DNA of 64,000 nt from Acidobacteriota bacterium (GCA_039191605.1 JBCCXL010000003.1:257543-321542); one strand, 5' to 3'. Counted from the stretch's first letter, positions 1 to 64,000 are shown. Notes: a model not told the origin generated them from the sequence alone. Program-made: numbers and translations.

Positions 1-473
1 ATGATGTTGAGGTCGAGGTCCTGATCATGGCCGGCGCCGGGGTAGTAGCTCGAGAGGGAGGAAACCATGGCGCAGAGAATCGCCATCGGATGGCCGGTGG
101 CGGGGAAGCCCTCGAAGAACTTCTTCATGTCTTCGTGGATCAGGGTGTGGCGGGTCAGCTCGGTGCTGAACGCCTTGCACTGTTCCTCGGTGGGCAGATC
201 ACCGTAGATCAGCAGGTAGCAAACTTCGACGAAGGAGCAATTCTCGGCGAGATCTTCGATGTCGTAGCCGCGATAGCGAAGAATGCCTTCTTCGCCGTTG
301 ATGAAGGTGATGGCGCTGTTGCAGGATCCGGTGCTGCCGTAGCCGGGATCCAGGGTGATGACCCCACTCTGGGCGCGGAGCTTGGCAATGTCGACGCCCT
401 GTTCGCCCTCGCTGCCTTCGACCACGGGGAGTTCGTATTCCTGGTCTGCGAACGTCAGCTTTGCGGTGCTCAT
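1..473 (-). CDS. gltA: Citrate synthase (type II), N-terminal ~157 codons; 3' end lies beyond the window start
   Basis: The reverse-strand translation starts MSTAKLTFADQEYELPVVEGSEGEQGVDIAKLRAQSGVITLDPGYGSTGSCNSAITFINGEEGILRYRGYDIEDLAENCSFVEVCYLLIYGDLPTEEQ... and aligns along its length with the N-terminus of E. coli GltA. The ATG is at 471-473 (minus strand) with GGAG upstream. The ORF track omits this ORF because it runs off the window edge. Confidence 0.85.
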   Translation of the reverse strand, partial: MSTAKLTFADQEYELPVVEGSEGEQGVDIAKLRAQSGVITLDPGYGSTGSCNSAITFINGEEGILRYRGYDIEDLAENCSFVEVCYLLIYGDLPTEEQCKAFSTELTRHTLIHEDMKKFFEGFPATGHPMAILCAMVSSLSSYYPGAGHDQDLDLNI

Positions 474-884
474 GGGGACTCCGGGAGTAAGGTGATGGAG
501 CGGATGACGCTCTCAAGAGGTTTCAATCTCTCCTGGAAATGCTCTCAGGAGAGGTATTTGATCTGGTGGGGAGCAGGGGCCAGGCGACGGAAAATCAGTC
601 CTGGAGCCGAGAGGCCCAGGGAGGAGGGGAAGAGGCTTCGGAACGGAATTCGGTCGCGGGAACCACCTCTAGGAATTGTATCTGCGGCCGGAGGCCGGTT
701 CAAGGTGCCGCAGTGCGGCGAGAGCCCTAGTTTAACCTCCGGCGAGGAAGCTCCAAGGGCTGGCAAGGTGGGCTCGTTCCCTGTCTAACGGTACGAAAAA
801 AGCCCCGCGACAGATGTGTGTCACGGGGCCTTGTGCCGCGTTGGGTCGTAATCTGCCGCGGCGCGTCACCGCGGCGGCAGTTCC

Positions 885-2075
885 TTAGCGTTCTCTCAAC
901 CCGGTGGCGATCGGAATGCGGGCCGCTCTCACCGCCGGCAGCAGGCCGCCGAAGAAGCCGAGGATCAGGGCGACGATGGCGCCGCTTACCAAGATTTGTG
1001 GAGTGACGTCGAAGGCGAAGGTGATCTGGCTGAAACTCTGCCAGTTGAGCGTCGCGGCGCGGGTACCGTCGAAGGCGAGGTAGGCGGCTAGCCCGCCGAG
1101 CACGCCGCCGCCGAGAGCTAGCACCATGGCTTCGGTCATCACCGCCGTGAGCACCGCCAAAGGAGAAAAGCCGAGGGCCCTCAGGGTGGCGATCTCCCGG
1201 GTGCGGTTGGCGACTGCCGAATACATCGTGTTGACCGCGGCGAACAGGGCGCCGAGGCCCATGACGATGGCCAGGAGCACCGCAATGGCTCGGATCCAGC
1301 CGGTGAGCAGGGCTCCCTGGCGATTGAAGTAGTTGGAAAGACGCTCGACCTTGACGTTGAGGCGAGGGTCGGCCTCGAGCTGAGCTTTGAAGGAATCGAA
1401 GGATTCGGGGGAGTCCAGGCGAGCGTAAACGCTCTGGAAGCTGTTGCCTCGTCGGTACGCTGGCTGCAGTACCCGGGCATCCGTCCATAGCTCCGATTCA
1501 AAGGCCGATCCACCGGCGGCGAAGGTGCCGACGATCTCCCAATCGTTGACGCCGAGACGCAGGGTCGAGCCCAGGTCGATGCCGGAGAACTCGGCGAGGG
1601 CTCCCTGGCCGACGATGATCTCCCGACGACCGGGGACAAAATTACGCCCGTCGAGGATCTCGAAGCCGTTCCGGATATCGAAGGCGGCGGGTTCGACGCC
1701 GCGCAGAGGAACGTTGGCATCCGTGCCGGTAGACCGTTTGTCGAGGTTCACCACCACGAAGAGCTCGGCGGAGGCGGCGGCCGATTCGCTGCCCCGGACG
1801 ATGCCTTCGGTATCGGCGATGATCCGGGTCTGATCGAGCTGCAGGCCGCTGGTGAGCTCGGTATCGGCACCGTCTCGCAGCACGATGGCCTGATCTTCGT
1901 CGCCGGAAGCGTCGAGGGTCGATAACAGCCCTTGGGCGATGGCGAGCACCGCCACCATCACCAGCACGACGCCGGCGATACCGACCATCGCCACCAGCGA
2001 GGGGCCGAGGCGTTGAGGGAGGCTCTTGATCTGGGTCAGGGTGACGGACACCATCTGGCGCAACAACATGATCAC
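885..2075 (-). CDS. ABC transporter permease, FtsX/MacB-like (N-terminal TM, periplasmic domain, C-terminal 3-TM FtsX domain)
   Basis: 396-aa ORF. It overlaps the upstream permease gene by 4 bp. The C-terminal region ...REIATLRALGFSPLAVLTAVMTEAMVLALGGGVLG... is typical of the FtsX domain. Confidence 0.8.
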   Translation of the reverse strand: MIMLLRQMVSVTLTQIKSLPQRLGPSLVAMVGIAGVVLVMVAVLAIAQGLLSTLDASGDEDQAIVLRDGADTELTSGLQLDQTRIIADTEGIVRGSESAAASAELFVVVNLDKRSTGTDANVPLRGVEPAAFDIRNGFEILDGRNFVPGRREIIVGQGALAEFSGIDLGSTLRLGVNDWEIVGTFAAGGSAFESELWTDARVLQPAYRRGNSFQSVYARLDSPESFDSFKAQLEADPRLNVKVERLSNYFNRQGALLTGWIRAIAVLLAIVMGLGALFAAVNTMYSAVANRTREIATLRALGFSPLAVLTAVMTEAMVLALGGGVLGGLAAYLAFDGTRAATLNWQSFSQITFAFDVTPQILVSGAIVALILGFFGGLLPAVRAARIPIATGLRER

Positions 2076-3229
2076 ACTCTCCTCAGGGCGTCGGCGATGC
2101 GTAGACGGTTCGCCTGTAGCGCAGGCAAGAGGCCGGCTACCAAGCCCACGCCGAGAACCAAGATCACGCCGGTCACGATCTTGTCCGCCGGCAGGTGGAA
2201 GATGGGGAAGAAGTTGCGCACCGCCTCTCCCACCCCGAGCACCATCACGTAGCCGATGCCGAGGCCCAGGAGTCCGCCGGCCAGGGCCAGCAGCATGGAT
2301 TCACCGAGCACGGTGAAGAGGGTCGTGCGATCGCTAAAGCCGAGGGATTTCAGCACCGCCAGCTCCGCGGTCCGCTCCCGGACCGCCTGGGCCATGGTGT
2401 TGGCGGCTACCAGCAGAATGGTGAAGAACACCGCGGTGAGGATCGAGCGGATGATCGAGCTGATATTGCCAATCTGATTGGCGAAGCCCTGGGCGAAGGC
2501 CTTCTCCGTAGAGGTCTTGGTCTCGTTGGGAGAGTTGGCAAACTCGCTATCCACCGCGAGGGCGATCTCCGCTGCTTGTTCTGGTTGGTTGACGCTCACC
2601 AGATACCAGCCCACCTGCCCGAGCTCGCCCATGGCTTGGTCCAGGTAGTCGATGCGGAAGTACATGCTCGACTCGTCGAGGTTCTTGTTCTTGGCCCTGT
2701 AGACGCCAACGATCTCGAATTCCCAGGTCTCTTCTGGGTTGTCGACTTTGCGGAAGATGTCTCCCTGAACGGGGATCCGGTCGCCCACAGACCAGCTGAA
2801 GCGCTTCAGCAGATCCGCCCCAACGATGGCGCCGATGCGGGTGCTTTCCCAGGCCGCCCGGTGCTCCGCTGAAAGATCGATTTCCGGGTACATGTCGAGG
2901 AATCCAGAAGGTTCCACGGCGATCTTGGGAAAGAAGTTTTTGGGGTCCTGATAGACCCCCCCGAACCAAATATTGGGCGTCGCTGCCCGCACTCCCTCGA
3001 TCTTCTCCATTCGTGAGCCATAGCTCGCCGGCAGCAGCTGGATGATCGAGACCTTGTGGCGAACTACCAGACGGTCGACCCCTTCGAGATCGACCCCGGC
3101 GCTGAGGGCCTGTTCGAGGGCTCCCAGCAGCGAGAAGAGGATGAAGGCGACGGCGATGCACAGCACGGTGAGCACCGAGCGCAGGGAGCGCCGCCGCAGG
3201 TTGGCGCGAACCAGCTTGAACCAGCTCAT
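2072..3229 (-). CDS. ABC transporter permease, FtsX/MacB-like (second permease of the pair)
   Basis: 385-aa ORF. The FtsX-domain motif ...RERTAELAVLKSLGFSDRTTLFTVLGESMLLALAGG... is present. It overlaps the ATPase gene by 4 bp. Confidence 0.8.
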   Translation of the reverse strand: MSWFKLVRANLRRRSLRSVLTVLCIAVAFILFSLLGALEQALSAGVDLEGVDRLVVRHKVSIIQLLPASYGSRMEKIEGVRAATPNIWFGGVYQDPKNFFPKIAVEPSGFLDMYPEIDLSAEHRAAWESTRIGAIVGADLLKRFSWSVGDRIPVQGDIFRKVDNPEETWEFEIVGVYRAKNKNLDESSMYFRIDYLDQAMGELGQVGWYLVSVNQPEQAAEIALAVDSEFANSPNETKTSTEKAFAQGFANQIGNISSIIRSILTAVFFTILLVAANTMAQAVRERTAELAVLKSLGFSDRTTLFTVLGESMLLALAGGLLGLGIGYVMVLGVGEAVRNFFPIFHLPADKIVTGVILVLGVGLVAGLLPALQANRLRIADALRRV

Positions 3230-3960
3230 GCCGCCTGCTCCTTCGATACCAGGCGCCCCTTGTCGAGGTGGACGGTGCGCCCCGCTCTCGCGGCGGCTCG
3301 CGGGTCGTGGGTCACCATCACGATGGTCTTCCCGTGCTCCTCGTTGAGGGCCTGGAGCAGGTCGAGGATGCCGTCTCCGCTCTCGCGATCGAGGTCTCCC
3401 GTCGGCTCGTCACAGAGCAGGATGGTGGGATCGGTGACGATGGCGCGGGCGATACCCACCCGCTGTTCCTGTCCGCCGGAGAGCTGGCGGGGGTAATGCC
3501 GGGCGCGGTCCGAGAGCCCCACCAGGGAGAGAGCGGTGGCGGCGTGCTGGCGACGCTGGGCCCGCCCGAGGTTGGTGAGCAGCAGCGGCAGCTCGACGTT
3601 GTCCTGGGCGGTGAGCACCGGCATCAGGTTGTAGAACTGGAAGACGAAACCCACGTGCCGGGCGCGCCAGCGGGCCAGCTGGTTGCCGCTCAGCTGGTCG
3701 ATGCGGGCGGAGCCCACCTCCACCGAGCCCTCGCTGGGGCGATCGAGGCCGCCGATGAGGTTCAGCAGGGTGGATTTACCGGATCCAGAGGGGCCCATCA
3801 GGGCGACGTATTCCCCCTGAGCGACGTCCAGGTCCAGACCCTTGAGCACGTCGACCTGTTCTGAGCCGCGGCGGTAGATCTTGTGGACGCCTCGGACCCT
3901 TACCAGGGGGTCGCCGGATGGTGCTGCGTGAGATTCGTGGGCGGCGTCAGCTGGGCTCAT
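3226..3960 (-). CDS. ABC transporter ATP-binding protein (LolD/MacB-NBD-like)
   Basis: Walker A GPSGSGKST, ABC signature LSGGQEQR, Walker B ILLCDEPTGDLD and the H-loop VTHD are all present. Confidence 0.9.
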   Translation of the reverse strand: MSPADAAHESHAAPSGDPLVRVRGVHKIYRRGSEQVDVLKGLDLDVAQGEYVALMGPSGSGKSTLLNLIGGLDRPSEGSVEVGSARIDQLSGNQLARWRARHVGFVFQFYNLMPVLTAQDNVELPLLLTNLGRAQRRQHAATALSLVGLSDRARHYPRQLSGGQEQRVGIARAIVTDPTILLCDEPTGDLDRESGDGILDLLQALNEEHGKTIVMVTHDPRAAARAGRTVHLDKGRLVSKEQAA

Positions 3961-4125
3961 AATGACTTCCTCCTCGGGGCTCCCCGCGGGCGTTGAGAGC
4001 GGGGGCGATTGAGTTCAGGGCTAAGCTCGAAAAGCGATTGGAGTCCAAAGTTTAGGGGGGTATGTCGATCCGCTGGATGAGGACATCTGCGGGTCTAGCC
4101 GCTAGTGACGGTCACAGGATCATCG

Positions 4126-5346
4126 TCATGGGCTTGTCGTTACCGCAGCGCCGTTGCTGAGCCCTTGCGGAGGGTCGGCGATGGCCCGCTCTCCGGGCGC
4201 CGCTCCGGAGGTGATCTCCATCAGCGCCCCCCGTTCGCGGCCGAGAGTGACGAAGCGCTGCTCCGCGGCGCCGTCCCGGACCACCCAGATGGCGTCCTTG
4301 CCGTCGATGCGGGTGATCGCTCTGCGGGAGAGCAGAATCACCGACTCTGCGGTACCCGAGTCGGCGGCGGGTTCGGGGTCGGCATCCAGGAAGGAAACCT
4401 TCACCCCCATATCTGGGAGAATTCGGGGATCCAGCTGGTCAAAGGCGATGCGCACCTTCACCGTGGCCTTCTGCCGATCGGCGGTGGGCACGGAGGTGAT
4501 CACCGACGCCGGGATATCCCAATCCGGGTAGGCGTCGAGATTGGCGGAGACTCGCTGCTCGCTCTCTACCCGGTCGATGTAGGCCTCGTTGACGTCCACC
4601 TCGATTTCCAGGGAGCTCATATCGACCACGGTGCAGATGCCGGTGCGGGTGAAGCCGCCGCCGGCGGACACCGGCGAGATCATCTCCCCCGGCTGGGCGT
4701 CCTTGGTCACCACCACGCCATCGAAGGGGGCGCGGATGATGGTGTCCTCCAGCTCCTGACGGCGAAGCTCGATGCGTCGCTGGGCCAGGGTCACCTGCTC
4801 GTCGGCGGTAGCTCGCTGGGCGATCAGGGAATCGACGGCGGCGCTGGCGGTGTCCAGAGCGTCTTGCGTCTCTACGCCGGCGGCGGCGAGCTTTTCCACT
4901 CGGGCGAGGCGAACCTGCGCCTCCTGCAGTCGCACCGCGACCTCCCGCTGCTGCGCCTCGCTGGTGGCGAGCTCCTGGCGAGAGAGAGCCAGCTGTCGAG
5001 ATTCCCGCACCGAGTCCAGGCGGGCCAGGACCTGCCCCTGCTTCACCACGTCTCCCTCTTCGATCAGCACCTCGTCAATGCGGGCGGTGGTCTTTGAGGA
5101 GACCGTCGCTCGGCGCCGCGGGGTGACATAGCCGGAGGCGTCCAGCACGCTGGCTTGAGGCGTTCCTGCCTCCACCCGCTGAACGGTTACCGTCTCTACC
5201 TCCGTTGTCTGGGGGCGCTGGAAAAACCACCATGCGCCAGCGCCGAAGGCGAGGATCAGGAGCACCAAGACCCAGGGCCACCGCTTGCGCGGAGACGGGG
5301 CGCTGCGGTCGATACGCAAGTCTTCCAAAGAGGGCTGATTCGTCAT
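4126..5346 (-). CDS. Efflux transporter periplasmic adaptor (HlyD/MacA family membrane fusion protein)
   Basis: 406 aa. It has an N-terminal TM segment (WPWVLVLLILAFGAGAWWFF), a long coiled-coil (repeated ...QRELATSEAQQREVAVRLQEAQ...) and a beta-barrel region. It is the first gene of the adaptor-ATPase-permease-permease operon. Confidence 0.8.
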   Translation of the reverse strand: MTNQPSLEDLRIDRSAPSPRKRWPWVLVLLILAFGAGAWWFFQRPQTTEVETVTVQRVEAGTPQASVLDASGYVTPRRRATVSSKTTARIDEVLIEEGDVVKQGQVLARLDSVRESRQLALSRQELATSEAQQREVAVRLQEAQVRLARVEKLAAAGVETQDALDTASAAVDSLIAQRATADEQVTLAQRRIELRRQELEDTIIRAPFDGVVVTKDAQPGEMISPVSAGGGFTRTGICTVVDMSSLEIEVDVNEAYIDRVESEQRVSANLDAYPDWDIPASVITSVPTADRQKATVKVRIAFDQLDPRILPDMGVKVSFLDADPEPAADSGTAESVILLSRRAITRIDGKDAIWVVRDGAAEQRFVTLGRERGALMEITSGAAPGERAIADPPQGLSNGAAVTTSP

Positions 5347-5402
5347 CGTAGGGGCTTCTCGCCACGGAGTACCGCGGCGCGTCGTGGAAGGATAAAAATC
5401 GG

Positions 5403-5459
5403 AGCTGGCAAGACGGAAACCGGCAAGACCGAGACTGGCAAGTCGAGACTGGCAAATCC
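5403..5459. repeat. Degenerate tandem direct repeats (core GGCAAGAC/GGCAAGTC; 14-bp unit gagactggcaaRtc x2) upstream of the efflux operon
   Basis: ctggcaagacg..ccggcaagacc gagactggcaagtc gagactggcaaatc, read directly from the sequence. Confidence 0.6.
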
Positions 5460-5481
5460 ATCGCTGGCGCGTCTAGGGCCA

Positions 5482-5498
5482 GCGAATTCGAAATTCGC
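5482..5498. promoter_or_regulatory. Perfect 7-bp inverted repeat with 3-bp spacer (gcgaatt-cga-aattcgc), candidate operator
   Basis: Palindrome read directly. It lies about 140 bp upstream of the adaptor-gene start (5346, minus strand), in the queE/efflux intergenic region. Confidence 0.4.
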
Positions 5499-5580
5499 AA
5501 GTTGGGAATGTCTTGCTCCCTAGACTACGCGATAGTGATCGCGATGTTCCATCGTCGAGATCGGAACAGCGACATTGGAA

Positions 5581-5608
5581 CCGCCAGATTGGAGCCGCCA
5601 GATTGGAG
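5581..5608. repeat. Tandem 14-bp direct repeat ccgccagattggag x2
   Basis: Read directly. Same intergenic region as above. Confidence 0.6.
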
Positions 5609-5712
5609 TCACGGAGTACGAGGCCCGCTTCCGGCTCGTACCGAGGGCCAATGAGCCGATTCGGGGTGCTTTTGGGGGGATCTCGAGCCGACCGATGCCC
5701 CTCGGCGTCGGC

Positions 5713-6522
5713 CTAGACGCCGCGGGTGGTGGCGTCCCAGATCACCTTATGCACCTGGACCTGCAGCCGCACCGGAAGCCGATCTTCCAAGATCCAGCGA
5801 GCGAGCTCCGCCGGATCGAGGCCCGGTTGCTGCGGCTGGAGGTTGGTCGATGAGCCGTGCATCGGTGAAAAGTGCACCGGGCAGCGTTCGGCGAGGCGAT
5901 GTTCCCGCAGCAGGTCCCGAGCCCATTCGTAATCCTCGCGGTGGGAGATCACCAGCTTCAGCTCGTCCCGCTCGGTGAGGATTTGAAGGTTGGGCCAGTG
6001 GTTGTTCTCCGCTTCTCCGCTGCCGGGGCATTTGATGTCCAGAATGCGGTGTACTCGCGGATCGACGGCCGAGATGTCGAGCCCCCCGCCGGTCTCCAGC
6101 AGCACTTCATAGCCCGACTCACACAAGCGGTGGAGCAGGGGAATCGCGGCGGGCTGCAGCAAGGGCTCTCCGCCGGTGAGCTCCACTAGGGGGCAGCCGA
6201 AGTCCGCCACCTGGTCCATCACCTCGTCGAGGGAGAGCCACTCCCCCTGGTGAAAGGCGTAGGGTGTATCGCACCAGGTGCAGCGCATCTGGCAGCCGGT
6301 GAGGCGAATCAGCACGCAGGGTCGTCCGGCGAAGGTGGACTCCCCTTGAATGGAGTAGAAGATCTCGTGGATCCTCACTCTCTCGAGGGCCCGTCGCCGG
6401 CGAGGTTGAGCGGCTGAAGCTTCCGGCGTCGAGGTCTCTGTCACCGAAGCGGAAGTAGCCGAAGCCTCCCCTATCGACTCGACAGTCGAAGCCTTGGAAA
6501 GCGGACGGGATGAGCGGTTCAT
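5713..6522 (-). CDS. queE: 7-carboxy-7-deazaguanine synthase QueE (radical SAM); true start probably internal
   Basis: ...IHEIFYSIQGESTFAGRPCVLIRLTGCQMRCTWCDTPYA... matches the QueE cluster-binding CX14CX2C-type motif and its N-terminal signature. The first ~50 aa of the listed ORF are Ser/Thr/Ala-rich low complexity. An in-frame GTG (VRIHEIF, near 6375) is a plausible true start. Confidence 0.8.
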   Translation of the reverse strand: MNRSSRPLSKASTVESIGEASATSASVTETSTPEASAAQPRRRRALERVRIHEIFYSIQGESTFAGRPCVLIRLTGCQMRCTWCDTPYAFHQGEWLSLDEVMDQVADFGCPLVELTGGEPLLQPAAIPLLHRLCESGYEVLLETGGGLDISAVDPRVHRILDIKCPGSGEAENNHWPNLQILTERDELKLVISHREDYEWARDLLREHRLAERCPVHFSPMHGSSTNLQPQQPGLDPAELARWILEDRLPVRLQVQVHKVIWDATTRGV

Positions 6523-6580
6523 CGTGAAGAAGACCCTTGGGCGGCCTGCATCGGGTCACCGCCGGTGGGGGGCGCGGCCC

Positions 6581-6961
6581 TCAGGGCTCGCGGTAGGTGG
6601 CGCAGGAGGTGTCGTTCTCCCAGACCTCCACTTTCTCTACGCTCACTCGGGAGCCGTGACGCTCTGCCAGCTTATTCCGGCACTCGCGATAGACGAATTG
6701 GGCGAGGAGCTCCGCGGTGGGGTTGATGCGGTCGAAGGGCGGGTGATCGTTGATCAGCTGGTGGTCGAAGTGTCCGGCGACATCGTTGACCAGGGCCTTG
6801 AGATCGGAGAAATCGATCACCATGCCCAGCTCATTGAGCTCCGTGGCGCTGAGAAAAAGCCGGACCCTGTAGTTGTGCCCGTGGAGGTTCTGGCAGCCGC
6901 CGGTGTGGCCGCGAACCTGGTGAGCGGCGCTGAACTTGAAGTCTTTGAATACGGTAAACAT
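6581..6961 (-). CDS. queD: 6-carboxy-5,6,7,8-tetrahydropterin synthase QueD
   Basis: 126 aa, starting MFTVFKDFKFSAAHQVRGHTGGCQNLHGHNY... The CxxxHGH zinc motif and the length are typical of QueD and the PTPS family. It sits adjacent to queE. Confidence 0.85.
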   Translation of the reverse strand: MFTVFKDFKFSAAHQVRGHTGGCQNLHGHNYRVRLFLSATELNELGMVIDFSDLKALVNDVAGHFDHQLINDHPPFDRINPTAELLAQFVYRECRNKLAERHGSRVSVEKVEVWENDTSCATYREP

Positions 6962-7257
6962 CGATCGGTGGGGAGTCGTGGAGAGCGCTTGGGGTGGGTC
7001 AGAGGGCTTGCCCGAGTCGCTCCGCGGGGGAGGCGATCGTCGGGCCGTTGTTTACTGAAGAGTGTGTGCTGAGGAGCGTTTGCTGAGGGGGAGTGCCCGC
7101 CGAGAGGTGCCCGCTGAGGAGGGGCAGCCTAGCAGAGGGGAATGTCGCGTCGCGGCGGTCGGTTATTAGGAGATACGACCTCTCGGCCCAGGGAGCCCGA
7201 GGGGACGGGAGCCTCCCTTCGTGGGGACGCTCTCCCAAGTCTCCCTGACTCCCTCTC

Positions 7258-7303
7258 CTCCCCGGGTCGTCGACTCCCTCCTCGACCCGGGCTTTTTTCT
7301 TTG
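7258..7303 (+). terminator. Rho-independent terminator on the plus strand (9-bp GC stem cccgggtcg/cgacccggg, then cTTTTTTcTTT)
   Basis: cccgggtcgtcgactccctcctcgacccgggcttttttcttt, read directly. No plus-strand gene lies upstream. The orientation is wrong for acnA, which is on the minus strand. Confidence 0.6.
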
Positions 7304-7439
7304 CAGGGGGTAGCGAGTCAGTGCGTGATGATCGTTGGGCAGATTCGAGAGACGAGGGGGTGGGCCGGTGGCTTGGGTGACTTCCGGATCTAGCGGTAGA
7401 CCCTCAGCGTCAGCCTGGCGATCGGCCCGCCCCGGTGGC

Positions 7440-10193
<2,754 letters not shown>

Positions 10194-10396
10194 GGGGTGC
10201 TCCTCGAAGCTAAAGGCAGGTCGCCGAAGGCGGCAACTCGATGGGGTGATGCAGTGGAGAGGTGACTACCCTTTTCGGCGCGAGCCAGGCAGTCTAGTGA
10301 GTTAGCCATTGTACACGCTTGCCGGACTTGGCCCGCGGAGTGACGGTGAGGATCCGGAAACGGCGAATGAGGCTCCGTCGCGTTAAGATAATCCCG

Positions 10397-11041
10397 ATGT
10401 CCGAGTCGATGAACGATCTTCGCGCGCCGGTCCTCCTGGTGGCCCTGCCGCAGGTGCTGGATCCTCATTTTCGGCGTTCGGTGGTGCTGATCGTGCGCCA
10501 CGACGAGGAAGGCACCCTGGGTTTCATCATCAACCGGCGCACCGATCTGCGGATGATCGAAGTGCTGGCGGATCTGAAGATCCTGGAAGAGGCGGATCAG
10601 CCAGAGGAACCAGAAGAAATCGCCGGCGACGAGGAGCAGGTCGGAGAATCCGCGGATCGGGTGTACTACGGCGGGCCGGTGCTGCCGCAGCTGGGATCGG
10701 TCTTCTTCTCCGTCGATGAGGCTCCGGAGGTGCTCGATGGTGAGGGGGTCACGGAGGTGATGCCGGGGATCGCCATGACCCAGCAGATCATCGATCTAGA
10801 CCGCCTGTATCGCGATCCGCCGCGGTATTTGCGCCTCTACCAGGGCTGCGCCGGGTGGGGTCAGGATCAGCTGATGGATGAGATCCTGCGCAACGACTGG
10901 CTGACGGTGCCGGCGACGGAAGAGCTGATCTTCGCCGAAGAGCCGGAAAGCGTATGGGAGCGCGCGGTGCGAGGGGCGGGCATCGATCCGGCCTCGCTGC
11001 CGTCCTGGACGACGCCGGCGGATGCCGCCGACGCCAATTGA
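10397..11041 (+). CDS. YqgE/AlgH family protein (UPF0301)
   Basis: ...LLVALPQVLDPHFRRSVVLIVRHDEEGTLGFIINRRTD... is the hallmark N-terminal block of the YqgE/AlgH family. The ORF track starts at 10319; the start at the MSES methionine (10397) is preferred. Confidence 0.7.
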   Translation: MSESMNDLRAPVLLVALPQVLDPHFRRSVVLIVRHDEEGTLGFIINRRTDLRMIEVLADLKILEEADQPEEPEEIAGDEEQVGESADRVYYGGPVLPQLGSVFFSVDEAPEVLDGEGVTEVMPGIAMTQQIIDLDRLYRDPPRYLRLYQGCAGWGQDQLMDEILRNDWLTVPATEELIFAEEPESVWERAVRGAGIDPASLPSWTTPADAADAN

Positions 11042-11094
11042 GCTCCGTCGCCGCCCCCTTGCTCGCCTCTAGCGTTTCGCGGACTCGTTTACCG

Positions 11095-11140
11095 CTTCAC
11101 CTTCAGTTCTTCAGTCCTTCAGTCCTTCAGTCCTTCAATC
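11095..11140. repeat. 8-bp tandem repeat (cttcagtc)n, about 5.7 copies
   Basis: cttcac cttcagtt cttcagtc cttcagtc cttcagtc cttcaatc, read directly. It lies about 30 bp upstream of the holin-family gene. Confidence 0.8.
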
Positions 11141-11171
11141 GACCTATCTGCAAACCTCGAGAGGAGACCCC

Positions 11172-11525
11172 ATGAGAGCGATTCTCCAGGTGGTGATCAA
11201 CGCCGTGGCGATCTGGGCCGCGGCCAAGCTGGTGCCGGGGGTGGACTATTACGGCACCGTTTGGATGCTGCTGCTGGCCGGCTTGGTGATGGGCGTCATC
11301 AACCTCTTGGTGAAGCCCATCGTGACCCTATTGTCTTTGCCTCTGATTCTGCTCACCCTCGGCCTCTTCTACCTGGTGGTCAACGGAGTGATGCTGCAGT
11401 TGGCGGCGATGCTGGTGCCGGGGTTCTCGATCTCCGGCTGCCTGCCGGCGGTGCTCGGAGCGCTGGTGTTTTCGGTGGTCAACTGGGTCCTCGGTGGCCT
11501 GCTGGCGGAATCCGATGACGACTGA
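11172..11525 (+). CDS. Small 4-TM membrane protein, phage holin superfamily IV-like (PF04020-like)
   Basis: 117 aa and strongly hydrophobic. ...PLILLTLGLFYLVVNGVMLQLAAMLVPGFSISG... resembles the family consensus (TLGLF..vvNalll...vpGF). The identity rests on resemblance to the family consensus. Confidence 0.5.
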   Translation: MRAILQVVINAVAIWAAAKLVPGVDYYGTVWMLLLAGLVMGVINLLVKPIVTLLSLPLILLTLGLFYLVVNGVMLQLAAMLVPGFSISGCLPAVLGALVFSVVNWVLGGLLAESDDD

Positions 11526-12300
11526 GCATGACCTCGGAAAAGAAAGCGTTGGGAAGGGCAAGGTCGCGGTGGTCACCGGAGCCAGCGCTGGAATCGGCGC
11601 GGCGACGGTGGTGGCGCTGGCCCAGGCTGGCTACACAGTGTTTGGAGGAGCTCGACGCCGGGAGCCTCTGGAGAAGATTTGCGGCGCCGTCGGCGCCTTT
11701 GCCCACGTGCTGGACGTGGCGGACGCGGAGTCGGTAGCTCGCTTTGCAGCCTGGTTGGAAGAGAAGGCGGGAGCCCTGCATGTGCTGGTCAACAACGCCG
11801 GCTTTGCCGCTGGCGTCGATGCCGTCTCGCAGGCCGATGTCGATGCCTGGCGCAGCATGTACGAGACCAACGTGCTGGGCGTGGTTCGCCTGACGCAGGT
11901 GCTGCTGCCTCGCCTCGAGGCCAGCGGTGATGGCCACGTGATCAACGTCGGCTCCATCGCCGGCTTCGAGACCTATCCCGGCGGCGGCGGCTACACCGCC
12001 ACCAAGCACGCGCTGCGGGCGGCGACCCGGACCCTGCGCATCGAGCTGCTGGGGCGCCCGGTACGGGTCACGGAGATCTGTCCGGGGATGGTGGAGACGG
12101 AGTTTTCCGTCGTGCGCCTGGGAGATGAAGAGAAGGCGGATGCGGTGTACCAGGGAATGCAGCCGCTGGTGGCGCAGGACATCGCGGAGACGATCCGATG
12201 GTGCTCCACCCGCCCGTCCCACGTGAATATCGACGAGATCGTGGTTCGCCCGCGGGATCAGGCTACCGCTACCGCGGTGTACCGCCGCGAGCAGGACTGA
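11515..12300 (+). CDS. SDR family NAD(P)-dependent oxidoreductase
   Basis: TGASAGIG glycine-rich cofactor motif, NNAG, and the catalytic YTATK (YxxxK) are present. The start is moved to the MTTEHD methionine, which overlaps the upstream stop. Confidence 0.85.
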   Translation: MTTEHDLGKESVGKGKVAVVTGASAGIGAATVVALAQAGYTVFGGARRREPLEKICGAVGAFAHVLDVADAESVARFAAWLEEKAGALHVLVNNAGFAAGVDAVSQADVDAWRSMYETNVLGVVRLTQVLLPRLEASGDGHVINVGSIAGFETYPGGGGYTATKHALRAATRTLRIELLGRPVRVTEICPGMVETEFSVVRLGDEEKADAVYQGMQPLVAQDIAETIRWCSTRPSHVNIDEIVVRPRDQATATAVYRREQD

Positions 12301-12453
12301 GGGTAGAACTAGACAGCATCCTTAGAAACCTTCACTGGGAAGCATTACCGGGGGGTATGACGGGGAGCAGCGTGGGAGTTGTCTGACGATGCGTCTCGGC
12401 AGAGGCTGAGCGCCTCCCCTGCCTCTCCCGTCGCTGACCCGAGAGGAAACACC

Positions 12454-12684
12454 ATGGATATCGAAAAGCTCAAGCAGGTCTACGCCGCTCTGGATTCCCT
12501 CGACGATCGGATGAGCTACAAGGTGCGTCCCCGAACCGGTGGCGGCCTCAGCCGGCCGAGCGTCGAGCAGCTGGAGGAGAAGCACCGGCAGCTGGCGGAG
12601 TTCACCCTCGAGCTAAAGGACATTGTGAAGGCGCTCATCGTCGCCGTCGGCTCCCGCCCCAAGGCTCGTCCGGCCAAGCCCTGA
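12454..12684 (+). CDS. Hypothetical small protein (76 aa)
   Basis: ORF with the GAGAGGAAACACC ribosome-binding site before the ATG at 12454. It ends 14 nt before the downstream permease gene. No family recognised. Confidence 0.4.
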   Translation: MDIEKLKQVYAALDSLDDRMSYKVRPRTGGGLSRPSVEQLEEKHRQLAEFTLELKDIVKALIVAVGSRPKARPAKP

Positions 12685-12697
12685 GCGACTAACGCCC

Positions 12698-15202
12698 GTG
12701 GACCCCTGGCTGCAGGATGTGCGCACCGGATGGCGCTCCCTGTGGCGGCATCGGCGCATCAGCGTCGCTGCCGTGCTCTGCATCGCGCTCGGGGTGGGGG
12801 TCAACAGCGTCGCCTTCTCGACCATCGACGGCCTGCTCTTCAAGCCGCTGGATCTTCCCGCGGCTCACCGTCTGGTGACGGCCTACGTCTCTTGGCCCGG
12901 ATTCGAGCACGCCAGCTTTTCCTTCGCCAACTACCGAGACATAGAGCGCGACAACGAGGTCTTCGAGAGCTTCGCCGCGGCGCGCTTGGTCACCGCAAGC
13001 GTGGCTCCCAAGGCAGTCTCGTCAGGTCGAGGAGCATCCAACGCCGGGGTAACTGAGGGCGTAGCAGCTGAGGCCGGCGCCCAGCGGCTGATGGCGCAGC
13101 TGGTCACCGCCCACTATTTCGACGTCCTGGGGGTGGCTCCGGCGCGCGGGCGAGCTTTTCAGGGCGATAGCGACGAGCTGATCGGAAGCCCTGCGGAGGT
13201 GATTCTGGGGCACGATTTTTGGCGCCGGAGATTCTCGGTAGAGGAAGAGGTCCTCGGCGAGACCCTGCGCATCAACGGGCGTCCCTTTCGCATCATCGGC
13301 ATCATGCCGCGAGGGTTTCACGGCACCTATCGCCTGGTGCGGCCGGACGTCTACCTACCGGTCACCATGGCGCAGCTGCTGGTGCCGAAGGCCAATCTCG
13401 AGAATCGCGGCAATGGCTGGCTGCTCTCCGTGGGGCGTTTGAGTCAGGGGGTGAGCATCGATCAGGCGCGCGCGAGTCTGAACCGCCTGGCGGAGGGGAT
13501 GGAGCAGCAGCACCCTCGACTGCTGGACGGTTGGGGGCTGACCCTGGTCTCCGGGGGTGAGCAGGATCTCCCTCCCCCATTGCGCTCCCGGTTGGCCTCC
13601 GCGTCTCGATGGATCCTGGCCCTCGCTGCCCTCGTCCTGCTGGTGGCCTGCGCCAACGTTGCCTCTCTGCTCCTCGCTAGAGATGAGGGGCGACGCCGGG
13701 AGTTGGCGATTCGCCGCGCCCTCGGGGCAGGCTTTGGGCGCTTGTCGAGGCAGCTAGTGACGGAGAGCGGGCTCCTGGCGCTCCTCGGCAGCACCGCCGC
13801 CTTGTCCCTTGCCTGGGTCTGTAGCCGGTGGCTGCCGGCAGCGCTGCCGGATCATCTGCCGGTGCGGATGGAACCTGCCCTGGCTCCCGATGGTCGGGTT
13901 CTGGCCTATGCCTTGGTTCTTTGTCTGGTGACCGCGGTGGTCTGTGCTCTGGCCCCGGCGCTACGGGGGGCGAGGGGGGAGATCTACTCGGCCCTGGGGT
14001 CGAGAGGGCGAGCTAGCGGTCGGCGAAGGTGGGGCTTGGGAAGCTTTCACTCCACTCTGGTGATCGCTCAGCTCGCTCTCTCGCTGGTGCTGTTGGCGAG
14101 CGCCGGTCTCTTTGTGCGCTCCCTGCAGCAGGCGCAGAGGATCGACCCCGGGTTTCGTTCCGAAGGGGTTCTACTGGCGGCCATCGACCCTTCTCTAGTG
14201 GGGTACGACGAGCCTCGTGGGCGCGAGCTCTACGATCGCCTTCTGCAGCGAGTGGCGAGCCTGCCGGGGGTGGAGTCGGCGGCCCTCGGTGAGGTGGTGC
14301 CGTTAGGGGTTGGCGGGGGGCAGCAGCGAGGGATCTTGGTGGAGGGGTACGAGGCGGCGCCGGATGAGCGCATGAACCCCGACTTCAACGTGGTTGGCAG
14401 CGGCTACTTCGAGTTGATGGAGATGGCTCTTGTGGCGGGGCGGACCTTCGATTCCACCGAGACGCCCGGATCTTTGCCGACGGTGGTGGTGAACCGCACC
14501 ATGGCAGAGCGCTATTGGCCCCCAGGGGAGGCGGTGGGAGGGCGGTTGAGCTACGGTGGCCCCTGGGCTCGAGTGGTGGGGGTGGTGGAGGACATTCAAT
14601 ACCAGAGCCTCGGAGAGGCTCCCCGGCCCTACCTTTATCTGCCTTGGGAGCAGGTTTGGGAGGCCTCCATGGAGCTCCATGTGCGCAGCCAGAGTCCGGC
14701 GGATCAGCTGGTGCCGCTGTTGCGCCGGGAGGTGGCGACCCTGGACCCGGCGCTGCCGGTGTTTTCGGTGCGTACCCTGCGGGAACACACCGCTTCTGCC
14801 CTCTACTTGCCTCGCCTCGGGGCCGGCTTTGTCGGTGCTTTCGGCCTGCTGGCGCTGGGGCTAGCGGTGGTGGGGCTAGCGGGGGTGATGGCCTACGGAG
14901 TGCGGCGGGCGCGCTCGGAGATGGGCATCCGAATCGCCCTGGGGGCTGATCCGCGGAGAATCTTCTGGCAGGTGCTGCGGCAGGGCCTGAGCGTGGTCTC
15001 GGTGGGCGTCGCCCTCGGCCTGCTGACGGCGGTAGGCGTCGGCCAGCTGCTGGCGGGCTTTCTCTACGGTACCTCCCACGCCGATCCGGTCACCCTAGGG
15101 CTGGCGGCGGGCTGTTTGGTGCTCGTCGCCGCGGTGGCGGTTTCGGTGCCTGCGCGCCGCGCGATGAAGGTGGATCCGGTGTCGGTGCTGCGGGAGGAGT
15201 AG
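12698..15202 (+). CDS. Duplicated FtsX-domain ABC permease (MacB-like; ADOP 'acidobacterial duplicated orphan permease' type)
   Basis: 834 aa with a GTG start. N-terminus ...WRSLWRHRRISVAAVLCIALGVGVNSVAFSTIDGLLFKPLDLP... There are two FtsX-like 4-TM modules, each preceded by a large extracytoplasmic domain. No adjacent ATPase gene. Confidence 0.8.
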   Translation: MDPWLQDVRTGWRSLWRHRRISVAAVLCIALGVGVNSVAFSTIDGLLFKPLDLPAAHRLVTAYVSWPGFEHASFSFANYRDIERDNEVFESFAAARLVTASVAPKAVSSGRGASNAGVTEGVAAEAGAQRLMAQLVTAHYFDVLGVAPARGRAFQGDSDELIGSPAEVILGHDFWRRRFSVEEEVLGETLRINGRPFRIIGIMPRGFHGTYRLVRPDVYLPVTMAQLLVPKANLENRGNGWLLSVGRLSQGVSIDQARASLNRLAEGMEQQHPRLLDGWGLTLVSGGEQDLPPPLRSRLASASRWILALAALVLLVACANVASLLLARDEGRRRELAIRRALGAGFGRLSRQLVTESGLLALLGSTAALSLAWVCSRWLPAALPDHLPVRMEPALAPDGRVLAYALVLCLVTAVVCALAPALRGARGEIYSALGSRGRASGRRRWGLGSFHSTLVIAQLALSLVLLASAGLFVRSLQQAQRIDPGFRSEGVLLAAIDPSLVGYDEPRGRELYDRLLQRVASLPGVESAALGEVVPLGVGGGQQRGILVEGYEAAPDERMNPDFNVVGSGYFELMEMALVAGRTFDSTETPGSLPTVVVNRTMAERYWPPGEAVGGRLSYGGPWARVVGVVEDIQYQSLGEAPRPYLYLPWEQVWEASMELHVRSQSPADQLVPLLRREVATLDPALPVFSVRTLREHTASALYLPRLGAGFVGAFGLLALGLAVVGLAGVMAYGVRRARSEMGIRIALGADPRRIFWQVLRQGLSVVSVGVALGLLTAVGVGQLLAGFLYGTSHADPVTLGLAAGCLVLVAAVAVSVPARRAMKVDPVSVLREE

Positions 15203-15282
15203 AGCGGTTTTCGCCGCGGCTTCGCCGTTGCCCTTGCCGCCTGTAATTCCCTTGTGCGCTCCGCGTACGGTCCGCTGGTGCG

Positions 15283-18200
15283 CTAACCGCGCATCAAGCG
15301 CAGCGGCATCTCCGGGAAGGTGAGGCGCTGGTCCGTAGCGGCGTCGAGGATCTCGGCGTTCTCCGGTACCTGAAAGAGGAAGACGTTGCGCAGGGCCGGG
15401 TCCAGGAAGCCGGCTTTGCGCATCAGCTCTCGATAGGCCAGGCGGAGAAAGCGGATCGAGCCGGTGCCGGGAATGCCGTAGCGGTGAACCCACTCCAGGC
15501 CGCGATAGAGGCGAAGATCCAGAAGCTCCTGGCGCTCCGCCGGGTCGAGGGTCTCCCGGCGCTGTTCCAGCAGGTGGCAGAGCTCCGGGATGCGGGCGGC
15601 GTCCTGGGTGTTGAGGGCGAGCTCCAGCTCGTAGGACAGGTCCACCAATCCAGAGCTGGAGTTGTTGTGGCGCTGGTGAATCTCTCGCGCGTTGCGCAGA
15701 TGCTCGGCGGCTTCCAGAGCGTTGCGCTGCCGCAGATGGATTCTCCCGATCAGCTGCTCCGCGTCGCCGAGGGTCTCGGATTCGGGCATCATCTGCAGCG
15801 TGAAGTGGGCCCGCCGGGCCGTGGTCATCGCCTCGTTGGTGCGCCCGAGAAGCAGCCAGTTGGCGGCGAGATTGAGCTCGGCGATGGCCGCCCCCACCGT
15901 GTCGCCGATCTCCTCCCGCAGCTTGAGGGATCGCTTCAGGTGAGCCTGGGCTCCGACCCCATCTCCGAGGCGGTGGAGGACCCGGCCAATGCCGAGGAGA
16001 GCGAAGCTCACTTCCCCGGGATCCCCGTGGTCTTCGAGGAATTCCTTGGCCTTTTTGTAGAAGCCCAGGGACTTGGCGTAGTTCCCTCGCGCCAGAGAGG
16101 TGGCTCCGAGGGCGGAGAGGGAGGCTCCGAGAGCCTTCAGGTTGCCTACCCGGTGGCGTAATTCGAAGGCCTTGCGGTGATGTTCCATCGCCTCCTTGAG
16201 CCGGCGCTGGCGCAGCGCGATATTGCCGAGGTAATACCAGCAGGAAGCTACCTGGGTGCGGGATCCACGGGATTCCAGCAGCGGCAGCAGCTGCTCGAGA
16301 AGAGACCTCGCTTCGTCGTAGCGCTCGCGGCGAATCAGGATCTTGACCAGCTGCAGCAGCAACAGGGCCTGGCGGCCGGGGTCTTCCTCCACCACCAGCT
16401 CCAGGGCCTGGCGCAGCACTCGCTCGCTGTCTTCTAGTCGCCCCTTGGCGAGATCGACCTCGCTGCGCAGGCCGGCGAAGGCGAGGTACTTTCGAGGCTC
16501 TCCGTCCGCTAGCTCCAGGGCGCGATCGATCTCCGCCTCGAAGGCCTCGAGGCGGCCCAGGCGTCGCGCCAGCGGGAGCAGGATCCACAGCAGCTGGAGC
16601 TCGATTTCGGCGTTTCCTTCTCGCCTTTGATGCCCGCTGAGCTCTTCCGCCAGGGCATCGAGGATCTCGTCCGGCTCCAGCCCCTGGGGGTGCGATTGAG
16701 CCAGTTCGAGGATCGGAGGCACCGCCGCGGCGCTGCCGGAGAGCAGCTGATACGCGTGCCAGCGGGCCAGGGGAGCATCGCTGGCGTGGGCGAGGATCTC
16801 TCCCGCGGCTTGGCGTACCAGCCCCTCTTCGTCGATCATCGTCTCCCGCAGCCCGACCTCGAAGGCGTCGGAGGTGAAGCGAACGCCGATCCCCCAGGGG
16901 GTGCTCTCCTGGGTAAGCCAGCCGGCGTGCACCAGCCTCACTTCCCAATCCGTCGACAGCTGGGCGCCGAGGAGCTCCGCCGCCGCCGAGATCTCCCGGG
17001 CAGGCATGGCAAGGCTGGCGGTAGCGAGCAGCTGAAGCCCCTGGCCGCCGCCGAGGGCGAGGTTCTCCGCCTCCAGGTGCTGGACGAAGCGGCTGGAGGG
17101 CAGATAGGGCTCCTGTCCGCTGCCGTTGAAGAAGAAGCTGCCGTAGATGCGCCGCAGCACGTTGCGGTGAATCAGCTTGATCAAACCCTCTTCGAAGGCG
17201 AAGGGAATACCGTCGCTGGCCTGGAGGAAGCGCTCCTTCACCTCTTCGGGCATCGATAGGCCGGAGGTCAGGCCGTCCGCCAAGACTTCCATCTCGCGCC
17301 GCGCCATGGCCGGAATCGAGACTTCGGGGCTGGTATTGGCGATCGGCGACCAGCGCGCGCCGCGGCGCCCCAGAAGCACGAAGAGGGTGAGATCTTCGAG
17401 GACCGGTTCGGCGATGAGCCGGTCGATGGTGGCGATATCGCTGGGGTGGGAGTTGGGGACATCGTCGAGAATCAGGCGCACCGGCTCGCCCAGCCTGCGG
17501 GCGGTGCTGCGCAGGGTCTCCGTCAGAACTTCGTGAACGATGGCCGGATCGGGCTCCTCGCCGTGATCCACCAGCCAGTCGGCGTAGGGCTCCAGGCCCA
17601 TGCTGGCGAGGGCCTGCTGGGGGTCTTGATCGAGGAGGTCTCCGGCATGGTTTCTCACCAAGGCCTCAAGGATCCTCGCCGCGACTCCAGAGCGCTGGGA
17701 CCGCAGTGGCGGAACCGTGACCCATACCGGGGTCGCGGTGCGCATCAGGCTGTGGTCCGCTCTCTTCTTGCGTCTTTGGGCCGGGTCGCAGCCGAAGGTC
17801 TGCCAGGCGATGCGGGTCTTGCCGCTGCCCAGAGGGCCCACCAGGCGCAGAACCCGAGCGCCGCTGCGGCCGAGGATCGCCTGCTCAATGGTGGGGCGGG
17901 GGACGTATTCGGGTCTCAGCCCCAGCAGCTCCGGATTGCGCCAGGGCTCCAGGGCCCGCTCTCGGCCATCGAGACGATAGAGGTTGGCCCGGCTCCCGCT
18001 TTGGCCACGGAATTCCTGCTGCGGCGCGGTGGGCCAACGCTTCGCCAATCGACTCGCGGCGTAGCCGGTGAGATAGACCTCGTCCATCGGCACCCGAGGT
18101 GCGTAGCTCAGCAGGTCGTCGAGGAGCGCTTCCGGCACCAGCTCGCAGCGCCCCTGGCGCAGGTGCACCGAGCCGGGGAGCAGCAGAAAGGCACTGGCGG

Positions 18201-18489
18201 CGCCCTGCGCGCCGCGGGCGCTACGACAGCGTCGCAGCAGCTGCAGAGCGCAGCCGGTGGCGGAATCCGCCTCGCCGGCATCTCCCGGGATCGGCAGGAA
18301 GGCATATAGCCTGCCTCCGGAAGCGCTGCGCACGTCGGTGAGGGCCTCGACGCCGGGAAGCTCGTCGAGGTGTTGTTCGGCGAGCTGGAGCTCGTCGTCC
18401 TGGCCCTCGATGGACCAATGATAGAGAAGGACAACGGGCAGGACTCGAGGCAGAGTCTTGGGGCGAGTCGCGTCGGCTTCAATCGACAT
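15283..18489 (-). CDS. Large signal-transduction NTPase: degenerate cyclase-homology-like N-domain, P-loop NTPase (GPLGSGKT), C-terminal TPR repeats
   Basis: 1068 aa. Walker A is LVGPLGSGKTRIAW at about aa 215. The C-terminal half has many ~34-aa helical repeats (…YYLGNIALRQRRLKEAMEHHRKAFEL… …ALLGIGRVLHRLGDGVGAQAHLKRSLKL…). The N-terminal ~190 aa loosely resemble class III nucleotidyl-cyclase folds but lack clear catalytic residues. AGGAG lies upstream of the ATG at 18489. Confidence 0.7.
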   Translation of the reverse strand: MSIEADATRPKTLPRVLPVVLLYHWSIEGQDDELQLAEQHLDELPGVEALTDVRSASGGRLYAFLPIPGDAGEADSATGCALQLLRRCRSARGAQGAASAFLLLPGSVHLRQGRCELVPEALLDDLLSYAPRVPMDEVYLTGYAASRLAKRWPTAPQQEFRGQSGSRANLYRLDGRERALEPWRNPELLGLRPEYVPRPTIEQAILGRSGARVLRLVGPLGSGKTRIAWQTFGCDPAQRRKKRADHSLMRTATPVWVTVPPLRSQRSGVAARILEALVRNHAGDLLDQDPQQALASMGLEPYADWLVDHGEEPDPAIVHEVLTETLRSTARRLGEPVRLILDDVPNSHPSDIATIDRLIAEPVLEDLTLFVLLGRRGARWSPIANTSPEVSIPAMARREMEVLADGLTSGLSMPEEVKERFLQASDGIPFAFEEGLIKLIHRNVLRRIYGSFFFNGSGQEPYLPSSRFVQHLEAENLALGGGQGLQLLATASLAMPAREISAAAELLGAQLSTDWEVRLVHAGWLTQESTPWGIGVRFTSDAFEVGLRETMIDEEGLVRQAAGEILAHASDAPLARWHAYQLLSGSAAAVPPILELAQSHPQGLEPDEILDALAEELSGHQRREGNAEIELQLLWILLPLARRLGRLEAFEAEIDRALELADGEPRKYLAFAGLRSEVDLAKGRLEDSERVLRQALELVVEEDPGRQALLLLQLVKILIRRERYDEARSLLEQLLPLLESRGSRTQVASCWYYLGNIALRQRRLKEAMEHHRKAFELRHRVGNLKALGASLSALGATSLARGNYAKSLGFYKKAKEFLEDHGDPGEVSFALLGIGRVLHRLGDGVGAQAHLKRSLKLREEIGDTVGAAIAELNLAANWLLLGRTNEAMTTARRAHFTLQMMPESETLGDAEQLIGRIHLRQRNALEAAEHLRNAREIHQRHNNSSSGLVDLSYELELALNTQDAARIPELCHLLEQRRETLDPAERQELLDLRLYRGLEWVHRYGIPGTGSIRFLRLAYRELMRKAGFLDPALRNVFLFQVPENAEILDAATDQRLTFPEMPLRLMRG

Positions 18490-18769
18490 GGGGGGCTCCT
18501 ATGAAGCCGCTCTCGCAAGACATCATGAGATTCCGGCGCGATAAAAAAGACCGGAAGGGGGTTCAACTCCCAGGGAATCGGAACGAGATAGGAAATGGAA
18601 AAGAGCTGAGGAGAGAAGAACGCAAATCGGAGCTAAGCGGGAGGATCCGTGGGGCGTTGGACCCAGGCCCGAAGAAATCGAGAGCTGCCTTCAGGATATC
18701 TCGAAGCGCGATCCCGCGCGAGGGGGTCCAGGGTGCCTTGAACTAGCCATTTTGGGCTCATCGGCGACA

Positions 18770-18825
18770 TTTGGAGTGATAATGAATTGTGTATTTAAAT
18801 TATTAAAGCAATTTTTTCTATTAAG
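18770..18825. other. AT-rich island in a GC-rich context (…gataatgaattgtgtatttaaattattaaagcaattttttctattaag…)
   Basis: Read directly. It lies immediately 3' of the PqqB-like gene stop and inside the ~340-bp lower-GC region upstream of the NTPase gene. Confidence 0.6.
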
Positions 18826-19950
18826 TTACAGTGGAATGCGCTGACCTTCCTGGGCCACCGTAAAGCCCTTGGCGGCGAGGTTGCGGTAGAGCTCGCTGCT
18901 GCTGTCGTGAAGAGGGTTGGAGTGATTCAGGTGAATGAAGAAAACCTGGAGCCGGCCCTCGCTGACCGCCCCGGCGAAGCGGCGAGCGCTATCGGTGGCG
19001 AAGGGGTGGGGAACGGCGCTGAGATCGCGTCCGGGAAGCTCGTCGGGGCTGCCGAAGGTAGCGTCTACCAGGGCGACATCCACCTCGTCGAGGATCTCCT
19101 CCACCGGCGGGTCCCAGCGCTCCCAGGAATCTGTGTCGGGAACGTAGAAAACCCTCTGCTGCGGGCCCGAGAAGCGAAAGCCGACGGTGTCGGAGAGCTC
19201 GTCGCGATGGGGTACAGAGATCGCCTCGACCCGCACGCTACCGGCGGCAGTGGTCGTAGCTATTGGCTCCGAGTCGGTATCGGCGGCGGCATTTCCATGA
19301 TCTATTCCCTCCCCCAGCACCACGCTCTCCCCCGGCGCCAGCGGCCGCAGATCGAGCACTCGATCCTCCACCAGCGTGCGCCAAGGCTCGTTGGCGCGCA
19401 GAAAAGCCGCCATGGCGGGAGTGCACCATACCGGGAGATCGCGACTCGCCAGGGTCTCTTTGCCGAAGTAGGCCAAGCCCAGGTAGTGGCCGATATGGGC
19501 GTGGGTGAGAAAGACTCCGTCCACCGGCTGGCGATCGACGCCGCCTTCCCGCGGGCCGTCGATCGCCGCCGCCAGGGCTTCCAGCTGCCGACCCAGATCG
19601 GGGGTGGCGTCTACCAAATAGCGCAGCGGGCGACCTTCGGCCCTCGGTACGACCACCGCCAAGGAGGCCACCGAGCGGCGGTATTGTGGGTCCTCGATGG
19701 CGCGGCGGCAGTTGGCCCGGGTGCATCCGGGGTGAGGAAGTCCGCCGTCCTGCGCATTGCCCAACACCAGCAGGAAGGGAGCCGGCGGGCTCTCGCTCTG
19801 GGCCGACAGTGGAACGGCCAGGGGCGAGGCTAGGGTCGTAGCGAAGGCTGTGCCTAAGAAGAACAGCGCCAAGAAGCAGGGGCCCATAGAGTGCCGGGGG
19901 AAAGCGAGCAGCGCGCGAAGGGGGCGGGAGATGGCGATCAAAGCAGTCAT
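18826..19950 (-). CDS. PqqB-family metallo-beta-lactamase-fold protein with predicted N-terminal signal peptide
   Basis: ...LLVLGNAQDGGLPHPGCTRANCRRAIEDPQYRRSVASLAVVV...YLVDATPDLGRQL... parallels the PqqB N-terminus ([20 protein letters not shown]...RTQSSIIV...NASPDISQQ). The C-terminus ...VFYVPDTDSWER...IHLNHSNPL... parallels PqqB ...LFYAPGLGEPDE...IHINNTNPIL.... A hydrophobic leader MGPCFLALFFLGTAFATTLASPLAVPLSAQS is present. The start is chosen at MTALIAIS (19950); the ORF track extends to 20121. Confidence 0.65.
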   Translation of the reverse strand: MTALIAISRPLRALLAFPRHSMGPCFLALFFLGTAFATTLASPLAVPLSAQSESPPAPFLLVLGNAQDGGLPHPGCTRANCRRAIEDPQYRRSVASLAVVVPRAEGRPLRYLVDATPDLGRQLEALAAAIDGPREGGVDRQPVDGVFLTHAHIGHYLGLAYFGKETLASRDLPVWCTPAMAAFLRANEPWRTLVEDRVLDLRPLAPGESVVLGEGIDHGNAAADTDSEPIATTTAAGSVRVEAISVPHRDELSDTVGFRFSGPQQRVFYVPDTDSWERWDPPVEEILDEVDVALVDATFGSPDELPGRDLSAVPHPFATDSARRFAGAVSEGRLQVFFIHLNHSNPLHDSSSELYRNLAAKGFTVAQEGQRIPL

Positions 19951-20193
19951 GGGGTCTCCGGCGGTAGCCGCCTCAACGGGTCGCGGCGTTACGAGAGCAC
20001 GAAGGAATCTAGATCCGGTGGGAACTCGAGAAGAAGCGTCTTCAGCAATGATATATTCACGGTTTGGGGCAGAGCCGCTGTGCCTGTATCGCCTTTCTGG
20101 CCGACCGCCCCGATTCACCACCTAGATCGATCGCTCTGCGCTCCATCTGTCTCAGGGAGCCTTTTCCCCGCCCGCACTCAGGAGGACACTCCG

Positions 20194-20742
20194 ATGAGCC
20201 CCCGACGGCTACATAACCGACTGTACTATTTCACCGTGGAGGACGAAGGCATTCTCGCCGAAGCCTTCGCCCGCATGGATCCTGACGTCTACGCCATCAC
20301 CTACAAGGTCACCGGTACGGACGATGTCTTCGTCACCACCACCGAGACTCGCGACGCGATGGATCGCGCGGATATCGCCTACAACCTGCTGGCGGAGGAA
20401 GACGGAACCCGGATCTCTCTCTACCACTCTCCCCTCTCCCTGGAGGAGTTGTCGGATTTCGATGACGCCATCAAGGCTCTCGGATTGGCCTATCGCGCCA
20501 TCGGCATGGCCTGCGTTGGGGTCAACGGCGAAGGTAATCTCGGCTTCGATCTATCCCAGGGCACCAAGAAGTACACCTACTTCACCGCCCCCGCTGGACA
20601 CACCTTCATCTGGCGGCTCTTCCATGAGAAGAACGAGGCGCGAACCTTTCTCGAGCAGCTCACCACCGGCGACCAAGAAGCCATGGAATGGGTGGAGGCG
20701 CTGCCGATGGAGAGCTCCGATCAGCTGGTCTCTTACCACTGA
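20194..20742 (+). CDS. Hypothetical protein (~183 aa)
   Basis: ORF with AGGAGGACACTCCG before the ATG at 20194 (MSPRRLHNRLYYFTVEDEG...). No family recognised. Confidence 0.45.
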   Translation: MSPRRLHNRLYYFTVEDEGILAEAFARMDPDVYAITYKVTGTDDVFVTTTETRDAMDRADIAYNLLAEEDGTRISLYHSPLSLEELSDFDDAIKALGLAYRAIGMACVGVNGEGNLGFDLSQGTKKYTYFTAPAGHTFIWRLFHEKNEARTFLEQLTTGDQEAMEWVEALPMESSDQLVSYH

Positions 20743-20814
20743 TCCCCGCACCGATCCCTGGAGAGGGAGGGGAGCCGGAACAAGAGTGAGCAGAGAGTTT
20801 GGTGAGTTGAGGGC

Positions 20815-22257
20815 GTGATGAAGCGTGGCTCGAGATCATTGTGGGCTGAGGTGAACGCCGAGCCCACGGTTCGGGTAGCTCAGCTCTGTGGCGAGATTCA
20901 ATCCCTGGTGCGCCAGGGGTTCTCCTCCCTTTGGGTCGCCGGAGAAGTGCAGAGAGTCCAGCGCAGCCAGCGCGGCCATCTCTACTTCGAGCTGGTGGAC
21001 AAAGGGCAGGGGGATCGGGTCACGGCGAAGATCGACGCGGTGATCTGGCGTTCCGATCTCGCGAAGGTGGAGCGAGAGCTGCGCCGCAGTGATCAGAAGC
21101 TGGCGCCGGGCGTGGAGCTGCGATGCCGCGGAGGGGTGGACTTCTGGCCTCCCGGAGGGCGCCTGCAGCTGGTGGTGCGGGAGGTGGACCCGGCTTTCTC
21201 TCTGGGCCAGCTGGAGCTGCGCCGTCGCCAGACCCTGGCGGCGCTGCAAAAAGCCGAGCTGCTGGATCGCAACTCGGCCCTGACGCTGCCCCCGGTGCCC
21301 CTCAGGGTGGGCATGGTGAGCTCCTACGAGAGCGCGGCGTACCACGATTTCCTCTCCTCGCTGCAGTCCATCGCCTACGGTTTCGAGGTCACCTTCGTGC
21401 ACGCTGCGATGCAGGGGGCCGAAGCCGAACGAGAGGTGGTGTCGGCGCTGCGCGCCCTCGCCGGGCTGCCGCTGGACGTGGTGGTGGTGGTGCGGGGCGG
21501 CGGCTCGCGCACCGACCTAGCGGCCTTCGATAGCCGAGCGATTTCAGAAGCCATCGCCCGCTTTCCGCTACCGGTGGTCACCGGCATCGGCCACGAGATC
21601 GATCAGAGCATCGCCGACCGAGTCGCCCATACCGCGGTGAAGACCCCCACCGGGGCGGCGGAGCTGCTCATCGACCGAGTGGCGGGAGCGGATCTCGCCC
21701 TCGAGCAGATACAGCAGCGCCTATTGATCGCCGCTCGGGATCCGTTGAGCCGCGGCAAGGAGCGCCTGCTTCAGGCGGAGCGCGGGATGCGTCGGGCTCA
21801 GCTGCGATTGGCCTCCGTGTCCGCCCGCCTCGAGGAGCATGGGCGACGGCTGGCGCGCCTCGGCGGCGAGAGCCTGAGGCGCGGCGGGAGTGAAGTCCAG
21901 CGAATCGCCCAGCGCCTCGGCGTGGCCTCGCCCCGTTTTCTGGGGCGTCGCCGCGAGCTGCCGGAGACCCTGATGCATCGGGTGGTGATCAGCGCGCGAG
22001 CGAGGCTGGCCCGGGCTCATGCGGAGGTCGATGGCCGAGCTCGGCTGTGTCGTGATCTCGACCCCCAGCGCACCCTAGAACGGGGCTTTTCCATCACCCG
22101 CAGCGTCGACGGACGGCTGCTGCGGGGAGAGGGAGATCTCGCCGTAGGGGATCAGCTAGTGACTCGTTTCGCCGCCGGCAGCTGGATCAGCCGAGTGGAG
22201 GCGGAGCAAGAGGATTTGAACGTCGAACCCCCTGAGCCTACCGTGGAGACGCCATGA
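20815..22257 (+). CDS. xseA: Exodeoxyribonuclease VII large subunit
   Basis: The N-terminal OB-fold region ...VAQLCGEIQSLVRQGFSSLWVAGEVQRVQRSQRGHLYFELVDKG...RVTAKIDAVIWRS... and the catalytic core ...VVVVRGGGSRTDLAAFD...PVVTGIGHEIDQSIAD... are present. Confidence 0.85.
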   Translation: MMKRGSRSLWAEVNAEPTVRVAQLCGEIQSLVRQGFSSLWVAGEVQRVQRSQRGHLYFELVDKGQGDRVTAKIDAVIWRSDLAKVERELRRSDQKLAPGVELRCRGGVDFWPPGGRLQLVVREVDPAFSLGQLELRRRQTLAALQKAELLDRNSALTLPPVPLRVGMVSSYESAAYHDFLSSLQSIAYGFEVTFVHAAMQGAEAEREVVSALRALAGLPLDVVVVVRGGGSRTDLAAFDSRAISEAIARFPLPVVTGIGHEIDQSIADRVAHTAVKTPTGAAELLIDRVAGADLALEQIQQRLLIAARDPLSRGKERLLQAERGMRRAQLRLASVSARLEEHGRRLARLGGESLRRGGSEVQRIAQRLGVASPRFLGRRRELPETLMHRVVISARARLARAHAEVDGRARLCRDLDPQRTLERGFSITRSVDGRLLRGEGDLAVGDQLVTRFAAGSWISRVEAEQEDLNVEPPEPTVETP

Positions 22258-22532
22258 GCACTGATCCGACTACTGGCCCGATCCCTGGCCCCGAGAGCGC
22301 ATCCCCCGTCGAGAGCCAGCTAGAGGGAGAGAAGCTCTCCTTTTCCGATGCCCTCCAGCAGCTGGAGGAGATTCTCGGCCGCATCGAAGACGAGCGCATC
22401 GATATCGACGAGCTGGCGACGGAGCTGCGGCGAGGAGCGGGTCTACTGGATCTTTGCCGGGGCAAGATCCGGCGGGCGGAGCTCGAAGTGACCCAAATCG
22501 TGCAGCGCCTGGAAGACAGCGACGAGGGTTGA
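22254..22532 (+). CDS. xseB: Exodeoxyribonuclease VII small subunit
   Basis: 92 aa, with an ATGA start/stop overlap with xseA. ...LSFSDALQQLEEILGRIEDERIDIDELATELRRGAGLLDLCRGKI... is the typical XseB helical hairpin. Confidence 0.8.
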   Translation: MSTDPTTGPIPGPESASPVESQLEGEKLSFSDALQQLEEILGRIEDERIDIDELATELRRGAGLLDLCRGKIRRAELEVTQIVQRLEDSDEG

Positions 22533-22552
22533 GAGCTGGGGCCTGGGGCTAG

Positions 22553-22609
22553 GATTTGAGACTAGGCCTGTGATTTGAGACTAGGCCTGTGATTTGGGCC
22601 TAAGCCTGG
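22553..22609. repeat. 19-bp tandem direct repeat (gatttgagactaggcctgt x2, plus one degenerate copy)
   Basis: Read directly. It lies about 20 bp after the xseB stop, at the beginning of a ~500-bp non-coding region. Confidence 0.8.
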
Positions 22610-23034
22610 GGGTTTGGAACCTGTGGCCGGGGCGCCCCACGGGGACATCTTGCCAACCATCAGCGCGCTGCCCGCTTAGCGGTTCTTATTTTCTTCACGG
22701 TAGCGTCGTGCTATTTTTGACGGTACTCATCTGCTCGCAGAGGGTCGCCTGAAGTTCTAGGGGACCCGCTTTTCAACCGAAGGCCCTGCAATAGGCTCTG
22801 CCGCCAGGAAGCATCGATTCCTCCAGGATCTGGACGGGCTGTTCTCTCTGGCAGCGCGGAGCGCGGCTGGAAGGGGGGCGCGTAAAGTCCGCTGAAACAA
22901 GACTTTCGCCACCAACATAGTGTGAACTAAAGGATCTTCCCTCAGCGAAGAATCCGGTAGTGCTCCCCCCTTCTGAAGACTCTGAAAAAAGAATACCTAA
23001 AGCCCCCGCGGCGGAAAATTTCTCACTACCTACG

Positions 23035-23730
23035 ATGATCCAGGAATTTGTCAACGCTCTGCTCGAGCCGCCAACGGTGCTCTTCACCTCCCTGCTGGTG
23101 GTGGTGGTGGTCTACTGGCTCACGGTGATTCTGGGCATTTTCGATCTGGACCTCTTCGACCTCGATCTCGACCTCGATGTCGGAGTGGACGGGGCGATGG
23201 AGGGGGTGGAAGGTGCGCTGGAGCTCGGCGATGCCCCCGAGATTGGAGATGCTGGCCCGACGGGAGTCGCCGGGCTGCTCACCGCCCTCGGTCTCGCGGG
23301 GGTTCCCCTCACCGTCACGCTTTCCTTCCTCATCGTCTTCTCCTGGTTCCTCACCTATCAGGGCATGCGGGTTCTGCCGCTGCTGGACCTCAGCGGCGGC
23401 TTGATTCGCTGGCTGCTGCTCCCGGTGGTCTCGGTGTTGGTCTCGCTGGGGCTGACGTCGGTGCTGGTTCGCCCGCTGCGGCCGGTGTTTCGCACCGTTC
23501 CGGCGGCCTCGAGGCAGGATTTCTCCGGCCGCTCGGCGACGGTGGTTTCCTCCCACGTCGACCGCGAGCAGGGACGAGCGGAGATCGACGATGGCGGCGC
23601 TGGGTTGCTGGTAGAGGCCCGGCTGGTGTCGGGAGCCCCGGCTCTCCGGGGGGACCAGGTGACGGTGGTGCGCTACGACAACGATCTTGACGTGTTCTTC
23701 ATCACTCGCCGGGACGAGAGCCTGCAATAG
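23035..23730 (+). CDS. YqiJ/NfeD-like inner-membrane protein (multi-TM N-terminal half, C-terminal OB-fold-like domain)
   Basis: The hydrophobic N-terminal half is ...LFTSLLVVVVVYWLTVILGIF... with further TM segments. The acidic (DL)n linker is DLDLFDLDLDLDVGVDG. The C-terminal beta-rich region ...GRAEIDDGGAGLLVEARLVSGAPALRGDQVTVVRYDNDLDVFFITR... is typical of the NfeD C-terminal domain. It is encoded immediately upstream of a flotillin gene, as in E. coli yqiJ-yqiK. The start is chosen at MIQEF (23035). Confidence 0.6.
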   Translation: MIQEFVNALLEPPTVLFTSLLVVVVVYWLTVILGIFDLDLFDLDLDLDVGVDGAMEGVEGALELGDAPEIGDAGPTGVAGLLTALGLAGVPLTVTLSFLIVFSWFLTYQGMRVLPLLDLSGGLIRWLLLPVVSVLVSLGLTSVLVRPLRPVFRTVPAASRQDFSGRSATVVSSHVDREQGRAEIDDGGAGLLVEARLVSGAPALRGDQVTVVRYDNDLDVFFITRRDESLQ

Positions 23731-23762
23731 GCTTCCTCGGCAGGTCCGGCGGAGCCGCCGCG

Positions 23763-23787
23763 CTGCACTGCACTGCACTGCACCGCA
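23763..23787. repeat. Pentanucleotide tandem repeat (ctgca)x4 plus a degenerate copy
   Basis: gctgcactgcactgcactgcaccgcacc, read directly. It lies upstream of the flotillin gene. Confidence 0.7.
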
Positions 23788-23835
23788 CCGTGGTGAGCTT
23801 CGTTCCCAGGGCCTCGACGACTAGGAAAGGATCCG

Positions 23836-25893
23836 ATGGTCACTCTTGGCATTATCGCCCTCGTGCTCTTCGGCATTTTCGTGCTGCTGGGTCTACTGGT
23901 TCTTGTCGCTCGCTTCTATAAGAAGGTGGAGCAAGGCAAGGCGCTGATCGTTAACAAGATGTCCGCCGAGCCGGAAGTCACCTTCACCGGGGCCGTCGTG
24001 TTGCCGGTGATCCACAAGGCGGAGGTGATGGATATCTCGGTGAAGACCATCGAGATCGATCGCCGCGGTCTCGACGGTCTGATCTGTCAGGACAACATCC
24101 GGGCGGACATCAAAGTCACCTTCTTCGTGCGGGTGAATAAGACCAAGGAAGACGTCATCAAGGTCGCGCAGGCCATCGGCTGTCAGCGAGCTTCAGATCC
24201 GGGGACCCTCGAGGTGCTCTTCAACGCCAAGTTCTCGGAAGCGCTGAAGACCGTCGGTAAGCAGCTCGACTTCGTCGACCTCTACACCAAGCGGGATGAG
24301 TTCCGGGATCAGATCATTCACGTCATCGGGCGTGACCTCAACGGCTACGTGCTGGAGGACGCGGCCATCGACTATCTCGAGCAGACCCCGCTGGAGAAGC
24401 TCGATCGGGACAACATCCTCGATGCCCAGGGCATTCGCAAGATCACCGAGCTGACGGCGATTCAGCACGTCGCCACCAACGATTTCCGCCGCGACGAAGA
24501 GAAGAAGATCAAGAAGCAGGACGTCGAGGCGCGGGAGACGATTCTCGCCCTGGAGCGTCAGCAGGCGGACGCCGAGGCGCGACAGCGCCGCGAGATCGAA
24601 ACCGTGAAGTCGCGGGAGGAAGCGGAGATCCTGCGAGTCGCGGCGGAGGAGCTGCAGAAATCAGAGACCGCTCGCCTGGACTCCCAGGAGCAGGTCGCGG
24701 TGCGCGAAGAGAATATGAAGCGCCAGGTGGAGGTCGCGGCGAAGAATCGCGAGCGGGTGGTGGCCATCGAGCAGGAGCGGGTGTTGAAAGACAGCTCCCT
24801 AGAGGCGATCAGCCGCGAGCGGGAGGTGGAGCTACAGCGCATCGCTAAAGAGAAGGAGCTCGAGAAGGAGCGTAAGGCCATCGCCGACGTGGTGCGGGAG
24901 CGCATCGCGGTGGACAAGACGGTGGCGGAAGAGGAAGAGGGCATCAAGCGCCTGCGGGTGATCGAGGAAGCGCGCCGCACCAAGGAGGCAGCGGTGCTGA
25001 TCGCTGAGGGCGCCGCGGAAGAAGCGCTGGTGAAGGACGTCAAGGCGGCGGAAGCGGCGGAAGCGGCGGCGAAGCACAAGGCTCGCGAGATGCAGGTGCT
25101 CGCCGACTCGGAGCTCGCGGTGGCGGACAAGGAAGCTCAGTCGAAGATTCGACTCGCCGACGGTACCCAGGCTGCCGCGGCCGCCGAGGGCTTGGCCAAG
25201 GTCAAGGTGAAGGAGGCGGACGCCGTCGCTACCGAGAAATACGGTCTAGCGGAGATTCGGGTGAAGGAGGCGGACGCCGCCGCCCTGCGCCAGGTCGGCA
25301 CCGCGGAGGCGGAAGTGGAGCGCGAGAAGGGGCTCGCCACCGCGTCGGCGCTGGAAGCCAAGCTGGAGGCGGAAGCCAAGGGCCTGCGCGAGAAGGCCGA
25401 TGCGATGGCCGCCCTGGATGAGGTCAGCCGCCAGCACGAGGAATATCGACTGCGACTGGAGACCGAGAAGGACATCGAGCTGCGCGCCATCGAGGCTCGC
25501 CGCCAGGTGGCCGAGGCGCAGGCAGAGATGCTCGCCACCGCGCTGTCCTCCGCGAATATCGATATCGTCGGCGGCGAGAGCATCTTTGTCGACCGCCTGA
25601 TGAGCTCGCTGTCCTCGGCCAAGTCCCTGGACGCCTTCATGGACCGCAGCGAGACCGCGAAGCTGGCTCTGAAGGATTACGTGGACGGCGGACGGAGCTT
25701 CGCCGGAGACGTGCGGGAGGTGCTGGCGCAGAGCGATCTCGGCTCCGAGGACCTCAAGAACCTCACCCTCGCGGGGCTCTTGTCCCGCCTTGCCCGAGGC
25801 AAGTCCGGCGAGCAGGCCGAGCGTCTCGGGGAGCTGGCAAAGTTGGTGAACGAGGCGGGACTCGGAAACCTGCGCGCTCGCCTGGACGATTGA
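23836..25893 (+). CDS. Flotillin family protein (SPFH/band-7 domain; YqiK-like) with long Ala/Glu/Lys-rich coiled-coil
   Basis: 685 aa. N-terminal TM, then the SPFH domain ...FYKKVEQGKALIVNKMSAEPEVTFTGAVVLPVIHKAEVMDISVKTIEIDRRGLDGLICQDNIRADIKVTFFVRV.... An extended EA-repeat coiled-coil follows, typical of bacterial flotillins. Confidence 0.85.
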   Translation: MVTLGIIALVLFGIFVLLGLLVLVARFYKKVEQGKALIVNKMSAEPEVTFTGAVVLPVIHKAEVMDISVKTIEIDRRGLDGLICQDNIRADIKVTFFVRVNKTKEDVIKVAQAIGCQRASDPGTLEVLFNAKFSEALKTVGKQLDFVDLYTKRDEFRDQIIHVIGRDLNGYVLEDAAIDYLEQTPLEKLDRDNILDAQGIRKITELTAIQHVATNDFRRDEEKKIKKQDVEARETILALERQQADAEARQRREIETVKSREEAEILRVAAEELQKSETARLDSQEQVAVREENMKRQVEVAAKNRERVVAIEQERVLKDSSLEAISREREVELQRIAKEKELEKERKAIADVVRERIAVDKTVAEEEEGIKRLRVIEEARRTKEAAVLIAEGAAEEALVKDVKAAEAAEAAAKHKAREMQVLADSELAVADKEAQSKIRLADGTQAAAAAEGLAKVKVKEADAVATEKYGLAEIRVKEADAAALRQVGTAEAEVEREKGLATASALEAKLEAEAKGLREKADAMAALDEVSRQHEEYRLRLETEKDIELRAIEARRQVAEAQAEMLATALSSANIDIVGGESIFVDRLMSSLSSAKSLDAFMDRSETAKLALKDYVDGGRSFAGDVREVLAQSDLGSEDLKNLTLAGLLSRLARGKSGEQAERLGELAKLVNEAGLGNLRARLDD

Positions 25894-25951
25894 GGGCTCG
25901 GCTCGATGACGATCCGCGATGCGTTCCTCCTCCGGTGATGAAGGATCGGTC

Positions 25952-28900
25952 ATGACGGACGATCCTAATCTCGCCCGAGACGGTGCTGCCGAGGAGGCTT
26001 CCGCTCAGGGGGCAGCGCCGGGGGATGGTGACGCCGCCCTGGAGCGCGGCACCTACGAGCTGCTTCGAGAGCGGCTTGAAGGGGCCGCGGCGGTGCTGCG
26101 GCAGCAGGCCCAGCAGCTCAACTCGGCTCGCCTCGAGACCTTCGGCTCCAGCGAGCTGACCCTCGCCGGCCAGAGCCGCATCCGCACCGAGCACAATTGC
26201 CGTCCGCGGGATATCGCTACCGTCGGGGAGCGGCTCATCGTCGGATACGAGGTGCATTTCGGCCTGCGGCGGGAGACCTCCGTCGGTCACGTCTTCAGCG
26301 TCCATCGCTTCGGCGCCGAGGAGGGGGCCGATGCGCCCCCTCATCTGGAGCCAGCCCGTCCGGGAGACGATGGATTCCTGCAGGATGAGCGCTTCGCCCG
26401 AGATTTCGAGGAGCTCTTCCGCTACTACAAAGACACCCGCCTGCTGCAGCTGCGCAACGTCGGCGATCGCCTCTTGGGGGTCTTCCAGGTGGGCACCCGC
26501 CTTTCAGACCTCAAGGTGTTTCGCTGGAGTCTGGATCCCGAGGGTGGCGTCAGCTACATCGACAATCGAGGCGAGCGGGACCATACCTTCGCCGCCGCCT
26601 ACGACTTCGAGTGGCAGGAGGTCAGTCGCGACAGCGTCGTGCCGGGCCGTCACCCGCACCTCTCCATCGAGGACGAGCTCTTCGTCGAGACCATCGGTGG
26701 GGATCTCACCATCAAGGTAGAGAACAACACCGAAGACGGGCTGGGGATCTATCAAGAGCCGGTCATCGACCCCGATCAGAGCCTGGATGACGCCGAGCTT
26801 CGCTACGCTCGGGTGGGATCATTGATCCTGCTCTCGGTGCTGCCCTATCGCGAGCCCCAGGCGCGCTATTTCGTCTACAACACCCGCAACCGCACGGTGC
26901 ACCGTATCGACGCCATCGGCCAATCCTGCCGGCAGCTGCCGGAGGACCACGGCCTGATCTTCCCCGGCGGCTACTACCTGACGGCGACGGATTCTCCCAA
27001 GACCTTCGATCTGCGCCTCGACGGCCTGGAGCTGAAGACTTCGGTGCGCTCCCCCAACGGGGAGGACGTGCTCTACATCTTCCACCAGCGCTCCGAGGGC
27101 CGCAGCGTGCTGCTGCCCTACAACCTGATCCGCAAGGCGGTGGCGACGCCCATCGAATGCTTCGGCTTCACTATTTTCGACGACGGTACGCTGGTGGTCT
27201 TCCGGGCGATCTCCGATGAGCCGTCGCGGGTGCATCCGCTGCAAATCTGGCGTACGCCCTTTGCCAAGGCCGAATTCTTCGAATCTCCCAGCGATGGCTC
27301 TCCGCTGCAGCGATTGGGCAACGCGGAGCTGGTGCGAGGGATCTCCGACGCGCTGTCCCTCGCCCAGCGGGTGATGGAGCAGGAGCCCTCGCGGCGGGTG
27401 TACGAAGATCTCATCGCCGCCGCCCGGCGGATGGAAGACGCCTACCACTGGCTGGGGGACGAAGCCTACGGTGGCCTCGGAGAGGCGGTCGCCGAGCTGG
27501 TGGTGCTGGCGGAGCAGGTGGTCGATGAATTTGAGAAGGTGGAGGCGCTGCGGGCGCGGGCTCACGACGAGGTCAACACCGCTGAGGCGGAGCTCGACGA
27601 GCTGCTGTCGGGCCTCGCGCCGAGCTCCATCGATCGGGTGGAGCCCTTTCTCGAGGCCCTCGCTCAGCTGCGCCGGGCCCGCGGGCATCTGATCACGCTG
27701 CGGGATCTGCGCTACGCTGACCTCGACCGCCTGGAGGCCCTAGAGCAGCGAGCTCAGGGGGCCTTCGACGAGGTCAGCGAGCACGCGGTGGCCTTCTTCG
27801 CCGAGCCGAAAGCCCTGGAGCCCTTCCGCCGTACCCTGGGAGAGCTGGAGAGCTCGGTGGAGGCGGTGAGCTCGCTACGGGAGATCGATCCGCTGGCCCA
27901 GCGGGTGGACGAGCAGGCCCAGGGGCTGGAGCTGCTGGCCCAGGTGACCTCCGGGCTAGAGAGCGACGACGCCACCGTGCGCACCCGCATCCTGGAAGGG
28001 GTGAGCGAGGTGCTGGGGCAGCTGAACCGGGTGCGGGCCATCGTAGACGCTCGTCGCCGCGAGGTCGGAGCGCGGGAGGCGCGGGCGGAATTCGGCGTGC
28101 AGTTCCAGCTTCTCGGCCAGTCCGCCGCCGGGGCTCTGGCGGTGGCGAGCACCCCCGAAGCCTGTGATGAACAGCTGGCCAAGGTGCTGCTGCAGCTGGA
28201 GGACCTGGAGGCGCGCTTCGGCGCCTACGACGACTTCCTGGAGCAGATCACCACCAAGCGCGACGATCTCTACGAGGCCTTCGCCAGCCGCAAGCAGCGA
28301 CTCCTGGACGAGCGTCAGCGGCGGGTGGAGCACCTCTTCGGCGCCGCCCAGCGGGTGCTGGAGGGTATGGAGCGAAGGGCCGAGAGCTTCGACGACGACG
28401 ACGACCTCAACGCCTTCTTCGCCTCCGACCCCCTCGCCGAGCGGCTGCGACGCCTCGGCGGTCAGCTTCGAGAGCTGGGGGCAGGAGTGCGGGCCGACGA
28501 GCTGGAGAGCCGGGTCAAGAGCGCGCGGCAGCAGGCCCGTCGGGGAATGCGGGATCGCCGCGACCTCTTTACCGCCGAGGGGGATCTCATCACCTTCGGC
28601 GCCCATCGCTTCACCGTCAACCAACAGGCTCTAGAGCCAACTCTGGTACCCCGCGGTGACGACCTGGTGCTGCATCTCACCAGCACGGAGTATTACGAGG
28701 CCCTCGAGGACGAGCGGGTACAGGCCGCCCATCAGCTTTGGGAGCAGAGCCTGCCCTCGGAGAGCGAGGAGGTTTACCGCGGGGAGTTCCTGGCCTATTC
28801 CGTGTGGGCGGATTCCTCGCTGCCGGATGATCAGCGCCCGTCTGGATTCCCCTCTCGCCGCGAGCTGGAGTCGGCCGTCGCCGAGGGGGTCGAGGGGCTC

Positions 28901-31654
28901 ACCGCAATCCTGCAGCCGCTGGCGGCTCAGCGCTATGAGGAGGGCTACGAGCGGGGGCTCCACGACGTCGACGGTGCGCGCATTCTCGAGAGTCTGCTAC
29001 AGCTCGACGCGACCGCCGGCCTGCTGCGATTCGAGCCCCAGCCGCGGGCTCTGGCGGCCCTCTTCTGGGCCGGAGCGGAGGAAGATGATCGCGGTCACCG
29101 GGAGCTTCGTCGGGAGATCCGGGATCGAGCCCAGGCGCTGCATCGATTGCGCTCCACCTATGGCGGGGGCCAGGCCGTCGAGGGCTTTCTGGCGGAGCTC
29201 AGCCAGGCGCTGAGGGCGTTTTGTGCCGAACAAGAGCTGCTGTGGGGGGCGGATGAGTCAGCGAATCTGGAGGATGCACCGCCGGAGATTCCGTCAGGGC
29301 ACCCGTCGGGGGCATCGGGAGTACCAGGGGCGCTGCTGCAGGAAGCCGCCGCCTACCTTTTCGAGGTTCTCGCCGTCTCGCCGCAGCGTTTCCCCATGGA
29401 GTCGGCGGCGCAGGAGTTGGTCGAAGCGGCGGAGCCCCGACTGAAGCGGGCCGGGGCCCTCGAGGATCTGCGCCGCGGTCCGCTGGGGCGCCGAGTACAG
29501 ATCGCCGAGGCCTGGCTCTCGGGGGTGGCTCGGGAGCTGGAGGCTGAAGCACCGGAGCGCCAGGGGGGAATCCACCTCGCCTTAGCGCCCGCTACCGCCC
29601 TGCTGCTGGCGGCGGATCGCTTTGACGTGGAGATCAGCCACGGCGCCCTCAGCGCCCGGGTGGAAGGGCTGCTCGGCCGCCACGGACGGATCGAGGAGCG
29701 CACCCTCGCCCTGCGCCTGGACCGCTTTCTCTCTCGCCTGCGAGAGTTTCGCCAGCAGCGGGTTCCGGCCTTCCAGCGCTGGCAGCGGGTGCGTCACGAG
29801 GTGCTGGAAGAGCAGCGCCGCCGTCTGCGCCTCGACTCCATGACCCCGAAGGTGATGAGCGCCTTCGTGCGCAATCAGCTGGTGGATCAGGTTTACCTTC
29901 CCCTGGTGGGAGCAAACCTGGCGAAGCAGATGGGCTCCGCCGGAGCGCAGCGGCGCACCGACCAAATGGGCCTGCTGCTGCTGCTCTCGCCTCCGGGCTA
30001 CGGTAAGACCACCCTGATGGAATACGTCGCCCATCGCCTGGGGCTGGCTTTCCTCAAGATCGACGGGCCCGCCTTGGGCCATGACGTGCATTCTCTGGAT
30101 CCAGCCCAGGCGCCTTCCGCCACCGCCCGGCGAGAGGTGGAGAAGATCAATCTCGCCTTCGAGATGGGCAACAACGTGCTGCTCTACCTGGACGACATCC
30201 AGCACACCCATCCTGAGCTGCTGCAGAAGTTCATCTCCCTCTGCGACGCCCAGCGGCGTATCGAGGGCGTCTTTCGCGGCGAGCCTCGCAGCTACGACCT
30301 ACGGGGTAAGCGCTTCGCGGTGGTGATGGCGGGCAACCCCTACACCGAATCCGGCGAGACCTTCCGCATTCCGGACATGCTGTCCAACCGCGCCGACGTC
30401 TACAACCTGGGCGACGTGCTGAACGGTAAGGAAGATCTCTTCGCCCTGAGCTACCTCGAGAACGCCCTCACCTCCAACGCGACCTTGAGCCCCTTGGCGA
30501 GCCGAGACTTGGCGGATGTCGGGCTCTACGTGCGCTTGGCGAAGGGGGAAACGGTGCCTCCGGATCGCTTCGCCCATGCGGTCACCGGCGCCGAGCGGGC
30601 TGACCTGCTGGCGGTATTGCGTCATCTGCTTCGGGTACAGAGTGTGTTGATGGCGGTCAACCAGGCCTATATTCGATCCGCCGCCCAGGTGGATGCCTAC
30701 CGCTCCGAGCCGCCCTTCCTGCTGCAGGGTAGCTATCGCAACATGAATAAGGTTGCGGAGCGGGTGGTGCCGGTGATGAACGAGGCGGAGCTCGAGGCGT
30801 TGATCGATGATCATTACCTCGGCGAGGCCCAGACTCTCACCACCGGAGCGGAGCACAATCTCTTGAAGCTCGCTTTCTTGCGGGGGCGTGAGACGGAGGA
30901 GCAAAAAGAGCGCTGGGATGCCATCTGCCGTGCCTATGCGCGAGTTCAGGCCAGCGGCGGAGATGCCGACCCGGCGTCGCGGGTGGTAGGGCAGCTGAGC
31001 CTGCTGACAGAGGGGGTCGCCCAGGTCGGCCAGACCTTGGCGTCGGCGGCACAGGGGGAGACAGCTCCCTCCGAGACGTCCTCCCCCTGGACCCCGGAGC
31101 TGGTGCGGAGCGCGGCGACGGAGCTCTCCGCCCACTGGTCTCAGCAGCTGTCCCGCCATTTAGGAGCGCAACTCGGTGAGCACCTCGGGGATCCCCTGGG
31201 GGAGCGGCTGGCGCCGGTGCTGAATCGCCTTTCGGAGCAGCTGGAGCAGGACCGCTCCCCCACCCCCGTGCCGCCTCCGCTACCGGCGGCGGCAAGAATC
31301 GATAGTGAAGCCTTGGCCTCCGCGCTGCGGGGACCCATCGAAGAGCTGGGGGCGCAATTCGCCGAAGTGGCCAAAGCTCTGAGCGAATCTTCTCGTCCCG
31401 CTGTCGTACAATCCCTATCCGGTAGTGTGCGCAATCTGTTGGATGATTTGGTGCGCACGGTGGAGGATTCTTTGCTCCCGGCGGTCAGGCGCCTCAATCG
31501 CCGGGTCGAGGATGCCGAGGATGCTGAGGGAAGACATCTCTCCTCTCAGATCGACCGAGCGCTTACCGATCTCGATCGCTTGAAGGATTTTGCTGCTACT
31601 CTTCGATCGTTGGATGCTTCTTCTTCGAAGCCTCCACAAGCAGACCTCAGCTAG
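25952..31654 (+). CDS. Giant (~1,900 aa) AAA+ ATPase of the bacterial 'DNA repair ATPase'/DUF3686-like family
   Basis: A single uninterrupted ORF. Walker A is LLLLSPPGYGKTTLMEY (GYGKTT at 29996-30013). Walker B-like is NVLLYLDDIQHT. Sensor-like is VVMAGNPYTESGETFRIPDMLSNRADVYN. The beta-rich N-terminal ~500 aa are followed by a long helical middle region. The start is chosen at MTDDPN (25952; GAAGGA ribosome-binding site). An alternative ATG lies at 25919. Confidence 0.75.
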   Translation: MTDDPNLARDGAAEEASAQGAAPGDGDAALERGTYELLRERLEGAAAVLRQQAQQLNSARLETFGSSELTLAGQSRIRTEHNCRPRDIATVGERLIVGYEVHFGLRRETSVGHVFSVHRFGAEEGADAPPHLEPARPGDDGFLQDERFARDFEELFRYYKDTRLLQLRNVGDRLLGVFQVGTRLSDLKVFRWSLDPEGGVSYIDNRGERDHTFAAAYDFEWQEVSRDSVVPGRHPHLSIEDELFVETIGGDLTIKVENNTEDGLGIYQEPVIDPDQSLDDAELRYARVGSLILLSVLPYREPQARYFVYNTRNRTVHRIDAIGQSCRQLPEDHGLIFPGGYYLTATDSPKTFDLRLDGLELKTSVRSPNGEDVLYIFHQRSEGRSVLLPYNLIRKAVATPIECFGFTIFDDGTLVVFRAISDEPSRVHPLQIWRTPFAKAEFFESPSDGSPLQRLGNAELVRGISDALSLAQRVMEQEPSRRVYEDLIAAARRMEDAYHWLGDEAYGGLGEAVAELVVLAEQVVDEFEKVEALRARAHDEVNTAEAELDELLSGLAPSSIDRVEPFLEALAQLRRARGHLITLRDLRYADLDRLEALEQRAQGAFDEVSEHAVAFFAEPKALEPFRRTLGELESSVEAVSSLREIDPLAQRVDEQAQGLELLAQVTSGLESDDATVRTRILEGVSEVLGQLNRVRAIVDARRREVGAREARAEFGVQFQLLGQSAAGALAVASTPEACDEQLAKVLLQLEDLEARFGAYDDFLEQITTKRDDLYEAFASRKQRLLDERQRRVEHLFGAAQRVLEGMERRAESFDDDDDLNAFFASDPLAERLRRLGGQLRELGAGVRADELESRVKSARQQARRGMRDRRDLFTAEGDLITFGAHRFTVNQQALEPTLVPRGDDLVLHLTSTEYYEALEDERVQAAHQLWEQSLPSESEEVYRGEFLAYSVWADSSLPDDQRPSGFPSRRELESAVAEGVEGLTAILQPLAAQRYEEGYERGLHDVDGARILESLLQLDATAGLLRFEPQPRALAALFWAGAEEDDRGHRELRREIRDRAQALHRLRSTYGGGQAVEGFLAELSQALRAFCAEQELLWGADESANLEDAPPEIPSGHPSGASGVPGALLQEAAAYLFEVLAVSPQRFPMESAAQELVEAAEPRLKRAGALEDLRRGPLGRRVQIAEAWLSGVARELEAEAPERQGGIHLALAPATALLLAADRFDVEISHGALSARVEGLLGRHGRIEERTLALRLDRFLSRLREFRQQRVPAFQRWQRVRHEVLEEQRRRLRLDSMTPKVMSAFVRNQLVDQVYLPLVGANLAKQMGSAGAQRRTDQMGLLLLLSPPGYGKTTLMEYVAHRLGLAFLKIDGPALGHDVHSLDPAQAPSATARREVEKINLAFEMGNNVLLYLDDIQHTHPELLQKFISLCDAQRRIEGVFRGEPRSYDLRGKRFAVVMAGNPYTESGETFRIPDMLSNRADVYNLGDVLNGKEDLFALSYLENALTSNATLSPLASRDLADVGLYVRLAKGETVPPDRFAHAVTGAERADLLAVLRHLLRVQSVLMAVNQAYIRSAAQVDAYRSEPPFLLQGSYRNMNKVAERVVPVMNEAELEALIDDHYLGEAQTLTTGAEHNLLKLAFLRGRETEEQKERWDAICRAYARVQASGGDADPASRVVGQLSLLTEGVAQVGQTLASAAQGETAPSETSSPWTPELVRSAATELSAHWSQQLSRHLGAQLGEHLGDPLGERLAPVLNRLSEQLEQDRSPTPVPPPLPAAARIDSEALASALRGPIEELGAQFAEVAKALSESSRPAVVQSLSGSVRNLLDDLVRTVEDSLLPAVRRLNRRVEDAEDAEGRHLSSQIDRALTDLDRLKDFAATLRSLDASSSKPPQADLS

Positions 31655-31751
31655 TTGTCGCTGGGTCTACCTCATCCCTAGATCGCCACGAGGCTTCGCG
31701 TAATCTGTCTTGCCTCGTGCCCTTTATTGCCGCGAAGTAAAGGAGAATTCC

Positions 31752-33689
31752 GTGAATGAACCTCTGCCTCCTTATCTGCGATCCGCGCTGTTCGTAGATT
31801 TCGACAACATCTACATCCGATTACGCGAAGAAAGTGAAGAGGCCGCCGAGCATTTCGCTTCGGAGCCCCACCGTTGGCTCCGCTGGCTCGAAGAAGAGGC
31901 GCCGATGGTGGATGACCGCTTCCTCGATACCAAGGATCTGCCCCGGCGGATTCTGCTTCGCCGCTGCTATCTCAACCCCCGATCCTTCCATCAGAGCCGC
32001 CCTGCCTTTGTTCGGGCTGGCTTCGAGGTGGTGGACTGTCCGCCGCTGACTCACGGTGGCAAGACCAGCAGCGATATCCGCATGGTGATGGACATGATGG
32101 ATGCTCTATCCCACCCCAGCACCCGCTTCGACGAGATGATTCTCTTCTCCGGGGATGCGGACTTCACGCCGATCTTCACTCGCTTGCGGGCCAATGATCG
32201 CTTTACCGTGGCTCTGATCGTCGGCCAGGCCTCTTCCGCCTACCGCTCCGCCTGCGATCTCCTGCTCAGCGCCGACGAATTTGTCGAATCGGGGCTGGGG
32301 GTCTCCGGTGAAGCCCTGGAGGCTCGCCGAGAGGCTCCAACCCGCCTGCGCCCCCTGCTGGAAGGGATGCACGGCACCGTCGCCGATGCGGTGGCCAGCA
32401 CCGGGCCGGTGCCGGCGGATCGGCTGCCGATGATTTACAAGGAGTTCTCGGAGTTCCGCGAGGGTTCCGACTGGCTGGGCTTCATGAGTCTGCGGGGGCT
32501 TACGGAGGCCGTCGTTGAGGCCGGTAGCGGTCTCGTGCTGCGGGAAGAAGACCCCTGGGTCGTCGACTACGGACAGACCCCGGTGGTGAATCGTGGCGAG
32601 TCGGCGGTGCCTGCATCTGGCCCCAGCCCCAGCCCGAGCTCGGGCCCCAGCCTGGGCCCCGGTCCGTCCGCTCCTCCGCCTACCGGTTGGCGCAGCGATT
32701 TCGGCGAGCGCGCCGCGGCGGTGGTGCGGGCAGCGGTGGTCGAGTCCGACGAGCCGCTGAGCCTCGCGGGTCTCTCCCATCGCCTGATGCGCGAGCTGGG
32801 GGAAGGGGTGCGCTCCCGCGCCTGGCAGGGCGCCGGCTCTTTCCGCGCCTTCCTCGAGGGGCTAGACCTCGAAGGCCTGGAGATCTCCCGGGTCACGCCG
32901 GGCTACGTGTATGACCCGGTGCGCCATGACCCGCCGGCGGAGGCCCGCGACGGGGACGAATTCGCCCGCCGCTACCCGGAGCTTTCGGAGCTCGCCCGGC
33001 GCATTCATGACGCCACCGACGCGCCCTACCTGATGCCTGACGTGTACGCGGTGATGATGCGGGTCATCGCCGAGGAGATCAACGAGCGGGGCTACCACCT
33101 GGTGCGGACCTCCAAGGCGGTGCGCGACATCTGCAACGGCAAGGGTGTTCCGGTGGCCCGCTCCCACGTTTCTTTCGTCCTCAAGGGCATCCAATACTCG
33201 GGTTATTCCTATCGCCAGGGTCAGGAGAGCGCCCAGGAGCTGGGCCGAGCCTTCGTCCAGAACCTGCTCTTCCTCTGCGATCGTGCCGAGCTCTCTTTGT
33301 CAGATGACGAGAGCGACGCCGTGCGCCGCTGGATCCTCGCTCCCATCGACTACTCCCCAGGAGCCTCCGCCTCGCCGAGCCCTCCCGCTACGAGCTCCCG
33401 CCCGTCGACCTCCTCCGATGAGAGTTGGGAAGAAGACGACGAGTACGAGGACTACGACGAAGAGGACGATTGGGACGGCGAGGACGAGGAAGGTGACGAA
33501 CCCGACGCCGATCCCGACGCCGAAGCCTCCGACGAGGACGAGGACGAGGAGGACTTCGACGACGAGGAAGACGACGAAGAAGACGACGAAGAAGACGAGG
33601 ATGAGGGCGACGAGGACGACGACGAAGACGAGGATGAGGACGACGACGAAGACGACGATGACGAAGAAGAGGACGACAAGGACGATTGA
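31752..33689 (+). CDS. NYN-domain (LabA-like PIN-fold) protein with OST-HTH/LOTUS-like repeats and ~90-aa polyacidic C-terminal tail
   Basis: The NYN signature is ALFVDFDNIYI...SSDIRMVMDMMDALSHPSTRFDEMILFSGDADFTPIF...FTVALIV. The middle and C-terminal segments (…LPMIYKEFSEFREGSDWLGFMSLRGLTEAV… and …LSLAGLSHRLMRELGEGVRSRAWQGAGSFRAFLEG…) resemble OST-HTH modules. The tail is an uninterrupted D/E run. The GTG start at 31752 sits 6 nt after AAGGAG. The ORF track's TTG at 31710 is less likely. Confidence 0.75.
   Translation: MNEPLPPYLRSALFVDFDNIYIRLREESEEAAEHFASEPHRWLRWLEEEAPMVDDRFLDTKDLPRRILLRRCYLNPRSFHQSRPAFVRAGFEVVDCPPLTHGGKTSSDIRMVMDMMDALSHPSTRFDEMILFSGDADFTPIFTRLRANDRFTVALIVGQASSAYRSACDLLLSADEFVESGLGVSGEALEARREAPTRLRPLLEGMHGTVADAVASTGPVPADRLPMIYKEFSEFREGSDWLGFMSLRGLTEAVVEAGSGLVLREEDPWVVDYGQTPVVNRGESAVPASGPSPSPSSGPSLGPGPSAPPPTGWRSDFGERAAAVVRAAVVESDEPLSLAGLSHRLMRELGEGVRSRAWQGAGSFRAFLEGLDLEGLEISRVTPGYVYDPVRHDPPAEARDGDEFARRYPELSELARRIHDATDAPYLMPDVYAVMMRVIAEEINERGYHLVRTSKAVRDICNGKGVPVARSHVSFVLKGIQYSGYSYRQGQESAQELGRAFVQNLLFLCDRAELSLSDDESDAVRRWILAPIDYSPGASASPSPPATSSRPSTSSDESWEEDDEYEDYDEEDDWDGEDEEGDEPDADPDAEASDEDEDEEDFDDEEDDEEDDEEDEDEGDEDDDEDEDEDDDEDDDDEEEDDKDD
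33420..33686 (+). repeat. Low-complexity GA[CGA]-codon run encoding the D/E-rich tail of the NYN protein
   Basis: ...DEEDDWDGEDEEGDEPDADPDAEASDEDEDEEDFDDEEDDEEDDEEDEDEGDEDDDEDEDEDDDEDDDDEEEDDKDD. Confidence 0.9.
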
Positions 33690-33775
33690 TCGAGGCCTAG
33701 CCTCGGTGAGCTCCTTCTCCTAGCCTCACGACATCTCTTCGCATCTCCCCGCGCTCTGGCCGCGAACTCATCTAC

Positions 33776-34276
33776 ATGTTCAAGAAGCCACAGCGCATCG
33801 AGCCCGGCCCGGGGCAGGAATCGGTTTGGGACTACCCCCGACCGCCTCGGGTCGAGCCCTCCTCCCAGAAAATCGAGATCGTCTTCGGTGGTCGCACCAT
33901 CGCCACCACCGAAAGCAGCCAGCGGGTTCTAGAGACCAGCCATCCTCCGGTCTACTACCTGCCCCAGGACGCCTTCGTCGAGGGCGTCCTGCGTCCCAAC
34001 TCCAAACAAACCTTCTGCGAGTTCAAAGGCTCGGCGAGTTACTTCGACCTCGTCGTCGGCGAGCAAGTCGGCGTCGCCGCCGCCTGGTACTACCCTCGCC
34101 CCGTCGCCCGCGCCGTCGCCCTCACTGACCTCGTCGCCGTCTACCCTGGGCGCATGGACGCCTGCTTCGTCGACGGCGAGCAAGTCCAGGCCCAGGCCGG
34201 CGACTTCTACGGCGGCTGGATCACCAGCGCCATCGTCGGACCCTTCAAAGGCGCCTCCGGCACGTGGGGGTGGTGA
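33776..34276 (+). CDS. Hypothetical protein, DUF427-like
   Basis: 166 aa (…ESVWDYPRPPRVEPS…VYYLPQDAF…AAAWYYPRP…). The family call rests on resemblance to the DUF427 consensus. Confidence 0.4.
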   Translation: MFKKPQRIEPGPGQESVWDYPRPPRVEPSSQKIEIVFGGRTIATTESSQRVLETSHPPVYYLPQDAFVEGVLRPNSKQTFCEFKGSASYFDLVVGEQVGVAAAWYYPRPVARAVALTDLVAVYPGRMDACFVDGEQVQAQAGDFYGGWITSAIVGPFKGASGTWGW

Positions 34277-34424
34277 GGAGGGGTTGGTGATTCGCTAGAG
34301 ATGAGCGCTTTCGCAGGATCTGAAGTTCAGCTACTCTGTCTTTGGAAACCGCTACTACCAGCTAGATTTTCGAAGCGAGATTCTCGAAGAGATTTCAGCT
34401 GAACGATCTCCTGAAGGAGCCTCA

Positions 34425-34826
34425 ATGCGCTACCTAGTTTTGATCGGAGTCACCCTGTGGCTGTTGGTCCTGGTGACTCCCGCAGTGCTTGCAGTCCCTG
34501 TTGGTGAGAGCGACTCGCCCAACTCGCCATCGGAGAGCTGGGCGGGTCAATCGGTGGCGGAAAGCCCTTCGATCTCCACTCCTTCCGAGTCGGTCTTCCT
34601 TCCCGGCGCGAGCGCTGGTGGGGCGGGTCGACAAGGAGATCTCGAGCCGCAGGAGTATCGTGTCTGCGGCGCATCCTGCACCAAGATCACCGGGCTATGC
34701 GCCTGTGCTTTCGATCCGCTGGATTGCTGTGATGGCAAGGCTTGCGCGGCCTTCAATCTCTGCGAGTTCACGGGAGCACAGAAAGCACCGCAGAGAACGA
34801 ATTCCAGCAGTCAGTCCAGCGACTGA
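34425..34826 (+). CDS. Small secreted cysteine-rich protein (133-aa precursor; 9 Cys within ~35 aa)
   Basis: GAAGGAG ribosome-binding site. The signal peptide is MRYLVLIGVTLWLLVLVTPAVLA. After a Ser/Pro-rich region comes the Cys cluster CGASCTKITGLCACAFDPLDCCDGKACAAFNLCEF. Confidence 0.5.
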   Translation: MRYLVLIGVTLWLLVLVTPAVLAVPVGESDSPNSPSESWAGQSVAESPSISTPSESVFLPGASAGGAGRQGDLEPQEYRVCGASCTKITGLCACAFDPLDCCDGKACAAFNLCEFTGAQKAPQRTNSSSQSSD

Positions 34827-34849
34827 GCTGGAGCCTTCATTGGAATCTC

Positions 34850-37285
34850 ATGGACTGGCGCTGGCTCATTTCCTTGGCGGCTCTCCTCGTGTTGGGCGCC
34901 GGCGAGGCGAAGGCGGAGCAATCCTTCCGATTCCTGCTGGTGCCGGAAGCGCATTGGGCTTCAGGGCAGCCTGATGTCAGCGCGGCCCTAGATACAGGGC
35001 AGGTCTATCTGTATCGAGCGGGCGCCTATCGCCCTGAGTTTGTGGCATCGGCCGGAGAGAGCATTTCTCTTCCTGCTGGCGTGTGGCATTGGGTGGCGGA
35101 GTCCGAAGGGTGGGTGAGTGTCGCTTCCGGCCGGCTGGAGATTCCGCTGGGTCGGGTGGGAGCTGAACAGACGCTGATTTGGCCGGTAGTGCCGGCATGC
35201 CGCCTGGAATTAGGATCCATCGCCGGGTGGCAGGGGGTGGAGCGAGTGGACGCGCTGAGCCTCGACCGGTCCACCGTTCATCCCGTGGCGCCGCTGGACC
35301 GGCTAGAAGTCAACGTCCCGGCGGGCCGCTATCTGGTAACCGTCTACGGTGGTCGCGGGCTCGAAGCGATATCGGCCATCGCTCGGTGTCGGGCTGGGGA
35401 GGCTGTCCGGCTCACGAGACCGGAGGTTCCGACGGACACGGTAGATCTCCTGGTGCACGGGCACTGGCCCGGAGGCGCGGAACCGTCGAGGGATACGGAG
35501 GACGACGCTCTCGTCCTCGGCGTTCATGAGCGAGGCTCCGGCCGCCTGGTGCGCCTCGCCGAGGTCGACTTGCGGGTGGGAAGTCGCTCCTCCTTCGTCG
35601 TTCGGAATCTGCCGATGGATCAGGATCTCGAGCTTCGCTGGTCTCACCCAAGTCTGCGCAGCGGCAGCCGGGAGATACCCTCTGACCGCTCCGGGGCCCG
35701 CGAGATGGAAGAGATCCTCTGGCGCCCGCGGGCTGCCGTGGAGGTGCCGGTGGAGTATCTACCGCTCCAGGAGCATGAGGAAGCTCGGCTGTGGATTTCC
35801 CGCTGCGGCGACGGGGCGGTCCAGGACTTCTTGGAAGTGGACTTCGCTGAGTGTCGCGATGTGACGCAAACTCAGCCTCTGAACCAGGGTTTGGGGCGCT
35901 ATCGCTTCGAGGGTCTCGACCTTGGTTGGCACGTAGTGATGGCTCAGGTGGACGACGATTGGATTCCCGGTCTCGGTGAGGCCGTTGCGCTGCAGGTTCT
36001 CGACGCAACGCCGAACCTCGTTGAGCTGGAACCTGCTGCCCTAGAAGAGCTGCGAATTGAGGGCCGCATCTTGTTGGACGGCGAGGCGACCGTCGGCGAG
36101 GTCCGTCTACTGCCTCAGGCGACGCTTCCCGGGACGCCGAGGATCTTCGCCACCGCGGAAGATCTGCGCTACCAGATGACCTTCTTTGCCGAGACTCCCA
36201 CTCGTTTCTACCGCTCTCGCCTGCCCGAAACGCTGCGGGGGCGTTCTGACGCCGAGCTTCGGGGTCTCTTCGTTCGCTACCGGCTGCTCGTCTGTCCAGA
36301 GGTCAATGACGCTGAGGCGGACGAAATCCATCTTGGCGGGTGCCATGCCATTCACCCTCGCTCTACTTTCTCCGGTGGCGGAACGATGGATCTCGAGCTC
36401 TCTGGCCGCTCTCTGCGGGTGGAGCTGGTCGACGACAGCAGCGGCGAGCCCATCGATGGTCGAGGGACTCGAGCTGGGGTGGTCGCTCGCCCCCGAGCTG
36501 GAGCGGCCTACGACACGCTGCATTTCTTTCATGGCGAGATCTATCGTCGTGAGGCTGCTTCCTTCGAAGCAGCGCCGGTTGCTGTCGATGGCGAGGGCAT
36601 CGCTCTTCTTCATGGCGTGAGCGAGGGAGAGATCGTTGTCGTGGCGGTCGCCGATGGCTACCGGCGGGCGGAGCTTTCCGTGGCCGCTGATGTGCACGAG
36701 GCGAGTCTGCGTCTCGAGCGAGACCCCGAATCGGGGCCGGCGGCGATCACATTGGAGCTTCCCTCAGCTTCTGGCGGCCTAGGCGGAGCTCGCGAACCCG
36801 CCGCCGGCGCCTACTTGGTGGCCGCCGGCGCCCTGGGATCCCTACCTAGATGTCACCAGCGCTCCGACCGAGGGGGCCGAGTGAACTGGCCCGGCAGCTG
36901 CCCAACTCAGGGCCTGCGCCGGGCTCTGGTCTTCCATCCTCGTGTTCCGGTACAGGCCGTACGTCTCGTCTTCTTGCCGCCGGACCGCCGAGTGCCGCTC
37001 GTTGCGGGCCCCGCCCGCCCGGTGGAGCTGTGGACTCGCGATCTCAGCGGCCTACCAGCGCCACGGGAACCGGTGGATTGGCGTATCGACGGCATCCTGC
37101 TCAATGCTGATACTGCCTTGCGGGCCCTCAGTGCTAGTGGATCAACGCTTCCCTTTCGCACCGATGCGCAGGGGCGTCTCGATTTTCTGGCGACGGCTGG
37201 AGCCAAGGTCGAGGCCCGTCCTCGGCAGGGAGATGAATGGACTTCGTGGATTCCCGGAGAGCCTCTGGATTTGATCATCCCCTAG
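34850..37285 (+). CDS. Large secreted protein of unknown function (~811 aa)
   Basis: Long ORF with the signal peptide MDWRWLISLAALLVLGAGEAKA. No recognisable catalytic motifs. The start is chosen at the internal Met at 34850, which avoids overlap with the upstream Cys-rich gene. Confidence 0.5.
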   Translation: MDWRWLISLAALLVLGAGEAKAEQSFRFLLVPEAHWASGQPDVSAALDTGQVYLYRAGAYRPEFVASAGESISLPAGVWHWVAESEGWVSVASGRLEIPLGRVGAEQTLIWPVVPACRLELGSIAGWQGVERVDALSLDRSTVHPVAPLDRLEVNVPAGRYLVTVYGGRGLEAISAIARCRAGEAVRLTRPEVPTDTVDLLVHGHWPGGAEPSRDTEDDALVLGVHERGSGRLVRLAEVDLRVGSRSSFVVRNLPMDQDLELRWSHPSLRSGSREIPSDRSGAREMEEILWRPRAAVEVPVEYLPLQEHEEARLWISRCGDGAVQDFLEVDFAECRDVTQTQPLNQGLGRYRFEGLDLGWHVVMAQVDDDWIPGLGEAVALQVLDATPNLVELEPAALEELRIEGRILLDGEATVGEVRLLPQATLPGTPRIFATAEDLRYQMTFFAETPTRFYRSRLPETLRGRSDAELRGLFVRYRLLVCPEVNDAEADEIHLGGCHAIHPRSTFSGGGTMDLELSGRSLRVELVDDSSGEPIDGRGTRAGVVARPRAGAAYDTLHFFHGEIYRREAASFEAAPVAVDGEGIALLHGVSEGEIVVVAVADGYRRAELSVAADVHEASLRLERDPESGPAAITLELPSASGGLGGAREPAAGAYLVAAGALGSLPRCHQRSDRGGRVNWPGSCPTQGLRRALVFHPRVPVQAVRLVFLPPDRRVPLVAGPARPVELWTRDLSGLPAPREPVDWRIDGILLNADTALRALSASGSTLPFRTDAQGRLDFLATAGAKVEARPRQGDEWTSWIPGEPLDLIIP

Positions 37286-37317
37286 GGACGAGGCTCTCCT
37301 CCGGCTTGGAGCAGCTC

Positions 37318-37362
37318 CTTTGTCGTCTTGGGCTTTGTCGTCTTGAGCTTTGTATCTTCAGG
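37318..37362. repeat. ~15-bp tandem direct repeat (ctttgtcgtcttgRg x2 plus a partial copy)
   Basis: Read directly. It lies upstream of the exonuclease III gene. Confidence 0.7.
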
Positions 37363-37412
37363 AGGGTCTTGGGGAGCCTACCCGAGGCCAGAATCCGATA
37401 TCCTCCGGCGCG

Positions 37413-38285
37413 ATGAAGAACGACACGACGACTTCCCACAGCGTCTCTGATTCCAACAGCATCGAGGGCCGCCCCGTGGGGGCAAACGAGGTGCGCCTGG
37501 TCTCCTGGAACGTGAATGGCCTGAGGGCGGCTTTGCGTAAGGGCTTTCTGGACTGGCTCCAGGGCAGCGATGCGGAGATCGTCGGGATCCAGGAGACTCG
37601 GGTTTTAGACGAGCAGCTGACGAAAGCGGCCCGCGAGCCAGAAGGCTGGCATTTTCATCTCCACGCCGCGGAGCGCCCGGGCTACAGCGGGGTCGGCCTC
37701 TACTCCCGGAGCGCTCCGGACGCGGTGGAGACCTCCATGGGGGAGGATCGCTTCGACATCGAAGGGCGGATCCAGATCGCCCGCTTCGGTCAGCTGCTGC
37801 TGGTCAACGGCTACTTCCCCAACGGCAACGGCAAGAATCGGGATCTATCCCGCATTCCCTACAAGCTGGACTTCTACCGCGGCCTCTTCGATCTGCTGGA
37901 GCCGGCGCGGGAGCGGGATATGCCGATCCTGGTGATGGGGGATTGGAATACCTGTCATCGACCGGAAGATCTGGCGCGACCGAAGCAGAACGAGAAGACC
38001 AGCGGTTTTCGCCCGGAAGAGAGGGAAGAGCTGGATCGCTGGATGCGGGAAGGCTGGGTGGACACCTTCCGCCACTTCCATCCGCAGGCGACGGGGCGCT
38101 ATAGCTGGTGGAGCCAGCGGGGCAACGTGCGGGAGCGCAACATTGGCTGGCGGCTGGATTTCTTCCTCGCGTCGGAGGCGGCCCTCCCCTACCTGCGGGG
38201 CGCGGCGATTCACGATCAGGTGCTGGGCTCCGATCACTGCCCGGTGAGCGTCACCGTCGATCGGGAGCTGCTGACGAGCTCATAG
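37413..38285 (+). CDS. xthA: Exodeoxyribonuclease III (AP endonuclease family 1)
   Basis: ...VRLVSWNVNGLRA...VGIQETR...YFPNG...WRLDFFLAS...GSDHCPV matches the XthA and APE1 catalytic motifs. The start may lie further downstream, for example the GTG at VRLVSW. Confidence 0.85.
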   Translation: MKNDTTTSHSVSDSNSIEGRPVGANEVRLVSWNVNGLRAALRKGFLDWLQGSDAEIVGIQETRVLDEQLTKAAREPEGWHFHLHAAERPGYSGVGLYSRSAPDAVETSMGEDRFDIEGRIQIARFGQLLLVNGYFPNGNGKNRDLSRIPYKLDFYRGLFDLLEPARERDMPILVMGDWNTCHRPEDLARPKQNEKTSGFRPEEREELDRWMREGWVDTFRHFHPQATGRYSWWSQRGNVRERNIGWRLDFFLASEAALPYLRGAAIHDQVLGSDHCPVSVTVDRELLTSS

Positions 38286-38302
38286 CCTTCGGTAGGGATG
38301 GG

Positions 38303-39454
38303 CTAGGCGTTGCTCTTCCCGGTGCCGTCTTCCTCGCCCTTGGGTTCGGCGGTCGCCGTGGGGCCAACGAGGCGCGGCTGATCCTTCCAGCGAATCTCGT
38401 AGAGCAGCTCTCCTCCGAAGAGCTGCTGGTGAAGAGTCGAACCTTCGGCGGTAGCCCGTAGGGTTCCTTCGCTCTCCTCCGCCGTGGCCGGTGGGGAGCC
38501 TTCTCGTCGCCAATGGTTCGGGTGCAGCGCGGAATAGGAGCCGTCGGCAGTCAGGGAAACGACGGGGAAGCCGGGCTTGTTGGGGTTGAAGGTGTGGGAG
38601 ATCCAGCTTTGGGTGCCTTCGGTAGTGCGGCGAATGGTGAATTCGGTGGCGTCTGCCCCGCCGGGGTAGATGGACCAAGGGCGCAGCCAGGTGCAGAGGG
38701 TTTCGGATTCGCTGCCGTGCTGGACATGGCGCCTCAAGATCTCTCGCTCACTCTGCTGTAGGCCAAAGGCAGCGGCATCCGCGCCGGGGCCGAAGGGGCG
38801 CCTCAGGGTTTCCTCGACGATCTTCAGAGGCCAGGTATAGGCGTTATCTGTGTTCGGAGGAATGCCGTCGGAGATCTTGCGGCGATATTGCAGGCCGGGC
38901 CAGTCGAGGGCCCAGCCGAGGAGGGCGCCGCACAGGCTCTGCCCGGTGACGGATTCGTGTTCGCGGTTGCCGGCCAGTGCGACAGAAGGGCCGGTGTAGA
39001 ACCTCGTATCCCCCTGGCCGGTGCGCGCCTCGCCTCGATAGTCGTAGCGGGTCGACGTCTTGGCGGTGGGCTGGGCGCAGAGGGCGAGGAGTGCCCAGCT
39101 GTGTCGCAGATAGAGAACCAGCTGGGAAGAGGTTTCCTGCAGGCCCTGTTCGGCGGTGAAGCGCAGGGCCGCGATGGTGGCGGCGAGACCGTCGGGGGTG
39201 TAGAGCTCGGAGCCGAACTCCCGAGACCAAGAGCCCCAGCTCTGCTCCTGGCTGGCGAGATCGGCCAGCCATTGGAGATCTTCTGGGGAATAGAGCGCGG
39301 CGCGGGCGACCCGGGGCCAATTCTGGCTTCCGGGGCCTTCGTTCCAGGTGTCGAGATTTCCCTTGTAGCGGTTCAGGCTATTGACGTTGATGGCCTGTCC
39401 GCGCAGGCGGCGGAAGAGCTGTTCCTTGCAGAAGGCACGGGGTTCGGTAGCCAT
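38303..39454 (-). CDS. Hypothetical protein, paralog A of a tandem pair
   Basis: It shares extensive colinear similarity with the downstream gene (CKEQLFRRLRGQ..., GPGSQNWPRVA, WSREFGS, FYTGPSVALAGNREH, YTWPLKIVEE, FTIRRTTEGTQSW, FNPNKPGFPV). The start is chosen at MATEPRAFC (39454; GAGGAGAG ribosome-binding site). Confidence 0.5.
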   Translation of the reverse strand: MATEPRAFCKEQLFRRLRGQAINVNSLNRYKGNLDTWNEGPGSQNWPRVARAALYSPEDLQWLADLASQEQSWGSWSREFGSELYTPDGLAATIAALRFTAEQGLQETSSQLVLYLRHSWALLALCAQPTAKTSTRYDYRGEARTGQGDTRFYTGPSVALAGNREHESVTGQSLCGALLGWALDWPGLQYRRKISDGIPPNTDNAYTWPLKIVEETLRRPFGPGADAAAFGLQQSEREILRRHVQHGSESETLCTWLRPWSIYPGGADATEFTIRRTTEGTQSWISHTFNPNKPGFPVVSLTADGSYSALHPNHWRREGSPPATAEESEGTLRATAEGSTLHQQLFGGELLYEIRWKDQPRLVGPTATAEPKGEEDGTGKSNA

Positions 39455-39534
39455 CGGACTCTCTCCTCTCGAAATGAATTCCAGCGGGCTGGTTATCCAC
39501 TCGTTCGTGATGGCCACGGAGGCCGGGAATCAAA

Positions 39535-40689
39535 TCAAGTCGGGGTTACGGAAGTGTCCCTCGAGGGTCGAGGCAGCACCCGCCGCGGCCGCTTTCCCCA
39601 CTCGATGCGGTAGAGCTCCTCTCCCCCCAACAGAGGCTGCCGCAGCGTGGATCCCTCGGCACTGGCCAGCAGCACCCCGTCGCGCTCCTCCACCGTGGCC
39701 GGGGGCGAGCTCTCGCGCCGCCAGCGGTTGGGCTGGAGGGCGGTATAGGAGCCGGCGGGGGTCAGGGTGGCGACGGGAAAGCCGGGCTTGTTGGGGTTGA
39801 AGGTTCGGGAGAGCCAGCTTTGGGTGCCCTCGGTGGTGCGGCGAATGGTGAAGGTCACCGATCCGTCGCCCGGGTAGATCGGCCACGGGCTGATGTCTTC
39901 CAGCAGGTCCGCCGCGCGGTCGCCGTCCTGCACGTGGGCGATGAGGTGCTCTCGGTCCACGGCGGAGAGGCCGAAGGGCTCGGGGGGCGCTTCGGCTCCG
40001 TAGGGCTGGCCGAGGAGCTCTTCCACGATCTTCAGCGGCCAGGTGTAGCCGTTGACCTCCCCCGGCGTCATGCCGTCGACGATGGGGCGTCGGTAGAGTC
40101 GCCCGGGCCAGTTCAGCGACCAGCCCAGCAGAGCGCCGAGGATGTCCTGGCCGACGTTGGAGGCGTGGTTTCGATTCCCCGCCAGGGCCAGGGAAGGGCC
40201 GCGATAGAAGCGTCGGTCCCCTTTGCCGACCTCGACCTTGCCCCGCAGGTTGAAGAAGGTGGTGGTTTTGGGAGTCGGCTGAGCGCTGAGGGCGAGCAGA
40301 GTCCAGGTGGCCCGTAGGTAGCTGGTTAGGCTGGCGACGGCTCTTTGCTGCTGCTCCGTGCTCTGCTCTGTGTCCCGTTCTGGGGCCCGACTTGCGCGAC
40401 GAGCCTCCCGAAGGGCGGCCATGGTGGCGACGAGGCCGTCGGCGGTGTAGAGCAGAGAGCCGAACTCGCGGGACCAGAAGCCCCACTCTTTTTCCTTCTC
40501 CGCGAGCTGTACGAGCCAGCGCCAATCTCCCGTAGCCACCCGCGCCACCCGCGGCCAGTTTTGGCTGCCGGGGCCCTGATTCCAGGTCTCCAGCGAGCCG
40601 AGGAAGCGCCGCATCGTTTCCGGCGCGGTCTTCTGCCCCCGAAGCCTGCGGAAGAGCTGGGCTTTGCAGCGTTCACGGGGGTCACTCAT
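39535..40689 (-). CDS. Hypothetical protein, paralog B of a tandem pair
   Basis: 384 aa with the same conserved blocks as paralog A (about half the residues identical by eye). Confidence 0.5.
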   Translation of the reverse strand: MSDPRERCKAQLFRRLRGQKTAPETMRRFLGSLETWNQGPGSQNWPRVARVATGDWRWLVQLAEKEKEWGFWSREFGSLLYTADGLVATMAALREARRASRAPERDTEQSTEQQQRAVASLTSYLRATWTLLALSAQPTPKTTTFFNLRGKVEVGKGDRRFYRGPSLALAGNRNHASNVGQDILGALLGWSLNWPGRLYRRPIVDGMTPGEVNGYTWPLKIVEELLGQPYGAEAPPEPFGLSAVDREHLIAHVQDGDRAADLLEDISPWPIYPGDGSVTFTIRRTTEGTQSWLSRTFNPNKPGFPVATLTPAGSYTALQPNRWRRESSPPATVEERDGVLLASAEGSTLRQPLLGGEELYRIEWGKRPRRVLPRPSRDTSVTPT

Positions 40690-40710
40690 GGTCGGCTCCT
40701 GCGGAGGGGA

Positions 40711-42102
40711 TCAGGGGTCCAGGGGTGGTTCGGACTCCGGAGTATCGGAGCTCTCGGAATAGGGGGAGGGCTCGTGCAGGATGAGCCGTGCGCTGCGCTG
40801 GTAGGTGAAGTACGCCCGGGCCCACTCGAAGATCACCACGATGCGGTTGCGAAAGCCGATGAGAAAGACGATGTGCACCCCGAGCCAGGTGAGCCAGGCG
40901 GTGATGCCGGAGAGGCGGAGCTTGCCCAGGGTCGCCACCGCTGACTTGCGTCCGAGGGTGGCCATGGAGCCTTTGTCTCGGTAGCGGAAGGGCTCGGTGG
41001 GCTTTCCCGCGGCACGCTGGAGGATGACGTTGGCGGCGTAGACCCCGCTTTGAATCGCGGCGGGGGCAACCCCCGGAACTTCTCCACCGGCCTGCTCGAA
41101 AGCCATCAGGTCTCCCACCACGAAGATCTCCGGGAAACCCGGAAGGGTGAGGTCTTCTTCGACCCGCACCCGACCGGCGCGGTCCAGCACCGGAAGGGCG
41201 GTGACGAAATCGCTCCCCTCGCTCCTTGGGGGATCCCCCTGGAGCGGTCGTCCGGTGACCTCCGCGGCGCTCTGTGCCAGCTTCGCTCCCAGGGGAGAGG
41301 CCGCCACTCCGGCGGCCCAGATCACCGTGTGGGTGGGGATCCGCTCGCCTGTCTTCAGCGTGATGCCCTGGTCGTCCAGCTCGGTCACCAGGGAATTGGT
41401 TCGGACCTCGACGCCGAGGGTCTCGAGCTGCTCCTGAGCCTTGGCGGATAGATCCTCTGGGTAGGGCGGCAGCACCCGCTCACGGCCTTCCAACAGCAGC
41501 ACCTTGGCCTCGCGGGCGTCGAAGTGGTGGAAATCCTTGAACAGGGTGTGGCGAGAGAGCTCCGCCAGGGCTCCGGCGAGCTCGCAGCCGGTGGGGCCGG
41601 CGCCAATGACGGCGAAGGTGAGCCAGGCGCGGCGCTTCTCGGGGTCGGTTTCCGCCTCGGCTCTCTCGAAGGCCAGCAGCACCTTGCGGCGGATTTCCAG
41701 GGCATCTTCGAGGGTTTTGAGGCCGGGGGCATGGCGGGCCCATTGATCGTTGCCAAAATAGCTGTGGGTCGCCCCGGTGGCGACGATCAAAGAGTCATAG
41801 CTCAGCCGGCGGCCGTCTTCCAGCTCGACTTTGCGTCCCCCGGCATCGATGTTCACCACCGTCGCCATCAGCACTTCGACCTTGCGCTGGCGGCGGAAGA
41901 TGCGCCTCACCGGCTGAGCGATGTCCACCGCCGACAATCCGGCCATGGCCACCTGATAGAGCAGGGGCTGGAAGAGATGGTGGTTGCGCTGATCCAGCAG
42001 CGTCACCCGCGCGCCCCGCTTCTCCAGACGACGGGCGGCGTAGAGGCCGGCGAAGCCGGCGCCGATGATCACCACATGGGGCGTGTTCGCGCTCTTAGCC
42101 AT
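40711..42102 (-). CDS. ndh: Type II NADH dehydrogenase (NDH-2), FAD/NAD(P)-binding
   Basis: The Rossmann motifs are HVVIIGAGFAGLYAA and VIGAGPTGCELAGAL. There is a C-terminal membrane-anchoring amphipathic region. Length and order match NDH-2. Confidence 0.75.
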   Translation of the reverse strand: MAKSANTPHVVIIGAGFAGLYAARRLEKRGARVTLLDQRNHHLFQPLLYQVAMAGLSAVDIAQPVRRIFRRQRKVEVLMATVVNIDAGGRKVELEDGRRLSYDSLIVATGATHSYFGNDQWARHAPGLKTLEDALEIRRKVLLAFERAEAETDPEKRRAWLTFAVIGAGPTGCELAGALAELSRHTLFKDFHHFDAREAKVLLLEGRERVLPPYPEDLSAKAQEQLETLGVEVRTNSLVTELDDQGITLKTGERIPTHTVIWAAGVAASPLGAKLAQSAAEVTGRPLQGDPPRSEGSDFVTALPVLDRAGRVRVEEDLTLPGFPEIFVVGDLMAFEQAGGEVPGVAPAAIQSGVYAANVILQRAAGKPTEPFRYRDKGSMATLGRKSAVATLGKLRLSGITAWLTWLGVHIVFLIGFRNRIVVIFEWARAYFTYQRSARLILHEPSPYSESSDTPESEPPLDP

Positions 42103-42202
42103 GGGACCCCTCGATCATCCGATGCTCCTTCTGACGACTTGACGGAAGGCACGCGCGAAAGGGCAGCTCGCCGTTGGCGGTTGCCGTCGACAGGGCTGTT
42201 GG

Positions 42203-43489
42203 TCAGTCGTCGACCACCACCGCGTCGACCTCGGTCTCCCCCTCGGACTTGGCGATGATGGCGGCGCCGCAGGAGTCAGAGAAGATGTTGACCGAGGTGC
42301 GGAACATATCCAGGGGGCGATCGACGGCGAGCATCATGCCCACCAGGGCGTTGACCTCCTCGCCGCGCAGGTTCACCGCGTCCAGGACGATGAAGATGAT
42401 CACCAGGCCGGCGGAGGGCACGGCGGCGGCGCCGATGGAGGCGAGCAGGGCGGTGAGCACCACGATGGCTTGTTCCGTGAAGCCCAGCTGGAGCCCCATG
42501 GCCTGGGCGATGAAGAGCACGCCGGCGCATTCGTAGAGGGCCGTGCCGTCCATGTTGACCGTCGATCCCATCGGCAGCACGAAGGAGGAGACCCGGTTGG
42601 AGACCTTCACCTTGCGCTCCACCGTGCGTAGCGTCACCGGCAGCGTGGCGCCGGAGGACGAGGTGGAGAAGGCCGTGGTCAGCGGCTCGATCATGTTGCG
42701 GAAGTGGATGTGAGGCTTGATTCCGCCGAGGAAGAAGAGCAGCAGCGGCAGCACCACGAACATGTGGATGGTGAGGCCGGAGGCGACGGTGAGCATGTAG
42801 AGGCCGAGAGCCTGGAAGACCTCCAGGCCGGCGCTGCCGACGGCCCGGGCGAGCAGCCCGAAGACGCCCAGGGGCAGGAAGATGATCACGTAGCCGGTGA
42901 GCTTCATCATCGCCTGGAAGCCGGCGTCGAAGAAGTTCACCAGGGTGTCCCGCGGCTTGTCCGGCAGGGCGATGATGGAAACCCCGAAGAGGATCGAGAA
43001 CAGGATCAGCGCCAGCATGTCGCCGTTGGCGGCGGCGGCCACCGGATTCTCCGGCACCATCGAGAACAGCAGCCCCTCGATACCGCCGGAGGAAACGTCC
43101 GGGACCTCCTGCACCGTGGCGCGATCTCGATCCAGGCCGGCGCCGGGCTGGATGGCGTTCACCACCACCAGGCCCACCAGGATGGCGAGAGTGCTGGACA
43201 GGGCGTAATAGCCCAGCGTCTTGCGGAACATCCGCCCGACGCTGCTAGCGCTGCCGAGGGAGGCGACGCCGGAGATGATCGAGGTCATCACCAGCGGCAC
43301 GATCACCATCTTGATGGCGCGCACGAAGAGGCCGCCGATCCACCCGACATAGGGAACGACGGCCTCGCCGAAGATCACCCCGACGGCAACGCCGAGCACC
43401 ATGGCGATGAGGGTTTGCCAGTGGAGCTTGCGGTACCAGGCTTTCTTTACCGGGGAGCTATTCTGCGAACTGTCCTGTGAGCTTTCCAT
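42203..43489 (-). CDS. Dicarboxylate/amino acid:cation symporter (DAACS family, GltP/DctA-like)
   Basis: 428 aa and polytopic. The blocks ...SSSGATLPV... and ...VNMDGTALYE... are characteristic of the SDF/DAACS family. Confidence 0.85.
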   Translation of the reverse strand: MESSQDSSQNSSPVKKAWYRKLHWQTLIAMVLGVAVGVIFGEAVVPYVGWIGGLFVRAIKMVIVPLVMTSIISGVASLGSASSVGRMFRKTLGYYALSSTLAILVGLVVVNAIQPGAGLDRDRATVQEVPDVSSGGIEGLLFSMVPENPVAAAANGDMLALILFSILFGVSIIALPDKPRDTLVNFFDAGFQAMMKLTGYVIIFLPLGVFGLLARAVGSAGLEVFQALGLYMLTVASGLTIHMFVVLPLLLFFLGGIKPHIHFRNMIEPLTTAFSTSSSGATLPVTLRTVERKVKVSNRVSSFVLPMGSTVNMDGTALYECAGVLFIAQAMGLQLGFTEQAIVVLTALLASIGAAAVPSAGLVIIFIVLDAVNLRGEEVNALVGMMLAVDRPLDMFRTSVNIFSDSCGAAIIAKSEGETEVDAVVVDD

Positions 43490-43546
43490 AGCTCCGACGG
43501 TACGCTAACAGGCCCGGAAACTCAATCGGGATCACCCCCGAAGAGA

Positions 43547-43589
43547 GGGCCTGTGCTTAAGGGCCTGTGCTTAAGGGGCTGTGCTTAAG
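43547..43589. repeat. 14-15-bp tandem direct repeat (gggcctgtgcttaag x3)
   Basis: Read directly. The third copy contains the stop codon of the upstream minus-strand gene. It shares the core ggcctgtg with the 22553-22609 array. Confidence 0.8.
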
Positions 43590-44196
43590 GGATAGCGCCC
43601 GAAGGCCAGTAGTAGAAGTCGCCCTCGGTCCACACGATGTCGTTGTCGTACTCGGTGGGGTCGTAGCTGCCCTGGGGATAGACGGTGCTCTCGAAGATCC
43701 CGTCACGGCCGGTGCTGCGAATGATCAGCCCCGGGGCGTCGCCCACCCGGTCGGCGAGGTAGAACTCCAGGGGGTTCTCCCAGCCGTCGGCCACCGGCAT
43801 ATCTCCCGTCATGTACTCGCTGACCATCTGGGAGAACTCCTCGGGGGAGACGAAGTTCGTGCCCTCCTCGACGTCGAGACTCACCGAGAGATCCCCCTGA
43901 TAGATGTTGGCCGGCGCCGCCCGATCCAGGAGGTACATCGAATAGGCCTCGGAGATCATCCGCATGTCGGCGACGGTGCGCTTCTGCTTCGCCTTCTGGA
44001 GGGCGTCGACGAAGTTGGGAATGAAGATCGCGGCGAAGCATCCGCCGAAGGAGATGAGACCGAAGCAGCCAACCACGCCGAGGATGATCCACAGGGGGCC
44101 CTTGCTCTTTTTCTGGGGCGGGCGAGGTTCCCACGCCGCCTGCGGCGGGTTCGCTGGTGGTGGCGGCGGCGCTGGGTGAGAAGGGGATCCAGACAT
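43585..44196 (-). CDS. Hypothetical membrane-anchored protein with pseudopilin (GspG)-like domain
   Basis: Pro-rich N-terminus, one TM (LWIILGVVGCFGLISFGGCFAAIF), then ...PNFVDALQKAKQKRTVADMRMISEAYSMYLLD..., which resembles the GspG/pseudopilin core. No prepilin cleavage motif is present. Confidence 0.4.
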   Translation of the reverse strand: MSGSPSHPAPPPPPANPPQAAWEPRPPQKKSKGPLWIILGVVGCFGLISFGGCFAAIFIPNFVDALQKAKQKRTVADMRMISEAYSMYLLDRAAPANIYQGDLSVSLDVEEGTNFVSPEEFSQMVSEYMTGDMPVADGWENPLEFYLADRVGDAPGLIIRSTGRDGIFESTVYPQGSYDPTEYDNDIVWTEGDFYYWPSGAIP

Positions 44197-44395
44197 GACG
44201 ACGGGCTCCTAATTTGAATTGAGAGGCGACGGTGGCCCCGTGGCCCCATAGGGATGGTGCAGGGGCAGGGGTCGACAAGAGGGAGATACCAGCAACATTG
44301 AGAGGATGAGAAGCCTTCAAGCTATCACAGCCAACCGCTGCCGGGAGGCTCTAGAGATCGTAGAGAGGGGCGAGGCTGGGATACCATGACGCTCT

Positions 44396-45301
44396 ATGTA
44401 CGGACGCCGATCCAATCCCTCTGCCGGTTCTCCCGGAGGCTTCCAGCTCACCGAGCCTCCACCGCGGGACGTCGCCATTCTGCTGGTGGTGGTCTTCGTG
44501 ACCTTCTCCCTGCGCTACCTGTCGACGACCACCGCCCTGATCCCGAATTTGCTGGACCTCTCCGCCGCGGTGTGGACCCAGGGTCAGATCTGGCGGATCT
44601 TGACCTATCCCTTCATCGGCAGCGGCCTGCCGGATCTGTGGTTCCTCCTGGAGCTGCTAATTCTCTTCTGGTTTGCCCGCGACACCTATCGCCTCGCCGG
44701 TCGCCGCGGATTCTGGCAGCTGATCCTGGTCACCGGCGTGGGAGCCGGCGTGGTGGCGGTGGCGGTGGAAGCACTGACTCAGGCGGCGGGCAGCCCTGCG
44801 ACGCCTCTCGCCTTCGAACTGATGCAGGGGCAGCGGCTGCTGCTGGCGGTATTCATCACCTCCTTTGCGGTGGCCTTTCGTCACGCCACGATCCGGCTCT
44901 TCTTCGTGCTCCCGGTGCGCGCCGGCTGGTTCCTGTGGCTCACTCCCCTCTTCGCTTTCCTCGGCTTTCTCAGCAGCCGTGATCTCAGCGGCTTCGTGGG
45001 GATCTGCGTCGCCGTCGCCCTGACCTACGGCCAGCTGGTGGAGGGAGGCTTCTCTCGCCTGCTGCGGCGCTTTCGGCTGCGGCTGCAGGAGCGCAAGGTG
45101 CAGCGGGATCTGCGGCGCATTCGCCGCGAGAGCGGATTGCGGCTGGTGGACGAAGACGATGACGATCCCCGCGGCGGCGGTGGCGGTCAAGGCGGTGGCC
45201 GCGGCGGCAATGGCCGCGAAGGCAATGGCCGCGAAGGCAATGGCCGCGAAGGCAATGGCCGCGGCAGCAATGGAGTGTCTAAGGGACCATGGGTGAATTG
45301 A
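44396..45301 (+). CDS. Rhomboid-like polytopic membrane protein (no obvious catalytic Ser) with C-terminal (GNGRE)n repeat
   Basis: ...WRILTYPFIGSG... and the 6-TM layout resemble the rhomboid or DUF1751 superfamily. The C-terminus is ...GGGRGGNGREGNGREGNGREGNGRGSNG. Confidence 0.45.
   Translation: MYGRRSNPSAGSPGGFQLTEPPPRDVAILLVVVFVTFSLRYLSTTTALIPNLLDLSAAVWTQGQIWRILTYPFIGSGLPDLWFLLELLILFWFARDTYRLAGRRGFWQLILVTGVGAGVVAVAVEALTQAAGSPATPLAFELMQGQRLLLAVFITSFAVAFRHATIRLFFVLPVRAGWFLWLTPLFAFLGFLSSRDLSGFVGICVAVALTYGQLVEGGFSRLLRRFRLRLQERKVQRDLRRIRRESGLRLVDEDDDDPRGGGGGQGGGRGGNGREGNGREGNGREGNGRGSNGVSKGPWVN
45191..45265 (+). repeat. In-frame 15-bp tandem repeat (ggcaatggccgcgaa x4-5) encoding the GNGRE repeat
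   Basis: Read directly. Confidence 0.85.
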
Positions 45302-46296
45302 GCGCGGAAGCGGTGCTCGGCCGGGTGCCGGACCGCGAGGTCCTGGAGCTGGCCCGGGAGCGCCTGCTTCCCCACATCCACCGCACCCCGGTGCTCACTA
45401 GCTCAACCTTTGACGAGCTCTGCGGTGCCCGCCTCTATTTCAAGGCGGAGAGCTTTCAAAAGGCCGGCTCGTTCAAGGTGCGGGGGGCGCTGAATACCGT
45501 TCTCGGGCTGAATCAGGAGACCGCCGCTTCCGGGGTGGTGACCCATAGCTCCGGAAACCATGGTCAGGCGGTGGCTCTGGCGGCGCAGCTGCGAGGCATT
45601 CCGGCGGTGATCGTGATGCCCAACAACGCGCCGATGGCAAAGCAGGATGCGGTGCGGGGCTACGGAGCGGAGGTTCAGCTCTGCCCGCCGACTCTGGCGG
45701 ATCGCGAGCGCTCCGCTGCGGCCCTGGTGGCGCAGCGCGGGCTGACCCTGGTGCATCCCTACGATGACCCGAGAATCCTCGCCGGCCAGTCCACCTGCGC
45801 CCGGGAGCTGATGGAGGACGCTCCGGAGCGTCTCGACTGGATTCTGGCGCCGGTGGGCGGCGGCGGGTTGATCTCCGGCTCCGCGCTGGCGGCGAGTTTC
45901 TTCGGCGAGGGAACCCGCGTGCTGGGGGTGGAGCCCGCCGGGGCCGACGATAGTTATCGCTCGCTGCGGGATGGGGAGTTGGAGCGCTGCCTCGATCCCC
46001 GCACCGTGGCAGATGGGCTGCGCACCTCCCTCGGCAAGCTTCCCTTCAAGGTGCTGCGGCAGCTGGGGGTGGACGTGGTGACGGTGAAGGAAGAGACCAT
46101 CGTCGAGGCGATGCGGCTGCTGTGGGAGCGCCTCAAGGTGGTGGTCGAGCCCTCCGGAGCGGTGCCCCTGGCGGCGCTGATGGAGGATCCCGTGGCCTGT
46201 TCCGGCGGAGCGCCGCCGCGGCTCAAAGGCAAGGCTATCGGCGTGGTGCTGTCCGGCGGCAATCTCGACCTCGCCCGCCTCCCCTGGCAGAGCTGA
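45289..46296 (+). CDS. PLP-dependent threonine/serine dehydratase (tryptophan-synthase beta superfamily)
   Basis: The PLP-lysine motif is ESFQKAGSFKVRGALN. The glycine-rich loop is ...GGGGLISG.... Length is 335 aa. Confidence 0.8.
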   Translation: MGELSAEAVLGRVPDREVLELARERLLPHIHRTPVLTSSTFDELCGARLYFKAESFQKAGSFKVRGALNTVLGLNQETAASGVVTHSSGNHGQAVALAAQLRGIPAVIVMPNNAPMAKQDAVRGYGAEVQLCPPTLADRERSAAALVAQRGLTLVHPYDDPRILAGQSTCARELMEDAPERLDWILAPVGGGGLISGSALAASFFGEGTRVLGVEPAGADDSYRSLRDGELERCLDPRTVADGLRTSLGKLPFKVLRQLGVDVVTVKEETIVEAMRLLWERLKVVVEPSGAVPLAALMEDPVACSGGAPPRLKGKAIGVVLSGGNLDLARLPWQS

Positions 46297-46326
46297 GATC
46301 CGTCGAGGGCATTCGGCCGAGGATCA

Positions 46327-46434
46327 CCGGGGGAAAAGCCGCCGGCCGAAAGAAGCTCGTCGAAAGATTCAGTCAAAGCGAAGGTAGCAAAGCCGCCGGC
46401 CGAAAGAAGCTCGTCGAAAGATTCAGTCAAAGCG
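46327..46434. repeat. Perfect 54-bp tandem duplication (aaagccgccggccgaaagaagctcgtcgaaagattcagtcaaagcgaaggtagc x2)
   Basis: Read directly. It sits at the convergent junction between the dehydratase gene (+) and the ABC-2 permease gene (-). The second copy overlaps the permease stop codon. Confidence 0.9.
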
Positions 46435-48015
46435 AAGGTAGCGGCGCCCCAGCCAGGTGAAGAGCATGCCGAAGCCCACCAGGGCGGCGGCCGGCTCCAC
46501 CGTTGCCTCGAGGCCTCGGCCGAACGAAATCAGGGCATGGAAGCCGTCCATCGCCCAACCGGTAGGGAAGGCGAGGCCGAGGGTGCGCATCCACTCCGGC
46601 ATGATCTCCTTCGGCCACCAGCAGCCGCCGAGGGCGGCCATCGCCATGGAGGAGATCCAGGCGATGCTGGACACTTGATCCGGGGTGCGCAGCACCGCTC
46701 CCAAGAGCAGGGAATAGCCGGCGCAGGCAAAGGCGTAGGCGCCGAGGAGCAGCCCCAGACCGAGGGGCGAGGGCCCCCAGTTGAGCTGGAAGACTAGGGT
46801 GCCGACGGCCACCAGCATCAGAACTTGCAGCAGCGCGATGAAGAAGCGGCCGAGGAGCTTGCCGAGGAAGAGCTGGCCTCGGGTCACCGGCAGAGTCGCC
46901 AGCCGCCGCAGCACGCCACGTTCCCGCTCCTGGGCGAGGGAAACGCCGCCGTAAATGGCGGTCATCATCAGCACCAGGAGGGCTAGGGTTCCCGGCACCG
47001 AGAGGGAGAAGCCGGTGGGGACCTCCTGCCCGCTGCCGGCGACGCTGGTGCGCACCTCCACTAGGGTAGGGCGCTCGCCGAGAGTGCGCACCAGGGCGGC
47101 AAGTTGCTCTTCGGAGGGCTCTTCGGATGGTTCTGCCGAGCGCTCATCCCCTTCGGCGTCCGACTCTGAATCACCAGCGCCAGCGCTGCCGCCAAGATCG
47201 CTGAGGGCGGAGCCTAGGGTTGGCTCCACGAGGGTCGTCAGCAGCTGGACCAACGAGCTCGCGGCGTTCCCCGTCTCTTCCTCGGGGGTTAGCTCGAGGT
47301 TGGCCTCCACCAGGCGGGTGAGCACGGAGGTCGCGGCGCGGGTGATGTGGGTGCGGGCAGCGAAGCTATATTCCTGGCTGGCGCCGGAGCGCACTCGCAG
47401 ATGCAGGGTTTGCACCTCCCCCGCGACGGCTCCGGCGGTGAAGCCTTCAGGGATTACCAGGACCCGGGGAACCTGCGGTGGCGGAGGCGGTTCGGCGTCC
47501 TGATCTGGGGCGTCCTGATCTGGGGCCCGTTCTGCGGGCTCGCCGGTTGTATCGCCTGCTGGCTGGCCCTCTGTTGACTGATCCGCGGGGCGGCTTTGGG
47601 TGGGGTTTCCCTCGACGGAGCCATCTCCGCTCGATCCTTCGTCGTCCCCTCCGCTCTGCTGTACCGGCTGGTCTGGGTCTTCGGCCCCAATGTCTGAGGC
47701 TCCGGCATCGGAGGCTCCAGCATCGAGGGCCACCTCGGACCAGGGCAGGGAGCTGATCTCGAGGCTCTCTGACTCTAGGGTGCGCACCAGCTCCTGCGCC
47801 AGCCAGCCGCCGTCGCGGTCGTCGACGGCGAGGTAGATGGGGTTCGGCCCGTTCCCCTGATATTGCATCTGCCCGAAGATCCACATGAAGGCTATCGGCA
47901 GCATCAGCATCCAGAAGATCGAGGCGCGGTCGCGAAAGGCGAGGCGCACGTCCTGAATCGCTAGGCGCAGCAGCTGGCCTACCTGGGAGGGAGTTTGGAG
48001 GGACGGTTCGCTCAT
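46423..48015 (-). CDS. ABC-2 type transporter permease with a ~250-aa acidic low-complexity extracytoplasmic insert
   Basis: An N-terminal TM, then a D/E/S/G/P-rich region with in-frame tandem repeats (DAGASDAGASD; DQDAPDQDAEPPPPP), then 5 C-terminal TM segments typical of ABC-2. The start is chosen at MSEPS (48015), overlapping the upstream gene by 4 bp. The ORF track extends to 48168. Confidence 0.6.
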   Translation of the reverse strand: MSEPSLQTPSQVGQLLRLAIQDVRLAFRDRASIFWMLMLPIAFMWIFGQMQYQGNGPNPIYLAVDDRDGGWLAQELVRTLESESLEISSLPWSEVALDAGASDAGASDIGAEDPDQPVQQSGGDDEGSSGDGSVEGNPTQSRPADQSTEGQPAGDTTGEPAERAPDQDAPDQDAEPPPPPQVPRVLVIPEGFTAGAVAGEVQTLHLRVRSGASQEYSFAARTHITRAATSVLTRLVEANLELTPEEETGNAASSLVQLLTTLVEPTLGSALSDLGGSAGAGDSESDAEGDERSAEPSEEPSEEQLAALVRTLGERPTLVEVRTSVAGSGQEVPTGFSLSVPGTLALLVLMMTAIYGGVSLAQERERGVLRRLATLPVTRGQLFLGKLLGRFFIALLQVLMLVAVGTLVFQLNWGPSPLGLGLLLGAYAFACAGYSLLLGAVLRTPDQVSSIAWISSMAMAALGGCWWPKEIMPEWMRTLGLAFPTGWAMDGFHALISFGRGLEATVEPAAALVGFGMLFTWLGRRYLRFD

Positions 48016-49406
48016 CGTAGATTCCCTCCCAGGATCCGCCGCTTCAGGGTGATGCTGGCGACCACCGTGAGCACCAGCCCGAAGGTGCAGAGGATCGCCA
48101 GGTGGGTGCCGAGCTGAGCGATGGAGGCCTGCTGAAAGAGCAGCTCTTTGAAGCCCTCGGTAGCCCAATAGAAGGGAGTGAAGGGGGCGATGGCCTTGAC
48201 CAACGCGGGCATCTCGTCGAGGGGAAGGAAGGAGCCGCTGGAGAAACCGAGGATCAGGAAGAGGGCGGAGGCCATGGTCGAGCCCTGGGCTTCATCTCGG
48301 GCGAAGGCGTAGAGGCCCGCGGCGGTGCCGCAGACCGCCAGGTTGAGGGCGATGCAGAGAATCAGAAAGCCCAGGATGTCCGCCCTGGCGCCGCCGAGAA
48401 GTACGGCGACCAGAGCGAGGATGATTTCCACCGCGAAGAGGAAGATCGCGGCGACGGCCATCTTGCCGGCGATCAGCAGTCCGGGGTTTAAGGGGCTCGC
48501 CAGCTGGCGGGTGAGGGTGCCGAGCTGGGCCTCCCGGGGCAGGTCGCGCATCATGCGGTCTCCGAGGGAGAACAGGGAGAACACCGCCACCCCCGGCAGG
48601 ATCAGCAGGAAGATGGTGTTGGAGAGGGAGCGATATTCCTCCTCTTCCTCCGCGGGAGCCGCCTCTTGCGCGATTTCCTCCTCGGTAGCGAGGAGCTGCT
48701 GGGCCAGCTCGTCGAGGCCTTCCTGATCCGTCGCTCCAGAGCTGCTCTCTAGCTCCAGCACCGGCGGCATAAGGAACTTCTCGCTGCGCCGCAGCAGTCG
48801 GTTGACCTCGACCGCCAGGGTGGCGATGGTGGCGTCTTCGGGAAATTCGCTGTCGTCGTCCAGCAGTGGGCGAATCGTCGTCAGCGGCTCGGCGAGGAGC
48901 CGGGCGGCGGAGTCCAGGCCCGCCGCCAGGACTTCGGTGCTCTGCACTGCCGCCTCCGGAAGGATCGATTCGCTGGGGTTGCGCACCACTTCCAGCACCG
49001 TTGGCTCGCCGTCGAGGAGAGCGTCGGTGAGACCCTCGGGCAGGATCAGCAGGGCAGAGGCCTCGCCCTGGTCCATCAGCTCTCGGCCGGTGCCCTCCTC
49101 GACCTCCCGCAAGTCGAAGTACTCCGCCACCTGTCGGGAAGCCAAAGCGGAGCGCAGCAGGTCGCCCACCAGCTCCTGATCTCGGTCTTCCAACAGCAGC
49201 TTCACCTTCGGCAGCTGAGGGGATTCGTCGCCGCCGCCGAAGGTGAGCGCCAGCAGCGCCGCGAAGGCGAGGGGGAAGAGCAGAAAGATCGCCGGCGCCA
49301 GGGGGGCGACGATCTGACGCCGGAGATCCTTGCGCACCAGGGCCCGGAGCACCGTGAGGGGCGAGACGGTGTGCGATCCACGGGATTCACTATGCGAAGA
49401 GCTCAT
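48012..49406 (-). CDS. ABC-2 type transporter permease
   Basis: 464 aa with an N-terminal TM, an acidic extracytoplasmic domain and a C-terminal multi-TM ABC-2 region. It overlaps the ATPase gene by 4 bp. Confidence 0.6.
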   Translation of the reverse strand: MSSSHSESRGSHTVSPLTVLRALVRKDLRRQIVAPLAPAIFLLFPLAFAALLALTFGGGDESPQLPKVKLLLEDRDQELVGDLLRSALASRQVAEYFDLREVEEGTGRELMDQGEASALLILPEGLTDALLDGEPTVLEVVRNPSESILPEAAVQSTEVLAAGLDSAARLLAEPLTTIRPLLDDDSEFPEDATIATLAVEVNRLLRRSEKFLMPPVLELESSSGATDQEGLDELAQQLLATEEEIAQEAAPAEEEEEYRSLSNTIFLLILPGVAVFSLFSLGDRMMRDLPREAQLGTLTRQLASPLNPGLLIAGKMAVAAIFLFAVEIILALVAVLLGGARADILGFLILCIALNLAVCGTAAGLYAFARDEAQGSTMASALFLILGFSSGSFLPLDEMPALVKAIAPFTPFYWATEGFKELLFQQASIAQLGTHLAILCTFGLVLTVVASITLKRRILGGNLR

Positions 49407-50329
49407 GCGTCTCGCAGCTCGCGGCCGGTGAGCTTGAGGAACAGACTGTTGAGGCTCGGAGGCCGAATCGCCAGGCTGTCCAGCTGCAGGTCCGCCAGCG
49501 CCTGCAGCAGCTCCGCCGCCCGCCCCCGGGCTCCCCCCGTCGCCAGCAGCACCCGATGCTCCTCCTCCGCCACCAGCCGAACGCCGTCGAGGGATTCCAG
49601 CCGCAGCCGCAGCAGCTCGCGGTTGAAGGAACCGGTGAGCTCCACCGTCTCTTCCTCCCCCACCAGGGCTTCGAGCTCCTGGAGCGTGCCCTCCGCCAGC
49701 AGTCGGCCGTGGTCGACGATGCCGATGCGGTCACACAATCGCTCCGCCTCTTCCAGGTAGTGGGTGGTGTAGAGCACCAGGGTGCCCTGGTTCGCCACTT
49801 CCCGAACGACGTCGAGTATGTGCTGTCGCGCCTGGGGGTCGATGCCCACGGTGGGCTCGTCGAGAAGCACCGCCCGGGGGCTGTGAACCAGGCCGAGAGC
49901 GAGGTTGAGTCGCCTCTTCATGCCGCCAGAATAGGTCTTCACCGCCGAATCCGCCCGCTCCGCTAGGCCCACCAGCTCGAGGGCGCGGTGAGTGGCGTCT
50001 TTCGCCGCCTCCCCCACCAGGCCGTAGAGGCCGGCCCAGAAGCGTAGGTTATCCGTCGCCGAAAGCTCCTCGTAGAGAGCGGTCTCCTGGGGGACGACGC
50101 CGAGCTGGGCGCGATAGCCCAGGGGATCCGCGGCGATATCCGTGCCGTCGAAGAGAATGCGCCCGGCGTCCGGCTGCAAGAGGCCGGCGAGCATCGAGAG
50201 AGTGGTGGTCTTGCCGGCTCCGTTGGGGCCCAGCAGGCCGTAGATAGCGCCTTCTTCCACCTGGAAGGAGAGGTCGTCCACGGCGGTGAGGTCCCCGTAG
50301 CGCTTGATGAGCTGTTGCACTTCGATCAT
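49403..50329 (-). CDS. ABC transporter ATP-binding protein (ABC-2 subfamily, DrrA/CcmA-like)
   Basis: Walker A GPNGAGKTT, ABC signature YSGGMKRRL and Walker B VLLDEPTVGID are present. Confidence 0.9.
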   Translation of the reverse strand: MIEVQQLIKRYGDLTAVDDLSFQVEEGAIYGLLGPNGAGKTTTLSMLAGLLQPDAGRILFDGTDIAADPLGYRAQLGVVPQETALYEELSATDNLRFWAGLYGLVGEAAKDATHRALELVGLAERADSAVKTYSGGMKRRLNLALGLVHSPRAVLLDEPTVGIDPQARQHILDVVREVANQGTLVLYTTHYLEEAERLCDRIGIVDHGRLLAEGTLQELEALVGEEETVELTGSFNRELLRLRLESLDGVRLVAEEEHRVLLATGGARGRAAELLQALADLQLDSLAIRPPSLNSLFLKLTGRELRDA

Positions 50330-50653
50330 GGATCGGTCTCGCTGGCCGTCGGATGCAGTTTCTGGGTTTCTTGGGAAGGACTTCGCTCGAGGGGTCCTCG
50401 AGAGATGCTTTCTAACAGCCGCCTTCTAGGAGCAGCTGCTAGCTCGTGAGCCTATTTTCTAGGCCCATCGTGAAGCGTATGTCTTCAATACGCCGTGGCC
50501 CGGGGTGGGTTGCGATGCGTCGAGGGATTGCCCTGATGGTATCTCGGCTGCTGGTTTCAGTGGCCAGGGACGGAAGGCAAGAAGCCACGGCTGAGAGACT
50601 CAGTGCTGGTCCAGCGTCTTGCGATGGCTCTTCCTCAGGGGGACAATGAATCC

Positions 50654-51457
50654 ATGAGGTTCTCAATCGACGATGGCTCATTCAGCACGCACCTCGAGGG
50701 ATCCCCATGGGGAATTCAGGGGGGATCTCCTTTCGGCAGTCTTCGAAGGAAGAGCCTAGGGGCCGGTCTGCTGTTGTGCATCGCATGGTTGGCTCTGCTC
50801 TGCTTGGCTTCTTCTTCGCTGCAGGCCCAGTCGGCAGATTCTTTCGAGGACTCGCCAGTAAGCCAGTCGGAAGAGGACTCCGCCCCCGCTCTCGAAGGAC
50901 CCTATGCGCCCCTCGGGGGCGGTGCGCCCTTCGGGCTTCACCGAGGCTCAAGCCTGGAGGACGTCGAGAGCCTCGTCGGTCTGCTCTCGCCGGTTTCCGA
51001 GCAGGACTACATGGCGGTGCAGATTCCCGGCTCGCCGCCGCTGCTGGAAACCCTCACCCTCACGGTGACCCCGGAGGACGGCCTCTGCCGTCTGCGGGCC
51101 TCCACCGCGCTGCTGCAGGATCCCGGCGACGGCTCGGTGGTCCTCGACGCCTTCGAGCGTCTGCGGGCTCCCCTGGAGCAGGCCTTCGGAGAGCTTCACA
51201 CCACCCTCGACACCCTGCTGCCGGACTCCCCCTACGCCGCCGCCGATCAATGGCTCGCCGGGCTGCGCCACCGGCATCGGGCGCTGCTGATGTTGTGGAA
51301 TCGGGAGAGCGGTTCGGCGTTGCCGGATTCGGTGGAACACATCAGCCTCGCGGCCCGAGGCTATAGCGATCGGGAAGGCTTCCTGGTGCTCGAATACACC
51401 TTCACCAATTGGTCCGCCTGCGAGGCCCGAAGGGTGGCGGATCAGGCCATCGAATAG
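50654..51457 (+). CDS. Hypothetical secreted protein
   Basis: ORF with a hydrophobic segment LGAGLLLCIAWLALLCLASSSLQA. The start is uncertain; the track start is 50603. No family recognised. Confidence 0.4.
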   Translation: MRFSIDDGSFSTHLEGSPWGIQGGSPFGSLRRKSLGAGLLLCIAWLALLCLASSSLQAQSADSFEDSPVSQSEEDSAPALEGPYAPLGGGAPFGLHRGSSLEDVESLVGLLSPVSEQDYMAVQIPGSPPLLETLTLTVTPEDGLCRLRASTALLQDPGDGSVVLDAFERLRAPLEQAFGELHTTLDTLLPDSPYAAADQWLAGLRHRHRALLMLWNRESGSALPDSVEHISLAARGYSDREGFLVLEYTFTNWSACEARRVADQAIE

Positions 51458-51548
51458 CCGGTAGCTCTCGAAGATGAGGCTCGGAGGCTTCTCGGCTGAG
51501 GTCCGGTAGAGCCTTGCGGCGGAGGCTCAGGAGCCTCGCCGGCTCGGG

Positions 51549-52325
51549 TTAGGAGTCCGTGGGCTCGGGAGCCAGCAGGGCGAGATATTCGATGTTGCCG
51601 GAGCCCGCGGCGGCGGCTCCCGGTTGCCGCTTTCGCCTGCGTCCGCGCCGCCGCCGTTTGCCGCTGCCGCGAATCGGCGAGGGGGTGGTGGCGAGAACCC
51701 GGGCTCCGAGGTTCGGAAGGGTGGCGAGCACCCGCTGCAGCACTAGCTCTGAGGCCTCCTGAGGCAGAATGCCGTCCTCCAGGAGCGCCTCTTCGTCTCC
51801 CTCCACCTCGTAATGAGGCTTGATCAGGGAGATGCAGCGTCCCTCGGGCCGGTCGCCGAGCCAGCGGCGGGCGGCGGGGACCACGAAGCGCTGGCGAGTC
51901 CAGGAAAGGTCCGCCACGACCAGGTCTACGGGCTCTTCCGGCGGTTCCGCGTGGAGCGCGTTGGTGCGCTCCATCACCTCCACCCGCTCGTCGATGCGCA
52001 GGCGATAGTCCAGCACGCCGTAGCCGGTCTCCACCGCCCACACCCGCTGGGCACCCTGGCGCAGCAGGCAGTCGGTGAAGCCGCCGGTGCTGGCGCCGAG
52101 GTCGGCGCAGCGCAGGCCGCTCACCTCGAGGCCGAAGGTGGTGAGGGCGTGCTCCAGCTTCAGCCCGCCGCGGCTGACGTAAGGGCGAGGGGCGTCGGCG
52201 GCATCGGAGGGGGGAGGAGGGAGGGGCAAGGGAGCTTTCGATGGTTGGGAGAGGCAGGTGAGCGCTTGGGTCCGGAGGGCACTGAAGGCTGAAGAGTGTT
52301 GAAGGCTGAAGGGTGCTGGAGGCAA
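51549..52325 (-). CDS. TlyA-family (FtsJ-like) rRNA 2'-O-methyltransferase homolog lacking the N-terminal S4 domain
   Basis: ...YVSRGGLKLEHALTTFGLEVSGLRCADLGASTGGFTDCLLRQGAQRVWAVE... matches the TlyA SAM-binding core. The N-terminal ~47 aa are Pro/Ala-rich. The C-terminus is polybasic (GKRRRRGRRRKRQ). Confidence 0.65.
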   Translation of the reverse strand: MPPAPFSLQHSSAFSALRTQALTCLSQPSKAPLPLPPPPSDAADAPRPYVSRGGLKLEHALTTFGLEVSGLRCADLGASTGGFTDCLLRQGAQRVWAVETGYGVLDYRLRIDERVEVMERTNALHAEPPEEPVDLVVADLSWTRQRFVVPAARRWLGDRPEGRCISLIKPHYEVEGDEEALLEDGILPQEASELVLQRVLATLPNLGARVLATTPSPIRGSGKRRRRGRRRKRQPGAAAAGSGNIEYLALLAPEPTDS

Positions 52326-52470
52326 CCTACCCTAGGGCAGGAAGCGCGACAAGCTCCAGGGCTCCGCAGCGCTGGTTTACGGTAGAGGTCCGCGGTGTGG
52401 GCCCGCGGTACGGGGCCGCGACGTCGATCCGTAACTTCCCCGGGCGGCCGACTGCTACTCTTGAGCGCCT

Positions 52471-53859
52471 ATGGCCCTCTCGACCCTCCGCTTCCGCTGC
52501 CGCGGGCACCACAACCTGCGCCTGAGCCACGGGAAGACGCTGGAATTCACCCAGGAGACCGGGGTCGGCCCCCGGGCGACCTGCGTGGTGGGAGTGGCGG
52601 CGGATTTCGATGCGGCAGAGGTGGCCCGCCTGCGAGGACGGATTCGAGTCCGCCTGAGGCTGGAGGGGGCCGAGAATTTGGGCGAATCCCCGGAATCAGC
52701 CCTCGAGGCCGAACTGGAAGCTCACGTGAGCCCCTTCGTCGAGGCCCGGGATCGGCTGGTGCTGCGCTGCAGCGATGAGCTGCGGGGTGTGACCTTCGCC
52801 TCCGGCGCCAGCCGGGGAGCGGCGGCGCTGGATCGCCGGCTGGCCCTCGCGATGACGAGGGAAGAGTCACGACTGGTGGTGGAGATCCAGGAGCTGGGCC
52901 CTGTTCCCCTTACGGAAGAGTTCCCGGGCACCCTCTGGCTGCTGGCCCCGACGCCGATTCCGTCTCCCCGGGCTCTGCGAGTCTTGGGAGCGGTGGACTC
53001 GGTGATCTGGCCTCGGGGAGGAGCTCCCAGTCCGTGGCGAGAGGGTGCTGTCGGCGGTGGTGCCCGCGGGTCGGATTCGAGGTCGGCCCTAGAGGGCCTG
53101 CGGCGCGGTGAGCGCTGGGCGCTGTGGGCGAGCCCGGAGCAGCTGGGGGCGGGGGGCGGAGAGCTGGTGCGCCAGGCTCGGGCCGAAGGGATTTACCGGG
53201 CGACGGTGGGCTTCGGATCCGCGGCTTCTTCCCTGCTGGCGCTCACCGGGGAGGTCGCCGGGGCTCTGCACGCTCCAATTCAGGACCGGGCCCCATTGCG
53301 GGAGGCTAGTGCGCGGGCCGCGCTGAGAGCTGCCGAGGGCGAGGCGCAGGTCTTTCAGGGGCTGGATCGACGCTCCCTGCGATGGTGCCTGGAGTCGCTG
53401 GCGAGCGTGCCGCGGGGCGTTGAGGTGCTGATTCAGCGGGACCCCGAAGGACCGCGGGAGCGGCTGCTGGGGGGAGAGCCCAAGACGGTGCTGGAGTCGC
53501 TGGCGGAGCTTCGGGCGGAGGACAGCGAGTCGTGGGGGGTGGCCTTGATGGCTCCGTCTTCGTTGACTCTATCGACGGATTCCACGGTGGCTGGATCCCC
53601 CGATGGAAAGTCCCTGGCACCGGTTTCTGGCTTCCCTGCCTCGGAAAGCAGAGAGGGAGGCGCCGAGAGTCAAAAGGAAGACGACGCTGCGGCCGCGCTT
53701 TCCCCGGAAGAGCGCGCCCTCCTCGATGCCCTCCTTCAGGCAGGGGCGGTGCCCACCAAGGTCCTCGCCAAGGCCCTGGCGGCGGCGCGGGGCTGGCCTC
53801 GGCGACGGGCCTATGAGTGGCTGCTGCAGAGGTCTCGAGAGGGGGAGGAAGCAGAATGA
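52471..53859 (+). CDS. Hypothetical protein: N-terminal DUF371-like domain fused to a degenerate tetrapyrrole-methylase (RsmI-like) region
   Basis: The N-terminus FRCRGHHNLRLSHGKTLEFTQETGVGPRATCVVGVAADFD resembles DUF371 (RGHPN...T...E.T). ...GTLWLLAPTPIPSPRALRVLGAVDSVIWPRG... resembles the RsmI N-terminal motif (TLYLVPTPIGN...RAL.VL..VD.IA.ED). The remainder is low complexity. Confidence 0.4.
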   Translation: MALSTLRFRCRGHHNLRLSHGKTLEFTQETGVGPRATCVVGVAADFDAAEVARLRGRIRVRLRLEGAENLGESPESALEAELEAHVSPFVEARDRLVLRCSDELRGVTFASGASRGAAALDRRLALAMTREESRLVVEIQELGPVPLTEEFPGTLWLLAPTPIPSPRALRVLGAVDSVIWPRGGAPSPWREGAVGGGARGSDSRSALEGLRRGERWALWASPEQLGAGGGELVRQARAEGIYRATVGFGSAASSLLALTGEVAGALHAPIQDRAPLREASARAALRAAEGEAQVFQGLDRRSLRWCLESLASVPRGVEVLIQRDPEGPRERLLGGEPKTVLESLAELRAEDSESWGVALMAPSSLTLSTDSTVAGSPDGKSLAPVSGFPASESREGGAESQKEDDAAAALSPEERALLDALLQAGAVPTKVLAKALAAARGWPRRRAYEWLLQRSREGEEAE

Positions 53860-54566
53860 GGCGCCACGATGGACGGCAGCTTCACGCCCTCGCTGACGGG
53901 GAGCTTCGGGAGCTGGCGGAGCGCTACTCCCGCTGCACGGTAGACGTGGGCACGGGGGACGGCCGCTTCGTGCTGCGGACGGCGCGGGAGGATGCCGATG
54001 TTTTGGTGATCGGCGTGGACGCGGTGGCGGACGGCCTCGCTCCCACCGCCCGCAAAGCGCAGCGCAAGGAAAAGAAGGGCGGCGCCCCTAACGCTCTCTT
54101 CCTCATTGCCGCGGCGGAGGATCTTCCCGGTCCCCTGGAGGGGCTGGCGGATCGAGTGATGGTGAATTTCCCCTGGGGCTCCCTGATGCGGGGTCTGGTG
54201 CTGCCGACTCCGGCGCTGCTGCGGGGGCTGGCGGAGGTCGCGAAGCCCGGGGGAGAGCTGGTGGCTCTGCTCAATCTGAGCGTCTTCCAGGACGCCGACT
54301 ATCTGCGACGTCTCGGTATCCCCACCGATCTCGAGGATCTCGAGCAACGTCTTCAGGGAGAAGAGTTTGCGGCCCGCTACGCGGCCAACGGCTGGGAGAT
54401 TCTCGAGACTACGGCGCTGGCGGACGCCGTGCCTCACCGCACCACCTGGGGACAGAAATTAGTGCGGGGGTCCCGCCGCCGCAGCGTCCTGCTGCGGGCG
54501 CGGAGGGTGGGTTTTGCGCCCTCGGAATCGCCGTCAGGGGACCCCAGAAGAGATCCCGCTGGATAA
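53856..54566 (+). CDS. Class I SAM-dependent methyltransferase
   Basis: Motif I is VDVGTGDGRF. The post-I acidic residue (GVD) and ...MVNFPWGSL... are present. The ATG at 53856 overlaps the upstream stop (ATGA), with GAGGAAG upstream. Confidence 0.6.
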   Translation: MRRHDGRQLHALADGELRELAERYSRCTVDVGTGDGRFVLRTAREDADVLVIGVDAVADGLAPTARKAQRKEKKGGAPNALFLIAAAEDLPGPLEGLADRVMVNFPWGSLMRGLVLPTPALLRGLAEVAKPGGELVALLNLSVFQDADYLRRLGIPTDLEDLEQRLQGEEFAARYAANGWEILETTALADAVPHRTTWGQKLVRGSRRRSVLLRARRVGFAPSESPSGDPRRDPAG

Positions 54567-54703
54567 GAAAGCAGGGGGTGGAAGAAGGGGAAAACCGATG
54601 GTTTCTCGTGAAACCATTGAGAACTAAGGGCTTGGAGCGATTCCCCTAGAATTGTGATTCGCGTCCGGTGGACGGGAGGTCCGATCCTTTTTTCTGGCGA
54701 GCC

Positions 54704-55672
54704 CTATTTCCCGTTGCCGCTGGGGGCCGAGAAGCCCCCGCGGTTGTTCCGCGGCCCGGTCAAGGGGCGCTGCTGAGGCGGCGCCACGCCGGGGGCTCGC
54801 TGGGTCTGGGGAGCGTTCCGGGGCGTGTCCTGAGGCATTCTTTGGGGGATCGGGGGATGCCGCTGCCCCGGCGCCTGGAAGTAGCCCGGAAGCAGTCCGC
54901 CGAACACGCCGGCTCCCTGGGGGAAGATCGCCTCCGGCGCTAGACCGAGGGGGTCGAGGCCAGGAAGTCCATAAGATTGAACGGGTTGGGCGGCATAGCC
55001 GTCATGGCTGAGGTTGCCCTCGTCGTCGGGGCTGTCGAAGGTGCGGTAGAGCAGATCCAGCCGTTCCCGGTCTAGATTGATCTGCTGCTGCATCAACCCC
55101 TGCTGCCGGCGAACCAGGCGCAGACCCTCGTCCCGCACCGCCAGCTCTCGGGCCTCGTCGCGGGAAACCCAGCGGTCTCCGTAGCGCACCTGCCGCCGCG
55201 AGGCGCGGTATTCCTCTTCGGTCATCCACCGGCCGTCCACCTGCTGCTGGCCGATGGCGGCCCGCGCTTCGGTGCTCTCCGGCGCTAGATCCACCGTGTT
55301 GTCGCGCACCTGACGGGCGAGGGTGTGGTTGCCGTAGCCCTCCACCCAGTCGGCGATGGCCAGGCGCCCGGCAACGTCGTCTTCCGGCAGCGCGTTGAGC
55401 GCGCTCCACACCGTCGACTCCAGGGAGTCCGCCCGCTGGATCCGCTCCACGTTCTTCGCCGAGAAGATCATCGTGCCGAAGGATGCGTCCAGCTGAATTC
55501 GCCCGTCCTCCAGCACCGTCACCGTGCCTTCCATGGTGCGGCCGTTCTTCATCGTGATCACGTCGGCGCCGAGGGGGGCCGAGATCAAAACCAGAAGAGC
55601 GGCGAGTAGGCAGACCAGGGCCGCGCTCGGAAGGGAGAGGCTGGAGAGGCGAAGGCGGGGAAAGAGCTGCAT
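54704..55672 (-). CDS. Hypothetical secreted protein (Gln/Pro-rich C-terminus)
   Basis: The signal peptide is MQLFPRLRLSSLSLPSAALVCLLAALLVLISAPLGA. AGGAGGATCCGCC precedes the ATG at 55672. Confidence 0.45.
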   Translation of the reverse strand: MQLFPRLRLSSLSLPSAALVCLLAALLVLISAPLGADVITMKNGRTMEGTVTVLEDGRIQLDASFGTMIFSAKNVERIQRADSLESTVWSALNALPEDDVAGRLAIADWVEGYGNHTLARQVRDNTVDLAPESTEARAAIGQQQVDGRWMTEEEYRASRRQVRYGDRWVSRDEARELAVRDEGLRLVRRQQGLMQQQINLDRERLDLLYRTFDSPDDEGNLSHDGYAAQPVQSYGLPGLDPLGLAPEAIFPQGAGVFGGLLPGYFQAPGQRHPPIPQRMPQDTPRNAPQTQRAPGVAPPQQRPLTGPRNNRGGFSAPSGNGK

Positions 55673-55818
55673 GGCGGATCCTCCTGGCATCGTGTCGGAC
55701 GAGCGGGGTGGGCTCAGATCAGATCGCTGGAAAGACTCTACCGACGGGGAGAGGTCTCGTCAAAGTGGGGAGTGAAGTAGGAAGACACTGCGCGTCGTGC
55801 GGCAGATGCTGGCGCCAT

Positions 55819-56874
55819 TCAGCTTCGTGGTGGGCTCTGGCCGAGGATCGGCAGGGCCGGATGGCCGGCTCCGGGAGCGCCAGCCCCCGGAATGGAGTTG
55901 CCGCTCACCGGCTCGCCGCCGCGGTCGCTGAGATCGCTGAGGTCGAAGTGACGGGCGAGGAATTCATCGCACCACAGGCAGATGTTGCCGAGCTCGTCGG
56001 AGCGCTGCCGCCCGTGCTCTTCGGAGATCCCCAGGGATTCGCCCATGCCGTAGGCGTCACCCTGGTTGAGGGCTTTCATCACCGGGTGGTCGGCGACCCG
56101 CCGCAGCACTTCGCTGACCTTCTCCACTCGAGCATCGCCGAGGGGGTCGTGGGTGCCGGGGCAGCAGGGGTTGATCCGCCACAGCTGGATGGAGATCTCC
56201 TGGGGCAGCTCGGTGTCGCCGAGGAAGCCCCGGGCGCCGGAGAGGATGGCGCAGAAATTATGGCTGCCGTCCTGCTTCCAGATGCCCTTCTCCATCGCTC
56301 GGCCGCGGGCCCAATTGCCCCCCAGCCACATGTCTTCGGTGGCTCCCCAGAAGCCGAAGCTCACTTCCCGCTTGAGGTAGTCGTCCTTGCTGATCAGCGG
56401 ATCTGGCGCGTCGTCCACCATGCCCCGGGAGCGGAAGAGCTCGGTGAGGATCTCCTGCCGCTGCCCTTTTTTCTTGTGGTAGCGATCGATGGAGGCGATA
56501 TCGATGCGGGTCACCCCCCGCTCTAGGATTTCGTCCAGGCGCTTCTCGTTGAGCAGGTCGCCGTTGGTTTGCAGCATCACCTGGATGCTGCCGCCGTAGC
56601 GCTCCTGCAGCGCTTCGAGAATGGCGTAGAGCTTCTTGCGCTCCGCCAGCGGCTCGCCGCCGGAGAGGATCAGCCGATCCATGCTCGCCGGCAGGTTCTC
56701 GACGATGGCCAGGCAATCCTCCAGGGAGATGGTGGCGCCGCGAGGACCGGAGAGGTTGTAGCAGTGATCGCACTCGTCGTTGCAGCGCTGGGTGAAGACC
56801 CAATACACGGACTCGCAGTGGTCGTAAGGGCGGGAGTCTTTAGGACGAGAATTGTCGGCGGTGGAGTCGCTCAT
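55819..56874 (-). CDS. Radical SAM domain protein (unassigned subfamily)
   Basis: The CxxxCxxC cluster motif is FTQRCNDECDHCYN. The glycine-rich SAM motif is ...LILSGGEPL.... Length 351 aa. No C-terminal SPASM-type Cys clusters. It overlaps the upstream ATPase gene by 4 bp. Confidence 0.75.
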   Translation of the reverse strand: MSDSTADNSRPKDSRPYDHCESVYWVFTQRCNDECDHCYNLSGPRGATISLEDCLAIVENLPASMDRLILSGGEPLAERKKLYAILEALQERYGGSIQVMLQTNGDLLNEKRLDEILERGVTRIDIASIDRYHKKKGQRQEILTELFRSRGMVDDAPDPLISKDDYLKREVSFGFWGATEDMWLGGNWARGRAMEKGIWKQDGSHNFCAILSGARGFLGDTELPQEISIQLWRINPCCPGTHDPLGDARVEKVSEVLRRVADHPVMKALNQGDAYGMGESLGISEEHGRQRSDELGNICLWCDEFLARHFDLSDLSDRGGEPVSGNSIPGAGAPGAGHPALPILGQSPPRS

Positions 56875-57794
56875 GAGGATGCCTTCGCGGGAGTGGTCGG
56901 TGCCGATGAGTCGAGGGAAGAAGCGCTGGGGGCTTTCCCTTGGGAAGTCTGTAATTCAGGAGCCTGTAGTTCAGGAGTCTGTGGTTCAGGAGCCTGGACG
57001 CCGGGAGATGCCTCGGAGGGCGTCTCGGGAGGTTCCTCAGGAGGTACCGCGGAGGGGGCCTCGGCTTGTCTCTCTAACCGGATCCAGAAGTCCATTTCTT
57101 CCTTCACCCCCAGACGAGGGTCGTGGACCAGCTGCTGAAGACTATCGAAGACCCGGAAGCGCCCCTTCTCCAGATGCCCTACCCGATGCCCCATCTTGAT
57201 CGCCTCTTTGAGGTCGTGGGTGACGAAGAGAGCCGGCAGCTGGCGCTGCTCGGCGACCTGCCGAAAGAGCTGCTGCATGCGGGCGCGGGTATCGGTATCG
57301 AGGGCGCCGAAGGGCTCGTCCAGCAGCAGCAGCTTTGGCTCTACCAGCAGCGCGCGGCCAAAGGCGACCCGCTGTCGCTGGCCGCCGGAGAGCTGATGGG
57401 GGGCCTTGTGGGCGTGCTCGCTGAGCCCCAGCTCTTCCAGCATCTGCTCTACTCGCGGGCGAATCTCGCCCTTGGAGCGCCCGCGGACCTCCAGCCCGAA
57501 GGCGAGGTTGGCGGTGACGTCGAGGTGGGGGAAGAGCAGCGCCTCCTGGTAGAGGTAGAGCACCCCCCGGCGCTGCGGCGGCAGCGGGTCCAGGGCCTCT
57601 CCCGCCAGGGTGACGGAGCCGGCGTCCGCCGACTCCAGGCCGGCGAGGATCTTGAGCAGCGTGGTCTTGCCGCAGCCGGAGCGCCCCACCACCGCCAGGG
57701 TCTCGGCGCCTTCCAGGCGCAGGGAGATGTCCTGCAGCACGCTCTCGCCGCCGAAGGCCTTGCTCAGGCCGTGGACCTCGAGGAGCGGCGTCAT
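56871..57794 (-). CDS. ABC transporter ATP-binding protein (importer type)
   Basis: Walker A GRSGCGKTT, ABC signature LSGGQRQRV and Walker B LLLDEPFGALD are present. The C-terminal tail is Pro/Glu-rich and repetitive (PELQAPELQT). Confidence 0.85.
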   Translation of the reverse strand: MTPLLEVHGLSKAFGGESVLQDISLRLEGAETLAVVGRSGCGKTTLLKILAGLESADAGSVTLAGEALDPLPPQRRGVLYLYQEALLFPHLDVTANLAFGLEVRGRSKGEIRPRVEQMLEELGLSEHAHKAPHQLSGGQRQRVAFGRALLVEPKLLLLDEPFGALDTDTRARMQQLFRQVAEQRQLPALFVTHDLKEAIKMGHRVGHLEKGRFRVFDSLQQLVHDPRLGVKEEMDFWIRLERQAEAPSAVPPEEPPETPSEASPGVQAPEPQTPELQAPELQTSQGKAPSASSLDSSAPTTPAKASS

Positions 57795-58588
57795 CGACTG
57801 ACTCCAAAGGAGGGCGCCGCCCGGCGATTGAGCAGCACCAGCACCAGCGGCGGCAGCACCAGCAGGCAGCTGGCCAGGGCGGCGTAATAGGGGTTGGCTT
57901 CTCGCACGTAATCGAAGACCTTGAGCGGCAGCGTCTTGACCCGGCCGCCGCCCACCAAGAGAGTGAGGCCATACTGGAACCAGGAGATCAGGAAGGCCTG
58001 GAAGAAGCCTACCGCTAGCAGCCCTCGGGAAAGAGGCAGCAGCGCTCGGCGGTAGGCCGTCCAGGTGGAGCCCCCAAGAGTGTAGACCAGCTCTTCGTAG
58101 GCCTGCTTCTGGGGGGTCCAGAAGCCGATGAAGAAGATCACCGCGAAGCCGTAGGAAAACATCGTCTGGGCCAGGGCGACTCCCCCGGCGGTGCCGGCGA
58201 GATCCAGCCGCAGGTAGAGAAAGAGCAGGCAGGTGCCGAGGATCACGGGGGAGAAGGCGAAGGGAATATAGGCCAGCAGCAGCAGCCGGTGGCGGTGGGG
58301 GGAGAAGGCGATGGCCTTGGAGGTGAGATAGCCGGCGGCGGTGGAGACCGTCGCTACCGCCAGGGAGAGGGTGATCGAGAGCACCAGGCTCTCCAGCAGG
58401 GCTCCGCGACCGCTGAACAGCTCCCCCCAGCGCTCGCCGGTGAGCTCGGCGGGCCAGGCCTGCCCTGCCGGCCAGCGGGTGGCGATGGAGAGCAAGATCA
58501 GCACCGCCACCGGAGCCACGCAGCCCACCGCCACGGCGAGGCTGAGGAGCCGCCGCTGGAGTCTTCCCTTCTCCTCCCCCTCAGCCAA
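57791..58588 (-). CDS. ABC transporter permease (PotC/ThiP-like, 6 TM)
   Basis: Polytopic with the EAA-like loop region ...YTLGGSTWTAYRRALLPL.... Overlaps its neighbours by 4-8 bp. Confidence 0.75.
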   Translation of the reverse strand: MAEGEEKGRLQRRLLSLAVAVGCVAPVAVLILLSIATRWPAGQAWPAELTGERWGELFSGRGALLESLVLSITLSLAVATVSTAAGYLTSKAIAFSPHRHRLLLLAYIPFAFSPVILGTCLLFLYLRLDLAGTAGGVALAQTMFSYGFAVIFFIGFWTPQKQAYEELVYTLGGSTWTAYRRALLPLSRGLLAVGFFQAFLISWFQYGLTLLVGGGRVKTLPLKVFDYVREANPYYAALASCLLVLPPLVLVLLNRRAAPSFGVSR

Positions 58589-59450
58589 GGGAGCCTCCCT
58601 CCTGGGGCAGGCGGCGCACCAGGGCGAGGAGCAGGAAGACCACTGCGGTGTAGATCAGCGCGAGGACATAAGCCTCGGGGCGCTCGGCGAGGTCGAAGAG
58701 GGCGAATTTCCGGTAGGTCAGCACCGAGAGCATCTGTGGGGTTTGGCGCCCCAGCAGCAGCGGAATCTCGAAAGAGCCGAGCACCACGATGAAGAAGAGC
58801 ACCAGATTGGTGGAGGCGCGCCGCAGCAGCACCGGCACGGTGACCCGCCACAGCACCTGGGCGCGGGAGGCTCCGAGGCTGGTGGCCAGGGTCTCCAGCT
58901 CGCTCACCGCCTCGGTGCGGTAGAGCTCGGCGAAGAGCAGGGCGAAGAAGGGAATCGCCAGGGCGACGTGGGTGGCGACGATCCCCAGGGCCCAGGGGTC
59001 GTGGACCATCGGCACCAGCTCCCCGGAGGGGGTGGCAATGCCGAGGGTGGCCCCGAGGGCGGAAACCCAGCGCTCCACCAGCCCGCCGCCGACGAAGAGC
59101 TGAAAGGTCAGAAAGGCGGCGACGGTGCCGGGGATCGCCAGGGGAACGTAGAGCAGGGCCGAGAGCGGGCCCCGCTCCAGCGGGCGGCGCAGCAGCAGGG
59201 CGAGGGCCAGGGCGGCGCTGGTGGTGAACAGCAGGGTGGTGGTGGCGACGTGGAGGGAGAGCAGCAGCGAGGTCCACAGCTCCCGGCGCTGGAGCATCGC
59301 CAGCCAATGCTCGGCGGTGATGCCCTCGCTCAGCAGGCCGACGGCGCCGATGCTGTAGAGCAGGGCGTAGCCGAGGCTGAAGCCCACGGGGGCGGCGACC
59401 ACCAGCATCAGCAAGGCGATCCCCACCCGGTCCGGCAGCCTCGGCTTCAC
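58581..59450 (-). CDS. ABC transporter permease (PotB-like, 6 TM)
   Basis: Polytopic, with ...ATSLGASRAQVLWRVTVPVLL... as the EAA loop. Confidence 0.75.
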   Translation of the reverse strand: MKPRLPDRVGIALLMLVVAAPVGFSLGYALLYSIGAVGLLSEGITAEHWLAMLQRRELWTSLLLSLHVATTTLLFTTSAALALALLLRRPLERGPLSALLYVPLAIPGTVAAFLTFQLFVGGGLVERWVSALGATLGIATPSGELVPMVHDPWALGIVATHVALAIPFFALLFAELYRTEAVSELETLATSLGASRAQVLWRVTVPVLLRRASTNLVLFFIVVLGSFEIPLLLGRQTPQMLSVLTYRKFALFDLAERPEAYVLALIYTAVVFLLLALVRRLPQEGGSLG

Positions 59451-59454
59451 CCCT

Positions 59455-60735
59455 TTAGCTCTCCAGCAGTCGGCGGCGCACGTCTTCGTAGAGTCGAATC
59501 ATGGTCTCCGGGGCGGGTTCCTGCAGCGCGTAGGCTCGAATCTCTTCCCGCTTCGGCGACCGCTCCCGCTGGGGGATCTCGCCGAAGCGCTGGGGCCAGG
59601 GCTCCGGCAGGCGCTGGACGTCCAGCACCGTGCCGTCTCCCCACACCGCCGGCTTCATCTTCTCGTATTGCGCCTCCGCGGAGAGCAGGAAGTTGATCGC
59701 CACCAGCGCTCCGGCGCTGTGCTGGCCTCCCTTGACCAGCCCCAAATAGTGGCTGTTCTGGATCGTTCCGGACTCCAGGACGTAGGCCCGGGAGCTCTGC
59801 GGCAGGATGCCCTGGAGCACCTTGTTGTCCACCTCGCCATCGTTGTTGCTCATGGTGAAGTCCACCTCGCCGTTGGCGAAGAGCTGATGGAGCTGGGCGA
59901 CCTCTGTGGGCAGGGTTTGCCCCTGTTTCCACAGGAAGGGCTGGATCTCTTCCAGGTAGGCGAAGAGTCGATCGCTGGCTTGGGCGTAGCGCGCCTCGTC
60001 GAAAGGACCGTCCAGAGAGCCGGGGCCCCCGGCGAAGTGGATCAGCAGGGATTTCAGGAAGGTCATCCCGGTGAAGGCGGTATCGAAGCTGAAGCGCCCC
60101 GGGTTCTCCCGCGCCCACTGAGCCAGCTCCTCGGGGTTGCGGGGCGGCTGGGCCACCCGCTCCGAGTCGTAGATCAGCGCCAGCTGCACGTTGCCCCAGG
60201 GGGCTTCGTAGCCGTCCACCGGCTGCTGGAAGTCGTAGGCGATGAAGGGGTTTTCAAAGTCGATGGCCGCCGCCGAGGGCAGCTTGTCGGTGAAGGGGCC
60301 GGCGAGGGCGTCGATCTGCCGCAGCTGATAGAAGGTCTCGCCGTTGATCCACACCATGTCCAGATCGCTGCTGCCCTTGCCGGCTTCGAGCTCGGTGAGC
60401 AGCAGGTTGACGATCTGATTGCCCTGGGCGCTCACCACGTCCAGCTGAATGTCGTAGCGCTCTTTCAGCTGCTGGCTGACCCAGCCGGAGACGTAGGCGT
60501 TGATCTTGGGGTCCCCGGTCCACATGCCCCAGGTCACCCGCTGACCGCGGGCCTGCTCCTCGATCTGCTCCCAGGAGAGCTGCAGCAAATCCTCCGGAGT
60601 CGTCGACGGGGTTTCCCCGCCGCCGCAGCCGGCGAGGAGGCTGGCTCCCAGCAGGAGAGCGACGAGGGCGGTGGCTCCGAAGGCCGTTCTTCCCGGCAAC
60701 CAGCTCAGGCTTCTCCAGGTTGGATCAGAACGCAT
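59455..60735 (-). CDS. ABC transporter periplasmic substrate-binding lipoprotein
   Basis: The signal peptide plus lipobox is ...ALLLGASLLAGCGG. At ~420 aa it is consistent with the solute-binding-protein family 1 fold. Confidence 0.7.
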   Translation of the reverse strand: MRSDPTWRSLSWLPGRTAFGATALVALLLGASLLAGCGGGETPSTTPEDLLQLSWEQIEEQARGQRVTWGMWTGDPKINAYVSGWVSQQLKERYDIQLDVVSAQGNQIVNLLLTELEAGKGSSDLDMVWINGETFYQLRQIDALAGPFTDKLPSAAAIDFENPFIAYDFQQPVDGYEAPWGNVQLALIYDSERVAQPPRNPEELAQWARENPGRFSFDTAFTGMTFLKSLLIHFAGGPGSLDGPFDEARYAQASDRLFAYLEEIQPFLWKQGQTLPTEVAQLHQLFANGEVDFTMSNNDGEVDNKVLQGILPQSSRAYVLESGTIQNSHYLGLVKGGQHSAGALVAINFLLSAEAQYEKMKPAVWGDGTVLDVQRLPEPWPQRFGEIPQRERSPKREEIRAYALQEPAPETMIRLYEDVRRRLLES

Positions 60736-63700
60736 AGCTCACCCCGAACTGGAACTGCCGCGGCGGCCCGGCGTTCTTGCGCTCGATGCCGGCGCTGCGC
60801 GGCCCCACCTGGATCTGGTTGCTCTGGGTGGCGTTGTTGCTGAAGCCCGAGAGGTTGGTCTCGTTGAGCACGTTGAAGACGTCCACCCGCAGATCGATGT
60901 TGCGGCCGGCGATGGGCAGGCTGTACTGCAGGCTGAGATCCAGGACCTCCGACCACGGCAGGCGGTCGCTGTTGCGGGCCTCGCCGGGCTGACGATCGCT
61001 GTTGCCGACGTAGGCGTCGCCGAAGGAGCGGCCGTCGCCGTTCAGGTCGGTGGTGCCGAAGATGCGGGCATCGGGGATGCGGTTGATGGGCTGGCCGCTC
61101 TGCAGCAGCACGGCGGCGGAGACCGAGAAGCGATCGGTGGGGTGGTACTGGAAGATGCCGCTGATGACGTGGGTGCGGTCGTTCAGGGACGGGCCCCACT
61201 CGGCGCCGAAGTTATTGGAATCCTGGGCCCGGAAGTTGATGTCGTCGGTGTTGTTCTCGAGCTTCGAGAGGGTGTAGGAGAGACGGAAGTTGTAGTTGTC
61301 CCGGGAGCGGCTCTTCACCAGGGTGAAGGTAGCGGCGCGGTAGCGGGCCTCGCCTTCCGCCTCGGAGATCACGATGTTGCGAGCTCCGCCGTCCCGCAGG
61401 GCCACCGGGCGAGTGGCGTCGGCCTCTTCCTGGGTGCGCACCTGGACGTTGTTGGGGTCGATGGGGAAGGGCGCCGGAGCGTTCAGATCCCGCAGGCGGA
61501 AGAGGTTGTAGGAGCGGGTGTGGATGAAGTCCACGTAGAAGAGCATGTCGTCCCGCAGCTGGCGCTGGAAGCCCAGGGAGTATTGCTCCGTCACCGGGTT
61601 GTCGTAGCCGTTGGGGTTGAGGATGCGGCGCTCGTTGCTGAAGATGTCCTCCCGCTGCCCCTGGATCTCGCCGGGAGTCGGTCCGCCGAGGTAGGGGACG
61701 TCGTCGAAGGAGGCGCCGAGGTTGCCGTTGAAGAGCACCTGGTCGATGTCCGTATCCGCCGGCAGGATGCCGAGGGCGATGAGGTCCTCGATCTGGGAGC
61801 GGAAGCCGGCGGCGGTGGAGCTCTGCTGCAGCGCGTCGCTGTACACCGCGTAGAGGATCTTGTCGTAGAACACGCCGAAGCCGGCGCGCACCGTGGAGCG
61901 ATCGTCGATGCGGTAGTTGGCCGCCAGGCGGGGGGCGATGTTGTCGCTGTCGCCGCTGCTGCTGCCGCCCTCCGACAGGCTGTCGTAATCCCAGCGCAGG
62001 CCGGCGGTGAGGGTGAGGTTGGGGTTCACCGCCCAGGTGTCCTCGGCGAAGACGCTCCAGAAATCCTGGGTCTCGCCGAAGGAGCGGGGCTGCAGCTCGA
62101 CGTCGTAGCGCACCACCTCGACGTCCGAGGGGATGTCGAAGATCGACAGGCCGGAGCCGAGATTCTGCGACGCCAGGGCGTCCTGCTGGGCCTGGGTGAG
62201 CTGCACCAAGTAGTTGCCGTCGACGTTGCCGCCGCCGAAGAGCTCGAAGTCGGAGGTGATCAGGCTGGCGCCGAGCTTCACCGTGTGGTCGCCGAGGAGC
62301 AGGGAGAGGCGATCCTGAATCTGCACCGTCTCCTCGCGGTTGTCGAAGATGAAGCCCGGATGGCCGAGCACCGCGATGGTCTGGCCGGCGGCGCCGAGAA
62401 CGTTGACCTGAGGTCCTTCGTTGTTGGGGCGGGCGTAGTTCCAGCGGAAGCGGCTGAACTGGATATCCGCCTCGTTGACCAGGTTCTCGGTGACGAAGCT
62501 GGTGCGCAGGGCGGCGAGGTAGGAGTCGCGGTCCTGGGTGTTGCCGGCGGAGGGGAAGGTCACGCCGCCCTCCAGGCCGCCGCCCTGACGCTCGATGTCG
62601 ATGTCACCCCAATTCACCCGCAGGGAGCTCTGGAAGGAGTCGCTGAAGCGATGATCCAGGCGGGCGGTGGCGTAGAGAAATTCGTTCTCGCCGGCCACCG
62701 TCTCGTTGATTCCCAGCTCCGGCACGTTGAGCAGGTTGTCCTTGTCGTCGAGGGTGTTCTCGACGTTGAGGAAGAAGAAGGTCTGGTCTTCGGCGATGGG
62801 GCCGCCGATGGAAATGCCGAATTGGTCGCGGGCGAAGCCGTCCCGCACCGCGTTACCGGAGAGGTCGCGGCCGGCGAAGGGAGAGCTGGCGTCGACGCTG
62901 GCGCCGGGGCGGGAGAGGTAGAAGACGTCACCCCGCAGCTGGTTGGTGCCGGACTTGCTGGTGACGTTGAACACCCCGTTGCCGGTGCGGCCGAACTCCG
63001 CCGTGTAGGTGGAGGTGAGCACGGTGACGTCCTGCACCGCCCCCAGGGGCACGGCGAACTTCTGGCCGCCGAGGAAGTTTTCGTTGTTGTCCAGGCCGTC
63101 GATCAGGTAGTTGACGTAGAGGGAGTTGGCGCCGTTCACGGAGACGTTGGGAGCCTCCGGATAGAAGCCCGTCGCCTGGCTGACGTTGGGCAGGCGATAG
63201 AGGGAGCGAGTGAGGTCACGGCCCTCCACCGGCAGCAGCGAGAGCTCCTGCTCCACCAGGGTGGAGGAGACCTCCGCGTTCACCGTGTTGAGAGCCACCA
63301 GCTGGGGCGCGGCGGAGACCGATACCTCGTCCTCGAAGGTCTCCTGCACCGACAGCCTTAGGGTGACGCTGGCGAAGGCGTTGGCCCGCAGGGTGATGCC
63401 GGTGAGCTCGGAGTTGCCGAAGCCTTCGGTGTCGACGTTGCGGATGCGGTAGCCGCTACCGGTGGTGAGGCCGCGGAAGATCACCCGGCCCTGACTGCTG
63501 GTCACCTCCTGGCGCACCAGGCCGGTGACGTCGTTGCTGAGCTCCACGAGGATTCCCCCGAGGGGTTCGAAGGAGTCAGCGCTGACCACCGAGACGTCGA
63601 GGTTGCCCTGGGCGTGGGCCGCCGGGGCTCCGAGCAGGAGAACGGCCGCGGCGAGAACCGCGAAGAGCACGCTCCGGGCCGCCCAGGGAGCGGCGGCGAG

Positions 63701-63958
63701 CTTGGTCTTGGCCGAGAAGGAAGAGGAGGCAGGGACGGGACGATCCGAGCTCGTGGGCTCAGGATAGACACAGTCAAAGAAGAGGCAGTCAAGAGATACA
63801 CAGCGCTGGGGCAACAAGGGACGATCCTCTCGGGCGCGACGCCGCAAGCATCGCGCGGTACAACTACTGGGAAGGGCCGAGCCGAGTCGGAGCAGAGAAG
63901 GCTCCGACGACCGCCGGAGGCGGTAGGGATTGGCCTTCGCAATGTCCGACACGAGCAA
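60725..63958 (-). CDS. TonB-dependent outer-membrane receptor with N-terminal carboxypeptidase-regulatory-like domain; true start uncertain (likely near 63700-63720)
   Basis: The signal peptide is ...RSVLFAVLAAAVLLLGAPAAHAQ, followed by GNLDVSVV...GGILVELSN...GRVIFRGL (CarbopepD_reg-like). Plug and barrel motifs are present. The C-terminus ...QFGVSYAF ends in Phe. No ATG follows the listed TTG-type start before the signal peptide, so an alternative start codon is probably used. Confidence 0.75.
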   Translation of the reverse strand: MLVSDIAKANPYRLRRSSEPSLLRLGSALPSSCTARCLRRRAREDRPLLPQRCVSLDCLFFDCVYPEPTSSDRPVPASSSFSAKTKLAAAPWAARSVLFAVLAAAVLLLGAPAAHAQGNLDVSVVSADSFEPLGGILVELSNDVTGLVRQEVTSSQGRVIFRGLTTGSGYRIRNVDTEGFGNSELTGITLRANAFASVTLRLSVQETFEDEVSVSAAPQLVALNTVNAEVSSTLVEQELSLLPVEGRDLTRSLYRLPNVSQATGFYPEAPNVSVNGANSLYVNYLIDGLDNNENFLGGQKFAVPLGAVQDVTVLTSTYTAEFGRTGNGVFNVTSKSGTNQLRGDVFYLSRPGASVDASSPFAGRDLSGNAVRDGFARDQFGISIGGPIAEDQTFFFLNVENTLDDKDNLLNVPELGINETVAGENEFLYATARLDHRFSDSFQSSLRVNWGDIDIERQGGGLEGGVTFPSAGNTQDRDSYLAALRTSFVTENLVNEADIQFSRFRWNYARPNNEGPQVNVLGAAGQTIAVLGHPGFIFDNREETVQIQDRLSLLLGDHTVKLGASLITSDFELFGGGNVDGNYLVQLTQAQQDALASQNLGSGLSIFDIPSDVEVVRYDVELQPRSFGETQDFWSVFAEDTWAVNPNLTLTAGLRWDYDSLSEGGSSSGDSDNIAPRLAANYRIDDRSTVRAGFGVFYDKILYAVYSDALQQSSTAAGFRSQIEDLIALGILPADTDIDQVLFNGNLGASFDDVPYLGGPTPGEIQGQREDIFSNERRILNPNGYDNPVTEQYSLGFQRQLRDDMLFYVDFIHTRSYNLFRLRDLNAPAPFPIDPNNVQVRTQEEADATRPVALRDGGARNIVISEAEGEARYRAATFTLVKSRSRDNYNFRLSYTLSKLENNTDDINFRAQDSNNFGAEWGPSLNDRTHVISGIFQYHPTDRFSVSAAVLLQSGQPINRIPDARIFGTTDLNGDGRSFGDAYVGNSDRQPGEARNSDRLPWSEVLDLSLQYSLPIAGRNIDLRVDVFNVLNETNLSGFSNNATQSNQIQVGPRSAGIERKNAGPPRQFQFGVSYAF

Positions 63959-64000
63959 AAGAGGCTGGGGTCGGGGCGAAGGTTGCTGTCGGTGGAGGCG

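Follow-up and report, generated by a model that had tools for sequence, protein, structure and literature searches.

Anaerobic heme loci combine a ChuA/HutA/HmuR receptor and an ABC importer with the radical-SAM (rSAM) enzyme ChuW/HutW/HmuW (PMC10114669, PMC10404700). In Clostridioides difficile, an importer, a nucleoside hydrolase, and an rSAM lyase (QueT-QueK-QueL) recover the micronutrient queuosine (10.1101/2023.12.05.570228), and the ydjXYZ-ynjABCD operon of Escherichia coli is activated by FNR, i.e., induced under anoxia (PMC3688515). The neighbors of YnjBCD in E. coli are DedA proteins, a 4Fe-4S protein, the AhpD-like YnjA, and the rhodanese YnjE. We found no paper on the six-gene system described here or on its rSAM family, and no solved structure for that family.

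Translation of the window (the whole 64,000-nucleotide stretch analyzed, from an Acidobacteriota bacterium) gave six ORFs, all on the minus strand, between 55819 and 63958 (Table 1). Four of the five junctions are overlaps, of 11 nt between the genes for the TonB-dependent receptor (TBDR) and the SBP, of 8 nt between the two permease genes, of 4 nt between permease B and the ATPase, and of 4 nt (ATGA) between the ATPase and the rSAM enzyme; the SBP and permease A genes are separated by 4 nt. These ORFs and junctions agree with a preliminary description of the locus, made from the DNA alone, which had read six closely packed minus-strand genes as one operon, and the domain calls bear out its assignment of the components to outer membrane uptake, periplasmic binding, and inner membrane import. 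Beyond the rSAM gene, the 128-bp spacer holds a promoter-like sigma-70 site (55763-55735) and no predicted terminator. It is followed by a gene of 328 aa (54704-55690), a counterpart of which adjoins the rSAM gene in 0/80 relatives.

Table 1. Features of the importer-rSAM locus and its borders, in window positions
Feature	Position	Strand	Basis
TBDR	60725-63958 (maximal ORF); ~60725-63670 (probable gene)	-	Pfam, signal peptide
SBP, YnjB-family periplasmic lipoprotein	59455-60735	-	NF008633, lipobox LLAGC
Permease A, counterpart of the N-terminal half of fused E. coli YnjC	58581-59450	-	PF00528
Permease B, counterpart of the C-terminal half of YnjC	57791-58588	-	PF00528
ABC ATPase, YnjD type	56871-57794	-	PF00005
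rSAM enzyme	55819-56874	-	PF04055
3' part of an ORF cut by the end of the window; probable DUF2064 C terminus	63864-64000	-	Frame translation
Spacer of 128 bp at the operon 3' end	55691-55818	-	One sigma-70-like match for the next gene

The TBDR matches PF25183 (OMP_b-brl_4; 251 bits), PF00593, PF07715 (Plug; E = 4e-7), and PF13620 (CarboxypepD_reg). As in other TonB-dependent receptors, an N-terminal plug precedes a C-terminal barrel, here of the 22-strand type, with an aromatic end (...SYAF, final residue Phe). In 57/67 loci, the ABC genes are preceded by a receptor orthologue with 45 to 72% identity. The span of 55819-63958 given in the preliminary description stands as far as gene content is concerned, but its upper limit is merely that of the longest possible TBDR ORF. 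A signal peptide, LFAVLAAAVLLLGAPAAHA/QG, starts at about GTG 63670, and a partial ORF in another frame, upstream of the TBDR, stops at about 63864; the true gene is probably the shorter one. From this partial ORF and the position of the signal peptide, the operon probably begins past the end of the window. The translated partial ORF ends in ...GQSLPPPAVVGAFSAPTRLGPSQ before its stop codon. A DUF2064 gene lies directly upstream of the TBDR gene in 43/80 loci, in the closest relative (L001) at the position that matches the partial ORF, and the operon-type DUF2064 proteins of relatives share an (R/L)(G/A/P)PP motif near the C terminus. The partial ORF is probably the C terminus of such a gene, an assignment that is weak because it draws on 44 residues, and the operon would normally start with DUF2064, the copy of this genome lying off the end of the window. 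In relatives, the operon-type DUF2064 proteins score 85 to 92 bits against TIGR04282 (cut-off, 134) and fall outside that family; by eye, they apparently do not have the G-x-V-K-T-R-L-like N-terminal motif of its bona fide members.

The SBP matches SBP_bac_8 (Pfam) and scores 395 bits against NF008633, the model of the YnjB family (PRK11622; cut-off, 203), with residues 40 to 421 aligned to profile positions 19 to 394 of 397; it shares 36% identity with E. coli YnjB (E = 2e-66). The solved folds nearest to its AF2 model (pLDDT 91) are 5T1P, PhnS (4R6Y), FutA1, PotD, MctA, and FbpA, at ~15% identity; PhnS, PotD, FutA1, FbpA, MctA, and TbpA match about equally well, and the fold search does not separate ligand classes. 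No equivalog model of the PotD, ThiB, FbpA, or PhnS class is matched above its cut-off, and the only matches are weak ones to PhnS models (16 bits; cut-offs, 310 to 395). None of the PotD, ThiB, or FbpA signatures that the preliminary description proposed to look for is recognizable, and the protein belongs to the separate YnjB family. It has no conserved Cys apart from that of the lipobox, which makes it less likely that a trivalent metalloid is transported in thiol-bound form. Both permeases contain PF00528 (BPD_transp_1); the best NCBIfam matches of permease A are ModB, CysT, WtpB, and PhnU2-type permeases, permease B best matches PotC, ModB, and PhnV, and the order of permease A is kept in 60/67 loci, as is permease B. 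The ATPase (PF00005, ABC_tran; 119.6 bits) has a Walker A motif (GRSGCGKTT), a signature motif (LSGGQRQR), a Walker B motif (LLLDEP), and a low-complexity, Pro/Glu-rich tail of ~70 aa. Its identity to E. coli YnjD is 35%, and its best NCBIfam matches, PotA, PhnT2, and PhnT, are all under their cut-offs. With its lipobox SBP, two PF00528 permeases, and complete ATPase motifs, the system is a type I ABC importer.

The rSAM enzyme belongs to the radical SAM superfamily (PF04055; 56.4 bits; cut-off, 29.5). Its CX3CX2C motif (C31, C35, and C38), part of CNDECDHCYN at residues 31 to 40 (nt 56784-56755), is invariant in 80/80 relatives, and the SAM-binding motif S71-G72-G73-E74-P75 (GGEP) is likewise invariant. 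In an AF2 model (pLDDT 80), strands alternate with helices over residues 19 to 126, as in a partial TIM barrel, and the model aligns to radical-SAM cores in the PDB. Five more cysteines, C208, C237, C238, C299, and C302, are invariant in 80/80 relatives, which makes all eight Cys invariant. The five (C208-x28-C237C238-x60-C299-x2-C302) lie in a Cys- and Trp-rich C-terminal domain (WGATEDMWLGGNWARGRA, NPCCPGT, CLWCDEF) for which Pfam has no model. As regards SPASM radical-SAM enzymes (PF13186/TIGR04085), there is no match to PF13186 at E ≤ 0.01, and the C-terminal Cys number five, versus the seven of the SPASM motif; the earlier statement that the enzyme has no SPASM Cys clusters is correct in this respect but leaves out the five further invariant Cys. 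The best PDB folds are those of EpeE/YydG (E = 2.6e-8; TM, 0.51 to 0.58) and BtrN (TMt, 0.62), with SpeY and MoaA also among the best matches, at 13 to 19% identity over the full length and up to 25% over the N-terminal core. These nearest folds are enzymes with twitch-type or similar auxiliary clusters, and the Cys-rich C-terminal domain is probably twitch-like; we take its C...C(C)...CxxC pattern to resemble the auxiliary-cluster ligands of BtrN.

In an NCBIfam search, none of the 25 best of 49 matches of the rSAM enzyme (down to E = 2.3e-5) comes near its cut-off, in keeping with the earlier view that the enzyme fits no named subfamily. Against the model of the YydG/EpeE peptide epimerase (TIGR04078), which the next tier of its sequence relatives matches, it scores 25.4 bits (cut-off, 300), and the locus has neither a precursor-peptide ORF nor room for one. 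ArsS (TIGR04167) is absent from these 25 best of 49 matches, and PF12345 is not matched. As for class C methyltransferases (ChuW/HutW, HemN-like), no HemN, HemW, or ChuW occurs among the 25 best NCBIfam matches or in the Pfam results.

A scan of 185,579 species-representative genomes gave 412 matched stretches with a relative of the rSAM enzyme, and more than 1,300 proteins match it in the protein collection. JGI labels the homologues "organic radical activating enzyme." They are 61 to 77% identical across phyla, which points to strong selection and to a recent spread of the operon as a whole. For synteny, we used the 67 species-representative genomes in which the sequence upstream of the rSAM gene extends for 7 kb or more. 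All six genes are collinear on the same strand in 53/67 and all four ABC genes are present in 59/67, while in four loci the TBDR gene directly adjoins the rSAM gene without ABC genes. The operon recurs with little change in at least seven phyla (Acidobacteriota, Bacteroidota, Ignavibacteria/Kapaibacterium/Chlorobiota, Armatimonadota, Verrucomicrobiota, Myxococcota, and Balneola/Rhodothermales), and its flanks are otherwise unrelated housekeeping genes, which marks it as a self-contained module. In 70/82 metagenome loci of a cousin rSAM clade (P0266 type; 31% identity), a YnjB-type SBP comes next to the enzyme, in the order rSAM - SBP - permease - ATPase, and the cousin P0265 has the order ECF sigma - anti-sigma - TBDR - rSAM - SBP - fused permease - ATPase. 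The search for conserved neighborhoods that the preliminary description had suggested thus shows the rSAM-importer linkage to be kept across these phyla and in cousin clades, and the lack of synteny that it had named as speaking against a coupling is not observed. Cultured hosts of the system include Sulfidibacter corallicola, Acanthopleuribacter pedis, Fulvivirga sp. M361, and Pontibacter anaerobius; a relative of the SBP is also found in Rhodocaloribacter litoris.

Recurrent partners of the operon in relatives are DUF2064, "arsenosugar-type" transferases (TIGR04282/TIGR04283), ArsM-like methyltransferases, and nucleoside phosphorylases, hydrolases, kinases, and deaminases. Proteins above the cut-offs of TIGR04282 and TIGR04283 flank or interrupt the operon, a second, bona fide TIGR04282 copy being present in L016 and L025 (195 to 216 bits; cut-off, 134) and a GT2 (TIGR04283) partner in 4/80 loci. 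ArsM-like methyltransferase genes lie inside the operon in 3/80 loci (L059, L016, and L052), and MTAP-like and MTR-kinase-like genes in one (L013). An IU-nucleoside hydrolase and an APH kinase are encoded beside the cousin P0249, and amidohydrolases akin to cytosine deaminase and to 8-oxoguanine/5'-dAdo deaminases beside type-B rSAMs. The names of TIGR04282 and TIGR04283 are annotations by association rather than by tested function. The window has the core six genes alone; X13, X14, GT2, and ArsM-like genes are absent from the whole 64 kb.

Conserved synteny gives good support to a functional coupling of import with rSAM chemistry and to the earlier suggestion that an imported substrate is chemically transformed; that the imported solute is itself the rSAM substrate is what we infer. 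We think it rather probable that this locus represents a module for import followed by transformation, self-contained and spread horizontally, with adenosyl transfer of the ArsS/HpnH kind as the favored chemistry. The TBDR would move a scarce, small, polar compound over the outer membrane, the YnjB-family lipoprotein would capture it in the periplasm, and the split YnjC-type permease pair with the YnjD-type ATPase would carry it to the cytoplasm, after which the translationally coupled rSAM enzyme would act on it. FNR activation of the E. coli ydjXYZ-ynjABCD operon fits the use of this importer family under anoxia. The enzyme has the [4Fe-4S] site that cleaves SAM, and its twitch-like Cys set probably holds one auxiliary cluster, with one Cys to spare. 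Its chemistry may be ArsS-like, a 5'-deoxyadenosyl radical being added to the imported compound, and a nucleoside-type intermediate would then be trimmed and reactivated by DUF2064/TIGR04282, GT2 TIGR04283, phosphorylase or hydrolase, APH-type kinase, and ArsM-like methyltransferase proteins. As candidate substrates we consider small compounds that bear an amine or contain a heteroatom (As, Se, S, P) and modified nucleobases or nucleosides. The partners on which adenosyl transfer draws occur in a minority of loci (ArsM-like, 3/80; GT2, 4/80; MTAP/kinase, 1/80), however, and could merely recycle 5'-deoxyadenosine. Taken further, adenosyl transfer would make the new rSAM clade a replacement for ArsS, joining 5'-deoxyadenosyl to a small molecule delivered by YnjBCD-type importers, either a species of As, Se, S, or P or its amine conjugate, with the partners (DUF2064/TIGR04282, TIGR04283, phosphorylase/kinase, and ArsM-like) leading to an arsenosugar-like 5-substituted ribose metabolite and a dedicated TBDR having been added in outer-membrane-limited phyla; this extension we regard as doubtful.

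A further objection to adenosyl transfer is that the nearest relatives in sequence and fold, YydG/EpeE, BtrN, and SpeY, abstract hydrogen atoms instead. It is possible, if not probable, that the enzyme serves salvage or nutrient release in this manner (ChuW, QueL, or BtrN type), cleaving, dehydrogenating, or epimerizing an imported compound such as a modified nucleobase or nucleoside, an aminophosphonate, or an aminocyclitol, with the nucleoside-processing neighbors acting on the imported molecule or just recycling 5'-deoxyadenosine. These closest named relatives and folds have a twitch-type or similar auxiliary-cluster domain, and the five invariant Cys would suit four cluster ligands plus one H-donor Cys, as in EpeE. 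Among importers, the polyamine/aminoethylphosphonate group comes closest to the SBP and permeases, and the nucleoside hydrolase, cytosine-deaminase-like, and deaminase-like neighbors mirror QueT-QueK-QueL queuosine salvage (10.1101/2023.12.05.570228). Hydrogen abstraction would nevertheless not account for the specific and repeated occurrence in the operon of ArsM-like methyltransferases and of transferases of the TIGR04282/TIGR04283 type, one SAM spent per turnover is costly for bulk catabolism, and the 25 best of 49 NCBIfam matches include no QueL-, ChuW-, or PhnJ-like family. The peptide-modifying enzymes YydG/EpeE, CteB, SkfB, and anSME among the nearest NCBIfam and fold neighbors, like the JGI label of the homologues, would also suit a maturase acting on a protein or peptide in place of the imported solute, for example on a RiPP precursor or on a component of the transporter before its export. 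We consider this unlikely: the searches detected neither a RiPP recognition element nor a SPASM domain, the lipobox Cys is the only conserved one in the SBP, no RiPP-typical protease or exporter was seen at the loci, the partners are small-molecule enzymes (kinase, phosphorylase, deaminase, and transferases), and junctions that overlap or leave 4 nt offer no space for a precursor-peptide gene. That an unrelated rSAM gene merely happens to adjoin a transporter operon is very improbable and is refuted by the synteny data, given its 4-nt start/stop overlap with the ATPase gene and a linkage that holds in 59/67 genomes from different phyla and recurs, with differing gene orders, in two more rSAM subclades.

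The conserved operon pairs a widespread, unnamed rSAM family with the YnjBCD importer family as its constant partner. Solving one member would provide a substrate for a broad importer family and define a new radical-SAM reaction, and would probably clarify the "arsenosugar" transferases TIGR04282/TIGR04283 outside ArsS cassettes; if the replacement of ArsS proposed above is true, it would also give the first functional handle on the orphan transporter YnjBCD of E. coli. The cultured hosts give experimental access to the system.

Compared with known systems, the locus resembles the anaerobic heme loci in that a TBDR, an ABC importer, and a cytoplasmic rSAM enzyme processing the imported compound share one operon. 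ChuW-type enzymes are class C HemN-like methyltransferases, however, a family missing from the 25 best of 49 NCBIfam matches of the window enzyme, and heme importers are type II (BtuCD-like), whereas that of the window is type I (BPD_transp_1 permeases and YnjB/PotD-like SBP). Queuosine salvage is similar by architecture, a cousin of the window rSAM adjoining an IU-nucleoside hydrolase and a kinase, but QueT is an ECF-type S component, in contrast to the TBDR and SBP-dependent ABC importer here, and no queuosine genes were seen near any examined locus. YydG/EpeE epimerases and the dehydrogenases BtrN and SpeY have the best fold likeness to the window rSAM, which scores only ~25 bits against the TIGR04078 cut-off of 300. 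Like ArsS (TIGR04167) cassettes, relatives carry TIGR04282, TIGR04283, and ArsM-like genes in or beside the operon, the core of which starts with a DUF2064 paralogue of TIGR04282, but the window rSAM is not ArsS and the accessory genes are absent from the window; to our knowledge, ArsS cassettes have no dedicated importer. E. coli YnjBCD differs in its fused permease YnjC and in the absence of a TBDR and an rSAM gene, yet it is of the same importer family (SBP, 36% identical and within NF008633; ATPase, 35%).

The six minus-strand genes that the preliminary description had grouped into one operon encode a TonB-dependent receptor (TBDR), a substrate-binding lipoprotein (SBP), permeases A and B, an ATPase, and a radical-SAM enzyme (rSAM), and their junctions proved to be as tight as described. 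TBDR and SBP overlap by 11 nt, SBP and permease A are 4 nt apart, the two permeases overlap by 8 nt, permease B and ATPase overlap by 4 nt, and ATPase and rSAM share a 4-nt ATGA overlap. No room is left for small ORFs between the genes, and the GC content is even (64-70%) across the operon. The TBDR displays CarboxypepD_reg, Plug, and OMP_b-brl_4 domains (Pfam, NCBIfam); position 63958 is only the limit of its maximal ORF, and its signal peptide begins near GTG 63670. The tail of a partial ORF at the window end contains LPPP. In 43 of 80 related loci, a DUF2064 gene lies directly 5' of the TBDR gene, and these operon-type DUF2064 proteins have a common C-terminal motif, (R/L)(G/A)PP, also given as (L/H/R)R(G/A)PP. 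Judging by this resemblance, the partial ORF probably represents the 3' end of the first gene in the operon, encoding DUF2064, and the operon would probably start outside the window. On the other side, rSAM is separated by a 128-bp spacer, containing a single promoter-like match, from a gene whose product weakly matches, at its N terminus, the N-terminal domains of the PTPDL family and Leptospira LA_0442; this gene adjoins rSAM in none of the relatives examined (best 80 loci). With gathering thresholds, Rfam matched no riboswitch or leader RNA 5' of the operon in any of seven loci, the window itself gave just two chance-level Rfam matches at E<=1, and no common motif was seen in the DUF2064-TBDR spacers compared by eye.

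Coordinates of the operon, its surroundings, and the comparison loci (window positions unless a locus or accession is named)
Feature	Position	Strand	Remarks
Operon, TBDR to rSAM	55819-63958	-	six genes
rSAM	55819-56874	-	
ATPase C-terminal tail	56871-57090	-	Pro/Glu/Ala-rich, low complexity, ~70 aa, contains ...APEPQTPELQAPELQTSQ...
Partial ORF	63864-64000	-	other frame than TBDR; runs off window end; terminates ...GQSLPPPAVVGAFSAPTRLGPSQ*
Downstream gene	54704-55690	-	328 aa; Pro/Gln-rich tail; unrelated to operon
E. coli K-12 ydjXYZ-ynjABCD (L169)	NC_000913.3 1833401-1840774		
arsM-like gene and continuation of operon after X14	L016:12270-15982	+	
Acido-Lenti-1 RNAs	L015:12443-12751	-	
Cousin locus	L086:5925-16093	+	
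AhpC/TSA-like gene	L085:69-719	+	called as two fragments
X13/X14 pairs			L002, L007, L009, L010, L013, L015-L017, L039, L047, L049, L051, L052, L055, L057, L059, L067, L069, L072, L074, L076

More than 1,300 rSAM homologues were found, the best 120 of them at 62-77% identity. When one genome per species was scanned, 412 matched stretches encoded an rSAM relative; the best 80 were taken with 10-kb flanks (loci with L-numbers), gene order was determined by tblastn with the window proteins and by ORF clustering, and synteny counts were restricted to the 67 loci whose upstream flank reached 7 kb or more. The prevailing order is TBDR, SBP, permease A, permease B, ATPase, and rSAM. All four ABC genes are present in 59 and the TBDR in 57 of the 67 loci, and the six genes are complete, collinear, and on a single strand in 53. 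In four of the 67, the TBDR abuts rSAM directly, without ABC genes, and in two Verrucomicrobiota loci (L047 and L067) a large ORF directly 5' of the SBP gene resembles, by eye, a TBDR of a different type. Carriers belong to Acidobacteriota, Bacteroidota, Ignavibacteria/Kapaibacterium/Chlorobiota, Armatimonadota, Verrucomicrobiota, Myxococcota, and Balneola/Rhodothermales. A Pfam scan of the 133 nearest flanking ORFs yielded scattered housekeeping families only, with no conserved ars, fur, pho, or regulator gene; because its flanks are unrelated housekeeping genes, the module behaves like a mobile unit complete in itself.

The importer belongs with E. coli YnjBCD. On NF008633/PRK11622, the YnjB family (cut-off 203), the SBP reaches 395 bits, and it is 36% identical to YnjB (E=2e-66); the ATPase is 35% identical to YnjD, its best family matches being PotA and PhnT, all under cut-offs. 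Each permease has a BPD_transp_1 domain, and YnjC is the fused counterpart of the two. The low-complexity tail of the ATPase lies outside the segments aligned with relatives (residues ~1-240) and with YnjD (residues 4-198). The SBP ligand class had been proposed as a check, and no class was singled out: Foldseek neighbors in the PDB of the AF2 model (pLDDT 91) are an even mix of PhnS (aminoethylphosphonate), iron, spermidine, metal-citrate, and thiamin binders, all at ~15% identity, and the single PDB match by sequence, to an agropine-binding protein, is marginal. Conserved cysteines are absent from the SBP except for the lipobox cysteine. In E. coli K-12, genes for two DedA proteins, a 4Fe-4S protein, and the AhpD-like YnjA precede ynjBCD on the same strand, with the rhodanese gene ynjE immediately 3' of ynjABCD, also on that strand; none of the rSAM-associated partners is present in this neighborhood. 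The ydjXYZ-ynjABCD operon is directly activated by FNR (PMC3688515).

The rSAM protein (351 aa) matches only the generic models PF04055 and PF13353 in Pfam and NCBIfam. Its best NCBIfam matches (NirJ, W-cofactor maturase, AhbD, viperin, NrdG, HxsC, MoaA, and YydG) cover the N-terminal ~110 residues only and lie far under cut-offs; with no model near its cut-off, the enzyme indeed falls into no named subfamily, as first described. Matches in a PDB profile search were limited to the core, and the closest folds to the AF2 model (pLDDT 80) are EpeE/YydG, BtrN, CteB, MoaA, viperin, and SpeY, at TM scores of ~0.4-0.6. Searched against 1.84 billion representatives, the rSAM profile found only 45 clusters below 1e-30, indicating a tight family; the search also picked up cousin clades, followed by a tier of proteins resembling YydG. 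Among 24 aligned homologues, the invariant features are C31, C35, and C38, an SGGEP motif, a block rich in Trp and Gly (FWGA..MWLGGNWARGRA), and five further cysteines (HNFC208, NPC237C238PGT, and C299xWC302DEF). All eight cysteines are invariant in 80 of 80 loci, and in 162 loci none is replaced by selenocysteine. The enzyme had been said to lack SPASM Cys clusters; there is no match to a SPASM domain, which agrees with that statement, while the five additional invariant cysteines do not. In our reading, the C-terminal domain of this radical-SAM enzyme is novel and probably holds one auxiliary cluster, in a BtrN-like cysteine pattern, C...C...CxxC, plus a spare cysteine.

Several partner genes recur around rSAM in the main clade. 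The operon-type DUF2064 proteins score 85-92 bits on TIGR04282, under the 134-bit cut-off, and bona fide TIGR04282 and TIGR04283 proteins, both named "arsenosugar biosynthesis glycosyltransferases" by NCBI, adjoin the operon in L016, L025 (as a fusion), L062, and L067, and by BLAST similarity are also found in L047, L051, and L052. Just after rSAM, 21 loci encode a pair of proteins that we named X13 (~212 aa; motifs PNGSD, CFDGWFT.W.PG, and GISGWWACGY) and X14 (~218 aa, His-rich; RHACWHTHG and several invariant His residues), and six loci encode a CxxC protein, X25. None of the three matches Pfam, NCBIfam, or PDB sequences, and X13 and X14 have no detectable relationship to each other. In a Kapaibacterium MAG (L015), four tandem Acido-Lenti-1 RNAs (RF01687, 39-49 bits) lie just 3' of X14. 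ArsM-like methyltransferase genes stand within the operon in L059, L016, and L052 (best match NF008823 at 178 bits, under the cut-off of 263). The one in L016 follows X14, and the operon continues with arsR-like, second arsM-like, metallophosphoesterase, and aquaporin-like genes; with these four assigned by eye, the genes after X14 together form a complete arsenic island. MTAP-like and MTR-kinase-like genes are part of the operon in L013.

In the cousin clades, a P0266-type rSAM, 31% identical to that of the window and possessing the same eight cysteines, was sampled in 82 metagenome loci. A YnjB-type SBP gene comes right after it in 70 of these, usually followed by genes for a fused permease and an ATPase. 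GT2 (TIGR04283) and DUF2064 genes occur in ~20 of the 82, sometimes between SBP and permease; an APH-like kinase was found in 12, a cytosine-deaminase-family gene in 8, and a PRK08204 amidohydrolase (related to the deaminases of 8-oxoguanine and 5'-deoxyadenosine) and an MFS gene in 7 each. The locus of P0265 runs ECF sigma, anti-sigma, TBDR, rSAM, SBP, fused permease, ATPase, and TauE; in the cousin locus L086, ECF sigma and zf-HC2 anti-sigma genes stand at the head and TauE/SafE-family permease and DUF2177 genes at the end, which may be a clue to regulation and to the export of an anionic by-product. P0249, scoring 272 bits on the rSAM family profile, neighbors an IU-nucleoside hydrolase, a DUF547 protein, and an APH kinase, and P0275 lies after a likely AhpC-like selenoprotein and before an ABC ATPase. 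The AhpC/TSA-like gene directly 5' of a cousin rSAM and an ABC ATPase in L085 carries a TGA in frame at the peroxidatic position (RW*PYC, UxxC pattern), so its product is likely a selenoprotein. Since YnjB-type SBP, fused permease, and ATPase genes stand beside cousins too, what is deep and constant is the association of rSAM with an importer of YnjBCD type, to which the main clade has added a TBDR. Next in frequency among the partners of rSAM come the TIGR04282/TIGR04283-type pair and enzymes handling nucleosides or sugar phosphates.

There is firm support for reading the operon as a dedicated uptake route, with a new radical-SAM enzyme acting on the cargo or on a product derived from it. Chance adjacency of rSAM and transporter is excluded; the synteny that the preliminary description had named as decisive is retained in most relatives. 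A role of rSAM as a maturase is unlikely, given that a precursor gene is absent and that its partners are small-molecule enzymes. As to chemistry, we favor, with low confidence, an ArsS/HpnH-type reaction, in which rSAM would add a 5'-deoxyadenosyl radical to the imported compound, because both transferase families that NCBI links to ArsS (arsenosugar) here accompany rSAM instead, ArsM-like enzymes are recurrent in the operon, and enzymes that remove adenine and that phosphorylate ribose turn up repeatedly. The main rival, favored by the nearest relatives of rSAM, is hydrogen abstraction (by a lyase, dehydrogenase, or epimerase) on an imported micronutrient of nucleobase, nucleoside, or amine type, with nucleoside enzymes that could act on the cargo or merely recycle 5'-deoxyadenosine.

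An ArsL-like identity was also considered for the vicinal Cys pair and the MTA-salvage neighbors, and was rejected with the RCCLKC tail and a family match absent. ArsL belongs to the subfamily with an RCCLKC tail (10.1101/2024.02.01.577332), whereas the rSAM of the window has a vicinal CC pair without that tail; enzymes with CX3CX2C are also capable of aminocarboxypropyl transfer and of binding As(III) via a CC-containing tail (10.1101/2024.02.01.577332).

No family, structure, or paper was found in databases or literature that describes this clade of rSAM or connects it with YnjBCD-type importers. The literature search found no paper tying a radical-SAM enzyme to such an importer and none on DUF2064, and YnjB, ynjC, and ynjD appear in gene lists only. 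The system offers a realistic chance of a new reaction and of a function for an orphan importer family. Systems of this kind, in which an uptake operon includes a radical-SAM enzyme for processing, are already known: in architecture, the operon is like heme uptake with ChuW/HutW and like queuosine salvage by QueT-QueK-QueL.
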